DNA from: Podarcis melisellensis
Taxonomy: Eukaryota
Reading direction: 5' to 3' (one strand)
NCBI GenBank assembly: GCA_964234715.1
Contig: OZ174279.1
Length of the DNA stretch: 64,000 bases
The position numbers and the translations under genes were made by a program. Positions 1 through 64,000 of the stretch are shown here, in pieces. Under the pieces are notes generated by a model that saw only the letters and a program-made list of their open reading frames with translations, had not been told where the DNA came from and did not search any database. Position 1 is the first letter of the stretch, and each line of letters starts with the position of its first letter.

Positions 1-805
1 AGCAAGCAGCTGGGGGAGAGCAGGAATGAATATTTCACAGCACAGCCCTACTGTATTTTTATATTTAATTATTCCACATTATTCTAGACAAACTGTGTAG
101 GAAAAACAACCATTTAAGGGAGTGGGAACATTATACCACTCACTGTGCCTGTGATGACCTCACAAAGGCTGTGAACACAGTTAACATTTCTTCTGGCATA
201 TTTGAAGGGATCTAGTGTTTCTATTTTAGGATCCTGAGAAAAACAAATTTCTCCATGGAATGGTATGCTTCACAGATTGAATGCTGCTCAATCAATTGAC
301 CTGTCTTAATGAATGCCTGGGAAAACCTCCTTCCACAATGCAAGGCGTGAGGGGGGAAAAACCTTTAGAAGCATTTGGACATTTATTTCATTTTTATCCC
401 ATTCCTTTTCAAACAGGGAGTGGGGATCTTGAGGCCTGGGGGCCAAATCAGCCCTCCAGGCTCACTATCTGGTCACAGACAAGCCATGATCAAGCCACGT
501 TCATTATCAAGCCCCACTATGCAACCTGTGTCATGGACTGGCTGGATGCGGATGAGTGGTGGAAGCCACCAGCTGGGGAATCCCCAATGGAAGAAGGTTC
601 AGAGCCAGGGGGTTGGTGGTGGGATGACAATGAGTGGTCAGAGGGAGAAGAGCAGCAGGCCTGGAGAAGGAATTGTCAGAAGCTGCAGAGGTAACAGGGT
701 TAAGGGAGCAGGAAGAGGCTGGGGAACAGGGCAGTCCAGAGGCAGAAGCAGAGTCTGGAGAGGCAGAAATGAGGCACACTTCTGAAGAAGTCAGGGGGTG
801 TCCCC

Positions 806-1070
806 TGTTATGTAGTGTAGTTTCACCCTGGGCCAACAGGGGGATACTGTATATAGTTTTCACTCAGGTCTGTAGATAGTTTTCACTCAGGTCCGCAGCA
901 GTTATTTTAGGCGGGAACTCTGGGCTGTGGTTGTTACAATGTTGACAGCCGGCTGCCTATAAAAGCAGGCCGGCTGAGCTGTTTGCAGTCAGTTCTATTC
1001 CAGCTTACAAAATAAAGAGCTACTTGAAGAAATCGCTGTGCCGGCTGCTATGTCAACCCACAACTTAATA
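806..1070 (+). repeat. 5' LTR
   Basis: Starts TGTTA, ends TAATA. Contains TATAAAA (~958), AATAAA (~1011) and an 18-bp internal duplication ATAGTTTTCACTCAGGTC. Confidence 0.95.
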
Positions 1071-1071
1071 C

Positions 1072-1089
1072 TGGCGACGAGGATGGGAT
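1072..1089 (+). promoter_or_regulatory. Primer-binding site complementary to the 3' end of tRNA-Ser(GCT)
   Basis: TGGCGACGAGGATGGGAT is the reverse complement of ...AUCCCAUCCUCGUCG-CCA. It lies 1 nt after the LTR. TGGCGACGAG is typical of Mag-like elements. Confidence 0.88.
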
Positions 1090-1312
1090 GGATGGACATC
1101 AGAGCACAGCCAGATGCGGCCAGCCTCTGAACTGAGCTGAATCACTGAGCTGAATCACAGAGCGAAATCACTGAGCGAAATCACTGGGCAGAACCAATTC
1201 AGAGCTGACTGTTCTGGCTAGAGCACTGTGTTCCATCCATCGCCCTTCACGCCGGCATCGGAATCATGGCTTCACTTGTGCCTCTACTGCCGTTTGCACC
1301 AGCCTCTGAATC

Positions 1313-3388
1313 ATGGGACTCCTACCTCGCTGTGAGTTCCGAGACTTAGACGATGCCCTGATGGATCGAATCGTCTGCGGGGTCCGGGACATCCATCTGC
1401 AACGGCGTCTCCTAGCCAAGTCAGACCTCACGCTACAGAAAGCCATTGAGGAGGCTGTGGCCTCAGAAGCTGCTGAACGCTCCGCCCAGGAGATCCGCAA
1501 GTCCAGCAGCCCGCGTCTTGCTAGGGAGCCAGTTCCGGTGCATCATGAAGAGGCCAGCAGTGATGAGGCATCCTCCAGTGAAGACGATGACGTGCACCAG
1601 ACAAAGCGGGAGCGCAGGAAGTTCCAACAGAAGTCCAAGGGCCAACCGGAATGTGCCGGCTGCGGAGGCAACCATTCCCGTGCCAAGTGTCGATTCAGAG
1701 ACGCCATCTGTAGGAAGTGTTCCAGAAGGGGCCACATCGCTAAGGTCTGCCGATCGGCTCCGTCTGACACCCCCCCTTCATCGACTCGCAAGTCCAAGTC
1801 TTCACTCCAGTCTGCCAAGGAAAGTTGTTTCGCTCTCACCAACTGCCGCTGCCCGTCTGGAACCACAATTGGCCAAACCGACTCGCCTACGCGACGCAAG
1901 CTGAACGTCACGGTGCTCATTGAAGGAGCTCCATGTGACATGGAGATCGACACCGGGTCTGCCCTGTCCATCGTGTCATGGAGCACCATCAAAAGACTGG
2001 TACCCAGAGTGTCCAAGAGGCAACTCAACTCCCACCGCGTACACCTGAGAGACTACCAGGGAAACGACATTCCCGTGGTAGGCGTTGGCCGGTTCCGGAT
2101 CGCCTTCAAGGATTTTTCGGGCCTGCTCCGGTTGGTGGTGGTCGAAGGTCAGCGGCCAAGCCTCCTAGGGCTAGACTGGTTTGATGCCCTCGGCCTGGAA
2201 GTCACCGGCATCAACTGCATCTCTAACGCAGAGACTGAGGGTCTGGTCAAAGACTTTGCCGAGGTTTTTGACGGCACCTTGGGGCAATATACAGGTACGC
2301 CCATCTCCGTTAGCCTTGATCCACAAGTCTCCCCCATCAAGCTAAAGCCACGCCGGGTTCCCTTTGCTCTCAAGGCTAAGGTGGACGAACAACTGGACAA
2401 ACTGATTGCCCAAGGAGTTTTGGAGCCGGTTGACCACGCCAAGTGGGAAACCCCCATCGTCACGCCTGTCAAGCCAGATGGGTCGGTGAGAATCTGCGCT
2501 GACTACAAGTGCACGATCAACAAGGCACTTCAGCAGCACGCTTATCCGGTTCCTGTTGTCCAACACCTGCTGCATTCCCTGGGTGAGGGTAAGGTCTTCG
2601 CTAAGCTGGACCTTGCCCAAGCCTATCAACAACTGCCAGTCGATGATGCCACTGCTGAAGCCCAGACGATCGTCACCCACCGGGGGGCATTCCGTTGCCG
2701 CCGGTTGCAGTTCGGGGTGAGCGTGGCTCCTGGCATCTTCCAAAGCCTTATGGAGCGTCTCCTGCAAGGGCTTCCGGGCGTGGTACCATATTTTGATGAC
2801 GTCTTGGTGTCTGCAGACTCACACCAGCAGCTGTTCGAGCGCCTCCGTGCCGTGCTGACCAGGTTCCAAGAGGCCGGGCTCAAGGTAAAGAGGGAGAAGT
2901 GCCAGATCGCTGTTCCACAGGTAGAGTTCCTGGGCTATCTTATCGATGCCTCCGGCCTTCACCCAACCACATCCAAGATCCGTGCTAGCCAGCAGGCCCC
3001 CACCCCAAAGAACAAAACGGAGTTGCAGGCATTCCTGGGGCTGCTGAACTTTTATAACATGTTCCTGCCCCACAAAGCCACAGTGGCTGAGCCTCTTCAC
3101 CGACTCCTTAGCACTAAGACGCCTTGGGCCTGGGGTCATCGGGAGACGGCGGCCTTCAACGCGGTCAAGGCTCTCCTTTCTTCAGACAGTGTGCTGGTAC
3201 AGTACAGTGAATCCAGGCCGCTGGTCCTTGCCTGCGACGCCTCACCTTTTGGCATCGGTGCTGTCCTTAGTCACCGTTTCCAGATGGAAGAGAAGCACCG
3301 CTCGCCTACTTTTCCAGGACACTATCTCCGACGGAACGGAATTACAGCCAGCTCGACAAGGAGGCATTGGCACTTGTGGCTGGAGTGA
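1313..3388 (+). CDS. Gag(C-terminal)-protease-reverse transcriptase-start of RNase H; N-terminally deleted and frameshifted at ~3280
   Basis: Two zinc knuckles (CAGCGGNHSRAKC, CRKCSRRGHIAKVC), protease IDTGSA, RT motifs RICADY/LDL/LQFGV/YFDD, RNase H CDAS. The true gag ATG is at 1266 in another frame. Confidence 0.93.
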   Translation: MGLLPRCEFRDLDDALMDRIVCGVRDIHLQRRLLAKSDLTLQKAIEEAVASEAAERSAQEIRKSSSPRLAREPVPVHHEEASSDEASSSEDDDVHQTKRERRKFQQKSKGQPECAGCGGNHSRAKCRFRDAICRKCSRRGHIAKVCRSAPSDTPPSSTRKSKSSLQSAKESCFALTNCRCPSGTTIGQTDSPTRRKLNVTVLIEGAPCDMEIDTGSALSIVSWSTIKRLVPRVSKRQLNSHRVHLRDYQGNDIPVVGVGRFRIAFKDFSGLLRLVVVEGQRPSLLGLDWFDALGLEVTGINCISNAETEGLVKDFAEVFDGTLGQYTGTPISVSLDPQVSPIKLKPRRVPFALKAKVDEQLDKLIAQGVLEPVDHAKWETPIVTPVKPDGSVRICADYKCTINKALQQHAYPVPVVQHLLHSLGEGKVFAKLDLAQAYQQLPVDDATAEAQTIVTHRGAFRCRRLQFGVSVAPGIFQSLMERLLQGLPGVVPYFDDVLVSADSHQQLFERLRAVLTRFQEAGLKVKREKCQIAVPQVEFLGYLIDASGLHPTTSKIRASQQAPTPKNKTELQAFLGLLNFYNMFLPHKATVAEPLHRLLSTKTPWAWGHRETAAFNAVKALLSSDSVLVQYSESRPLVLACDASPFGIGAVLSHRFQMEEKHRSPTFPGHYLRRNGITASSTRRHWHLWLE

Positions 3389-5085
3389 AGAGGTTCCATG
3401 AATACCTCTATGGCAGGACTTTTGACCTCATCACTGACCACAAGCCACTCCTGGGCCTCCTCGCCGGTGATCGTCCAACTCCACCGGTCCTCTCGCCACG
3501 CATGCTGCGATGGACTGTTTTCCTAGCTGCCTACCACTACCGGCTCATCCATCGCCCGGGGAAATCAATGGGCCATGCCGACGCCCTCAGCCGTTGCCCT
3601 CTTCCAGCATTTGTGGAAGACCCGGCTCCAGCTTCCTCGCTCCTTCTGATTGAGGATCTTCCGGCAGCGCCTGTATCAGCTACCACTGTGGCCTCAGCGT
3701 CTGCCCAGGATCGCACCATCAGCCGGGTGCTCAACTGGGTGTGGAGGGGGTGGCCACAAGGGCCTTTTGCATTGGAGTTCCAGCCCTTCGCAACCAGACA
3801 ACATGAACTCTCAGCTCATCGCGGCTGTCTGCTGTGGGGAGACCGCGTCGTGATTCCCCAGGGACTCCGTCAGCGCGTCCTGGAGTCTCTGCACGTTGGC
3901 CACCCGGGAATTGTCAAAATGAAGGCATTGGCTCGGTGTTACGTCTGGTGGCCTAATATGGACGATGCCATCACTGCCTGGGTGTCCGCCTGTCAAGCGT
4001 GCCAAGAGTCGAGGCCTGCACCACCGGCAGCTAAGGGACACACCTGGGAGACGCCAAAGACACCCTGGTCGAGGGTGCACATCGATCTGGCTGGCCCCTT
4101 TCACGGCCGGACCTTTATGGTAGTGGTGGACGCCTATTCCAAATGGCTGGAGGTCGCCCTGATGCCCTCCACCACTACCGAAGCTGTCATCCGGGTGCTG
4201 CGAGGCCTGTTTGCAACGCATGGGTGTCCTGATGTCCTTGTCTCTGACAACGGACCGCAGTTCACGTCAGGCACCTTTGAGTGGTATATTTTGGGACTGG
4301 GCATCCGCCATGCCCTAACGGCACCCTTTCATCCATCCAGCAACGGGCAAGCGGAAAGAATGGTGCGCTCGGCAAAAGAGGCACTGGCGCGCCTGGACCG
4401 GGGAGACTGGCATGAGCGGGTCGCCGAATACTTGTTCGTGCAACACATCACCCCTCATGCGGCCACAGGGAGGAGTCCTGCTGAACTGCTTATGGGCCGC
4501 CGCCTCAGGTCACCGCTCGACCGGCTACACCCGGACTTTGCCGTGGCTGAACCCCCAGGCTGTGCCAACGCGCCACGGTCATTTGTCCCAGGAAACCAGG
4601 TCTTTGCCCGGAACTATGTGGGGGACATTCCTTGGGTGCCAGCCACAGTAGTGGGAGTCACTGGACCTCGCTCGTACCAGGTGGCACTCGAAGATGGACG
4701 CTTGTGGCGACGGCACATAGACCAGCTTAGGCGCAGGGTTGGGAACTTGGACACTACCGAGGTGCCCCCAACTGCGCTTGCAGCTCCAGAAGAGACACGT
4801 ACAGATGGCGAGGCCCCACCTACACCTCCCTCGCAAACTGCCAGCGTGGAGCCAAACCAAGCCGCTTCAGAACAGACTCAGACCACTCCACTTGCGGAGG
4901 CTCCACCCACAGCAGCGGATCCAGGGGAGTTGGTTCCAATGCCACCTAGGGTCGCACCACAGCCTCAGCAAGAACTGTGTGGCCCTCCGGACTTGGCTAC
5001 CAGTCCCCGGCGGTCTGGCAGAGTTTCCAAGCGCCCAACTTATTTAAAGGACTATGTTGTTGGACATGTATCACTGTTGGTCTAA
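3367..5085 (+). CDS. RNase H C-terminal part, integrase and Pro-rich tail; homologous frame starts at ~3280
   Basis: TDHKPL and ADALSR motifs, HHCC zinc finger (HVGH...CQAC), DDE core (HIDLAG, SDNG, GQAER), GPRSY, C-terminal RRSGR..P..LKDY. Confidence 0.93.
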   Translation: MALVAGVKRFHEYLYGRTFDLITDHKPLLGLLAGDRPTPPVLSPRMLRWTVFLAAYHYRLIHRPGKSMGHADALSRCPLPAFVEDPAPASSLLLIEDLPAAPVSATTVASASAQDRTISRVLNWVWRGWPQGPFALEFQPFATRQHELSAHRGCLLWGDRVVIPQGLRQRVLESLHVGHPGIVKMKALARCYVWWPNMDDAITAWVSACQACQESRPAPPAAKGHTWETPKTPWSRVHIDLAGPFHGRTFMVVVDAYSKWLEVALMPSTTTEAVIRVLRGLFATHGCPDVLVSDNGPQFTSGTFEWYILGLGIRHALTAPFHPSSNGQAERMVRSAKEALARLDRGDWHERVAEYLFVQHITPHAATGRSPAELLMGRRLRSPLDRLHPDFAVAEPPGCANAPRSFVPGNQVFARNYVGDIPWVPATVVGVTGPRSYQVALEDGRLWRRHIDQLRRRVGNLDTTEVPPTALAAPEETRTDGEAPPTPPSQTASVEPNQAASEQTQTTPLAEAPPTAADPGELVPMPPRVAPQPQQELCGPPDLATSPRRSGRVSKRPTYLKDYVVGHVSLLV

Positions 5086-5186
5086 GTATGGGAAATGTAA
5101 CCGATATGCTTTTGTGCCTAATTGAACCATTACGCGTAGTGCTGTATATAAGGAAACCATTACGATTGTAACTAACACCTTATCTC

Positions 5187-5198
5187 GGTGGGGAGGGG
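5187..5198 (+). promoter_or_regulatory. Polypurine tract
   Basis: GGTGGGGAGGGG immediately before the 3' LTR. Confidence 0.85.
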
Positions 5199-5463
5199 TG
5201 TTATGTAGTGTAGTTTCACCCTGGGCCAACAGGGGGATACTGTATATAGTTTTCACTCAGGTCTGTAGATAGTTTTCACTCAGGTCCGCAGCAGTTATTT
5301 TAGGCGGGAACTCTGGGCTGTGGTTGTTACAATGTTGACAGCCGGCTGCCTATAAAAGCAGGCCGGCTGAGCTGTTTGCAGTCAGTTCTATTCCAGCTTA
5401 CAAAATAAAGAGCTACTTGAAGAAATCGCTGTGCCGGCTGCTATGTCAACCCACAACTTAATA
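5199..5463 (+). repeat. 3' LTR
   Basis: Identical to 806-1070 by eye comparison. Confidence 0.95.
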
Positions 5464-6043
5464 TCCCCCTCCTGCTGCAACCAGCTCTCCTCTGGTCTCT
5501 CAGAACCCACAGAGGTATGAAGAGGGTGGAGCAGAGGCAGGCAAGGTGACCGAGTCTCAGATTGCTTGTAATGGAACTGGGGGAGGAGGAGACTTAAAGA
5601 GCTGTGGGAAGGTGGTGAACTTGACTCCCCACAACTGCCTCAATGGAGGGCTGATTTGGCCCCCCAGGCCTACTGGGAAGAGTAGCTGTGCTCACTAGGC
5701 TTGAGCTGTTCGATTTCTTTGAATAAAGAGTTAACTTCACTGACACCTTGCAAGTTGTTGCTGACCAGCTCCCAGCTCCCGCCTTGACAACCTCCTTGAG
5801 TGCTTTTGTCTGGTTTATATGTCTGTCTGAATTCTGATAAGGCTTCTTGCCTAGATGGAGGAAAGAGAGGGATATGTGAATGTGAAGGAACTAGACTACT
5901 GTACTAAAGGTAAAATCTGCATTCATTGCTCTACCACTTTTCCCTCTGGCTGTGCCCACCGCTGGCAAGTGGCCCTTGGGTGGGTGTTTAGAAGGGAATG
6001 TGGCCCTTGAGTTGGATAAGGTTGTCTACATCTCAACACAGCT

Positions 6044-6285
6044 TTCAAAAAATCCTCAGCTGCCTAATGTCTAATATACAGATTTTTGCAAGTAACTTTC
6101 CTTGATAGAATGCATTTTGTATGCTATTTTCAATACATGCATTTGACTGCACCCCTAATGTAGACATTTTTGTAACACTTTTTTGGGGGGTTGGCAAAAC
6201 TGCATAGCAAAATTCACAGAACAAATTTTGAAGGCTAGATGCATTTCCATTTATGTATTGTTCCAGGGAGTGCAAATTAGGGCAG
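6044..6285 (+). repeat. Old unclassified interspersed repeat; related copies at ~13260-13640, ~24815-25230 and ~42240-42302 (minus)
   Basis: Shared blocks TTTTCCAATCTTAAATTC, TTTTTGCAAGYA and AACTGCATWGCAAAATTCA recur among these loci. Confidence 0.6.
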
Positions 6286-6575
6286 GAGTTCCCAAACAGT
6301 AATTCACAGACCATCAATGGTTCACAAGCTTCATGCAGGTGGTCCATGGAGTGTCTGTGAAGAACACAATAATCTGAATTCTATGGAATTCAAATTGTAA
6401 TACAATAAAATACTATATAAAAATAAAAGAAGCAATAAAAATACAATTTAAAACCACCCAACATTGAGCACAGCACATTTCAATTGCTACAACAGGCAGA
6501 AAAAAAATAATTGTTAAGTGTTCCACCAAGACCCTCAGAAATTTTCAAGTGATCCGTGTGGGAGGGAGTTGGGGA
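6283..6575. mobile_element. Degenerate hAT-like MITE; related copy at ~58680-58848
   Basis: Shared GGTCCATGG, AAAATACAATT, TTGCTACAACAGGCAG and AATTTTCAAGTG blocks. TTCCCAAAC-type termini. Confidence 0.45.
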
Positions 6576-7766
6576 ATTAGGCTTTTGCATGTCATACAAC
6601 AAAATAAATTATATGACAATTTAATTTTCCAGCTGTGTAACAAATGTGCTCAGACCTGACTTAAGAATCATTAAACATGGGCCTGTGCCAGCATGTCGGA
6701 TGAAGTTGTTTTTAAAAAGGTGAAATTGCAGAAACGTATTCAGTCCATTAAAGACAAAATATTTCCTAATGTATTATTTGATGCTTAATACAGAAGGAAT
6801 TACACAAAAACATTGCAGGCCCATGTAAGTGACAGATGCAGGCCATTAGTGGACTAAATTTGACAGTTATTTGTTATTTACCCACTGGAAGACAGTCAGA
6901 TTGCTGTTTCTGTGAACATCAAAGGAGGTAGCAAGATTCCACAGGAGACATTGGATCACATTTTCCAAAGCTTAAAGAGTTGTAGATAAAAGTCCAGAAA
7001 TACCATAGTGAGAAAAACCAGAGGAACATGGGAGGAACAAAGCATGACCAAGAAGAAAATGCAGATGTGGTTAAGGTTGGGGGTTGTTGGGGGGTTAATG
7101 CTTTCATGTAGAGCTAGAAAACAATTTATTTTTATCTGTCTAGGACCAAGTCATAGACCTTGCTCATGGGCAGATCAATGTGGAGTGCATGAACCTGACC
7201 ACAGCTGGGATTATTGTGTCACTGATTGTGGTGTCACATGAGAGTGTTCACATGACCCCCTTTCATGCATTCACAAATTCATGTCAGGGAAGCAAGGGTT
7301 TGGGCTGTCGGCCATGCCCCTTGCACAAGCCCCATCAACCACATGTTCAAGGTCAATGTGAGAGCCACATATTTGCACCAGTGGCCATTCTTAGGTGTCT
7401 GTGTAGGGCTCCTCCACAAAGGAAGTCCTGGGACAATCAGGATGTTCCATTTTCACCAATGAAAAACATAAGGCCAGCAGGCATTGTGGCAGAAAGGTAC
7501 AAACCCATGAAAACCCACTTTCCCATCGTACGTATGAACCCCATACGTATGTGGCTGTGCAGAGGCACAAATGATTGATGGCTCTGCTGTACCTGCTACT
7601 AAAATCCAATATCTAAATGTTCCTAATGTTTAACTGGGTATCTCTGCAAATGAGCGTGGAGAGTTCAGCTGAATGGGACACAGCTGTAGGCAGCCTGAGG
7701 AAGTACCAAACACCTTGAGCCTGCCCATAAAAATAAAAAAACCAAGTCTAGGATGAGAGTCTAGGG

Positions 7767-7902
7767 CAGGCACCCCCAAACTTGGCCCGCCAGATGTTTT
7801 GGGACTACAATTCCCATAATCTCTGACCACTGGTCCTGTTAGCTAGGGATGATGGGAATTGTAGCCTGAAAACATCTGGAGGGCCGAGTTTGGGGGTGCC
7901 TG
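7767..7902. mobile_element. Palindromic hAT-type MITE (GGACTACAAYTCCCATCAT family)
   Basis: Near-perfect fold-back CAGGCACCCCCAAACT...AGTTTGGGGGTGCCTG. Flanks GTCTAGGG/AACTAGGC. Partial relatives at ~12235-12298, ~44600-44714 and ~55068-55200. Confidence 0.8.
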
Positions 7903-8782
7903 AACTAGGCTGATGTCTGCTGTTTCCAGAAATTCTTCTCATTGTGAGACTTTTGTTGACGAGCTGAGTGTTTGTTTGAAGCCTGGATGAGAACACAGAG
8001 AGGGTGTGTCAGAAGGAACACACACACCCAAAAATTATATGTAACTGTGTATTTTTATAATATTTTAGTTGTCTGTTTTTGCTTCAGGTTTTTTTGTTTT
8101 GTTTACTATTCCACTTAGAGATTTTAATATATTAAGCTGTATAGAAATTAATCAATCAATAAACAAGTCCACAGCCATAGTCTAGAATAGAAATGTATGA
8201 GCTTAATACAATTGATTTCAATTTAATGTGCTCTTAGCTTTAATTAATTGTGCTTGTCACTTAATTGTGTTGGATAATGGCCCATGCGGTTTTAATACTC
8301 GTGCCATCAGGTTATACAACTGATTTAAGGGTTCTACAATGAACGTAAGGGCCTTTGTCAACAATAATACTTTCCTTGTGGTTTGGGAGCCACTAGCCTC
8401 TGCAGTCCCTGTGTAGTTGTCGTCAAGGACTCTTTCTTTTACACTTAATTGTTGAGAGGCGAAGGCAGCTACAGATATATTGCTTGATTCAGTAGACTTC
8501 CCACCTCCCTGCAAGTTCAATTTAGGTAGCAGAGAAAATCTTTCCACTTTCCTGCACAATGTCTTAATTTCAGATATAAGATGAGGGAGTTGAACTGTGG
8601 GAAAGGGGGAAAGCATTCAATAATGCTGGCAGGGGTAGTGCAGCAAATTGCTAGATCTTCCATTTGTCTCTTTCTGTTTAAACCTTTTCTTATTTTATTC
8701 CCCAGATCTTCCTCTGGGTCACTGAGTATCAGAATTCATGCTATCCAGAAAGTGAAGGCAAATTAAGCCTTCCCTAGATAGG

Positions 8783-8845
8783 TTCTTCTTCTTCTTCTTC
8801 TTCTTCTTCTTCTTCTTCTTCTTCTTCTTCTTCTTCTTCTTCTTC
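8783..8845. repeat. (TTC)21 microsatellite
   Basis: Directly visible. Confidence 0.97.
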
Positions 8846-10403
8846 ACTGAACAAGCAGTGGGGGGGGATTGAACTGCTGCACACTCAATTGTTATTATGC
8901 AGAAGCCTTGTAAACATTCCTGGTTTGGTAGCAACTAAAATGGCTGGTGTCCAGACAGTCATCTGGACATATCAGTACTGGGGAGGGGAGGGGTGTCACA
9001 AGCTTCAGATGAACTTCCAGAGCAGTAGCCACAATGGCAAAGACAACACAAGAATATTGTGGCACCTTAAAGATTTAAGGAGGATTGCAGACCACTTTTA
9101 TCAGATGTTGTGTACTCCAGACCACAGTCTTTAAGGTGTCACGAGATTCAGCCAGACACGCCATCCTGTGAACAGACGTTTTTCCATTTGCAGAAGGGAC
9201 TCTGATCCAGCAAAAGCTCCCATTGGAGGGAGGGGGAAAGTGATTTTTGCTGATTCCCCCCCCAACTTTCCCCACAGCCCCATCCTACCTCCCCCACATC
9301 TCCAGAGGGTCCCCCAACCCCACAGAGCAGTTTTTGCAGGAGGCACTAGGGAAGAAAGAATTGGTAGAATGCAATTTGTGGCTATCCTGGATTCATAAGA
9401 GCTTTAGCAGCCAGTGCAATGCCATCGATTGGCACCATCACCTGTAAACATTGGAGTCATGAAATTCTAAACCTTAAATTGCAAGGATTAACTTTCTAAC
9501 AGTCTAATGAAGCACCGTTTAGACTAATCTTGCACTTTTCAGTGATCCTATCCATGGGGATCTTGAGAACCTGCAATCACAGCTGCAACACAGAGCATGC
9601 CTTAACTGCATATACTCTTTTTCAAAGCTCCATTTGCCAAAATAATGAGCATATCATTAAAAAGCCCAGAAAATACACAACCTGAAACAGTCTTCTTAAA
9701 GACATGTTTGCCATTGTGGCTTCCAGAGCATTAATTTCTCTATAAAGGGATCTTGATGACCTTTCATCTGTTGTATTTGCAGAAGCATGGATCTAATAAG
9801 CATAATTCCTCAGATAGTTTACTAAAAGCTGTCAAATCAAAAAGGGATTACATTTCACCACACCAAAATATGCCCTAGCATTCATCTTGGAATGTGGCCA
9901 TGACAGCTGATACCTGGAGAGGGAACCTCAAGAGAGCTGATTCTGTCCTTGTGTTCCCCTGAACTGAAGAAGGCAATTGACAGAGAAACTTTAGACCATG
10001 CACCCCAGGAGATAGCTCAGTTGCTCCAGCATGGTTGAACACCTGCAGGCACTGAAGAAAGATGACTAAAAAAAAAAGTATCTGTATGTCATATGAGCAT
10101 ATAGTGACAAAGTTAGGGAAGATGAGGGAAGAATCAGTTTCAAATGGATTTATGCACAAAATGTAGCTGTTCTGACCCAACTGAGCCTTGCCTACATCGG
10201 AGCAGCTCTTGCATTGAGCGCCAGCTTCTGTCTAAGCCACTTTCACATTGTTGATTTTCCTTTTTTAAAAAAGTCTAAATACAAAATACAAACTATGTAT
10301 ATTATAAGCATAATAAGAATTTTAAAAGTCAGGTCCCATGCAATGCTGTATTTCTGTGGCACAATTTTGTAAGCATTAGCACCTATGTCTTTTTATACAG
10401 TTA

Positions 10404-10622
10404 CAGTGGTACCTCCGGTTGCATACAGGATCCGTTTTGGAGCTCCGGTCGGATCCCGAGGTGTGCGTACCCGGAGGTGCTGCTTCTGCACATGCGTGTG
10501 GTGTGGTTTAGCACTTCTGCGCATGTGCGCACGATGAAACCCGTAAAAATACTTCCGGGTTTGCCTTGTATGTATCCCGAAGGATATGTAACCGGGGGTG
10601 AACACAGGTAGAGGTACCACTG
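10404..10622. mobile_element. Tc1/mariner (Tigger/pogo-like) MITE
   Basis: TIR CAGTGGTACCTC...GAGGTACCACTG with TA on both sides. Confidence 0.88.
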
Positions 10623-10770
10623 TATATGCATTGTTGTATGAATCTGTTTATGTTCTGGTAAAGCTGGAGCATATCTGTGTACAATTTCAATATATCTGGT
10701 AACAGTTGGTACCCACTAGACCTTGTAGGGCTGCTAGGAGATCACAGAGGTGCAGCCAAGTTGTTCTGGC

Positions 10771-11062
10771 CAGGGGCGTAGCTAGCTGCTCCGGCACCCG
10801 GAGCGGCGGGGGCAGGACGATCCACCCAGGGGGGCGCCGTGGCGATCTGCCCCTGGAGTCCACCTGACAGACACAAGCCCCAAGCTGCCGTTTCAGGCAG
10901 TGCGGGACCCCGAGCCACCATGTTACTCCCAAGAGAGACGCATGGTTTGGGCGCGCTGCAGGCCAGGCCCCGTGGTAAATGCTGCCTCCCACTGTGTGCC
11001 ATTTTGTCACCCTCTCAGGGATGACACCTGGGTCGGCCTGCACCCCCCTTCCTATGCCCCTA
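10771..11062. mobile_element. GC-rich non-autonomous hAT element
   Basis: TIR CAGGGGCGTAG/CTATGCCCCTA. Perfect 8-bp TSD GTTCTGGC. Confidence 0.88.
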
Positions 11063-11220
11063 GTTCTGGCTTTCTCTTCATTCTCCTCCCTCGCAAAGGT
11101 ACTGTGGACACTTGAGATTCCAGTTGTACAAATACTTAGCACCCAAACCAATTGAGAAGTATCTTTACATTGGTTCAGATGTGGTCTCTACTGTCACTGC
11201 TGCTACTCTGGTGGGAGAAA

Positions 11221-11222
<2 letters not shown>

Positions 11223-11266
<44 letters not shown>
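11223..11266. repeat. (GT)22 microsatellite
   Basis: Directly visible. Confidence 0.97.
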
Positions 11267-11269
<3 letters not shown>

Positions 11270-11654
11270 CTCAACCTGTTCTGGTTCTCTTACTGCCCTC
11301 CTATTTTGCAAAGAAACAGTGGACACTGAAATGATAAACATTAATAAAAGTGCAATGTTTAAGTGTCCTATTTTGGTTCAGAAGGGGTCCCTGCTGTCAT
11401 GCTTTCTAGTGCAGATTCATTCCAATGTAACCATTTGTTCTTCAGAGGTGAGTTCCACTGAATTCCACTAGGATTTCTTCCTGATTAGTATGTACAGGAT
11501 TGCAACCTAACTGGTTAGTCGTAAAAGTGCCACGCAGGACTGTTAGCAAGGGACCCCAACAATTTCCAGACAATGGGAAAAGATTATTCTCTCTTCCCAG
11601 ATTATTCACTTCTATGTCACCTTTTAGTAACGTGGAATAAGTTGGAGGGATATT

Positions 11655-11780
11655 AAGTGGACTAGGACCAGGGAGTATAGGGACAAAATCACCACTTAGT
11701 CATGAAGCTCACTGTGTCCTTGGGCTAGTCACTGTATCTCAGCCTAGGCTACCTCACAGGGTTCCTGCAAGGATAACAAG
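11655..11780 (+). mobile_element. Degenerate CORE/MIR-like SINE
   Basis: CCTTGGGCTAGTCACTGTATCTCAGCCT...CCTCACAGGGTT resembles the CORE-SINE block. Confidence 0.55.
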
Positions 11781-14700
11781 GCCAATAGCATACAAAATAT
11801 ATAACATGCAGTAAAAGCTCCTTCTGTAAAACACAATGTGAAAAAGAGCAGCTTTCTGTTGCATTCTTCTGCTTCCTGTTATTTTACTGATGAGAGGGTA
11901 TCACATATTGGACTAATTAATTTAAAGCAGCATGCTGTCTGGGCTTATGTATCTCAAATGGCGGTTCCCAGCATGAACTATATGGTATCCTGGGTAACTG
12001 AACACACGTACATGCCATGCAGCTGCCTTCATAATAAATTATAATTGCACTTTAGATAAATGTTAATTTATACTTATGTCTGGAGGGATCCCACATTTTT
12101 TACTGAATGTCAGTAAACACCTTGAGTTCTGTGTGCGTTTGAAATAACTGATAAATAATAATTGCCTTTCAAAAGTTATGAACTTCCAAGGATTGTCCAT
12201 AGTAATGAGATTAATCTCACTGAGCTGCACCCGAGTGGTCAGGGATGATGGGAAATGTAGTCCCAAAACACCTGGAGGGCCTAGTTTGGCCACCCCTGTC
12301 TTAACCCCTTCATGCATTAAGTTAAGCATGTTGGTTATAGAACGCTGATTTATCCCACAGATTCGAGGATTCTTTGAGGGACGCCCTGGCTGTTTAAAGT
12401 GGTATGGTGCTGCTTAAAATGTCTGGTGTGGATATGGCCTTATACTACTCACATGTCAACATACATGCTACAGTGAGAAAGGGATGCTGGCAAGCCTCTG
12501 GCATGTCTACTTTAGCCATTTTTCAGCTCTTCCTGAGTGAGGGGACTATGTAAATAAGGGAGTCTCTACTTGCATAACTTCAAATAGAATTTAAACTCTT
12601 GGCTTTTCAGGCCTTCATGCTAGTCCTGTGAAGGTCTAAAGAGCAGACTGCACACCTAGGGACATTGGGGGAGGGCTAGTGTCCCCTAGTTTTATAGCTC
12701 CCACATTGAGGCAAATGCTTGAATGCTGCTCGATTCAGGGTTACATCCTGTCAGAAGAGGATTTCAGTACAGAACACAAAAGATGACAGCATGCCGACAG
12801 TGATAGGACTGAGACGCTTGATTGCTCAGACAATCTTCTCTTGCAGCAGGGGAAAAGGGAGGCTTCTCATATTCACAGAGCAGTTGATATGAGAGGATGT
12901 GCAATTGGGAGGTTATAATTGCCAGTCAACTTTGTCAGGTTCTAGCAGTGACATGGAGGTCAGAACCCAATAGTTGCCAGGTTGATGAGGGAAAGTTCTT
13001 GCAGCGGAGTCCTATTTCACTCAGAGTGCCACTTAGCAGGGAAGAGCAGAAGGCCTTGTCATCCTGTCCGGATCTTTTCCACAACAACAAGGCAGTTGTG
13101 GAATACACTCCTCCCCAGGGAAGCTTCCATTTTACAATTTGGAAAACTTGTAAAACCTTTTACCCGACGGATTATTATTTACTATTATGCCAATATTTTC
13201 ACTGTTTAAAGTTTAAGCCCCCATTGTGCATTACATGGGTGAAGGGGGTCCACCATACAGATGGACAAATCGGACAGCTTTGGTTCTCCCCATTTCTCAT
13301 TTTTCCAATCTTAAATTCAGATCTCCTCAACTTGTGAATCCTTTTTAAAAAATCTTGATGAGAATCTGTCAGCATTTCAGAGCGAATTTCTCCCAATAAA
13401 CAATTTTTTGTATGCAGCATTGGCAATTATGCATTATTTTGCAAGCAATTCCCCCTAATATAATGTGTTTTTGTTTGTTAGTTTGGGCTATATCTGCATT
13501 CTGTGCACTTTTATATGCACTTTTGTACACATTTTTTTGTCTGAGAACTGCATTGCAAAATTCAGAGGGGTGTGAGTTTTGAAGAATAGCTGTGTTTCAG
13601 CTTGTGCATTGGTTTGAGAAGTGGGAATTAGGTAGCCCTAGCCCACACATGAAGTAATAGATGCTGATGACATGTCTGAACCTCTACCTATGAGCAGCTC
13701 AGTGTGTGGGCATCAGGGTGGGTAGAGGATATGCCACCCATGTGGTTTTGTGGGCAGGGATCATGAACCTTGTTGTGTGCCAAGTCTTTCTTCAAGGATA
13801 CGATTTCCCTTTCGCTCTTTGCCAAATGGCCACACTCAGTAACTCCTTTTATTAGTTTTTCAATTATAACCCAACTATACAATACCAATTAATTCCAAAT
13901 TAATACATTAAGGGTGTTTCCTGAGCTCCTTGTCCGATGCATTCTTTATGATCTAATATTACTGTGTTTCATATTCCTATTACAAGCATATGATTTCTCA
14001 AGGGAGCTGTGGTTGTACACTGCTTTGGGCATCTTCTGGCAGAAAGGTGGCAATGAAATTGCAGGAAAAATACATTTATTTTCATTCTAGTGTATTTTTT
14101 AGCAGCCATTGCATCTCAGGAAAGATGTATTTTCTCAATTAATTTCAGGAAGTTGTCCAAGTCTTGTGGGCTGATCTTCCAGTGAACACAGCTTTCCAAA
14201 TGGATAATCATGTAAACATACACTTGGTGACAAAATAAGACAATTTTGTAAAAATTAAAAAATAGTTGAACAAACATCTTTAAAGTTTCAGCTGTTGCCT
14301 GGTGTGCATCTCTTTGCCAAATGCCATTCATACAACATGAGGTAAGTGATCATAAATGTTGTCCAGATGTTTCCCTGTCTCAGCTGAATGGTGATTAATT
14401 TTAAACTTATCTGAAAGGTTCTCCATGTGCCAGATGCAATTTGTGGCCTGGAAGTGCTGGGTATTAACGGCATCTTGGGCTGGCCCTGGAGGGAAGCTGC
14501 TGCTGCAATGGAGGCTGTTCTTCACCCAGTCCCCACCAGCTGTCTTCTTACTTACAACCATTCTAAGGGGCAGCAATGCCTGTACCCCTTCTAGAACTCA
14601 GCAGAGAGGAAGATGGTTGGGGTGGCGGAACAAAACCAGAATTAATAGGCTCTGTTCTTGGCTCTGTTGGTCTCCCTGTGTCTTCCCTATCAGTCTCAAT

Positions 14701-15669
14701 GGGCACCAGCCCCCATGGACTTTACAGTTGTTAAAGAAATACATATATTATTTGTACTGAGGATGAGACCATAATAGATTGTATATTTACAGACCAATCT
14801 GACACTGAACTAGGCATACAGAAATTCCACAATCAGCATATCTTACTCTTTATAGGACTAGGCCATTTGAAACATAAGGCACTTTATAGGAAATCCCTTA
14901 GGCTTTTAAATGTGTGTGATTATGTATTAGCAGCCAGAGGCCATTGAGCCTTTGTTGTGCTTTTAAATGGAATCCAGTCAAGTTATTTGACACAAGAAAC
15001 AATGTGTTATTAATCACATTCATGGATTGATTCAGAAGCCAAGCACCTTACTACAGTTAATAGTAGCTTTCCAAGGTAGAACTTTTGGAATTCTTGAAAC
15101 AAAAACGAATCAGAGTTTATGGTTATTTAAGATAGCAAAGAAACTACATCAGGCCACTAAGAATTAAACCCATGGTCCTGTGCACATGGTCACTATTCAC
15201 TTCCCATTAACATGTGTTAGGAATGAAATCCGAACAAAATAGCAAGCACCTGGGTAGGTGACCTGAAAGAATTCCAGTGGGAAATATTACAGGTCAAACA
15301 TGGTGTGCCTGCTTTTTATTTAAGCTAAAAGAACAAAGACCAGTTTGTCATTAAATGATTTCATGGTACTTGCTCTTAGGTACCAATCAGGTGGTTCTTT
15401 CATCATAGCATTTAATAATGCATTTGACCTCCTATGATCAAATGAAGGGCCTTCATAGCAATTTCCTGGGCTACATTATTCAGTGACAGCGCTTTGATCA
15501 GCCATCTGTCACATTATTTCTTTCATCAACCCTCCCCCCCCTCCAAGTTTTAAATAATAATTATCAACTGGCATTTGAGGGTGGAATAGGTACTTTTGGG
15601 GCATATTCCTATCAGTTTGATTCATGATATGGAGCTCCTGGCTTACACAGAAGGGGAGAGAGCTCTTGT

Positions 15670-15790
15670 ACTTGAGGGTCCTGCTTGTGGGCTTTGCTTC
15701 CCATAGGCATGTGGTTGGCCATTGTGAGAAGAAGATGTTGGACTAGATGGGCCATTGGTCTGATCCAGCAGGCCCTTTTAATATTTTATC
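15670..15790 (+). mobile_element. CR1-type LINE 3' end fragment; similar minus-strand copy at ~58500-58680
   Basis: GGACTAGATGGGCCATTGGTCTGATCCAGCAGG is typical of squamate CR1 3' UTRs. Confidence 0.55.
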
Positions 15791-16743
15791 CTTAGCATTT
15801 TGGAGGTCTCTGTTTTAAATTTCTATGTTTTGTAAGCTGCTTTGAAGCCTACATGGTGAAATGTTGTGTGTGTGGAGTGATGGACAGATGATAGATAGAT
15901 AAAACACATAATACATTCAATGCCCTGGGTAAGGTGGGCCAGGAATTATGCATGTTTTTATTTTATTTTGTATACTGAGGAACCATGTTTAAACATTGCA
16001 TCCCCAGCAAAGGCTATGTGTTGCTGTCTGCTGTGTTGCTGCTTCATGTGCAAGAATGCCCTCAAGGAAATTATGACACTGCCCCAGGCAGTCCTGTAGA
16101 CTATAGACAGTTGCCATCTGGGTCTCCTCTCAGAGTGTCTTCAGTTAACTTTTCTCTATGTGCATTTTTTAGTTTTCTATAGTGCCTTTCCAATATCAGC
16201 AGCTGAGCACTTCACACAAAACCACACACACAAGATCCATGTATTGGAATATCATAAAGTGCTCCTTCCGCTGAGGTCATGGGGTCAAACTATATGTGAT
16301 GTTAATTTAAAAGCAATTTACATGCTTTAAAAAAAAAGTACTACAGTGGGAAAACCCTATCAGGAACATGGTGTGCAGGTTCAGCTGTGTTCCTCCCACC
16401 AAGCAGCAGCTAGGAGATGCTGTAGAGCTGCCCTCCTGACTGTGGCTTTGCTGCCTTTTACCTAGCTGATGCAGGGGCGGGGAAGGGCAGAGGCAAGGCC
16501 AGGGCTGTGGGGGCTCACTTCCATCTTTGCACCCCTGCAGTTCTGTCCTCGTTCCTACTCTGACCCGCCCATGTACCATCCAGGGAAGCAGCAGTAATGC
16601 AGATGGGATTGAAGCTCAATGGAACCACCAAACCACACCAGCTGCTCTTGAGGGCAACAGCACAAGCTTCCCTTGAGGGCTAACAGCTTCAGGTGGGTGA
16701 TATTTGATGGGAAAGGGAAAGGGTTTTACTCCCTCCTACCCTG

Positions 16744-17110
16744 GTGGTGCTGTGGTCTAAACCATTGAGCCTCTTGGGCTTGCCAATCAGAAGGTTGGTG
16801 GTTTGAATCCCTGTGATGGGGTGAGCTCCTGTTGCTCTGTCCCAGCTCCTGCCAACCTAGCAGTTTGAAAGCATGCCTGTGCAAGTATATAAATAGGTAC
16901 TGCTGCGGTGGGAAGGTAAACAGTGTTTTCGTGCACTCTGGTTTCTGTCATGGTTTTCCGTGTGCCAGAAGTGGTTTAGTCATGCTGGCCACATGACCCA
17001 GAAGGCTGTCTGTGCTGTGGACAAACAGCGGCTCTCTTGACCTGAAGTGAGATGAGTGCTGCAACCCTATAGTGACCTTTAACCATCCAGGGGTCCTTTA
17101 CCTTTACCTT
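16744..17110 (+). mobile_element. Sauria SINE, older diverged copy
   Basis: Aligns by eye to 27496-27847. (CCTTTA)n tail. Confidence 0.9.
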
Positions 17111-18313
17111 TTTTTTACCACAGTCCTGCCTGTCATATCCACCACAGTGTTTAAAAAATGCACAAAAGGGAATGCAATGAAATGTCTGAAAGCGTAAAAA
17201 TTAAAAACAGTATGAAAGGTTTTAACTTGGCATCTAATAATAAAAAGAGACGATCCCAGGGAGTCTTTAGGGAGAGGATATTCCACAGTGGTGATACTAC
17301 TTCCACAGAGTATGTAATCAATAGTCAATAGTTTCATCACTCAGTGATAATGGAATATTCCACATAGCCACTTTAGAGGATCTCCTTTCCGTGTGATGGT
17401 GGGTGCAGGCCATTTAGGCCTGTTGCATTTTTAAAAGTCACAACCAGCCCTATATTGTCCTTTGAAGGTCAAGACAAGTACAGGTGAGCTACAACTGGTA
17501 TCATGGCTTCTCCCTGAATCCTTCCCCCACCAAAAGGCAGCATTTTACACTGGACATTGTTCCAAATGTTGTTTAAGGACATGATAGCACAGAATGAAAA
17601 AGAAAGCATCATGGCCTCATCATTTCAGTGCACTCATTCTTAGCATCAGCCCTAGGAATGCCAATCACAGATTTATATTGTCCACCAAACAAGAAAACTC
17701 AAAAGCAAAGAGCCGTTACTTTATACTGAAGTTAGGTTCTGTGTTATGATGAATTGCATCACAAATGCTACAGCAGAGACACATTCTCTGTTCCTAAGTG
17801 GAAGTGACTTGTAAAAGGTTCAGAGGGAATCTAGTTTGGAGGACAGCCAACTTAAAATATCACGACCATTTTTACACAAATGGGGGACAGGGACCCCAAA
17901 GCACAGTTCTCCCAAGGGCAAAATGTTATGCTGCTGATTTTAAAGGAAACATGCCAATAATTCAGGGGGCGCTAACTTTATTTCAGTGCATCTATTCTTT
18001 CAGACCCTTGAAAATATGTTTGGAGAAGCATTTGTGTTGGCAAAAAATATTTCCTTTCTCCGTATATATAGAAGCAGAATTTATTGTTCTAAAACATGTC
18101 ATAAAACCCCTATTGTATTTCAGTGTCAACACTGTGAAAATACCAATAACCACTTGGAGTTCCAACAGATGTGAATGTGAAAACAATAAACAGATGTGCA
18201 CTTTTAAATTCTATCTTCTTATAATAGCTTAAAGATGCAACTGTGCACATTTACTTGAAATTAAAGTTTGTAGTCAACCAGCATTTGTTCAGAGTTGACC
18301 CACTGAAATGAAT

Positions 18314-19586
18314 TTGTTGTTGTTGTTTAGTCGTTTAGTCGTGTCCGACTCTTCGTAACCCCATGGACCAGAGCACGCCAGGCACTCCTGTCTTCCACTG
18401 CCTCCCGCAGTTTGGTCAAACTCATGCTGGTAGCTTCGAGAACACTGTCCAACCATCTCGTCCTCTGCTGTCCCCTTTTCCTTGTGCCCTCCATCTTTCC
18501 CAACATGAGGGTCTTTTCCAGGGAGTCTTCTCTTCTCATGAGGTGGCCAAAGTATTGGAGCCTCAGCTTCACGATCTGTCCTTCCAGTGAGCACTCAAGG
18601 CTGATTTCCTTCAGAATGGAGAGGTTTGATTTTCTTGCAGTTCATGGGACTCTCAAGAGTCTCCTCCAGCACCATAATTCAAAAGCATCAATTCTTCGGT
18701 GATCAGCCTTCTTTATGGTCCAGCTCTCACTTCCATACATCACTACTGGGAAAACCATAGCTTTTACTATACGGACCTTTGTTGGCAAGGTGCTGTCTCT
18801 GCTTTTTAAGATGCTGTCTAGGTTTGTCATTGCTTTTCTCCCAAGAAGCAAGCATCTTTTAATTTCGTAGCTGCTGTCACCATCTGCAGTGATCATGGAG
18901 CCCAAGAAAGTAAAATCTCTCACTGCCTCCATTTCTTCCCCTTTTATTTGCCAGGAGGTGATGGGACCAGTGGCCATGATTTTTGTTTTTTGATGTTGAG
19001 CTTCAGACCATATTTTGCGCTCTCCTCTTTAACCCTCATTAAAAGGTTATTTAATTCCTCCTCACTTTCTGCCATCAAGGTTGTGTCATCTGCATATCTG
19101 AGGTTGTTGATATGTCTTCTGGCAATCTTAATTCCGGCTAGGGCTTCATCCAGTCCAGCCTTTCACATGATGAATTCTGCATAAAAGTTAAATAAGCAGG
19201 GAGACAATATACAGCCTTGTCGTACTCCTTTCCCAATTTTGAACCAATCAGTTGTTCCATATCCAGTTCTAACTGTAGCTTCTTGTCCCACATAGAGATT
19301 TCTCAGGAGACAGATGAGATGATCAGGCACTCCCATTTCTTTAAGAACTTGCCATAGTTTGCTGTGGTCGACACAGTCAAAGGCTTTTGCATAGTCAATG
19401 AAGCAGAAGTAGATGTCTTTTTTCGGGAAATCTCTAGCTTTCTCCACAATCCAGCACATGTTTGCAATTTGGTCTCTGGTTCCTCTGCCTCTTCTAAATC
19501 CAGCTTGCACTTCTGGGAGTTCTCGGTCCACATACTGCTTGCGCCTTCCTTGTAGAATTTTAAGCATAACCTTGCTAGCGTGTGAA
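18314..19586 (-). mobile_element. RTE-BovB LINE, 5'-truncated RT fragment
   Basis: QAGFRRGRGTRDQI, FIDYAKAFD, GVRQGCILSP, YADD, FGHLMRR..SLEKTLMLGK motifs. (CAA)n tail. Frameshifts present. Confidence 0.95.
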
Positions 19587-22500
19587 TAGCCATGACTAAT
19601 TTAGATCCATTAATTTCAATGGGTCTACTCTAAGCAAAAATTAGTTGAATACCACCTTAAATCCCTTTGGATTTAGTACAAGTTACTATTCAGTTGGCAT
19701 GTACGTATAGGATTGCACTATTAAGGGTTGGAACAGGATTAGTGGAGGGGGTGTTGAAAAAAGGACAGATTAAAACAATCACAGAGCACAGAGTGTAATT
19801 ATACTGGGAGAAGAAATTTATGTGAAACAATACTTTACTTAGGAGACAAATCAAAAATTCATTAACTGCCCAGGGATTAAATTATCTCTCTTTGCAATGC
19901 AGTCAAGCAATTGAGCACTTGGGGGCGGGCAAAAATAGGAGAAAATGGGGGGAGAGAGAGAGATTAGAAAAATCACAAGGAGTGTCGACAGAATGGGGGG
20001 ATTACTCAAGTGCATTTGGGGATTCATTGGTAGAAGCAATACTGCCAATATGTTGAAAACAGAGTATCAAATTATAGAAGGAAAAACCTGAGACAATACC
20101 CTTACCTAACTTAAGAAAGGAAATGACAGAAAGATGGCTGAAGAAGCTCTTGGGAAGAATCTATCAAGCCCAATCCAAAGAGGTTTGTAGGGTGAGGGGG
20201 TTTGTTGAGAAGATCAGTAAGTTCAGTTGATGTATTTAGAGTTTCAGGGGGAAGCTAAAGTACATACCCAATGGCTCAATCCAGCGCACTGTTAGGAATG
20301 TTTGAATCTCACTGAAATAAAGGGGCTTATGTATGCTTACCTCTGCAGTAAGTTGCCCGTGCTATAATGGCATCAGTTTATTATTTTCTTTTGCCATTTA
20401 AAAAAAATACTAATTCAATTACATTACATTCCTCTACATTTTGAATTTGCATCTCTCTGTGCATTGTCACTCCCACCAAATTCAGCAAGGGAGCCCCTGT
20501 TCCTGTGCTATTTAAATCACCGATACCCCTGACAACACATCTATGCTGACAATTTACCTTAAGACACCTTTTGTTCCGGTTCCTCTATAACACAAACAGA
20601 ACAGAACACAGAAAGATAGGAAATCTCTAGGATCACAGGAGACACCTTTCCTGTGCTATAATACCCACTAGGATTCAATACTCTCAAGTGACTATAGTGG
20701 TTGCCAAGGCAAAATAAGCTAGTATAAAGAGCTTTTCAGGAGAATGATTGGTGGAACAATTTTGCGTGGACCTGGAAGTGACATTCTCTTTCCCCTACCT
20801 GTAAGGTGGGAGTCCCCTGTAGAGATTTGCTAGTTAGCTGAGGAAAGTGTCAGATCCATTGAGAGTACCTGTGAATGAGAGAGAACACCAAGGCATACAA
20901 CCCCACCCCAAAACCCCCCCAAACAAGTGTGCATCAAAAGTTTAAATATGCAGCCATCAGGCTAACAGCAGCAGCAGCTCACCTTCAGCTATTAGGCCTC
21001 TGGTCTTCACACCATGCTTCAGGTATGCACCATGACTCCCTCAGAACCTTTGGCACCTGTCAAGGCCACCTGCCCATCCCATTTTTATTTTTATTTAAAT
21101 TGAGTTCTGAGGGGGCATGTAATTTGGCTGAGGGATGCATGGTTGGTGGGGGGGTAGTTTACATTTTTTAATCAATTTTTAGAGGTGTAAGAACCTTGCC
21201 TGGATTTTGGTGGGGTGGGAGGTTATAAGTATCAACAATTACTTTTGTGAAAAGGGTTTTTTGTGGTGCCCGCCTGCAGCTTAGACTTGCAACTCCTCCA
21301 GGTCTCTGAACAAGGAAGAAAAAGAAGTAGGAATTCAAATCAAAATTATACTAATAACAACCTGAGCATATGCTATTATGGCTTCTCTCAGTATGTCTTC
21401 TTAAGCAGCTCAGGCTGAGTGAAGAAACTACATATACTCTTAAGGGACTGGTTGACTGTAAAAAGATTTGACTAGACTCGTTCATGCTGTCTGAGTGATT
21501 AAAATTATCCAGATGGATCTGCAAAAGACTAAGGTCATATAATTGCTTCCCCTTTAAGAAATAAATTCTTTCTTGAGGGTGTGGGTGTGCGCACATTCAT
21601 TTTCTCTCTAACTCTCATTCTCACACACATGTGTGCGTACACACACACCAAAAGAAAAACCCATAAACAAGCCTAGATCTTTGGATTTCCATCTGGATCC
21701 CAAAGCAAAACTGGCTTAAAATACAGCTGTTGCCTTTTTACCGATAACATGTGGTATTACTATATTTCCTGTCATATTTTTACACTTCGTAAAAGCATAA
21801 GCCTTTTTATGAGCAAGAGGCCCAATAAATTTTGATTCTAATGCTTTACGTTATGTTTTTTAATCTTCTTTCATCATCTGTGGCTATGTGTTATATTAAC
21901 CACAGATGCAACCGAAAGAAACAAAAGGGAAGAAATTAATTAGAAGCATTTTCAATATAATTATACAGTCTTTTCAAATGTAAGATGAAAGAGTTTTTCC
22001 ATGTAAAAACCGAGTGTTTTGTATAAATAATCTGGTAAATGGCCACTTGTCTACTGTTCCAGAAATGCTTGTGCAAGCGCTAGTGGAATTGTCCACTCAC
22101 GCTTCAGACATGCATAAACTCTTGCTGCAGCAGATCCTGTTTGGGTTTAGCTTTCCCTTTTTTACTGCAGAGATAGGAAACTGGGTGAGATGTAAGCCTT
22201 GGGCCTCCACATCTGGATTCCTTGGCCCACTCTTCCCCTGCTGCAATTAGATCTGAACAAAATCCTTCCATTGGAGCCAGTGTAATACTCCCCTCCCCCT
22301 TTACAAACCCACATATGCAAGCCTATTTGTGGCTTGGGAACCTTGGCTGGAGAGCCTGTGGCTGGGGACTGAAGGACTGATTTCCCCTTCCCACCCCCCA
22401 CCCCCCAATTATCACCACCACCCTATTGCCCTCCAGCACGTAGAGGGTGAAGGTCTGAAGCAAGGAGCCTCTAATTGTGAAGGCTCCACATGTGATTTTG

Positions 22501-23419
22501 AATCCCAGTTATGCATCTTTCTAAATCCAAATCCACAAGTTGGTGGGCAATGCGGTTAGTGATGGGTGGCAGAGTTAGCATGCTTATCCCTGATCTCTCT
22601 ACTCACTTGTGCAAGCAGAAGGCTGAGATAGTCTACAATCCACAAATATGTAAACCAATAATAATCTCAATAATCTGAACTCTCCCACTGTTGTGCCTTC
22701 TTCTAATAAAATTAGCTCTGTGTCTGCCTCCTTCCTCCAGGTCATTTAAACGGGGGGGGGGGGTAAACTAGGTTACTGAAGGAGAGAATCTACAAAGATT
22801 GGCTCCTTATCATTTCTGTCTTTTGGCAGTTCCTTGTGAATTTCCACTTCACATACCAAGGGAAACGTCAAAAGCAATTACGGTTTGTTTCTTGTATGGG
22901 ATTTTGTACGAAAGTGAAGTCTAAACCTCCAGAAATAATGTGGTGATATTTTTAGCCTCATCCAGTAGTAATTCTGCTCTCTGGCACCCTCACCCCAAAT
23001 CATTATAACAAACTTTGATGTTTTGCAGCATTTCCATATCCTTCTGTTTTTCCTTAATTGCACATTTCAACAATTTGTATTTGCATTGATTTTAATCAGG
23101 TGTGCAGGTGAATGCACTGGACTGCCGCTTTTAAATGCACAGATTTGTATTAGATTGTACAACTCAGCTAGACTGGTAAAGAAAAAGCAATTTATAGGCA
23201 TTGTATGTGTGGTATAACATTGTACTACCAGATGGCGATGTGGAGTCCCGTTTTTCTCTACCTGTTTTCCCTGTTTAAATTTACATTACTTTAAACTGAA
23301 AGTTTCTTTGATGTGTCAAGATCCAGCCTGTGTCTATTTCAACACAATCCCTTGTTCTGTTGTGCAAGGCTGATTAGGTGAATTATGGCATTATTTATTC
23401 AAATGAATATTTATAAATT

Positions 23420-23476
23420 GTACTTTTGTTTGAAATGCCACAAGTTGGTACTTTTGTTTGAAATGCCACAAGTTGG
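23420..23476. repeat. Perfect 28-bp tandem duplication
   Basis: GTACTTTTGTTTGAAATGCCACAAGTTG occurs twice in tandem. Confidence 0.95.
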
Positions 23477-23770
23477 CATTACAGCCCAACCAGTCCCCTG
23501 GGAAACTCAATTTTAAAATTTCAAACGAGTAAAAGCTGGTCCATGAAGAATCTCAGGTGTGAAAGGCCTGTCTGAATGATACAATTTTAGGAGACATCTA
23601 AACACAAGAAAGAGTGACTCCTGCAAGGAGTGCCAAAGGTTAAGGCCAGCCACACTAATAGCTCAGTCCCTGGTAAGAGCTGCCCTATCACAAGACCTCA
23701 ATATTCCTAATGCTAACCATGCCTACCCAAATGTAAGTTCCATTGAATTCAGTGGGGCTTATTTACAGGT

Positions 23771-24262
23771 AAGCAGAGACATCACCTTGCCAACAAAGGT
23801 GTGTATAGTTAAAGCTATGGTTTTCCCAGTAGTGATATACGGAAGTGAGAGCTGGACCATAAAGAAGGCTGATCGCCGAAGAATTGATGCTTTTGAATTA
23901 CAGTGCTGGAGGAGACTCTTGAGAGTCCCATGGACTGCAAGAAGATCAAACCTATCCATTCTGAAGGAAATCAGCCCTGAGTGCTCACTGGAAGGACAGA
24001 TCGTGAAGGTGAGGCTCCAATACTTTGGCCACCTCATGAGAAGAGAAGACTCCCTGGAAAAGACCCTGATGTTGGGAAAGATTGAGGGCACAAGAAGAAG
24101 GGGACAGCAGAGGACAAGATGGTTGGACAGTGTTCTCGAAGCTACTAACATGAGTTTGACCAAACTGCGGGAGACAGTGGAAGACAGGAGTGCCTGGCAT
24201 GCTCTGGTCCATGTGGTCATGAAGAGTTGGACACTACTAAATGACTAAACAACAAGAAGAAG
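23771..24262 (+). mobile_element. RTE-BovB LINE 3' fragment
   Basis: ORF 23787-24248 matches the C-terminus of the 18.3-19.6 kb copy. ACAACAAGAAG tail. Confidence 0.95.
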
Positions 24263-26329
24263 AGTTAGGATTTCAGCCTTAGTTTGCAAACATCTGATTG
24301 TTTAAATGATTCATTGCATATTAACAGAAACCTTAGTTTATCTGCAATTTTGAGATAGAAAAGAAACTGTGCAATAAATTGCTATATAACAAATAATAGC
24401 AACCCATCTCCTGGGATCAGAATGCTTCAAAATGCAGACTTGATGTTCTATGCTTGAATGGCCACACCAGTTAAAACAACCTTGCTGCATATCCACAGCA
24501 ACAGTGTCAGGGCAAAAGCGACACCTAGAAAAAAATCTCCCTATTGTGCTAATTTGGATCAAGGAAGGTGTTTTTGACACAAAGGAGCAAAACATGATTG
24601 CATTCTTCTGTACCTCAAAGATCCCAGGAGAGACTGTGCCACATGATGTTTTTGAATGTGTAATTTATTTCTTATAGCTTTATAGTTACTTTGCTTTATA
24701 GTTAAAGCTCATCTTAGAAAGTATTTCTACCTGTCCTGTTGTAAAGGGTATCAAAATATACTGTGCTGCAACATGACATGAAGGATCAAACTTAAGTTTT
24801 CTACTTTCCAGCTAGGGTTGGAAGAATCTGTCAATTGCAGTTCCCTCTGTTTCTCATTTTTCCAATCTTAAATTCAGTTCCCCACATTTTGCAGAAATTT
24901 GTGATTTTAAAAAAACAACTCATGAAAATTCATAAGCATTTTAGTGTGGATTTCCCCTAAACACATTTTATATACCGTTTTGACTCAAGTACACATTTTT
25001 GCAAGCATTTTCCCCTAATTCAACTCATTTTTGTTTGTTGTTTCACTAATATCTTTATTTCCATGCACTTTTTACCTTAATACCTGCATTTTTGTAAGCA
25101 TGGTTTGGTTAGAGAACTGCATTGCAAAATTCAGCTAAGGATAGCTGTGCTTTGGTTCACATTTTGTTTTGGAAAATACAGATGTGATAGTTTCAGCTCT
25201 AAATGCATACTGAATCAATTTTATTCTCCATCCTTTGTTGAAAGAAATCTTGTCTGAAATCCTGGGAGCCACTTTTCTCCACCAGAGGTGGGAAACTGGG
25301 CAGGAAACTCGACCCCTAGTTGTTTCATGTACATAACCCCATGGGCCAACTTTGACAGGTGGGTGGGGCAATCCATACTGACACCAGGTGATTGGCACAT
25401 GTGTCAAAAAGGTTAGTGTAACCACCAATCAGCTGAATCTAAAATGCTTCTTCTAAATGGATAAAGTGAGCCAACTCCCCAGTGGGGCGCTCACTCAAAG
25501 CTTTTCCTTTTTCCTTCGTTGCTTCATCTTTTATCTGATGTTGCACTGCCACTCCTAACCTGAAACCTGGGGCCTGCACCTTCTCTTGCCACTCCTTGAT
25601 CTGTGCACGAAGTTTAAGAAGAAGCAAAAAAATCACTTTCAGCTGATCATATGCCCCAGGAAAACCTTTTATCCTTTTGAAATGTGCTCCTAAGTTCTTC
25701 ACAGAAGCTGGAGACTTCCTTCCTTTGTAAAAGTCACTCTCAGAATGAAAACACATTACAGAACCTCTGTGAACTATATTAGCACTATTGTCCAACACGT
25801 GGGAGTCATCATTTTCAAAAAAGAAAAGCATTTTGAATTGTTCTAAACTGTAATCACCTCAACTGTTTGAATTTACATTTCTACAGCAAATAATGAATGG
25901 GCTGGATTTGCTCTTGTCATGTGTGACAGCGTTTAAACTAGAGGTTAGTTTTTTGGAATGAATTCCCAGTACTGCCAAACATTTCAAATTAATGGATTTT
26001 TAGGGTGGGTGAGATATTCAATGTGTTTTAAATTAGGATATTCTTCCACTAAGACGTATTAAAATTTCATTATATATCATAAAGGGAAATAACCATGGGA
26101 AAATAGTAAACATATTAATAAATGTGATTTGACAGAAAACACCATAAAATCGTTTATTTTTTTAATAAAAATTCTGAGTACATAATTCATTGCCTAATGT
26201 TTTCATTGTGTCGTGTACATGCAACCTGTTAGCAATGGTATTCCCTAAGTTTAAAACCACTCACTCATCTACTTATCATAATCCTGTTGTTGTTCAGGAA
26301 CCGCCTTGTTCTATGTATCCCTGCCTGAA

Positions 26330-26670
26330 AATTGCACTCCTCAGAGTGGGCCTTGTTGAGATAATCGCAGGCCCCAGAGGTATGCTTTATTATGTGCTAT
26401 AAATTGGGATTTTAGTGTTGCAGCTCCAGCCCTCTGGAATCAGTTATCAACTGACATTTCAGTAACCATTAAAGACATTTATGTTTAAGAAGGTGTTTCC
26501 TGAAGTGTCACCCAGTTATATTATAGAATATTAATTGCACAGCTGTAGAATTTGTTTTATTGTTTTTGATTTATTGAGTAATCTTTTATATTTTATCTTG
26601 TTTACACCACTTTGGTGGCTTTTGGTTGTGCAGTGGTTTATAGATATGCAAATAATAAATAAATACATAC
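26330..26670 (+). mobile_element. Old L2 3' end; similar minus-strand remnants at ~17190-17450 and ~23520-23700
   Basis: TTTAGTGTTGCAGCTCCAGCCCTCTGGAAT encodes F-S-V-A-A-P-A-L-W-N. AT-rich tail ending (AAAT)n. Confidence 0.55.
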
Positions 26671-27159
26671 ATTAATAAATACATAAATCCCCTCCCACAC
26701 ACATATATCATGTCCCTGATGTCCAGCCCAGCTGCTTTTCACACACTGGTGCCAAAAGGTCTGGAAACCTGTTCTGTGTACATAGGCTCTGCACACAAAT
26801 AGTCTGAAGTGATTGAAAAATTAAATAGACATTTGCTTTAATGTAATAGCAACCAATGTGAAAAACAAAGGTGGGCACTTTGATTTTCATGTTGGTCTTC
26901 TTTTGTCACATCCTTTGTATGTCAAGCATGCCTGAAAGTTGCCAGGCATTATCCCCTCAGGGAATAAGATGAAGTGTGCAAATGTCATGCCGTTTGGATG
27001 AAAATGCCAGCATTACAGAGTAGACAACCAGACGAGTCTCCCTCCTGGATGGATTTATAATGGTGCAAATGGTTCAGTTGCACCAGGGCCAATGCCTGCT
27101 AAGGGGCCAGACTCTGAGCTTTCATTTTAAGAAAAGGAAGCAGACTTCTTAGTAATTTC

Positions 27160-28145
27160 TGTCGGTTAAAGCAGCCTGGCTATTCTTGAGCATTGGTAGC
27201 AAGGTCCATCCAAGGTCCAGTCCCAGGGAAGCAGTAGTTCCAACAAGGGTTCAGGCTCAGTCAAGAGGCACTCCAGGTCAGAAGGGGTTCCAGCAGAAGT
27301 CAGGTTATGGAGTGTGCCAAACTCCAAGTAAACACACACTCAGGTTCAAGTGTGAGACATTGTTCCAGCTTGTCCCTCGGTCTTGGAATTAGGTTTTTAA
27401 GCCAGAGCTGCCAAAACCCCACACTGGGCTCAGTTGCAGCTTCCCAGATATTTCTGCAGAATGTACTCCTCATTAGGAGGGCCCTACTCCCAAATGGGAC
27501 GCGGGTGGCGCTGTGGGTTAAACCACAGAGCCTAGGACTTGCCAATCAGAAGGTTGGCGGTTCGAATCCCCACAACGGGGTGAGCTCCCGTTGCTCGGTC
27601 CCTGCTCCTGCCAACCTAGCAGTTCAAAAGCACGTCAAAGTGCAAGTAAATCAATAAGTACCGCTCTGGCGGGAAGGTAAATGGCGTTTCCGTGCACTGC
27701 TCTGGTTCGCCAGAAGCAGCTTAGTTATGCTGGCCACATGACCCGGAATCTGTACGCCGGCTCCCTTGGCCAGTAAAGCAAGACGAGCGCCGCAACCCCA
27801 GAGTCGGTCACGACTGGACCTAATGGTCTGGGGTCCCTTTACCTTTACCTACTCCCAAATAATCTTTTATTTATGACGAGTCCACTTCTGCAACTGAACT
27901 CTCCTCCTGACTGTGAGAGTCTCAACCTGCCTCTCGAGGTGCTGTTGTTCCCAGAGGCTTGTGTTGTTCCACCTCTGCTTCAGAGGCCAAGTTCCCCTTC
28001 TGTGGGGAGGGAACCCTGCCAGTCTCCCCCGGCTGATATTCTGTTTCCAAATTTCTGCTGGCTCCTTATCCTCGTCCACCAGATCCTCTTCAGAAGAGGA
28101 GTCACCTGGTGGGGAAAAACAGCAGAGAGTTGATGACTGACCCAA
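27160..28145 (-). mobile_element. Solo-LTR-like element interrupted by a Sauria SINE
   Basis: TGTC at one end, acidic ORF remnant (DSSSEEDLVDEDKE), TTAAAAA TATA-like box. The other boundary and TSD are unclear. Confidence 0.5.
27496..27847 (+). mobile_element. Sauria SINE, young lacertid-type copy
   Basis: tRNA-like head with B box GGTTCGAATCC, (CCTTTA)n tail, 13-bp TSD CCTACTCCCAAAT. Confidence 0.95.
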
Positions 28146-29439
28146 ATTTGGAAGTGAGGAAAATCAATTAGAAGTTAGTTTAAAATAGGAAGCTGCACGT
28201 GTTTAAATCATTTTCTTTTTTGTTTTATTAAGGTTGCCAACGTGTTTCTGGTTTGTAATTTGGTTAAGAGTTGTACAACTGCACATGCTCAGAATATTTA
28301 GTGTTTTGTTTTTTAGGTTATGAAATAATAAATATGTTCATTTGTAAGATATCTCAAGTTATATTTACTGGGTTATCTTATTTTCTGCATACCCTTTTTT
28401 GTGTGTGGGGGGGGGTCCTATTTTGTGAACTGTACCGGAGACCCCAGTCTCCTTAATCTGACATTGATCTCCCTTGAAATCGAAGTGGAAATGAAGGCCT
28501 GCCAAAAAAACCATGTTGGTAACATGTTTCGTTGTTCTGTATGGGACAATGACAATAAAGATTATCGTATCGTAAATAGAATGATAGAATAAAACAAATG
28601 CATTGAACACTTATAATCCCTATTGCACAACCTTATGACTACCCATGCTACCTAAAAGTCTTTTAACTGCAGGTACCTTGGAATGAATCTGAGACTTTCT
28701 ACCTGTTGGACTTTCTCTGACAGCTTTGAAACCCTGAAATGAAATTGTAAACTGATTGGGGTTTTTTTTAAGCATTAGAGAAAGGCAGTGTGCTTCTGAG
28801 TACCAGTTAGAGGAAACCACAAGAGCAGAGAGTGCTCTAATAAAGACTCCTGTCAGTAAACACTGCTTAGACTCTTGGGCTTTGGGTCTGGCTCAGACAA
28901 AATTCTTCAAGAGCACTGCACATGCTGCTCCTTGACACTACCTGGGGCATTGTCTAGTCTTTCCTTTTGCAGGGGTCTGAAATATCTTAGATGGGGGAGA
29001 AAGTTGTTTTAATTGGGAGAAAGAGAACAAACCGGGATTTTTTTAAAAAAAAAAGCTAACTTCAACACATTTGTAATAAACTTTTCTTCCATAAAGCTGT
29101 TTAATGGAGCATATCACTTGTTTTTAACCAGCGGGTCTCTCTCTCCCTCCCGCCCCCCTTGTTTAGTTTGGTTTCTTCAAAATACAGTGTGTCCTCCAGG
29201 GGCTGCTGACAATCTCCCATTTCTCCCAACACCAGAGAAAGCTAAAGGCACTGAGCAGCCGAGAGAGTCCCACAAACTGGTTTCATTGCTTTCTCTCCTG
29301 CAGGCAGATTCTGTCAGTCTCCCTGTCTGTCTGTCTGTCTTGTCTGTCTGTCCGTCCATCCATATGGGAATAATCTCCAGTCATTAATAATCTAAGTATC
29401 AGGACTTCATCAGATATAATAGTACCAGAAAGCCCTGGG

Positions 29440-30280
29440 AAAAGTTTTGTGGAGTGAGCCAGCATGACCAAACAGTGGTATGTTGCACATTTACATAGCC
29501 TGTTGTGAAATGATTGCAAGAAACTTTGAGGATAAAGTCCCTCACATCCATCCTGGCTTGGACTCTCTGTTCAATGCAATGTCATTGTCAGAGGTGTCCA
29601 GAGCAATATCTGGTCCAGCTATGTTGGAACATTTCCAGCTATTGATGTCTGAAGATGGGAACAAGGAGTTTGATCAAATCCAATCAACTATTCTTATACT
29701 CAACCCTTGGCCCCATGGCTTATTAAACTGTACAGGGAAAGGATATCTGATTGGGTCCAAGAGGCTGTAAATACCCTGTTGATAGATTCAGCAACCCCAG
29801 CTTCTTGGGGGGGGTATTCATTTCACTGGTCTTGGAGAAACTTATTTTGGACCTGAGAGACGTCAATAATTTCAGGTTGGTGGTCAACACCTGCTTTTGA
29901 GCAAGGTGCTCAAGAGAATACTAGTTGACCAACTCTAGCTGCTCCTAGATGAACCTCCTTACCAGATTCAGTTCAGTTGGGCTTCAGACCTTGTTCTGTA
30001 GCAGATATCACTGTGGCCTCTCTGTGAGATAAGTACTGCTGAAAGAGATGAGGGGAGTATGACCCTGTTGGTTATCTGAGCTGAATGCAGTTTTCAATAC
30101 CATTGACCATGGTGTCCTCCTGGAGGTTATCTAAGCTGGGTGTTGTAGGCAGTGACACTACTTGGAGATGGCTCCACTCCTCCTTGGATGACTGATTCTA
30201 AAGGACCACTTCTCAAACCCTTCACAACTGTGCTTTAGGGCCCCAAACGATTCTGTTCTTTACTCCATACTGTTAAGATT
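29440..30280 (+). mobile_element. Highly degenerate L2 ORF2 (linker and RT) fragment
   Basis: Remnants of FEDK, GFRP and AxFxTIDHGxLL (GCAGTTTTCAATACCATTGACCATGGTGTCCTCCTG). Confidence 0.7.
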
Positions 30281-31212
30281 CTTTTTTATGGCACTTCACA
30301 AATTCACACCTACAGGACTCATTAGTAAAATGCTACACGTACAAAATTTGTATGCCATGATGCGCGTGATCACATATACCAGGATTGCTTCCCCCTCCTG
30401 CCCTGGCAACATTTTAGCAAGGCATGCTAAAATATATGCCTTTTGGTACTGTAAAGGTACAGAAAAGATGCAAATTAGCCCAAAGTAAAAACACAGGGCA
30501 TAACAAATGCACAAGAAGATAAAGTAACAGAACCATGGCAGTTCAATCATCCCTAGTTGGAAGTCATCAAGGATAGACAAAAGAAACCCGCCGCCACAGG
30601 CTCAGACTTGTACAAATAGGTGTTATTTGTACAGAACGCTTTTAGCGTCATCTGACAGCTCCTTACAGAGTACCCAGTGAGAGGGAAGAATATATCTATA
30701 TCCCCCAAAGTCCTTTTATAGTTATGCATGCATTTGGCAGAGAGAACAGTTTGACTGAAGCTATAAAATCTAGCATTTGAGCTTATATTTCTCCCACTGA
30801 CTGCCAAACATTCTTCATTCCTTTCAGTTCACTCTAGCAAACTAAACAAGAAACCAAAGGAGAGCCACAAGTTTGTCTTTGGCTAGAAGGGAGACTGAAG
30901 GAGTACAATTGCCGGCCAGGTGGGTGGGGGGGACCACCCCCGGTTGAGTTACTGTGAGCTAAAAGAACTTCCTTCACAAAAAGAAACAAGATGTCCTAGC
31001 AAGTATAACTCTAATCCAGTAGCAGGAATATATCGTAAACAGGTTGCCTCCTGTGTCCATCTACTGGCTGCCACTGCTAAGGCCATCAGAGGGAGGTGCA
31101 TCAGCACTCCTGCACCATGCCTGGGTACAGCTGCAGTGGAAAGTTCCTGCTCTGCATATGACATTAGTAGGGGCTGATACCCCTGCTTGCTTTGGTCACC
31201 ACCCCGACCCCT

Positions 31213-31791
31213 TGTGATGGCCTGGGATTCAGACTCAGAGGCTGAACCTGAGGAATCCCAGCCTGCACAGGATTCCCCGCCTCCAGAACCAGCTGAGCTG
31301 GGGCATGAGCCTGAAGGGTCCTCACCTGTGCTGGATCCTCAGGTGCAGGCACCAGCTGAGTCTACTCTGGCTCCTGAGGTGATGGAGGACCCATTGCCTG
31401 CAGGTGCTCCACTCTCAGCCCCATCAGGGGAAGCTGAGGTTGCCTCTGGGTCCGGTAACCCTCCAGCCTCTCCTGAGCTGCAGAGGCTCAAGGCAGAGAG
31501 GCGGAGGGAACTAAGTTCCTGCAGGAGGAGTGCTTGCCTCCAGGCCAGGAGAGGCAAGTCACCTGTGGACCGGGGCTGCCCTATGCCTCGGGGCAGATAA
31601 AAGCCAGCCAGCCCCAGTCCCAAGTTGTGGGAGCAACATTGTTGGTAGCCAGTTCCTGCCTGAGCTCCTGACCTCACCTGACTCCCTGCCTTGGACCCAG
31701 CTTCAGCTTTGATGGACTGCCTCCATACTGCACCCTTGACTTCGGACTGGACTTGGACCTCGCCTCACGGTTAACCCATGGGACCAGCACA
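31213..31791 (+). mobile_element. Solo-LTR-like element carrying an uninterrupted 127-aa U3 ORF
   Basis: TGTG...CACA termini and GATAAAA TATA-like box at ~31596. TSD ambiguous (CCCCT/CACCT if the end is 31789). Confidence 0.7.
31217..31600 (+). CDS. Hypothetical LTR-encoded acidic/Pro-rich/basic small protein
   Basis: ATG at LTR position 5 with G at +4. Open for 127 codons. The stop lies in the TATA-like box. No expression evidence. Confidence 0.35.
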   Translation: MAWDSDSEAEPEESQPAQDSPPPEPAELGHEPEGSSPVLDPQVQAPAESTLAPEVMEDPLPAGAPLSAPSGEAEVASGSGNPPASPELQRLKAERRRELSSCRRSACLQARRGKSPVDRGCPMPRGR

Positions 31792-31890
31792 CCTGCCCAC
31801 CCCTCCAAATAATTAGTTTGTTCTGTTTTAATGGTTTTTTACATCTGATTGCATATATGTTGTTGTATGCTTCCCCGAGAGGTCAGTGTA

Positions 31891-32365
31891 TGTTAGGCAG
31901 CAGAGGAACCAACCCCCACAACAGCTTGCCAGGAATGGACAAGACAAGGAAAGGGCCTTACCATCTGCTTTTTATTCAATATTCACAGAGAGAGGCTTGG
32001 GAATGCAGCCTCTTGGAATAATGGTGTTATCCTGAGTGACTCTCCACCCACTCTGTCCCTCCCACTTCCTCATGCATCATCGTTAAGGGCCCTTTGCCTT
32101 TGAGCTCTTTGCTCTCCTACTTTCAATGCTCGCTGGATTCTGGGAGGGGGTCGGGAATGCTTTCTAAAGACACTGTGTCCACCAGCTGTTGCCCCCTGGT
32201 GCTTCTTCTTCCTCTCCCATTATCTCCCAGCTTTCCCTCTCATCTTCCTCTGAGCTGTGGCCTCCCTCTACCCCCTGTTGTAATTCTGAACTGTCTTCTT
32301 CTTCTCTGGAAGGGTCAGGCTGGGGAGGCGTTCTCCACCATTCCTCCTCTGCCCAGTCCCTGACA
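31891..32365 (-). mobile_element. Solo LTR (475 bp) with a 5' end resembling the 529 element
   Basis: On the minus strand TGTCA...TAACA. TSD GTGTA/GTATA. AATAAA present. Starts TGTCAGGGACTGG versus TGTCATGGACTGG. Confidence 0.75.
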
Positions 32366-32815
32366 GTATATAAATAAACAGCCATTGGGGGGAGAACAAC
32401 AACAACAGCAACCCTTGAGGACCCCTAGTGGGGAACAACCCAAACCATATTAAATCTCAGAGTCTTTAGTGTCTCCGTTTCAAAAAGAATGATTTGCCCA
32501 TTTGTCTTTGAGGGCCAGAAGGATCCATCTCAACAAAAACCATCTTGTGCTACCCTCAAGTGACCCGAATATTTCCTGAGTAAAACAAAACAAAACAAAA
32601 CAAAATGTTCAGTGGCTGCAGCAAATTGAAACCACAGCCATCCAATTTTCATAAAACCATCTGAACCTCTTAATGAAGGAATGCATGTTCTCAAGCTTTG
32701 TCTTGCCGATACTGGCTTGAGAAAGGAGCTAACTCCCCCACATTCCTTTACTGCCTAATACAGCAGCTAAACAAACAGTGTGTGTCACATTACTGTAACA
32801 TTAACTTTATTCTAG

Positions 32816-32855
32816 GGTATCTGAAGAAGTGTGCATGCACACGAAAGCTCATACC
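32816..32855 (+). ncRNA. Minimal type I hammerhead ribozyme motif
   Basis: Helix I GGTAT/ATACC; core CTGAAGA; helix II GTGTG-CATG-CACAC; GAAA; palindromic AGCT; UC cleavage site at 32849-32850. Confidence 0.8.
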
Positions 32856-32908
32856 AAGAACTAACTTAGTTGGTCTTTAAGGTGCTACAGGAAGGATTTT
32901 TTTTTTTG
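32818..32908 (+). mobile_element. Short Penelope-like (PLE) repeat insertion
   Basis: 12-bp TSD TTTATTCTAGGG (32806-32817, 32909-32920). GTTGGTCTTTAAGGTGC block shared with degenerate copies at ~9061-9145, ~42330-42575 and ~61195-61250. Confidence 0.8.
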
Positions 32909-33939
32909 TTTATTCTAGGGCTGAGCTGAAATTGTTCAGTAAATAATCTTCTGATCATTTAAAAAATATTTTAAATGTCTAAACTAGCTAAACTTCTGGA
33001 GAATCTCAGTTCTCCCTTGGAGAATATTCAGTGAAACGGCACCCTCAGTTTCACCACTCATGAATTTTGGGCAAAAGCTGATCATTGTGGGTCAACGTTT
33101 AACACTGTCTAATATTATTTATTATCATTGCAAGAAAACCATGGGCTCTTCGTCTTGCAATCCTCCTCTTTTAGCCCATTGCTTTTTTTAAGTCACCAAA
33201 TATTAACTAAGAAGAGAGTTTTATTCAGCATCGAGTGAGCCAATCATTTCTCATAAGGATACTTTCTGGAGGAAATGTTTGAAAGAATTTCACCTCCCAC
33301 TGCTGAAAATATTTAGCCTGATGCCCCCGCCCTGCTGCTTCCAAATTTGCCACCACCCACAGATTGTGTGGAGAATTTTAGAAGGCTATTTTCACTCAGC
33401 CCTGTTTTATTTTTTCCTTTCTGTCTCTTACACCAAATCTGCAGCTAACTGAAGGCAGCTATGTGCAGATGGGAGGAATGGTAGCAATATTGGCTGGATG
33501 TGTGGGAAGTGGAAAGAGAATAACTGAATTCTGGAAATAGTCTTACTTCTTTTGGAGAATGATGTAGGTGAAGGAAGTGCTTAGATATATGTGCTCCATC
33601 ATTAAGAGGATAGTGTGTGAATGAATGTTTGTAGCAGTGCCATTCCTTGATCCAAAATGTTTGAGTTATGTCAATCTGTTCCAAAACTTACATTAGAATG
33701 AGGAGAGCATTCTAGGAGGAGGAACAAAGTATATGCAGAGTTAGAACTTGAATGTTAAATTAGACATCTACTAAGCCTATTCCAGCTGATCATTACAAGA
33801 ACTCTGTAGCAAAGAACCAATGAATAACTTCGCATGTTTGGTTTGTTTGTTTTGTCCTCCCTCCCAAACCCTTCTCCTTTTGTGTAAGCTTCAGGACAGA
33901 GATGGTCTTATTACTGACTTTTGCAAGCCACTCTGGGAG

Positions 33940-34153
33940 CAGTGGCGGAGCTTCAAGCTCCGAGGGAGGGGCAGAGAGTAGGCGGGGGCATGGGGTGCTA
34001 CAGGGGCATGGCACGCGTCCTGGAGGCATGGTGTGCTGCCTGCGGGGGTGTGGCGCCCAGCACGGGGTGGGCAGCCATGATGGCACCCCACCGGGATCGT
34101 GCCACTGGGGGTGGTGCACACACACACCCCGCACCCCTGGTCCTCTGCCAGTG
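33940..34153. mobile_element. GC-rich non-autonomous hAT element
   Basis: TIR CAGTGGCGGAG/CTCTGCCAGTG. Perfect 8-bp TSD TCTGGGAG. Confidence 0.88.
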
Positions 34154-35886
34154 TCTGGGAGACCTTTTTCCCCCTTTGGCTGAAGAGTGGGGTAAATAAC
34201 TATTAAATGGTAAATAACTATTCTTCATCTAGATTCCTGTTCCTAAGAGTTCCAAGCATATGTTTGTTTCAAGCAATTTTTTCTTTGTTCCTTTTTGCTG
34301 ATACTAAACAGAATTGAACTTTAGTGATCTGCATCAGAACACTTTTATAGATCCATGCATTGGGCAACCAGATAAACAACAGCAGTAATAGAACCAAGCA
34401 TTTACTTTGAAATTTGGTGTAATAAATCACTAGATGTGAAATACTTTAAACACTTGAAATGTGCTACATAAATCTAAAGTTTAAACTTACTGACAGTCAG
34501 CACATGTTGCACAATCTAGAAGGGAAGATTAAAGGTGCAATCCTATAACCACTTGCCTGTGAGTAAGTCCCATTAAACAAAGTGCTGCTTCCTTTTGAGT
34601 ACAGACATATAGCCATGCAGTATAAGGCATAATATTATATCCAATGCAGGAAAATAGTATCCTTTCACATCAGAAAAATGCATATATACCTGGACTCATT
34701 GATACTAGGTTGGATGACTTCATCAAGAAAACAATTTTCTGAGATGTGTGAATGGTAAATTGACTATATGTGGATCAAATAAAGGGCACGATCCAGTAAA
34801 AGTTAAGCACTATGTTTCATTGATTTCAATTGAGGAAGAGTTAACTAGGAGCCCAGAATCTATATTCCCAAGACCTAATGGAATTATTTTCTTTTTACAT
34901 TATACAGTGTGAACAGGCTGTGGAATTTTATAGCTGTTTCAGTGTCAAGAACATGAGATTTATCTTACTTAAAAAGTAATTACCACATCAGTAGCATGGT
35001 AATTATTAGAACAAGCAAGGGTAATGATAATGCCTACAGTTTCAATTCTCAGCCCTCTGCAGTAATATTTTTATAACCTGGGTCTATAGGGCTATTTATT
35101 GTACTGGTAACAAATACTGTAATAAAAAGTGAAAGCTTGAATACAAGTAGAAGTATATATGTTCTCTGTCTTAATTGTGTTGACATGAGGTTGAGATTAT
35201 TTTCTGCGGCAAATTGTTTGGAGTAGATTCTAGCCATATGAGAGAATCTGGTCAAAACATTTTGCCCTCTTTATTTACACAATGGGATCTACGTCCCCTT
35301 GGAATCTATGGGTCTACAGTGCACAACTCTGCCTAATTAATTTCAGTGGGTCCTTTTAAGTCATTGTGACATTAAAATATTTAAAGGGGGGAAATGACTT
35401 TGGGAAGATCCACACCACAGGCATTAACTAATACAGGGGAGATTCCCTTTCTGCAGAGAATACTATGGGCTGCAATTCAGGGAGCGGGGGACTATAAATC
35501 TCTAACAGTGTCTTACTAAATTACATGATCTGGCAGTAAATACGACAGTTATAGTGGTGGAAAAGGAGAGATGGGCTAAGGAGCTCATTCTTTCCCATTT
35601 CAGTCTCACTGGCCTTTAATCATCAATCCATTGGGTGCTGTTCTGTCCCGTTTTGTCCCATTCTATGTTTGTTTGTGGGCATGCCTGTGTCAGGATGTCT
35701 GGTTCATGCCCCCTCAAAATTGTGTATCCAGGGCTATGCCCCCCATGCTATGCCCCTGGGGATGTGGCTTTCTGGCAAGTAGGGTGCAGCTAGAGAGGTT
35801 TACCCTACCTGCAAGTCATAGGAACATAGGAAGCTGCTTTCTACCAAGTTAGACACTTGGTCCATCTAGCTCAGTATTGTCTATAC

Positions 35887-36022
35887 CAGGCATAGGCAAA
35901 CACCACCCTCCAGATGTTTTGGGACTACAACTCCCATCATCCCTGACCACTGGTCCTCTTAGCTAGGGATGATGGGAGTTGTAGTCCCAAAACATCTGCA
36001 GGGCTGAGTTTGCCTATGCCTG
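35887..36022. mobile_element. Palindromic hAT-type MITE inserted in a Squam3-like SINE remnant (35817-36050, minus)
   Basis: TIR CAGGCATAGGCAAAC. 8-bp TSD GTCTATAC/GTCTACAC. Confidence 0.88.
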
Positions 36023-36731
36023 GTCTACACTGGTTGGTAGTGACTTCTGGAAGCCTTCTGGAAGACAATCATATAAGCTTGTATTTGGGCCCTGAAGATC
36101 TATCTCAATTCATTTTTCAACTGTTTCCAGAGCCTTTAGTAATGGCTGTCATCTTTCCTCAAACTGTCCCTCACTGAGCAGCTGGGAAGAGACATAACGC
36201 CATTTGGAAAGAGATAAAAGAGGAACAAAAACACAGCTGCAAGCTCCGGTTCTCTCACACGGTGCCACAAAGATTCCGAACTGCAGTAAAGTTTAAAGCA
36301 TTTCCTGACTGCGCAGCTTCCAAAGCTTGATGCATTGCCCAAAGTGTGAATCCAAGAAGCAAAACTTAGTGTGTAAGGCCCATCTAAATTGGTCAAAGGG
36401 GTTTTCAGATGAATGTCATCACAGACTAACACTTTGCAGTTCAAAAATGACTATGCATGAATTATCTTGAGAGCACATCATTGTATGCAACACAGTGTGC
36501 TCTCCTCAGGCCTCTGACAGCTCTCTCTTATAGCTATCCATCAGCCTGATACTCTCCAAGCCCCTGGTGTGCAGCATATGCACCTGGGGCCAGAGGAACA
36601 GCAGGATGTTTGGTGCAGGAGAGGCCCAAACAAGAATAGCCGAGTACATCGCCTTGTACTTCAGTGAGCCCTGAGAGATCTCTGTAAACTCTATAGAGAA
36701 TTCCCTCCATGTAAACAAAACTGCAGACATG

Positions 36732-37330
36732 CATACCCTCCAACATTTCTCTGATGAAAATAGGGATGTCCTATTAATAACAACAACCACCACCCATCTG
36801 ATGGGTTGCCCCAACCACTCTGGGTGGCTCTGGGTGTAATACAGTGGTACCTCGCAAGATGAAATTAATTCGTTCCGCGAGTCTTTTCATCTTACGAGTC
36901 TTTTCATTTTGTGAAGCACAGTCAAGTCACAACTACACCTCTTCAAGCGGTTTTAAGAAAAAGGAAACAAACTCGCAATACGTTTTCGTCTTGCGAAGCA
37001 AGCCCATAGGGAAATTTGTCTTGCGAAGCAACTCAAAAAACGAAAAACTCTTTCGTCTTCCAAGTTTTTCGTCTTCCGAGGCATTCATCTTGCGAGGTAC
37101 CACTGTACAGGTCTGCCTTCAAAGGTCTTCTAAAGGTTGTGTAGTTACTTATCTGCTTGGCTCAGAGGTCACATAACTCCATACCTTCCAAAAATTTCCT
37201 GATGAAAATCGGGATGTCCTACCATACCCTCCAACATTTATCCAATGAGGGATGTCCTAAGGAAAACCAGGACGTTCCAAGATCAGATCAGAAACCAGAC
37301 CCTGGGAAATAGGGAGACTTGGAGGGTCTG
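36732..37330. mobile_element. Composite TIR element containing an L2 3' fragment and a nested mariner MITE
   Basis: TIR CATACCCTCCAA/TTGGAGGGTCTG. Direct repeat GACATG on both flanks. Internal reiterations of CATACCYTCCAA and GATGAAAATMGGGATGTCCTA. Confidence 0.7.
36842..37105. mobile_element. Tc1/mariner MITE
   Basis: 22-bp perfect TIR CAGTGGTACCTCGCAAGATGAA. TA TSD. Confidence 0.92.
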
Positions 37331-39234
37331 GACATGTAGAAGAAGGAGTAGTGTCTTGCACATGAATATCTCTTGTCAAAATATGTTTTTGTTCTCATGT
37401 TTTTGACACTAAAATTTAAAATAGCAAGATGAGGCCAAGGTCATGTGTGCTGCTGCTATGTAGAGTACTATGGGAGTCCAGCCACTTCATTTTACCACTA
37501 CGATTAGATCTACCCTGAAGTATACAAATAACTTAAAGCTGCTTTGCCACCTGCTGAATTAACTGAGTAATAGGCTCCTTAAGCATTAGGTGGGCAGGTC
37601 CCAGTGAGAACTCTAATTGAGCCTCCAGTCTCTGCCTACTCTAGAACATTAGCTCACACTTTTATAGTACCTTGATGAAGAGGATCAAGGCTATGTACAC
37701 ACCACACATGCGAAGCACATTCAAGGTACACCCCCCCAAAAAAAAATGGATCCAGGGAACTACAGTTCCCAGAATCCTCAGCAAACTAGCATGGTTTCCT
37801 GGATACTTTGCAGGGATGGTGTGCTTTAAATGTGTTTGAAATGTAGTAGTATGAGGTGAGGAGCAGTGACATGTGAGAGGAGGCAAAGCAGCCATCCCTA
37901 GCTGTCTGGTACTGCCACAAAATGCTCATTCTGCAATTCTGGACCATGCAGATATATCTACAACAAAATATAAATGTGGTAAATATATTAAATTAAAATA
38001 TGCCAGAATACGATCTTTTGAGGCTCATTTATTTGATATATGTTTATTAACTGGTTTTTTTTTTGAGCCTTCATTGTTCAAGCTAGCAGAATATGTGTAT
38101 TTTGAATTGCAAATCAGACCATCATAAGTCATAATCAAGAGTGGACCATTAAGTCCATTGATTTCAATGGATCTGCTCCAGCTATGGCTTAATCAGATGC
38201 AGCCCACTGTGAGGGAACTGTAGATGTAAACAAATGGCAAAGAAATTAGTTTCTCAGAAAAAGAAAAAGAAATACTGGATAGAATGCAATATTTAGTATG
38301 ACCCATTTTGAGGAAACAAACACATAAAACACCAGAATCACTAGCCAGCTTCTAATGTAACAACAGCACAAAACTAAAAATGTAAACAATATATGCAGTA
38401 TATACAAATTATTTCCAAATTAAGTTGCTGGCATAGAAATAAGGTATTTATTTATTTATTTGTAAAACTTGAGTTAATTTGTTCAATTTTATTGATATTT
38501 CCCAACATGAGGTTAGGATTTATTTATTTATTTGCAATTTTTCCATGGTTACAATATGGAACAATATGGAACACTGTACAATACACATAAGCTGAATTTA
38601 ACCTTCTCTAAGCTAACTGGCAATGTTGCTCTTCAGACTCTATTCATCTTAAATATACAGTAACATTTATCAGTATGGGGTGTGTGTGCAAAGGGGACTG
38701 CAGAATAGGAGAGAGAAGGATGCATGGAAATGGGGGTGATCTGAGTGCAAGAGAGAGTTGAAAAAAGGAGAGAGGATGAAGGGGGTAACTGTGAGAACTG
38801 TGTGCAAAGGGGGCTGCAGCGCACAATAGGAGAGAGGATAAGGCATTGAACAAGGGTGATCTTTTGTGCAGGAAAGAGCTTAGGAAAAAATTGCCTCAAC
38901 TGTTTAAAATTCTAGTTCCATTTTCTATCATCTGGGGGTGATAAAGTTGGAGGCTGGATCTTCAATCAGCCTCTCAGCATGATGTTGCAGTATGTAAAGT
39001 ATAACCCTAGGAGGAAAATGACCATATACACTATAAGCAGCAACAGACACTTTCGCTGAAGCAAAAGTGGAAAATGCAGCTTCTTCCTAGCAAAGAAAAG
39101 ATGGTGTTTTGTGGATGATAAAAAAATACCCCAACTAAATAAACAACTTGAAATTATAAATACATCTAGAACTCTAGATAATAACATTACAGCTATTTGG
39201 TGGAAGACAGTTATCCTTTAATACGTCATATGTT

Positions 39235-39638
39235 AGTGAGAGCTGGACCATAAAGAAGGCTGATCGCTAAAGAATTGATGCTTTTGAATTATGGTGCTGG
39301 AGGAGACTCTTGAGAGACTGCAAGATCAAACCTATCCATTCTGAAGGAAATCAGCCCTGAGTGCTCACTGGAAGGACAGATCCTGAAGCTGAGGCTCCAA
39401 TACTTTGGCCACCTCATGAGAAGAGAAGACTCCCTGGAAAAGACCCTGATGTTGGGAAAGATGGAGGGCACAAGGAGAAGGGGACAACAGAGGATGAGAT
39501 GGTTGGATAGTGTTCTCGAGGCTACCTGCATGAGTTTGTCCAAACTGTGGGAGGCAGTGGAAGACAGAAGTGCCTGGCGTGCTCTGGTCCATGGAGTCAT
39601 GAAGAGTCGGACACGACTAAATGACTAAACAACAACAG
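39235..39638 (+). mobile_element. RTE-BovB LINE 3' fragment
   Basis: Same family as the 23771 copy. 10-bp TSD GTCATATGTT. (CAA)n tail. Confidence 0.95.
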
Positions 39639-39642
39639 GTCA

Positions 39643-40200
39643 TATGTTGGGCTGCCTTTGAAGGCTGTTTAGAAACTGCAGCTGGTGCAGAATTCGGCAG
39701 TCAGATTGTTGATCGGGGTCAGATGATCAGAACCTATAACGCCAATTATGGCATGACTGCACTGGCTACCAGTTAGTTTCCAGGCTCAGGTCAAAGAGTT
39801 GGATTTGGCCTATAATGCCTTAAGCTGCTCAGGAACCCTGTACCTCAAGGACCACCTCTCTCCACATGAACCAGCCTGGATCCTGTGTTCTTCATCTGAG
39901 GCCCTTCTTCATCCACCCACTCCATGAGAGGTTTGGAGGGTGATGGATGGGAACAGGCCTTTTCATTGGTGCTCCCTAGCACAGCTTGTAGAATGTTCTC
40001 ACCAAGGAGGCATGCCTAGAACCATTTTTAACCTGTTATAGGTACCAGACAAAAACTTTAGTTTCCCCCCAGGATTTTGGCCTTCTTCTGAAAGATATTG
40101 TGGCCTATTTTAAAGGAGTGAGATTTATAGTCCTGCTTTTTGATTAGCTGTGTGTCTCCTATTTGAATTGTTGTGTTTTTAGGTTTTTAGTTTATTTGCA
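39643..40200 (+). mobile_element. Degenerate L2 3' region
   Basis: Reads YVGLPLK..KLQLVQN.A.RLL, LHWLPV and YLKD.L, homologous to ORF 51327-52328. Confidence 0.8.
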
Positions 40201-41730
40201 CACACAAAACCCCTTTTGGCATCAAAGTGCAGAATGGCAACGAAAAACTAAAAGCAATAATACACTGTCATTTTTAATGACAAATTGCAAAGTCTTTGGG
40301 GAGGGGATTTTCTTGGGAGGGGGAATATTAAAGACAGAGCTATATAGCTACCATAACATGTAGTGTGGCCATGATTTTCTAGGCTCATCTAGATTTTTCT
40401 AGTTCATCTGTCTCTAAACTTTTTATAGCAATGTAAAGTTAGCCAGCAGGGTCTGGAAAACATACTGCATGTTATGGAGCTTTAACGATTCTAAAATTAA
40501 AATGTGATTTTCAGAAAACTGTTTATAACAGAGGTGACTAATTTGGGACCCATGGGCTATATATGGCCGCCAGAAGGTTTTTTGTGATCCTTAAAAATAT
40601 ATATCCAAAAATGTGTGTTTTTTAAAAAAAATACTCGTATACCATGACACACATATCTTGAAAAAATAGCTTGTTTTCAGTAGACAAGTGAGATGTTCAC
40701 ACATTTCCACATTGTCATCTGTGGTGGACGTTGACGTCTCAAATTTCAGTGGTGGCCTGTGTGATGATCAAAACTGGCACCCCATGCCTCACCTCTCGCC
40801 TACCATTTGATGTCACAATTGTGACACCCCCTGTGGAATTCCAGAAGCTCTGCACCCACCTCACCAATCATGCTGCCCTTGATCTGCCTTATCTGTTATG
40901 TCTGCTTTGGCCTCTACTGTTTTTGGAAAGAGAACATTAGTATGTTTTATACAAAATCACATTTCATATATTGTTCTTTTAGAACATATTACTTAGCATC
41001 TGGAACTGCATATCTCTAAGAATGTGTCTCTAACTCCTAGTCTAGACAAAATCCTAGAAATCTTTTCATAGGCCAAATGCTTTGGATCAAAATCCAAAGG
41101 ATGTCAAATGTTTTTTCTTTTTCCCTCCCTCTGCCCTTTTTCTGGTTTAATATTCCTTTCTGGTTTAATATCTGACAGGCCTTTTTGAAAGAGATTAATT
41201 TTCTATAGCTCACTTAGGAGATACCGTGGCCAAAACAAGTTTTCTGCTTCCAGGAACTGTTAATAGTACTGAATATATTGTTCATTGCGGGGAATCAGTG
41301 TACTGAAACCCACTGATTGCTACATATAGAAATTTGGAACAGAAAATACGGCTTGCTCGTTTGAGAAAACTTGGCAAGTTTTTGTATGCTTCTTTTCTTC
41401 TGATTTGTGTAAATTGACTTGGGGAAGTTCTGATTTGATTACTAGACCATCCTTACGATAATGTGCCTTAGGTGGGCCTGTGTTGCTGGAAGCTGGCACG
41501 GCCTATCCTTGAAAAGCACAGCAAGAAGGAACTTAATGAAAAGCATCTGAGAAGGCTGCCAATTGTGATGCATTCATCTGACGGGACAGTCAGAGATCTC
41601 TAAATCAGTCTGCTTCTACTGTTCATCTGAGGGGGAGCCACATCAATAATCAACATGCAAAACAAATCAAGGATAACAAGCGAAGCTGAGGCAGGGCTGC
41701 AACAGCATATGCCTCTAAAAGAGTAACACT

Positions 41731-42229
41731 AATCATGGGCTTAAAGATATGCAACTCAAGATGGCCAGAGCTGCCTCTACTGTTACAGCAACATGATTTC
41801 CCACCACCTGAGATGCCACCATGGTTATGGCTTCGCACTGAGTAGGGTTCACTGTTTCTGGCATAAGGCCGCTTCCCGTTTCATTTTCAGGCAATATTAG
41901 ATGCCCTAGACCAGACCATTGTCCAGAACCCAGAAAATAGATGTCTTTAGCTATCTTCATCAGCCTGCAAGTCACAGAATTCATTGCCCCACTCAGGTCA
42001 ACCAGGGCACCATGAGCAGCAAGGGCTTCAGATTTGTTTGGAGCAGTAATGAAGGGCAAGCTTGTTAGCACAGCCACCTTAGCAGCCATCTTCTCAGGAA
42101 AACCAATTCTTGTATTCATCTGCATACAAATGGAAGTGCCAACAGCACTGATAAGATTCTAGTGATTCCATGTCTGACTTGCTGCACCTAAGCACTAAAT
42201 TCCTGCCCAAGGGGGAAGGGAACTGCATC
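41731..42229 (-). pseudogene. FH: Processed (intronless) fumarate hydratase pseudogene fragment
   Basis: Translation [24 protein letters not shown]...AVGT...[46 protein letters not shown]...[74 protein letters not shown] matches vertebrate FH. It has a stop, indels and no introns. Confidence 0.95.
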
Positions 42230-42424
42230 CCTTAAAACAGAATTTAAGATTGGGAAAATGTGAAACTGGGGGAACCAAAATTGACAGATTTGTCCATCCC
42301 TAGTTACAACAAAATCAATAAAGGATATTTTGGCACCTTAAAGACCAACTATTTTAAATGATACAAGATTTTGTAGGCTTGAATCTATCCGGTGTCAAGA
42401 AATCTCATCCGTGAAAGCTTATGC

Positions 42425-42527
42425 CAGCAGTAGACTATAATTCCCATCAGCCTCAGTCACTATGGTCAATGTTGGGGATGGTGGGAGTCCCAAAAATATC
42501 TGGAGGGCATCACATTGACTACCTCTG
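42425..42527. mobile_element. hAT-type MITE inserted in a PLE remnant
   Basis: GACTATAATTCCCATCA family. 8-bp TSD GCTTATGC. Confidence 0.8.
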
Positions 42528-44769
42528 GCTTATGCCACAATAATAAAAAAATATATATTTAATGTGCCACATAACTCAAAATGGAAGGTGTTGCAATATT
42601 TCACTAATGAACAAAAGTTGCAGGAAAATTTTCTGAGAAGTGAGAATTCTAGCATTATGTTGTAATACTGGTGTAACTATGAAGAATGGTTTGTGCAGCA
42701 CTTATCTGAACCAATACAAAAGGGCAAAAGTATTCTGTAAACACACCACCACATGATACATTCCTGGAAGACAAGAAGAAAGCAGGAATCAAAAGGACAG
42801 CTGCAGCAGGGTGAAGATCAATAGCAAAAAAAAATTTGTTTGCTTCTCAGTTTCTGTGGAATATGCTTTTTCAGATCTTCATACTGTACTTCCCATTATA
42901 TTTTACCTCTTTCTCTCTCTGATGCCATTTGTGTGGCTGCAACCAACTGATTTTGTTGTTGTTGTTAGAAACACCAGTCTCCCAAGGCTATATTAACATT
43001 TTATGAAGTTTTGCATTCCTGTGGGAGTAAAATGGTTCCACAGCTCACCTTTAAAACAGAAGTCTGAAAAATAGTAACTTATAAATAGAAGTTTTGGCCA
43101 ACCGTGCTGTGTCTTCAATCAAGGTGTTTCATGAAAATATTTTCTATTCAAGCTGCTTGATGTTGACATCTATATTGTGATTTGTTAAGTTACAGTACCT
43201 TGTGAGGTCTGAACCAAGAAACTGTAGTTTGTGCACTACTTGAAAACTAGGTTATCAGGATCTGATCCTGGAAGATCCAGGCTTGATCCCAGTTACTTCC
43301 CAGAGAGTCAGAGGCTGCTGCTCATGGTAGGTCTTATATTACTGGTCACCCATTCTTTCAGAATAATCTGTCAAAGGCCACATGCCACTTGTATAGGATG
43401 AGAGCCCAAAGTGGGCAGTTTGCAGGATTGCATAGCAAACTTGCTCACTGACACCCCATATCTCTCCTCCTTTCTCTGCTCCCCTTTCCTCTCTCCATCC
43501 AGTTTACATTCTCATACTGCCTTTCCCTCCTCCGTTAACACAGATTACAAGTGACTGCTTGCAGTTGGCTTTCCTTCCATTGTTTCATCCATTTCCATTT
43601 CCCCCTCTCTACCGTCCCCCCTCTCCATCCCAGGCTTCCCCAACCCTCCAGTTTCCTGCCAAGTTTTTTTCACCCAGCCTTATTGTGTAGCAACTATATC
43701 TTCTCTACCTCTCTACCCCTATCTCTCACATTCACAAAACAGGAGAAGAAATGACCCCAAGGAGGTGAACTGGGCAGCTAGAGTGAACCTGCAGTGTCCC
43801 AGAGAACTGCATTAAATTAGACTGGGGGCAACAGGTTCCCGAGCACTGCACTAGGGCATGCATGTAATGGATCAGTTTTAGGACTTACTCGTGTGACCTT
43901 GACCATTTATGCTGAAAGTTATTATGTGTTCTATGTTCTTGAGCAGACTTCTTGAATCCAATAGATCTTGGTTAATCAAGTCACATGAATATTGTCATGC
44001 AACCAGACAGGTTTCTTAAGGTCCTTGGAGATTATGGCAAAGAATGTGCTGCCAGTTGACCCATCAAAGATCCTATACAGAAGAAGCTTGTCCCTTCCAA
44101 ACATTATTTCTCTGCAAAGTTGTTTCCAAGCTGAACAAGTGTTGTAAGTCTGCAAATGAAAAAAGCTGATTATTTGGGGTTGCATTTCCCACCATGCTCG
44201 GGATGAAAGTGTAATTCAGATTATTCGCAGCTGGACAGCTGGAAATAAGTGCCCCTTCTACCAGCATCTTTTCCTTTGCTAATGCCTACAAGATGATGAT
44301 ACGTTTATATGTTTGAAAGGTAGACTTCTTTGATAAAAAGTATGTTCCACTGAAATTTATAGCTTTCACATGCAGACCAGATGAACTAGAAATAGCAATC
44401 TGGCAAATATGATCTCTCTCAAAATAATGCTTGACTCATTCTGTGATTGTTATTTCAAGTTTCAAACCCCAAATATTTATAAATTTGTTTTTATTGTGCT
44501 TCTTGCCATATTGGTACGCTAACCTGTGTACAGCACATTGTCAAAACAGCAAAAGATGCGACTTTGAAATTCCACACCTCTAAAATAGACACCTTTTTAA
44601 ACTAGGTGTTTTGGGACTACAATTCCCATCATCCCTGACCACTGGTCCTGTTAGCTAGGGATGATGGGAGTTGTAGTCCCCAAACAGCTGGAGGGCCAAG
44701 TTTGGCCATCACTGAGGTAAAGGCATGACTTTACTGCAATATATTTTATTTCTCCTATCAATGGGGAGT

Positions 44770-44900
44770 CTGGTCCAATCACGTGTGAATGAGTGTGAGA
44801 GAGCAAGCGTTCATCTCATTGTCAGAATCTGACAGGAAGAGATGGTGAGTGGGAGACCACGCTCCAAATTTACACTCGGAGAAAGGAGTTCGGAAGCCGG
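44770..44900 (+). promoter_or_regulatory. Candidate promoter / first exon
   Basis: CCAAT abutting E-box CACGTG (44775-44785), ATG|GTGAGT splice donor (44842-44850), ETS-like CGGAAG (44891). More CpGs than the flanks by eye. Confidence 0.3.
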
Positions 44901-45374
44901 AGAAAACCACTTCTGCTAAAATGACTTTTATTATAAAGGAGGAACAGAATAACTTTTCTCCAGCATAAAATGCCCTTGCAATACCAAATCCTGTCTTGTG
45001 CAATAAACTAATACTGCAGTCATTTCCCCCAGTCCAGTTCCTTAGGATGTCATGATGTTCCCTGGCTGTTCCTGTGAATGTTATGTTGCTCCTTGGCATC
45101 GCTGCTAGCCAAATCCCAATTCACCTTACAGCTCTTCTCTCTCCCGTCATTATTTTTCCTCCCTGCCTCTATCTACCACAGTCACACCTGGAACTTGGCT
45201 GCAGGGTCCCCTCACTGAACGTGCTTCACAAACTCACAGCAACACTTTCTTCTTCCTTCCTAGCCCACCCTTCCTGCTCTTCTCTTCTCTTCCCCCTTCC
45301 CCTGCCTAACTGCCCCATTGTCACTTTCCCAACATTCCGATTCCCTTGGCAACAGTTGCCATGACTGCCCAGAA

Positions 45375-45503
45375 NNNNNNNNNNNNNNNNNNNNNNNNNN
45401 NNNNNNNNNNNNNNNNNNNNNNNNNNNNNNNNNNNNNNNNNNNNNNNNNNNNNNNNNNNNNNNNNNNNNNNNNNNNNNNNNNNNNNNNNNNNNNNNNNNN
45501 NNN
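45375..45503. other. Assembly gap (129 N)
   Basis: Run of N. Confidence 1.
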
Positions 45504-48500
45504 TTTTCCCCAGGCGACTGACTAGCCTTATGAAATATACGAAAACCAAAACAGAAATATTAAATGAGCTCATTTGAAATTATGACTATACCTATGTCAT
45601 CTGTCCCAGGGCATTTCCAGGTTTCATATTGCAAATGGGTTGTTCAAATGTCGTCACAACAGCAGCTAGAGGGGTGTGGTGTTAGCGTTGAATTATCTGC
45701 AGGAAGAGTAAATCCAGATTAAATGGGGGAAATCCAGGCTGGCGTTTTGATGGCAATGATGTCATGTGAAGCCTACAAAAAATAATAATAATGCATGAAG
45801 TGTGCCTATCCCACAAGAAACACCCACCTGGAAGCACCCGGAAATACATTTAAAAAGTGTGGCTTAACAAAAGTTTCCCAGGTTCTTTAACCGAGCAATT
45901 TCTGAGTTCAACCAGAGAGAGCTATTGATTAACACTCATGTTCTGCAACTGTTTGTGAGCCTGTTTTTGTAAGCCTGACAGTTTGTTATCTGGATGTGTT
46001 TTGCTCATTAGCCTTAGGTCAGTGTGAAGGATCTTTCCAAGATAACACAATGTACTTTGAAACCTAAAAAATAGTAAGGGCAGGTTTTATCTCTGGACTC
46101 TTTGAAGAAAATTAGGAGAAAAGTATCATGAACAAAATGCGCATAAGCAGAAATCAGGATTTGGCAATCTCTTTTAGAGGTGATGGGTTTTTTTTCCACT
46201 TCTGTAAGTTGCAGACCATAAGTAAATTATGAATTTTGTTCCTTGGGCACATTCTAAACACGGCAGCATTAGCAGTAGCGCAGTCCCTTGGGGAAGCAAA
46301 CAGAACAAGGTTAACTTTCTTGCTTAGATGCTTTGAAGACAAAACTGCTTGTGTCGGCTGTTGCCCATGAAATCTCATGCTAAATTAAAACCAATTTGTC
46401 ACAAAGATGCTGTAGTCGGCTATAGCACTCTGAAATCCCAAATACACAGGGCTGATATTTCCTTGCGATTTTGGTCAGCTCCTTGAAGATCTTTCGCTTC
46501 CTCTCAAATTATCCTGTCAATGCTATGGAACGGTTCACAGGCCAGGAAGGTCCCCGAAGATTGTTTAACGCAACCTCTTCCCTCAGGCAGATTCCTCCAA
46601 ACATTCTTGGACGTTCCCATTCCACCTCATGATGAGCGTGGTGTATTATAAGGCGAAAGCTAGAAAGGTTCCCTAAGGCAGGGAGGCCTGCTTGATTCAA
46701 GGGACACATTATTCAAGTACAAAAGTGCTTGACTAGAACATCACAACTACTATTCCATTCTAAGGCAGTTTTTGTACACCTGTTTTTTTTGGGGGGGGGG
46801 TTGTGCAGCATGAGGACAGTCCACTGTGGCTCCCTTTTGAGAATCTATAAAACAACCATCTTGCCTGGGTGATCAAATAATCTTTTCATTGGCGCCAAAC
46901 TTGTGTTAGGGATTCTCTGAGTCTGACAGCTTAGCCTCACTGAGAGGAAATTACTCGAACCATTAAACGAATTCGCCAAAGGATGAGTGCAAAAGAAATA
47001 TCTTTCACAGGACTGAATGGAATCATTTTTTTAAAAAACATTGCCATCTGTATCACCCGAACTTTCCACAGCAAACCAAAACTGTTCCGCACGTAATTAT
47101 CTTGGTCTTAGGTAGGTGAGAATGGAGGTGGGAAAGAGGAACAAGGCAACAGAATGGCACATTGTGCTGTCACACACATGATTTTTGCTCCCTGGTAATC
47201 GACATGGCAGCAGGTGACAGCAACTTATGGCAGGCAATTAAAGTGTGGCTGCAGAATGTCAAAACTGGATACCTAGCTTGCAGCAGTTATCACTGCCCCA
47301 GATTTGATCTCCAGTCTCTGAACTTCAAGAAAATAGTTTCCTTAAGTCCTAAGAAAAGTGCTGCGTTTTTCCTTTAAATTCTAGCTTTGGAAGTGTGCTT
47401 ACTATTCATTTATTCCTAGGGTCCAGGAGAATTTTTAACCATCCTGTCTATTCCCCTACTGCACTCCTATATTCAGTGTCGGTGATATCATTCAGTGTAA
47501 GTAGGAACAAGCAAAGCATACCATGCCCCAAACAAGTTTCATTTAAAATAAAATAAAATAAAAATTGCTCCATAGATGAAACCAGGCCACATGTGCCCAA
47601 AGTTTAAACAAGCAAAAAGGGATATCAGTCATTCTAACCTGGGAACGTGGAAGTCCTCAAATATGGAGAAATTGCTGAGATGCTTCCAAGTACCATCTCC
47701 AGTGGTAGGGGTTTTGTGATCTTTGCTTAGTAGTTTCCCACACACAGTCAGCTGTGATCCCACCTACTGCCTGAATGTGGCCTTAAACGGGGGGGGGGGG
47801 GAGAGAGAGTTTCCCACTACTAATCTATTGGCTGCAGGAGCTGTAAACTCGTTGCACCTCTTCCACTCTGAATTAATTGTAGAAAAGATCAAGCATGTTC
47901 GCATTAGTATTATTCTAAAATTCAAAAGCTCTTCAGAGAAGAGCAAAAACACGTGATCATTCATGCTCCAAAGAATATGGAAATAGCAAGTAAAGACCTT
48001 AACTTTAATGTCATTTGAGCTGTAAACATCTTCTACAATTAGCCACATGCTTCTTCTAGCTTACAACTTTAACTCCATGGACCTATATTTTGCCTTTTTC
48101 TTTTAAGAGTCAGTTCTAGTATGTTGCAATTTAGGTCTGAAGCTGAGGTCAGGGGTAAATATCACAACTAAAAGAGAGAGGGGAAATAAACTCTCCTCAG
48201 CCCTTTCAAAAGCTTAAGCAAGTTGAATTGTTTTCACCTGTAGCAACAGGAAGGTAAGGAACCAAATGAATTCTGCTGGGAAATCAAAATCTGGGGGCCA
48301 CCACAGAAAAGACTCTGTTCCTGATTCTGCTGACCTTTCTTCAGATAGTGGCATCTCTTGGAGCAAGCCTCTCCTAAAGAAATCAGCATTATGGTTAGGT
48401 TTACATGGGACAAGGAGACCACATGCGGCTAAGGTTGTTTAAGGCTTCAAAGATCAGTGTCAGGGATTGAATTGCACTCAGAAACCAACATGAAGACATC

Positions 48501-48654
48501 AATATCATTCATCACCAAAGGTATATACTCAAAATTTGGGGTTCCTATTAAAAGCCTGTTTGCTGCTCGGGGAGGGGGGCTGCTGTTTTTATATGTTTTT
48601 CAAGGGCAGTCCTGTGTAAAGTGCATGTTATTAGAAAAAGGATTTTCTTGCTGG

Positions 48655-48772
48655 TCAGGTAGGGCTGGGGGTAACCCTGATCTGAAATCCTGGAGAGCTG
48701 CTGGAGTGTATAAAATACTGAGCTTGATGGATCAATGGTCTGACTTGGTGGAAGGCAGATTCCCATGTTTCT
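48655..48772 (+). mobile_element. Squam3-like SINE 3' fragment; another copy at ~60820-60985 (minus)
   Basis: AATACTGAGCTTGATGGATCAATGGTCTGAC...AAGGCAGATTCCCATGTT. Confidence 0.65.
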
Positions 48773-50874
48773 CATTTTAATCATTCTCTATATACATACC
48801 TTGCTTTGCATGAAATCTGTGTGTGTCAATTATCAATTCTTGCATTAGCCTGCCCTCTTGTGGTATTCTTAGCTTCAGAACTGACAACTCATCTGGCAAT
48901 TAGGTTATATCCTGATACACTTTAAAATCAACATTTATTCTTCTTTCTCCAAAAGCTCCAGGCCAAATTTTCACTGACTTTATAGCCCTTCTAGCAGGTG
49001 AACTGATTAACAAACTCAGCACTAATACAGATGTCTTTCCACCTGAGCTTCAGGTGGCCTCTCCATCTTCCTGCATTTGCATGTTTGTTGGTTTTGGTTT
49101 GTAGTCATAACTACCTTTTCAATAGTTAGTAAAACTGCTTGGGAGCAGGGGTGAACATGTCACATCACAGAGGGTCAGTCAGCCAGTGTCCTGTGCAATT
49201 GGCTTATGTTGCAAATAGGAAAAATCAGATTTCTGGGATTTGGTCCTGAAGAGAAGACTACAGTTCCTCTTCTGGTGTCCCACTCATGTGATGACAAAAG
49301 TGGGGAGAGATCGCAGCAGTCCCCACTCATAGAATAATATGTGCACATAGTCCTCTATTGCATGAATGGCAAATATGCCACTGACTGGGCACCTGTTCAC
49401 TTATACAAAACCACCTGTACCTTCAGGTGTTTGCATGGGGCCTCCTGTCAGAATCAGTACATGAAAGGAAAGGATCCATAGGGTCATTAATCTTGTGAGC
49501 AGAGCCCCTGAAGGGGGTGGTACATATGTGTGGAATATGGCAAGTGGAATTTCTCAGTGGGGTTAATAACTCAAAGTTGTGTATGTCATGCGCAGCCTAA
49601 GCCTTCAAAAAGAACACTCTTTTTTTTGTTCTCATAGTAGATGTGTTACTCTCTTGCAGAAAGGGAGGAGCAAATATCCCCATTTCCTTCTGCAATAGCA
49701 TTTATCTTCTTAATCTTGGTAGAACTGATTTTTTCTTTTGTTTCAAACCCATGACGATAAAGTACATAGTATCTCAGACATTTAAAAACAACGAATAAAG
49801 TATCTAAAGCTACTTTTGAATATCATTCACTAGCCAACTACCAGACTGTGGAATGTGACTAAAATAGATTTGTTCCTGTCCTGCATTTGCCAACACAGGT
49901 AGGTGGATTAAATTATCCTCTAACTAGCAAGACCAAGGAGCTTTCCAATAGGTCAGAAAAGGTTGCTAAGAGAGTAGGAAGCTGTCCATCTATAGAGTCA
50001 CATGGAGCTGAGACAGATAAGATGGTAACCAGGATTGTCTATGCACCACTTGCATTAGTTCTGGCCCCCCAACTAACCCTGCCCCTCAACTCCTTCCTGG
50101 AACATCAGCTGGGCCCTGATCAAGACAATGTGTTTGGCCATTGCCCTCTTTCCCAAAGGTCTTGTTCCTTGTGGTCTAAGACTCTGCTTGAGCACCCTTT
50201 CATCTCTTTTCTCAGGATTGTGGGGATAATTTGGGGATGAGAGGTGGAACCAACCAGAATGCATTTGCCCCCTAAAATCTGGAATCCCTACAAGTGTGGC
50301 ACTTTCCTTGGTGGCATATGAGGAGGTTTATGAGTCTCCACTGGCCCCCTCTTGATTCCCATATAGGAATTAGGGTCAACAATGGGACCCTCCTCTGAAC
50401 AGGAAGATCTTTCCTGGATTTAGTTGTAGTTCCTGTAGGGCAGAGGTGGAAAATTTTTTCAGCCTCTTGAGCAACCTTGCAAGGGCCGTATGCTAGTAGT
50501 GGCTGGGGCCATAGGCAAAAATGGGACAGATATGGCTCTTACATTTATACAACAGGTTGTACATTCCCAAGGCAGAGGTTTCCATGTACACTCACAACTC
50601 TCCATACAAGCAAGCAAGAGGCTCAATGACACATTCCAAGCAGGAAGCCAGCATAGCTCAAGGACACACTCCAGCTGGGCCAAAGCTGGTAAGGGATTAG
50701 GGGAAGAGGATGTGACATAAGAAGTGGGTGGGGCCTAAGGAAAATCCTGGGATTCAGACAGAAAGTTTTAGAGGATGATGCTGGCCCCCCAGGCCTGAAA
50801 TTCCCCACCCCTTTAATAGAGCATTACCATTTTGCTGTCATCAAAGTTGGTGGTAACACCAAAATTGCCCTTTA

Positions 50875-51116
50875 CAGTGGTACCTCTGGTTACGTACTTT
50901 ATTCGTTCCAGCAGTCCGTTCTTAACCTGAAACAGTTCTTAACCTGAAGCACCACTTCAGCTAATGGGGCCTCCCGCTACTGCCACGCTGCAGCCACATG
51001 ATTTCTGTTCTCATCCTGAAGCAAAGTTCTTAATCCGAGGTAATATTTCTGGGTTAGCGGAGTCTGTAACCTGAAGAGTATGTAACCTGAAGCATATGTA
51101 ACCCGAGGTACCACTG
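50875..51116. mobile_element. Tc1/mariner MITE
   Basis: TIR CAGTGGTACCTC.GGTTAC, TA TSD, subterminal TAACCTGAAG repeats. Confidence 0.92.
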
Positions 51117-51199
51117 TACTTTTTGCTTTTGCTTTTGCTTTTGATCAATTTTATCTGTTTCCATTTTATCTTAAGTTGTTTTGAGTTTTGTTTTTTATA

Positions 51200-51248
<49 letters not shown>

Positions 51249-52612
51249 TTATACCCCGCCCATCTGGCTGGGTTTCCCCAGCCACTCTGGGCGGCTTCCA
51301 ACAAAACACTAAAATACAATAACCTATTAAACATTAAAAGCTTCCTTAAACAGGGCTGCCTTCAGATGTCTTCTAAAAGTCTGGTAGTTATTTTTCTCTT
51401 TGACATCTGGTGGGAGGGCTTTCCACAGGGCGGGCGCCACTACCGAGAAGGCCCTCTGCCTGGTTCCCTGTAACTTGGCTTCTCGCAGCGAGGGAACCGC
51501 CAGAAGGCTCTCAGTGCTGGACCTCAGTGTCCGGGCAGAACGATGGAGGTGGAGACACTCCTTCAGGTATACTGGACCGAGGCCGTTTAGGGCTTTAAAG
51601 GTCAGCACCAACACTTTGAATTGTGCTCGGAAACATACTGGGAGCCAGTGTAGGTCTTTCAAGACCGGTGTTATGTGGTCTCGACGGCTGCTCTCAGTCA
51701 CCAGTCTAGCTGCCGCATTCTGGATTAGTTGTAGTTTCTGGGTCACCTTCAAAGGTAGCCCCACATAGAGTGCATTGCAGTAGTCCAAGCGAGAGATAAC
51801 CAGAGCATGCACCACTCTGGTGAGACAGTCCGCAGGCAGATAGGGTCTCAGCCTGTGTACGAGATGGAGCTGATAAACAGCGGCCCTGGACACCGAATTG
51901 ACCTGTGCCTCCATGGACAGCTGTGAGTCCAGAATGACTCCCAGGCTGCGCACCTGGTCCTTCAGGGGCACAGTTACCCCATTCAGGACCAGGGAGTCCT
52001 CCACACCTACCTGCCTCCCGTCCCTCAAAAACAGCACTTCTGTCTTGTCAGGATTCAACCTCAAGCTGTTGGCTGCCATCCATCCTCCAACCGCCTCCAG
52101 ACACTCACACGGGACCTTCACCGCCTTCACTGGTTCCGATTTGAAAGAGAGGTAGAGCTGGGTATCATCCGCATACTGATGAACACCCAGCCCAAACCCC
52201 ATGATGATCTCTCCCAGCAGCTGCATGTAGGTGTTGAAAAGCATGGGGGAGAGGACAGAACCCTGAGGCACCCCACAAGTGAGAGCCCAGGGGTCGGAAC
52301 ACTCATCCCCCCACCACTTTCTGGACATGGCTCAGGAGGAAGGAGCGGAACCACTGTATAACAGTGCCCTCAGCTCCCAGCCCCTCAAGACGGTCCAGAA
52401 GGATGTTATGGTTGATGGTGTCAAAAGCCGCTGAGAGATCCAGCAGAACTAGGAAACAGATCTCACCTTTGTCCCTAGCCCACTGAAGATCATTGACCAG
52501 TGCGACCAAGGCAGTTTCAATCCCATGATGAGGCCTGAATACCGACTGGAAGGGATCCAAATGGTCCGGTTCTTCCAGGCGTGCCCAGAGTTGTTCAGCA
52601 ACCACTCGCTCC
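51200..52612 (-). mobile_element. L2-clade LINE, 5'-truncated, RT domain, with (ATT)15 tail
   Basis: LDPFQS.FRP, LLDLSAAFDT, GVPQGSVLSP, YADDTQ, LHWLP motifs. One frameshift at ~52320. Confidence 0.93.
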
Positions 52613-54148
52613 TTTCCCCACCTTTCCCAAGAATGGAAAATTTGAGACTAACAAATGTAATAAATAATAATAGCTCATATGATCTTCTTTTTCTCAGTAA
52701 TAAAAAATAAAACATCAGACCTGTTATCATTACAGGTACACACTTGTAACAGGCCTGTATCTATAGCTTTTCAAAAGTAGCTGTCGTGTTGAAGAGAGGA
52801 GAAGCCTATTTATTTATAAACTACATCTAATACATAATAAAACCATGTGAAATATTGTTAATTATCTCCCCTCCCCCATGGTTTCCGAAATGTGAGGAGA
52901 AAGTGACTTTTTGGTCTCACTCATCTACTGAAATACAGAGTGCATCCACTGAAGTCTCAGCGGAGTTAATTCCCTCTTCAAATTAAATTTAGCTTTATCC
53001 AATAAAGAGTTTTCCAAGGAATATTCTCTTTCTATATCAGGATGTTGGTTAACATTGGCCAAAGAGGTTAGGTCTTTTTGTATAAATAATATGTCCCTGG
53101 GGCATTGCTTACATTCCAGTTTAGTACCGTGCCATCAACATAGTACCCAGAAGCCTCTGTAATTGGATGAATTGAGCAGTTTTGTAACACCAAGCACTTA
53201 ATCTGGTTTGATCTATGCACATAAACATAGCCTTGGAAGTTGCATATGATTTAATTTGAGCAGGAAATTAAATAGACACAAAGAGCTCATCCTTTCTGGG
53301 AGTGCTACAGTCACTTCTCAACATCATCAGCATAATGACGTGAGCGCTGCTTTTCTGTTGCTGAAGATCCCTGAACAGAGCCCTTCTAGCCACTTCTCAA
53401 TATGTGCAGAAAAGCCTGAATTGTGGCCATACTGACTTCCAAACAGCAAGTAAAAGATCCAATATTAAATATTAGTTCCTATTAAACAGAATCAGATACC
53501 AAATGTCAAGTGTCAATAATCAAACCCTGACAACATTTTTTTAAAAAAACCTGATGGCCATTATAAAATTACTTTAGGCTATATATGAATCTCTGAGAAT
53601 ACTGGAAAAGTTGTTTGGTATCCTGGTGGTGCTAATCAGAGAAACTTGAAAACCAGATCTCAGTTTGGGAATATTCTACAGCCTACAGCATGCTCCCCTT
53701 CTCCCTCCTCTCCACGTGAGTAAAATATCACAGCTCCTCATGAGCCTCAAGCAATTTTTCACTCTATTTTCTCTGCATGGAAAAGGATGCCCCCTTGCTC
53801 TCCACTGTCAAAGCATCTGCACTGGGGATTGCCACAAAATCTAGGGAAATCTGAAGATTGAAGTCCCAGGTGACAGTATGGATAAGATATACAGTAATTT
53901 GCGCACCCTGGGACCTTTGGGTGAATGATAGATTATAAATACTTTTAAGAAACCAAATCAAATTAAATAATTAAATTCAGCTGCTGGGCATGGAAGCCAT
54001 TTTTAAGTTTCCACTCAACTAGCAAATTGCAGGAAAAAAGTTGGGCTCCACATATTCTTGGTGGCCACAGTGTTATCAAAATAGGAGCAAACGGAAAGTG
54101 CCCAATAAACTCATCCTTTCATACAAAGTCTGCTGTGAGCCAAGATAT

Positions 54149-54275
54149 CAGTGAAAAACTGAGGCATTTCCCCTCAGGGGCGCAAATCCATGGGTTAGGG
54201 GGCGCAAATCCATGGGTTAGGGGGCGCAAATTACTTGCCTTGCCCCGGGTACTGACAACCCACACTACGCCACTG
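54149..54275. mobile_element. hAT-like element remnant with a 22-bp tandem repeat
   Basis: GGGGCGCAAATCCATGGGTTAG x2.5. CTACGCCACTG terminus. No matching TSD. Confidence 0.55.
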
Positions 54276-55260
54276 TGTCAGAGCCTGAGATCTCCTGAGA
54301 ATAGCTTTTTCCTTAGAATGTGGGAAGCCAGCAGATTGACCATTGAATTTCGCAGGGTGACAAGGCCACTACTCTCAAATGTATTGGCTCTATCATTGAG
54401 CTTTGCTTTGACAAATAACAACAGGAGTGATTCTCCATGTTTTTAGCCTTTTAATGTTTTTTTCCTCTTTTAATTAAAAATGGATCAAAATGTTCAAAAG
54501 CATGGTTGAGTTAAAGTCAATAGTCAATATAAACAGAAGTCATTTCCCTTCTCTTAAAACATCTTTGGCACATGCCATGAAAGTGTAATTTACTGAAATG
54601 TAACTTGTGTACCTTTTCTTTTTTTAAAAAAAAAGAAGCACTGCAAATGCATAGCAAATAGGTATTTTAAAAATGAAGAGCAGAGCAGCTGCCCCCATGA
54701 ATCTGAGAAAATTGTAATAACTTTGCTTACTACAGGAAGAACTTGGATTTTACATACAATATAAAAGTGTTCTGTGTAAAAGAGCTTTGTGGTGCCATTA
54801 GTAACATGTGCTTAGCATTTACCATGGCAACTGCTACTTCAGTAACAAGGAGCAAGCTGAGATCTCCTAGAATTTAGCACACAATTTCCTATATGCCTGT
54901 AATGTGTAACTAACAGCTAACTGAATTTTGTACTATACACAAAGGAGAAAAATCAGTTTCTAATGAGCTGGAATGTTTTGTAGGCTAAGAGACAGTCCTT
55001 CAAAATCAGGTATGTTCCTGAAAGGACCAGCTGCTCACCTTGCCACTGTGGAAAACCGGCTTTTGCACATCCTTTCCCAACTTGGTACCCTACAAATGTT
55101 TTGGACTCCAACTCCCATCAGCCCCACTGAGCCTGCCCAATGGCCAGAGATGATGGGAGTTGTAGCTCAGCAATATCTAGAGAGCACCAGGTTGGGGAAG
55201 GTTACCTTAGAGCACGGTTAGCCAATGGGATGTCATCCAGAGAAGGAGCATAGCTCTTAA

Positions 55261-55938
55261 GGGGGAAGGCTATAGCTCTGAAGTAAGCGCATCTCTTATG
55301 CATGCAAAAAGTCCCAGGTTCAATGTAATTTCGTTGTCAATATTTGTTTTTAAAAGCATTACTAGTTTTATCTGTGCTTTATTGATGACTGCTTTATGTA
55401 ATCGATGACTGCTTTATTGATGACTGCTTTATGTAAAACAATTTTGTGGATTTTAGCTGTGTTTTATCAATAATTCTATTATGCACATCACTTGGAGAGT
55501 TTTGTGATTAAGTGGTTTATGAATCTAAATAAGCAAAAATAAATCCCTAGCATGCTTAAGTGAAGGCTGGAAAAGACTCCTGCCTCAGACCCTAGAGCAG
55601 GGGTAGGCAACCTAAGGCCTGGGGGCTGGATGCGGCCCAATCGCCTTCTCAATCCAGCCTGCGGATGGTCCAGGAATCAGCATGTTCTTCCATGAGTAGA
55701 ATGTGTGCTTTTATTTAAAATGCATCTCTGGGTTATTTGTAGGCATAGGAATTTGTTCATTATTATTATTTTCAAAATCTAGTCCTGCCCATCACATGCT
55801 TTGAGAGACGGTGGACTGGCCCATAGCTGAAAAAAGTTGCTGACCCCTGCCCTAGAGGGCCATTGCCAGTCAGGGTCAACAGTATAGAGTTAGAGAGTTC
55901 ATTGGTCTGACTTACTGTAAGGCAGCTTCCTATGTTCA
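55261..55938 (+). mobile_element. Squam3-like tRNA SINE split by two later insertions
   Basis: Head to GTCCCAGGTTCAAT (55324), resumes CCCTAGCAT (~55544), ends AAGGCAGCTTCCTATGTTC. Confidence 0.7.
55598..55849. mobile_element. hAT (Charlie-like) MITE
   Basis: TIR CAGGGGTAGGCAAC/GTTGCTGACCCCTG. Perfect 8-bp TSD CCCTAGAG. Confidence 0.9.
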
Positions 55939-56288
55939 GATCTTGTTGGACTACAACTTCCATCAAAACCCCAAACTCATAATTCCTTTGTCCCCAAATA
56001 GAGGAGAAAATGCCAGTTTTGCAGAATAGAATTTTCTTTGTTGCTTACCTCAGCTGGGGGCGGGGTCTATCACTAAATCTATTTTGCCACTTGCAAATAG
56101 GTTGGGGGATTTGGAGAGGCAATTTTTTTTTTGCTCAGAGCTGCAGAAGTAGTAGTCTGAAGAGGTGGCTTTGCATGGGATGGTTGATCATGTAACAGCT
56201 TGCTTGCGGTCATTTCTCTCACAGCACAAGCCTAGGCATATCTACTCTGATGTAGTATGATGATATTTACTCAAAGCTAAATGTTATA

Positions 56289-56657
56289 GGCGACTTGGGT
56301 GGCGCTGTGGTCTAAACTTCAGAGCCTAGGGCTTGCCGATCGGAAGGTTGGCGATTTAAATCCCCGCGATGGAGTGATCTCCCCTTGCTCGGTCCCAGCT
56401 CCTGCGAACTTAGCAGTTTGAAAGTTCATCAAAGTGCAAGTAGATAAATAGGTACTGCTCTGGCAGGAAGGTAATCGGTGTTTCCGTGTGCTGCTCTGGT
56501 TTCACCAGAAGCAGCTTAGTCATGCTGGCCACATGACCCGGAAAAACTGTCTGCGGACAAACATCGGCTCGCTCGGCCAGTAAAGCGAGATGAGCGCTGC
56601 AACACCAGAGTCGTTCGCGAATGGACTTAACTGTCAGGGGTCCTTTATCTTTACCTT
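56289..56657 (+). mobile_element. Sauria SINE
   Basis: Aligns to the 27496 copy. CCTTTA-type tail. Degraded TSD. Confidence 0.92.
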
Positions 56658-59600
56658 TAAATTTTACAAGGTTACAACCTCAATCTCTCTATTTCCTACA
56701 TGTGTCTACACCTGCAATAAAGAATATCTAATGCTGTAGGTATCCGTTATACCGGAATGCCTTTCCCCACACTAACTTCAATACTGTATGTTTCTAACTT
56801 GTACATAAATGAAAACTTTTGTTCCTCTGGGTTAAGAACAGCAAACTTTTTAAACTGGTGGAAATAAAAGCAATGGTGCCCTCTAGTGATTTGCCAAGCA
56901 CTGAGCAGAGCTGTGTAATAATGCATCCTAGGGAATTTAATCTAGGACCATAAATGGATTAGAATTTACTGATTTGTTGCATAACAGATAGCAGTACTGT
57001 GCAATTCTCACTGCACTGTATCTTTCATAAATTGCAAAATATCATTGTGATCTGTCAAATTACAATCTGTCTATATCACAGTCCTGGTTATTCAAATCAG
57101 TTCTGAGAACACTTACAAGTATTAATCTGAAAGATTCCCCCCCCCTCCAAATCTATATATGAAAGGTATTTCACTCCTCATAAATTAAATAAGATATATC
57201 AGCTGAATCTATTTTGTTGGAGATGCAGGAAATTAAAAGCGGATTATATCACATTTTCTGGAGGTGCATCAAAATAAGAAATTTCTAGGGCAAAGTCCTT
57301 AACACAATACAAAGAATAGACCATATCAAGAAATCCAAAATATTTACTTTTTTGTTTCCTAAAAACAAAAACAAGAGACATAGACTTGCAGCTTGTTACC
57401 AGCTTACTTCTGAGAGCTAAGATATGTATCGCACAATTATGGAAAGAAGAAAGACCCCATACATTTAGAGAGTGGATACAGAAGTCCTGGGAAACTGTTT
57501 TGTTAACTAAATCTATCTACCAAAGGAAATAATCAATTAAGCAACAAGAAGATAAATACATGAAAAATAGGCACTTAAGAAAAAATACTGGACCACAGAA
57601 ACAATCTAAAACAATTGTGCTTATGTGGAAATCAGAAGTTGTTCCTGCACTATAAAAAATCATTGTGTGTTAATTTGGGCCTGGCCTCCTCCATCCCAAT
57701 CCTAAATACTGTACACATGATTTTTAAAGGAGTTTCTGTTCATGTGTACACATACATAAATTGGAAGAGGAGAAGTAGTAAAATTATATACAGGAAAGTT
57801 GATGGAATTTCAAAGATTCTTAACATAATGATTATTATTTGATTATATTTCATAACTCCAATGTAAACTATATCCAATTCAAATACGCTTGTATGAGATT
57901 ATTTGCAAACCCTATAATTAATGTTTCTTGACTGCACTAGTTTGATTCACTTTCATAATTATCCTAGATGCTTCATAATAATTAAGTATTTAGAATAAGC
58001 GGCATATGTAAAATTAAGAGGGTTCATTCCAGAGATTTTGACACCCCTGTAGTGAATGAGACAGTGAGCTGGGTTGCCAAATCTGCTTCTCTAGCCAGCT
58101 GGTGGGCTGGACTACAATTTAGATTCCTTGTAGTTATTTAACAAGGTTGGCAATGATGCGGGAGGGACTTTTTTCTTCAGCACATTGAAGATTTCCTGCC
58201 CTCAATGAGGATCAGAGAAAACTAGGAAATGATGGCCTTTAAAGATGAAGCCCAGAGCTACGAAATAAAAAGGACCAAGTGGATCAAGATATTGGCAAAT
58301 CCACATGCCCTGATTATTCCTCATCAAAAATGCCTCCCTCATTCCCTAGTCCAGTTGATTCCCACCCCTCTCCTGACTAAAACCCATTCAAATACTTTAC
58401 ATTCCCTAACAGTGATGATGGCAATTTTAGTTCTCCTGTTGTGCACCTTTCCCTGTTGTCTACCTTTTTGGAGCAGACAAAACAGCACACACTACAGAAT
58501 ACACAAGACTAGCTCATTGGGATCAGGCCAATAGCCCATCTAATCCATTACTCTGCTCCCAGAGTGGTCAACCAGGTGCCTATGGGATAATGGGAAGCCT
58601 GCAAGCAGGACCAGGGTTACTGTCATTCCCAGCAGCTGGCATTCAGGCAAACTGCCTCCAACAGTGGCGGCAGAATATCATGCAACTGTGGTCCATGAAC
58701 CCCTTCATTCAGAGGGTCCATGGCATGCCCCTTAAAATACAATTGAAAATTGTACAGCAACTTGCTACAACAGGCAGTAGTGTTGAGTGTCTGCCAAGAA
58801 TCTCGGCAATTTTCAAGTGGTCTGTAGAGGAAAGTTTGGGAAACACTGGGTCAGACCATGCTTATTGCAAAAAGATCTCTGTTGCGGCAAGGCATGCTGG
58901 GATGAAGGAGCAACAGCTGTTTTCCCTCTTGAAATATAAAAGCCAGCAGCAATTTGGCTTTGCCACTAGCATTAACCAGAGCCCAGCAGAGAAGAGAAGC
59001 AAAGAAAAATGGAGAGATCTTTATATTAGCAGATCTGAAGTTTAATTTTAGGTGATGCACAAGGCACAGAATCTATTGAAGCCAATTCAGGTAGTGATGG
59101 GTGCTGGGCATGTTGTTTTTTCCCCTCTGGGACAAAGGTCTGTCATTAGGCAATAAATTGAAAGGTGGTGGTCTTAAACTTTTGGAGTAGCTGCTTTTGA
59201 TATTCTCTAGTATTCAAAATGTAGCCATGGTGCATATTTGTTTATTTATTTACTGTCTTTATAAATGGAGCTCAGGGTAGTTAAAGTCACGGTATACACT
59301 CATAAGTGCAGATGTAGCGTATAGGCAATGTACCTTTTGCAATTGCCACATAACATCATTTCCTGGCCAATCCTTCAGTGTAGCAGCACCGATGTTCTGC
59401 AGCTCCCTGGCTGTTAGGATTAGGCAGGTGCCTTCATTGTATTGTTTTCCATGTCTGCTAAAAAGGTTTTTAAAGGCAAGCCTATCCGAGACACATAATT
59501 TATGATGCCGTAATAGCAGGATTTCCAATTGTGCCTTTAAGGTATGTCTTTTAATTACAGGCTGCCTTGTTGCGCCACAGTCCTGTAGAAAATAACAGAT

Positions 59601-60489
59601 GCCCCATATTTGCACAGAACAATCCAATGCCACAGATTCATAGAAAAAGCCCTTTGTTGTTGTTGCTTTCCAAAATTCTGATCTTGTACGCTGCAGGATC
59701 CCAATGGCTTCTAGCAGCTTTCAGCTCAGCGGTCTATTAAACCCCCACCAAGTTGACTTGTGTATGAATCATTTTAAGCACCATTATGTTGATACAGCAC
59801 AAGGACAAGGCAGCTATTTCATAAAATGTTAATGTTTCAAAGGCAAGCCTGGATAGGGGCTAGAGGAGCTTGTCACTATTGAAAATAACGATTACCATCA
59901 GCCTAGGGCAGGGAAGTTTCACACCCAAGAGCCATACTGGAAACTTAGTTACTTATCATCATCAGAAGAGGCCATGGCAAGATTGCCACTTTTTGTTAAC
60001 GTACCAGGGAAATCTCCCAGTGCATCTCTTGCTAGCTGAGCCCTCCAGCTGGGAGGATAAAAGGGGGCTGATCTTGCCAAGCCAAATTTATGCTTGCTCT
60101 TATACAATATCAGGAGCTCATATTGCATCCATTAATTCCTTTTCAGCATCTCTGGACTGCTTTTCAGAGAAAAACCCAGCTGACATAGAACATAAAACAT
60201 TGCACGACTACATCCTGTTCCACTGCAATGCAGCCATGTTAAACAGCAGTTTCAAACATCTCACAATCCAGTCCAACACCCACATAAAGCTAACTAAGCC
60301 ACGGGGAAACCATTTTATGCCAAGCGTGCAGAGTCCTTGTCAGACATGTTCAGTCTGAAGAGGCTTCTAGATGTGCTGATTGCGCTCAAAAATCCTAGCC
60401 ATCCAGAATCCTGTGTGATCATGGTTCATGATTATGAGGAGGTTTTTGCATGTATTAAACCAAAGCGATATTGAGACATTTGCATGTAA

Positions 60490-60798
60490 TGTAAGACAAA
60501 CCCTCATGTTGGGGTCAGGACTTGCAGGCACAGTCCCTTCTCCCCTCCACGTTTTAAACCACTGGCAAACTGGCCCAGTTCTTCCTGAGATCTAGTGTGT
60601 TTTGTGTTTCTGGTCTTGGTCTTCAGTCCTGACTTGTTCAGTTCTGCCTCCTCAGGTTGTGTTTTCTCTTTGGTCCCTACTCCTGGCTCGTTCTACCAAG
60701 CCTGCCTTGGGTTTCCATTCTGTTCTGGATTGCTCTTTAGTCCTGACTCCTAGTTCCCAGTTACGGGCTCAATCCAGACCACTGTCCATGCCTTGACA
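60490..60798 (+). mobile_element. Possible old solo LTR
   Basis: TGTAAG...CTTGACA termini, TTTTAAA box and pyrimidine-rich 3' part. No TSD found. Confidence 0.35.
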
Positions 60799-62108
60799 CT
60801 TTATTTGTATGTTCTAAGCACAGGAATACAGGGAGCTGCCTTATATGGAGTCAAACCATGGGTCAACCTAGTTCAGCAATGCCATTACTGACTGGAAGCA
60901 GCTCTCCGGGGTTTCAGACAACAAGCAGAACTTCCCAGGGATTGGACTTGGGAACTTATGTTCTACCACTGAGCTATTGGTCTTTCCCTTATATCAGATC
61001 AATAGACAACAGAGATACCATTAAAATAAAAAGAAACTATACAGGGATACATAGGGCATCAAACCATTTCCTGCCATGGTTTGAAACAAAGGACAGCTGA
61101 TCAGAACACAGTTGTTCTTTGAAGATCCTCACTGTGTGTGTTTTGCGCTCAGTTATGAAACTCTACAGGCTCACAATTTGTTGGTTGGTTGGTTAGTAGC
61201 CCACAAAAGCTTACATCATAATTAATGTGTTAGTGTTTAGATACCACAATAGGTATTTTGTGTTGCCTTATTTCATGTGTTATTTTCTGGGAGTAGGGGG
61301 CCCTATTTTGGAAATTGCACCAGCCCCCCCCCTTTAATCTAAATCATAGTTAAAAGTAGACCCAGTGAGATCAATTTACTTTAGTGGACCTATTCTGTTT
61401 TAGTTGGGTGCAACCAATAGAATATAAACTAATATGGTACATGGCAATTCAGCAATTTTCAGTACTCATGGCTGTAGTGTAGATCCACCCTTTTTTGTGA
61501 CAAAAATGCCCTTTATTTAAGTTGAAGAGTCCAGAGAATATCAAAACAGCAACCTCCTTTCCACCATACAGATCTAAACTTACTTGAAATAATTTCAGAA
61601 AGTCAAAAAAAAAAGAGTTTGAAGTAACAGAGAAGAAACTCCTCTGTTTTGCGAACTTATTGCAAAGAACAGTGTTATCCATGAACACAAGGTGGCAGCA
61701 CAGCACTAGCTTTTCCTCTTTTGAATCTATTATTTCAAAGGCCAGCAGAAAAAGAAAGTGCTTTCACTAGGGACAGACAATGTTCAGGGTAACGTTAAAC
61801 ACATGTACGTGCTCAATCTGCACAAGGTATCTAATGTAAATTGCTTTCTTGCAAAGAGCTTAGTGTCTTCTTATACACACACAAAAAATGCCTCTGGCTT
61901 AGTTGGGAAACTTGGTTAATTCTTGGCAAGGTGACAGATGCATAGCTTGAAGGAACTTCTTTGTTTATCTTGAGATTATTAGGTTGAAAAAAGACATGCC
62001 GGAGCCCTGGGATCAACAGGCAACAATGCCTTGTTTTCTACATAAATATAAAAGTCAGTTTGTCTTGGTTCAAGGCTAATTTTTTCTTTGTGGAATGATT
62101 ATACTCTG

Positions 62109-63243
62109 AAAAGCAAAGGCGGTGAAAAAACTTAATATGGATACTAATTGGCCAAAATATTGTGAAATCCTAGAACAAGATGGTGAGAAGTTTAAACTTC
62201 AGAGTTATGAGAAACTAAAGTTCAAAGTTCGAGATTGGCTACATTACCGTCAGATAAATGAGACATTTAAGCAGGACAGGAAAATAGGATTTCAGAAGGA
62301 GAGGTCAAAGTTAGAAACAGAACTGTTAGAACCCAATACTAAGAATTTGTCTAGAATGTATAACCTGCTGTTGAAATGGAATACACAAGATGAAACGGTG
62401 AAATCAGCTATGATTAAATGGGCACAGGGTATCGGTCATGACATTATGTTTGCTGACTGGGAACAGTTATGGACCACTGGTGTTAAATTCACGGCATGTA
62501 ATGCCTTAAAAGAGAACATAATGAAAATGATTTACAGGTGGTACATGACCCCAGTCAAGCTTGCAAAAATTTACCATTTGCCCAATAATAAATGTTGGAA
62601 ATGTAATGAGACGGAAGGTACCTTCTACCACCTTTGGTGGACCTGCCCAAAGATTAAAGCCTTCTGGGAAATGATCTATAATGAAATTAAGAAGGTCCTT
62701 AAATGGACTTTTCCTAAGAAACCTGAGGCTTTTCTCCTGGGCATGGTTGGCCAACTGGTGCCAAAGAAGGATAGGACTTTTTTTATGTACGCTACCACAG
62801 CAGCAAGAATTCTTCTGGCAAAGTATTGGAAGATGCAAGAACTACCTACTCTGGAAGAATGGCAGACAAAGGTGACAGACTTCATGGGACTAGCAGAAAT
62901 GACCAGCAGAATCCGAGACCAGGGGAAAGAGACAGTGGAAGAGGACTGGAAGAAGTTTAAATTATATCTTTAAAACTGTTGTAAAATAGAGGAGTGTTGA
63001 AATGTCAAGGGGTAAGAAATAGAGAAATACAGCGGTAATTATTAAGTTTAAAGAAATTTAGTGAAAGGGAAACAGTAGATAAACTGATTAAACGGTTGCT
63101 AAAGAACTTCGGAATAAGGATGCAGCGAAAGGAAGGTATGGGGAAGTCGGTATATGTTTAATGTTGGGTATGTTTTTGTTTTGTAATGTGTATGTCTTTT
63201 ATTATGTGTTTGGAAAATCAATAAAAAAATTTATTAAAAAAAA
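62109..63243 (+). mobile_element. L1-clade LINE, 5'-truncated (ORF2 C-terminus, 3' UTR, poly-A)
   Basis: ORF 62122-62973 with CWKC-x7-H-x4-C knuckle. AATAAA and A-rich tail. Perfect 17-bp TSD GGAATGATTATACTCTG. Confidence 0.92.
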
Positions 63244-64000
63244 GGAATGATTATACTCTGTTTCTGCTTCCAGCTTTCCAAAACTCATAGATATATTGCA
63301 AAGCTTTACTAAAATATTTTTTGCTACCAAAGGCACAAAATAAGAGGTTAAAGGATGTTTTGAAATCCACCCTTTCCTGAATCTATGTTATCTTCAGCCT
63401 CCCCTCGATTCCCACAGTTAAAGAGAAATTACTGGAACTAAATGATAAGTCCTAATTAATTTGTATTTTGACAACGTATGAAGCTCAACAAGTACCCTGG
63501 CAACGGTGCAAAACCTTGGTCCAGGAAATGCTGGTTTTTTTACGCTAAAGCGCCACTCTGAATGATAATGCTGCTGGAATATTTGGGATTTGTTCAACTG
63601 GTCTTAGTCCAAACCAGATTGGAGTGCCCTGTAGGTTACTCATTATCTCCTTACCCTTGAGAACAGTACAGTCAAAACTCTGAGGCTCGTGGGAACGTGA
63701 TCCTTGACCATAACCAAGTACCAGCAAATGGGACATATAAAGTTGGGAAGGTAGTTTCCCCTTACATTTATGATCTGTTTGTAAAAGGAGAGCAAGCAGG
63801 CCCTTGGTCACACATTTTCCCTGGTGGCCCCAGGGCTGGTAAATAACCTCCCTGAGGAAACTCACTATGTAACTGGACTTCGTAACTGTAGGCATGTTGT
63901 TAAAACTTTTTACTCTGCAGCTTGTTGGTGTTTGGTGGAAATATTGCTCTTGTTTGCTGTGTTTTATTTTATTACTCATTAGTGGTGGTTTGATTGTACA

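Follow-up and report, generated by a model that had tools for sequence, protein, structure and literature searches.

The window analysed here, a 64,000-nucleotide stretch of Podarcis melisellensis DNA, carries a 579-bp solo LTR (31213 to 31791; TGTGATGG...CCAGCACA) that belongs to an old subfamily, designated A, of a Ty3/Gypsy chromovirus. An ATG at LTR position 5 begins a frame that stays open for 127 codons (31217 to 31600) and stops inside a TATA-like box, GATAAAA (31596 to 31602); in these respects, and in the peptide itself with its CRRSACL, an earlier description made from the letters of the window (the sequence-only reading) was confirmed. The frame encodes an acidic, Pro-rich linker that is predicted to be disordered (31217 to 31468) and differs in length between subfamilies by 6, 18, and 30 nt, followed by a Ser-Pro, a predicted helix, and a basic run (31469 to 31555) overlapped by a GC-box-like word, GGCGGAG, at 31500. 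The site of an RRSARL motif lies at 31523 to 31540; the window copy is broken at its anchor position and does not read RRSARL. The start of R is placed at 31627 to 31637, in sequence nearly complementary to that which follows the 5' LTR in full-length copies, as in self-priming. The left flank (31208 to 31212) is a degraded target-site duplication, with mismatches to 31792 to 31796 at three of five positions. All of these features were assigned to the plus strand. A second solo LTR, from a different chromovirus lineage, lies 100 bp away on the minus strand (31891 to 32365) between 5-bp flanks with one mismatch; it holds an acidic frame in the same phase, which starts without an ATG and is disrupted ahead of the basic run. 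Elsewhere in the window, a young LTR element of another kind (806 to 5463) has 265-bp repeats sharing 100% identity that enclose frames of 692 and 604 codons.

A first look at the 1.57-Gb genome gave 2,934 LTR candidates, of which 40 were scored and 30 fetched. The 39 other scored copies share 88 to 94% identity with the window LTR. As 27 of the 30 fetched copies have 5-bp flanks with no more than one mismatch, most copies of this large family are solo LTRs, as is the window copy. Copies of subfamily A diverge by 6.2% in U3 (16 open-frame copies), and the LTR pair of one full-length A-like copy is identical at 511 of 543 positions, both pointing to an old expansion. As a dead solo LTR the window copy is unremarkable, and its 127-codon frame (31217 to 31600) is probably unread. 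When the 388 nt were base shuffled, an equally long open frame was found in 11% of shuffles; thus, the frame by itself is weak evidence. Searched alone, the ORF gave one weak Pfam match (E = 0.1) and no usable match in the ESM Atlas, and no tandem repeat was found within it.

Full-length parents, which the sequence-only reading had proposed to look for, were found. A polypurine-tract pattern search returned 152 3' LTRs, and most of the 12 longer loci examined span approximately 5 kb from LTR start to LTR start, with LTR pairs sharing 98 to 100% identity. In two natural full-length frames, Pfam identified gag, protease, reverse transcriptase (RT), RNase H (RH), integrase (IN), SH3, and chromodomain, all within a single frame whose end lies in the LTR. 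The order is gag-PR-RT-RH-IN; env is absent, and there is no room for it because the pol frame extends into the 3' LTR. The chromodomain (PF00385; E = 1e-14) has three aromatic residues, Y, W, and Y, placing it in group I, and folds in AlphaFold2 with a pLDDT of 84 to 94. In all three copies checked, a near-complement of the sequence behind the 5' LTR follows the TATA-like box after about 30 nt, a self-priming layout that the cited portion of the source gives for the Tf1/Sushi group (PMC6317226). From the position of this site, RNA would start near 31627, so the frame would occupy U3 and lie out of reach of a solo LTR's own promoter; the earlier suggestion that it is readable only from a 3' LTR copy thus holds. 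Judged by these domains and sites, the parent is a Ty3/Gypsy chromovirus with Tf1/Sushi features rather than a retrovirus; the Tf1/Sushi group was assigned from features, the SH3-plus-chromodomain tree of 39 rows containing no named references. In the youngest lineage (L072:4518-9245 and 40 further rows), gag and pol occupy a single frame; L072 lacks the segment in which sister lineages carry the gag stop and the GGGAAAC slip site.

The U3 frame is very probably the C-terminal tail of integrase/Pol, an acidic linker followed by a basic run, because pol in 3' LTR copies stays open across the chromodomain and the polypurine tract and leads straight into the U3 ORF; in full-length relatives, 31217 to 31600 corresponds to the integrase tail behind the chromodomain. 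By match length, a hand count of the 100 junctions listed (162 were found) gave 61 in frame and 22 and 17 in the two other phases; the two youngest groups had 40 in-frame junctions among 56 and 19 among 29, an older group 2 among 15. Counted per distinct 3' LTR with an anchor, which omits three 3' LTRs without one, 18 of 29 were in frame in subfamily B, 13 of 19 in C, and 8 of 20 in D/E. A single frame of 1,575 codons, covering everything from gag through the whole tail, is present in 41 of 150 rows, with a further 11 broken at a G-run alone (both hand counts). In subfamily A, none of the three tract-bearing copies found reads through, all being decayed. Gene models of Podarcis muralis include the fused tail with RRSARL in five of the six chromodomain-bearing members of a 15-member cluster. 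RNA reads from a related organism reached a depth of at most 5 over pol and fell on both strands over the LTR; over pol, those of run X23 were almost all in the orientation expected of sense RNA, while those of runs X24 and X21 were mixed.

The phase of the junction is set by this G-run, the longest homopolymer of the element, which shifts in both directions. Off-phase G-runs occur on all three B haplotypes and hence in more than one clade, a pattern suggestive of recurrent slippage or of errors in assembly. If the G-run lacks one base, the pol stop TGA overlaps the ATG of the U3 frame (TGATG). L066, a young copy (LTRs identical at 694 of 696 positions) of a mostly off-phase group, has a long pol frame that ends at the LTR start. 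In two adjacent copies, L050 and L051, a short G-run is accompanied by an extra base just upstream, which brings pol and the tail back into frame.

To the extent that codon comparisons reveal it, the tail is under selection as a protein, a conclusion we regard as well founded. The 158 LTR matches were deduplicated to 125, of which 89 have an open frame; leaving out a mosaic and a lone intermediate gave the 87 analysed. Net dN/dS, calculated as the between-group minus the within-group pairwise means, was 0.47 to 0.69 between subfamilies with kappa 1 and 0.55 to 0.81 with kappa 3; for A against B it was 0.51 (0.35 to 0.77) and 0.60 (0.40 to 0.86), respectively. Confidence intervals reached 1 in 8 of 16 cases. 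Inside subfamily A, dN/dS was near 1 (0.87 to 1.02), the value that decay after insertion would give. The remaining sense frames gave values above 1, a mirror effect that is not independent. Third positions accounted for 62 of 130 differences in four independent contrasts (p of about 5e-4), compared with 35% inside A, in an approximate test that uses rounded net values. The predictions that net dN/dS between subfamilies would fall below 1 and that indels would keep the frame were thus both borne out: lengths from LTR start to motif fall into classes of 258, 276, 300, and 306 nt and are in phase in 106 of the 112 measurable family 1 LTRs (the family of the window copy; 125 in the set), whereas R/U5 lengths fall into 17 classes spread over all phases. 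The motif served as anchor for these lengths; a TATA anchor includes a 1-nt difference at the extreme end of the frame. Family 2 has its own classes of 211, 217, 229, 232, and 238, in phase in 24 of 28 (30 loci, ten of them from one tandem region). These ten family 2 solo LTRs (L133 to L142; contig C4, 98.7 to 99.1 Mb) likely ride on a large tandem repeat, as several are about 17.7 kb apart. Integrase and chromodomain gave dN/dS of 0.11 to 0.13, by comparison with which constraint on the tail is weak. On these sequence measures, the tail is under loose, linker-like selection, with moderate purifying selection between subfamilies.

The sequence-only reading had restored an RRSARL motif in the window ORF by reverting two codons. 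RRSARL is indeed read unmodified by many natural copies; in the window copy it is broken, and the motif is confined to one family. RRSAR is unbroken in 88 of 125 family 1 LTRs (13 of 30 in A, 34 of 36 in B, 19 of 22 in C, and 22 of 37 in D/E, with one A copy binned with D/E in this count). In other lineages RRSxR was found in none of 14 rows and RRxxRL in three of 14. Shuffling produced RRSARL in 0.009% of cases for the whole tail and in 0.25% for the basic 32-mer, and the looser RRSxR[LI] in 2% of basic 32-mer shuffles. Five subfamily representatives of family 1 all have RRSARL, while the three residues ahead of it vary. However, the codons of the motif differ among these representatives by only one synonymous base, and a GC-box-like word lies inside the basic block, so promoter DNA could account for the constancy of the motif. 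In AlphaFold2 the pLDDT of the tail stayed at about 50 or lower; a single helix of low confidence precedes an unstructured RRSARL. A bipartite nuclear localization signal (NLS) pattern matched all four family 1 rows and, among the 14 from other lineages, eight.

Searching with a diverged chromodomain identified 30 loci of other chromoviruses, which in the SH3-plus-chromodomain tree form one clade (100/99) separate from family 1 (100/99). Their order is chromodomain, acidic stretch, a Gly-Gly-Asp-Val-like sequence through the tract, and an LTR-coded acidic linker, then Ser-Pro and a basic run. Junctions were found by script in 19 of the 30 loci, 10 of them in the family 1 phase; by inspection the number in that phase is 12, as two LTRs begin with TA. 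Frames remain open for 137 to 228 codons into the LTR in 8 of the 30 loci, a count that leaves out L175, in which 143 open codons enter what is apparently other sequence. In all, about eight further chromovirus lineages of this genome have the same layout, mostly with no ATG: by our grouping, the ATG at the LTR start is missing in six of nine lineages and is present in two others besides family 1. In the six lineages lacking it, the tail would be part of Pol only. Common to these lineages are the Ser-Pro and the basic run, with no invariant column. In 8 of 14 rows of this second clade (L173, L177, L183 to L185, L190, L194, and L196) the tail ends in hydrophobic-x-Cys-Trp-basic, for which no family name was found. 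Beyond this genome, profile searches returned only Podarcis models, one tegu model, in which the chromodomain is followed by a similar junction and an acidic stretch, and one further database protein, which carries the full tail.

The reading we prefer, with a probability of roughly 0.6, is that the solo LTR in the window is a dead remnant of a Gypsy chromovirus of lizards and that its U3 frame is an integrase tail, which in full-length relatives likely provides a further tether to chromatin in addition to the chromodomain. As full-length RNA ends in the 3' LTR, Pol would be translated with the tail, which integrase would then retain, and the acidic linker could serve as a flexible arm. We consider it slightly more likely than not that the tail binds chromatin. 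A more specific and tentative proposal, to which we give slightly less than even weight, is that in family 1 the tail binds the acidic patch through RRSARL, whose arginines would dock on H2A-H2B and leave methylated H3 to be read by the group I chromodomain, the two together keeping the integration complex on nucleosomes. Off-phase copies would make a tail-less integrase or depend on other copies. A bolder and less likely reading is that lizard chromoviruses acquired their LTR-coded integrase tail in parallel with plant centromeric elements, that one family reads the nucleosome at two points (methylated H3 through the chromodomain, the acidic patch through an HMGN-like arginine anchor), and that a slippery G-run ahead of the polypurine tract acts as an on/off switch for the tail between copies.

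The main rival role is nuclear import: the tail would still be part of integrase, with its basic run an import signal or a plain DNA/RNA-binding patch and RRSARL there by chance. The bipartite NLS pattern fits all four family 1 rows and 8 of 14 others, where RRSxR fits none, and the features common to the lineages are Ser-Pro and the basic run; xCW accompanies them in 8 of 14, and no column is invariant. Yet four of the 14 rows (L177, L190, L194, and L196) keep xCW with no NLS pattern, and import does not require xCW; RRSARL, moreover, is constant in the five family 1 representatives in which the three residues ahead of it vary. The two roles are also compatible, and we consider an account by import or plain nucleic acid binding in place of a chromatin tether unlikely.

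HIV Nef and MMTV Sag are encoded inside U3 and read from the 3' LTR as separate proteins with their own mRNAs. The accessory protein of this kind that was first proposed for the lizard LTR was not supported: the lizard frame, likewise U3 coded, is joined to pol, being continuous with integrase in most junctions, and it often lacks a start codon, six of the nine lineages of the same layout having no ATG. A variant in which the small protein is made, also or mainly, from its own ATG by stop-restart at TGATG draws on known stop-start coupling in some RNA viruses and a LINE, on retention of the overlap and the tail frame in one subfamily group (10 of 15 junctions) as well as in the A-type copy L103, and on the ATG in two other lineages. 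It is nevertheless improbable, since the ATG is missing in six of nine lineages, the G-run shifts both ways, as with slippage or assembly error, and the youngest and commonest lineage is fused. More improbable still is an unselected by-product, arising through loss of the pol stop and run-on through a GC-rich U3 conserved as promoter DNA alone. The equally long frames in 11% of shuffles, the many off-phase copies, and the nearly invariant motif DNA would suit it, but it is largely refuted by the excess of third-position differences, net dN/dS below 1 against the neutral control, in-phase length classes in two separate families, and the acidic-then-basic order in two well-separated clades.

The closest precedent is the LTR-coded CR domain of the centromeric CRM retrotransposons of plants, where the architecture is already known. 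In the cited portions of the sources, CRM integrases have an LTR-coded linker and an Arg-rich motif (PMC3059260, PMC11302176), and the CR motif (CHDCR) of CRM group A likewise sits in a chromovirus with a pol that reaches into the 3' LTR (PMC3059260, PMC3605345, PMC11302176, PMC6317226). Both have a poorly conserved spacer and then an Arg-rich motif with a helix, and chromatin targeting has been proposed for both. As described there, however, CR replaces the chromodomain, whereas the lizard tail comes after an intact group I chromodomain, and CRM primes with tRNA-Met, in contrast to the self-priming layout of the lizard element. No TRARAR/K core of the CRM CR type was found in the lizard tails, which retain the chromodomain, and lizard copies occur on all large contigs; the likeness is one of layout, by description. 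With the Tf1/Sushi group (V-clade), as far as the cited text extends, the lizard element shares domain order, group I chromodomain, self-priming complement, and 5-bp duplications (PMC6317226, PMC3601003), and in neither was a tRNA-like primer site seen. Of 24 other matches, 19 stop no more than 85 residues from the WKGY of the chromodomain or just past it; none of the five longer ones has an acidic-then-basic tail by eye, compared with 110 to 230 residues following in the lizard element.

For HMGN2, the modeled acidic-patch core is RRSAR, anchored by its fifth residue; Dsup and yeast Dot5 use RRSSRL and RRSARI to bind there, according to the cited parts of these sources (PMC12487698, PMC13347269). 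Lizard RRSARL resembles these and the HMGN RRSARLSA in having Arg at positions 1, 2, and 5 in a disordered setting (PMC12487698, PMC13347269); young lizard copies match the HMGN motif at seven of eight residues and have a Pro in front, as in Dsup. Unlike in HMGN, the lizard motif, known here from sequence, is on an integrase and differs at position 7. Mobile-element peptides that tether to the acidic patch are described, in the source's cited portion, for KSHV LANA and for the chromatin-binding sequence of foamy virus Gag, which steers integration in this way (PMC6282019); these differ in motif and are on a latency protein and Gag, while the lizard motif is on an integrase.

Within a literature search whose coverage excluded most subscription journals and repeat-database reports, no vertebrate chromovirus with a chromodomain and an LTR-coded integrase tail, and no HMGN-like motif on an integrase, was found described; automatic gene models already hold the pol-tail fusion, without comment. 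Integrase C termini determine insertion sites of LTR elements, including target choice in Arabidopsis elements (PMC11735389), and what the CR domain of plants binds to is described as not yet identified (PMC11302176), each as far as the cited parts of these papers go. With a vertebrate parallel that has a recognizable nucleosome motif, a 35-residue peptide is enough to test the idea; if true, a retrotransposon integrase would join the acidic-patch binders. Protein constraint on the U3 of these very common lizard LTRs also matters to any use of solo LTRs as neutral or solely regulatory DNA. One contig, C19 (L074 to L078, L107, and L114), has an abundance of chromovirus copies from many lineages and holds a 5.9-kb tandem array together with numerous near-identical truncated copies; as a guess, it may be a W chromosome.
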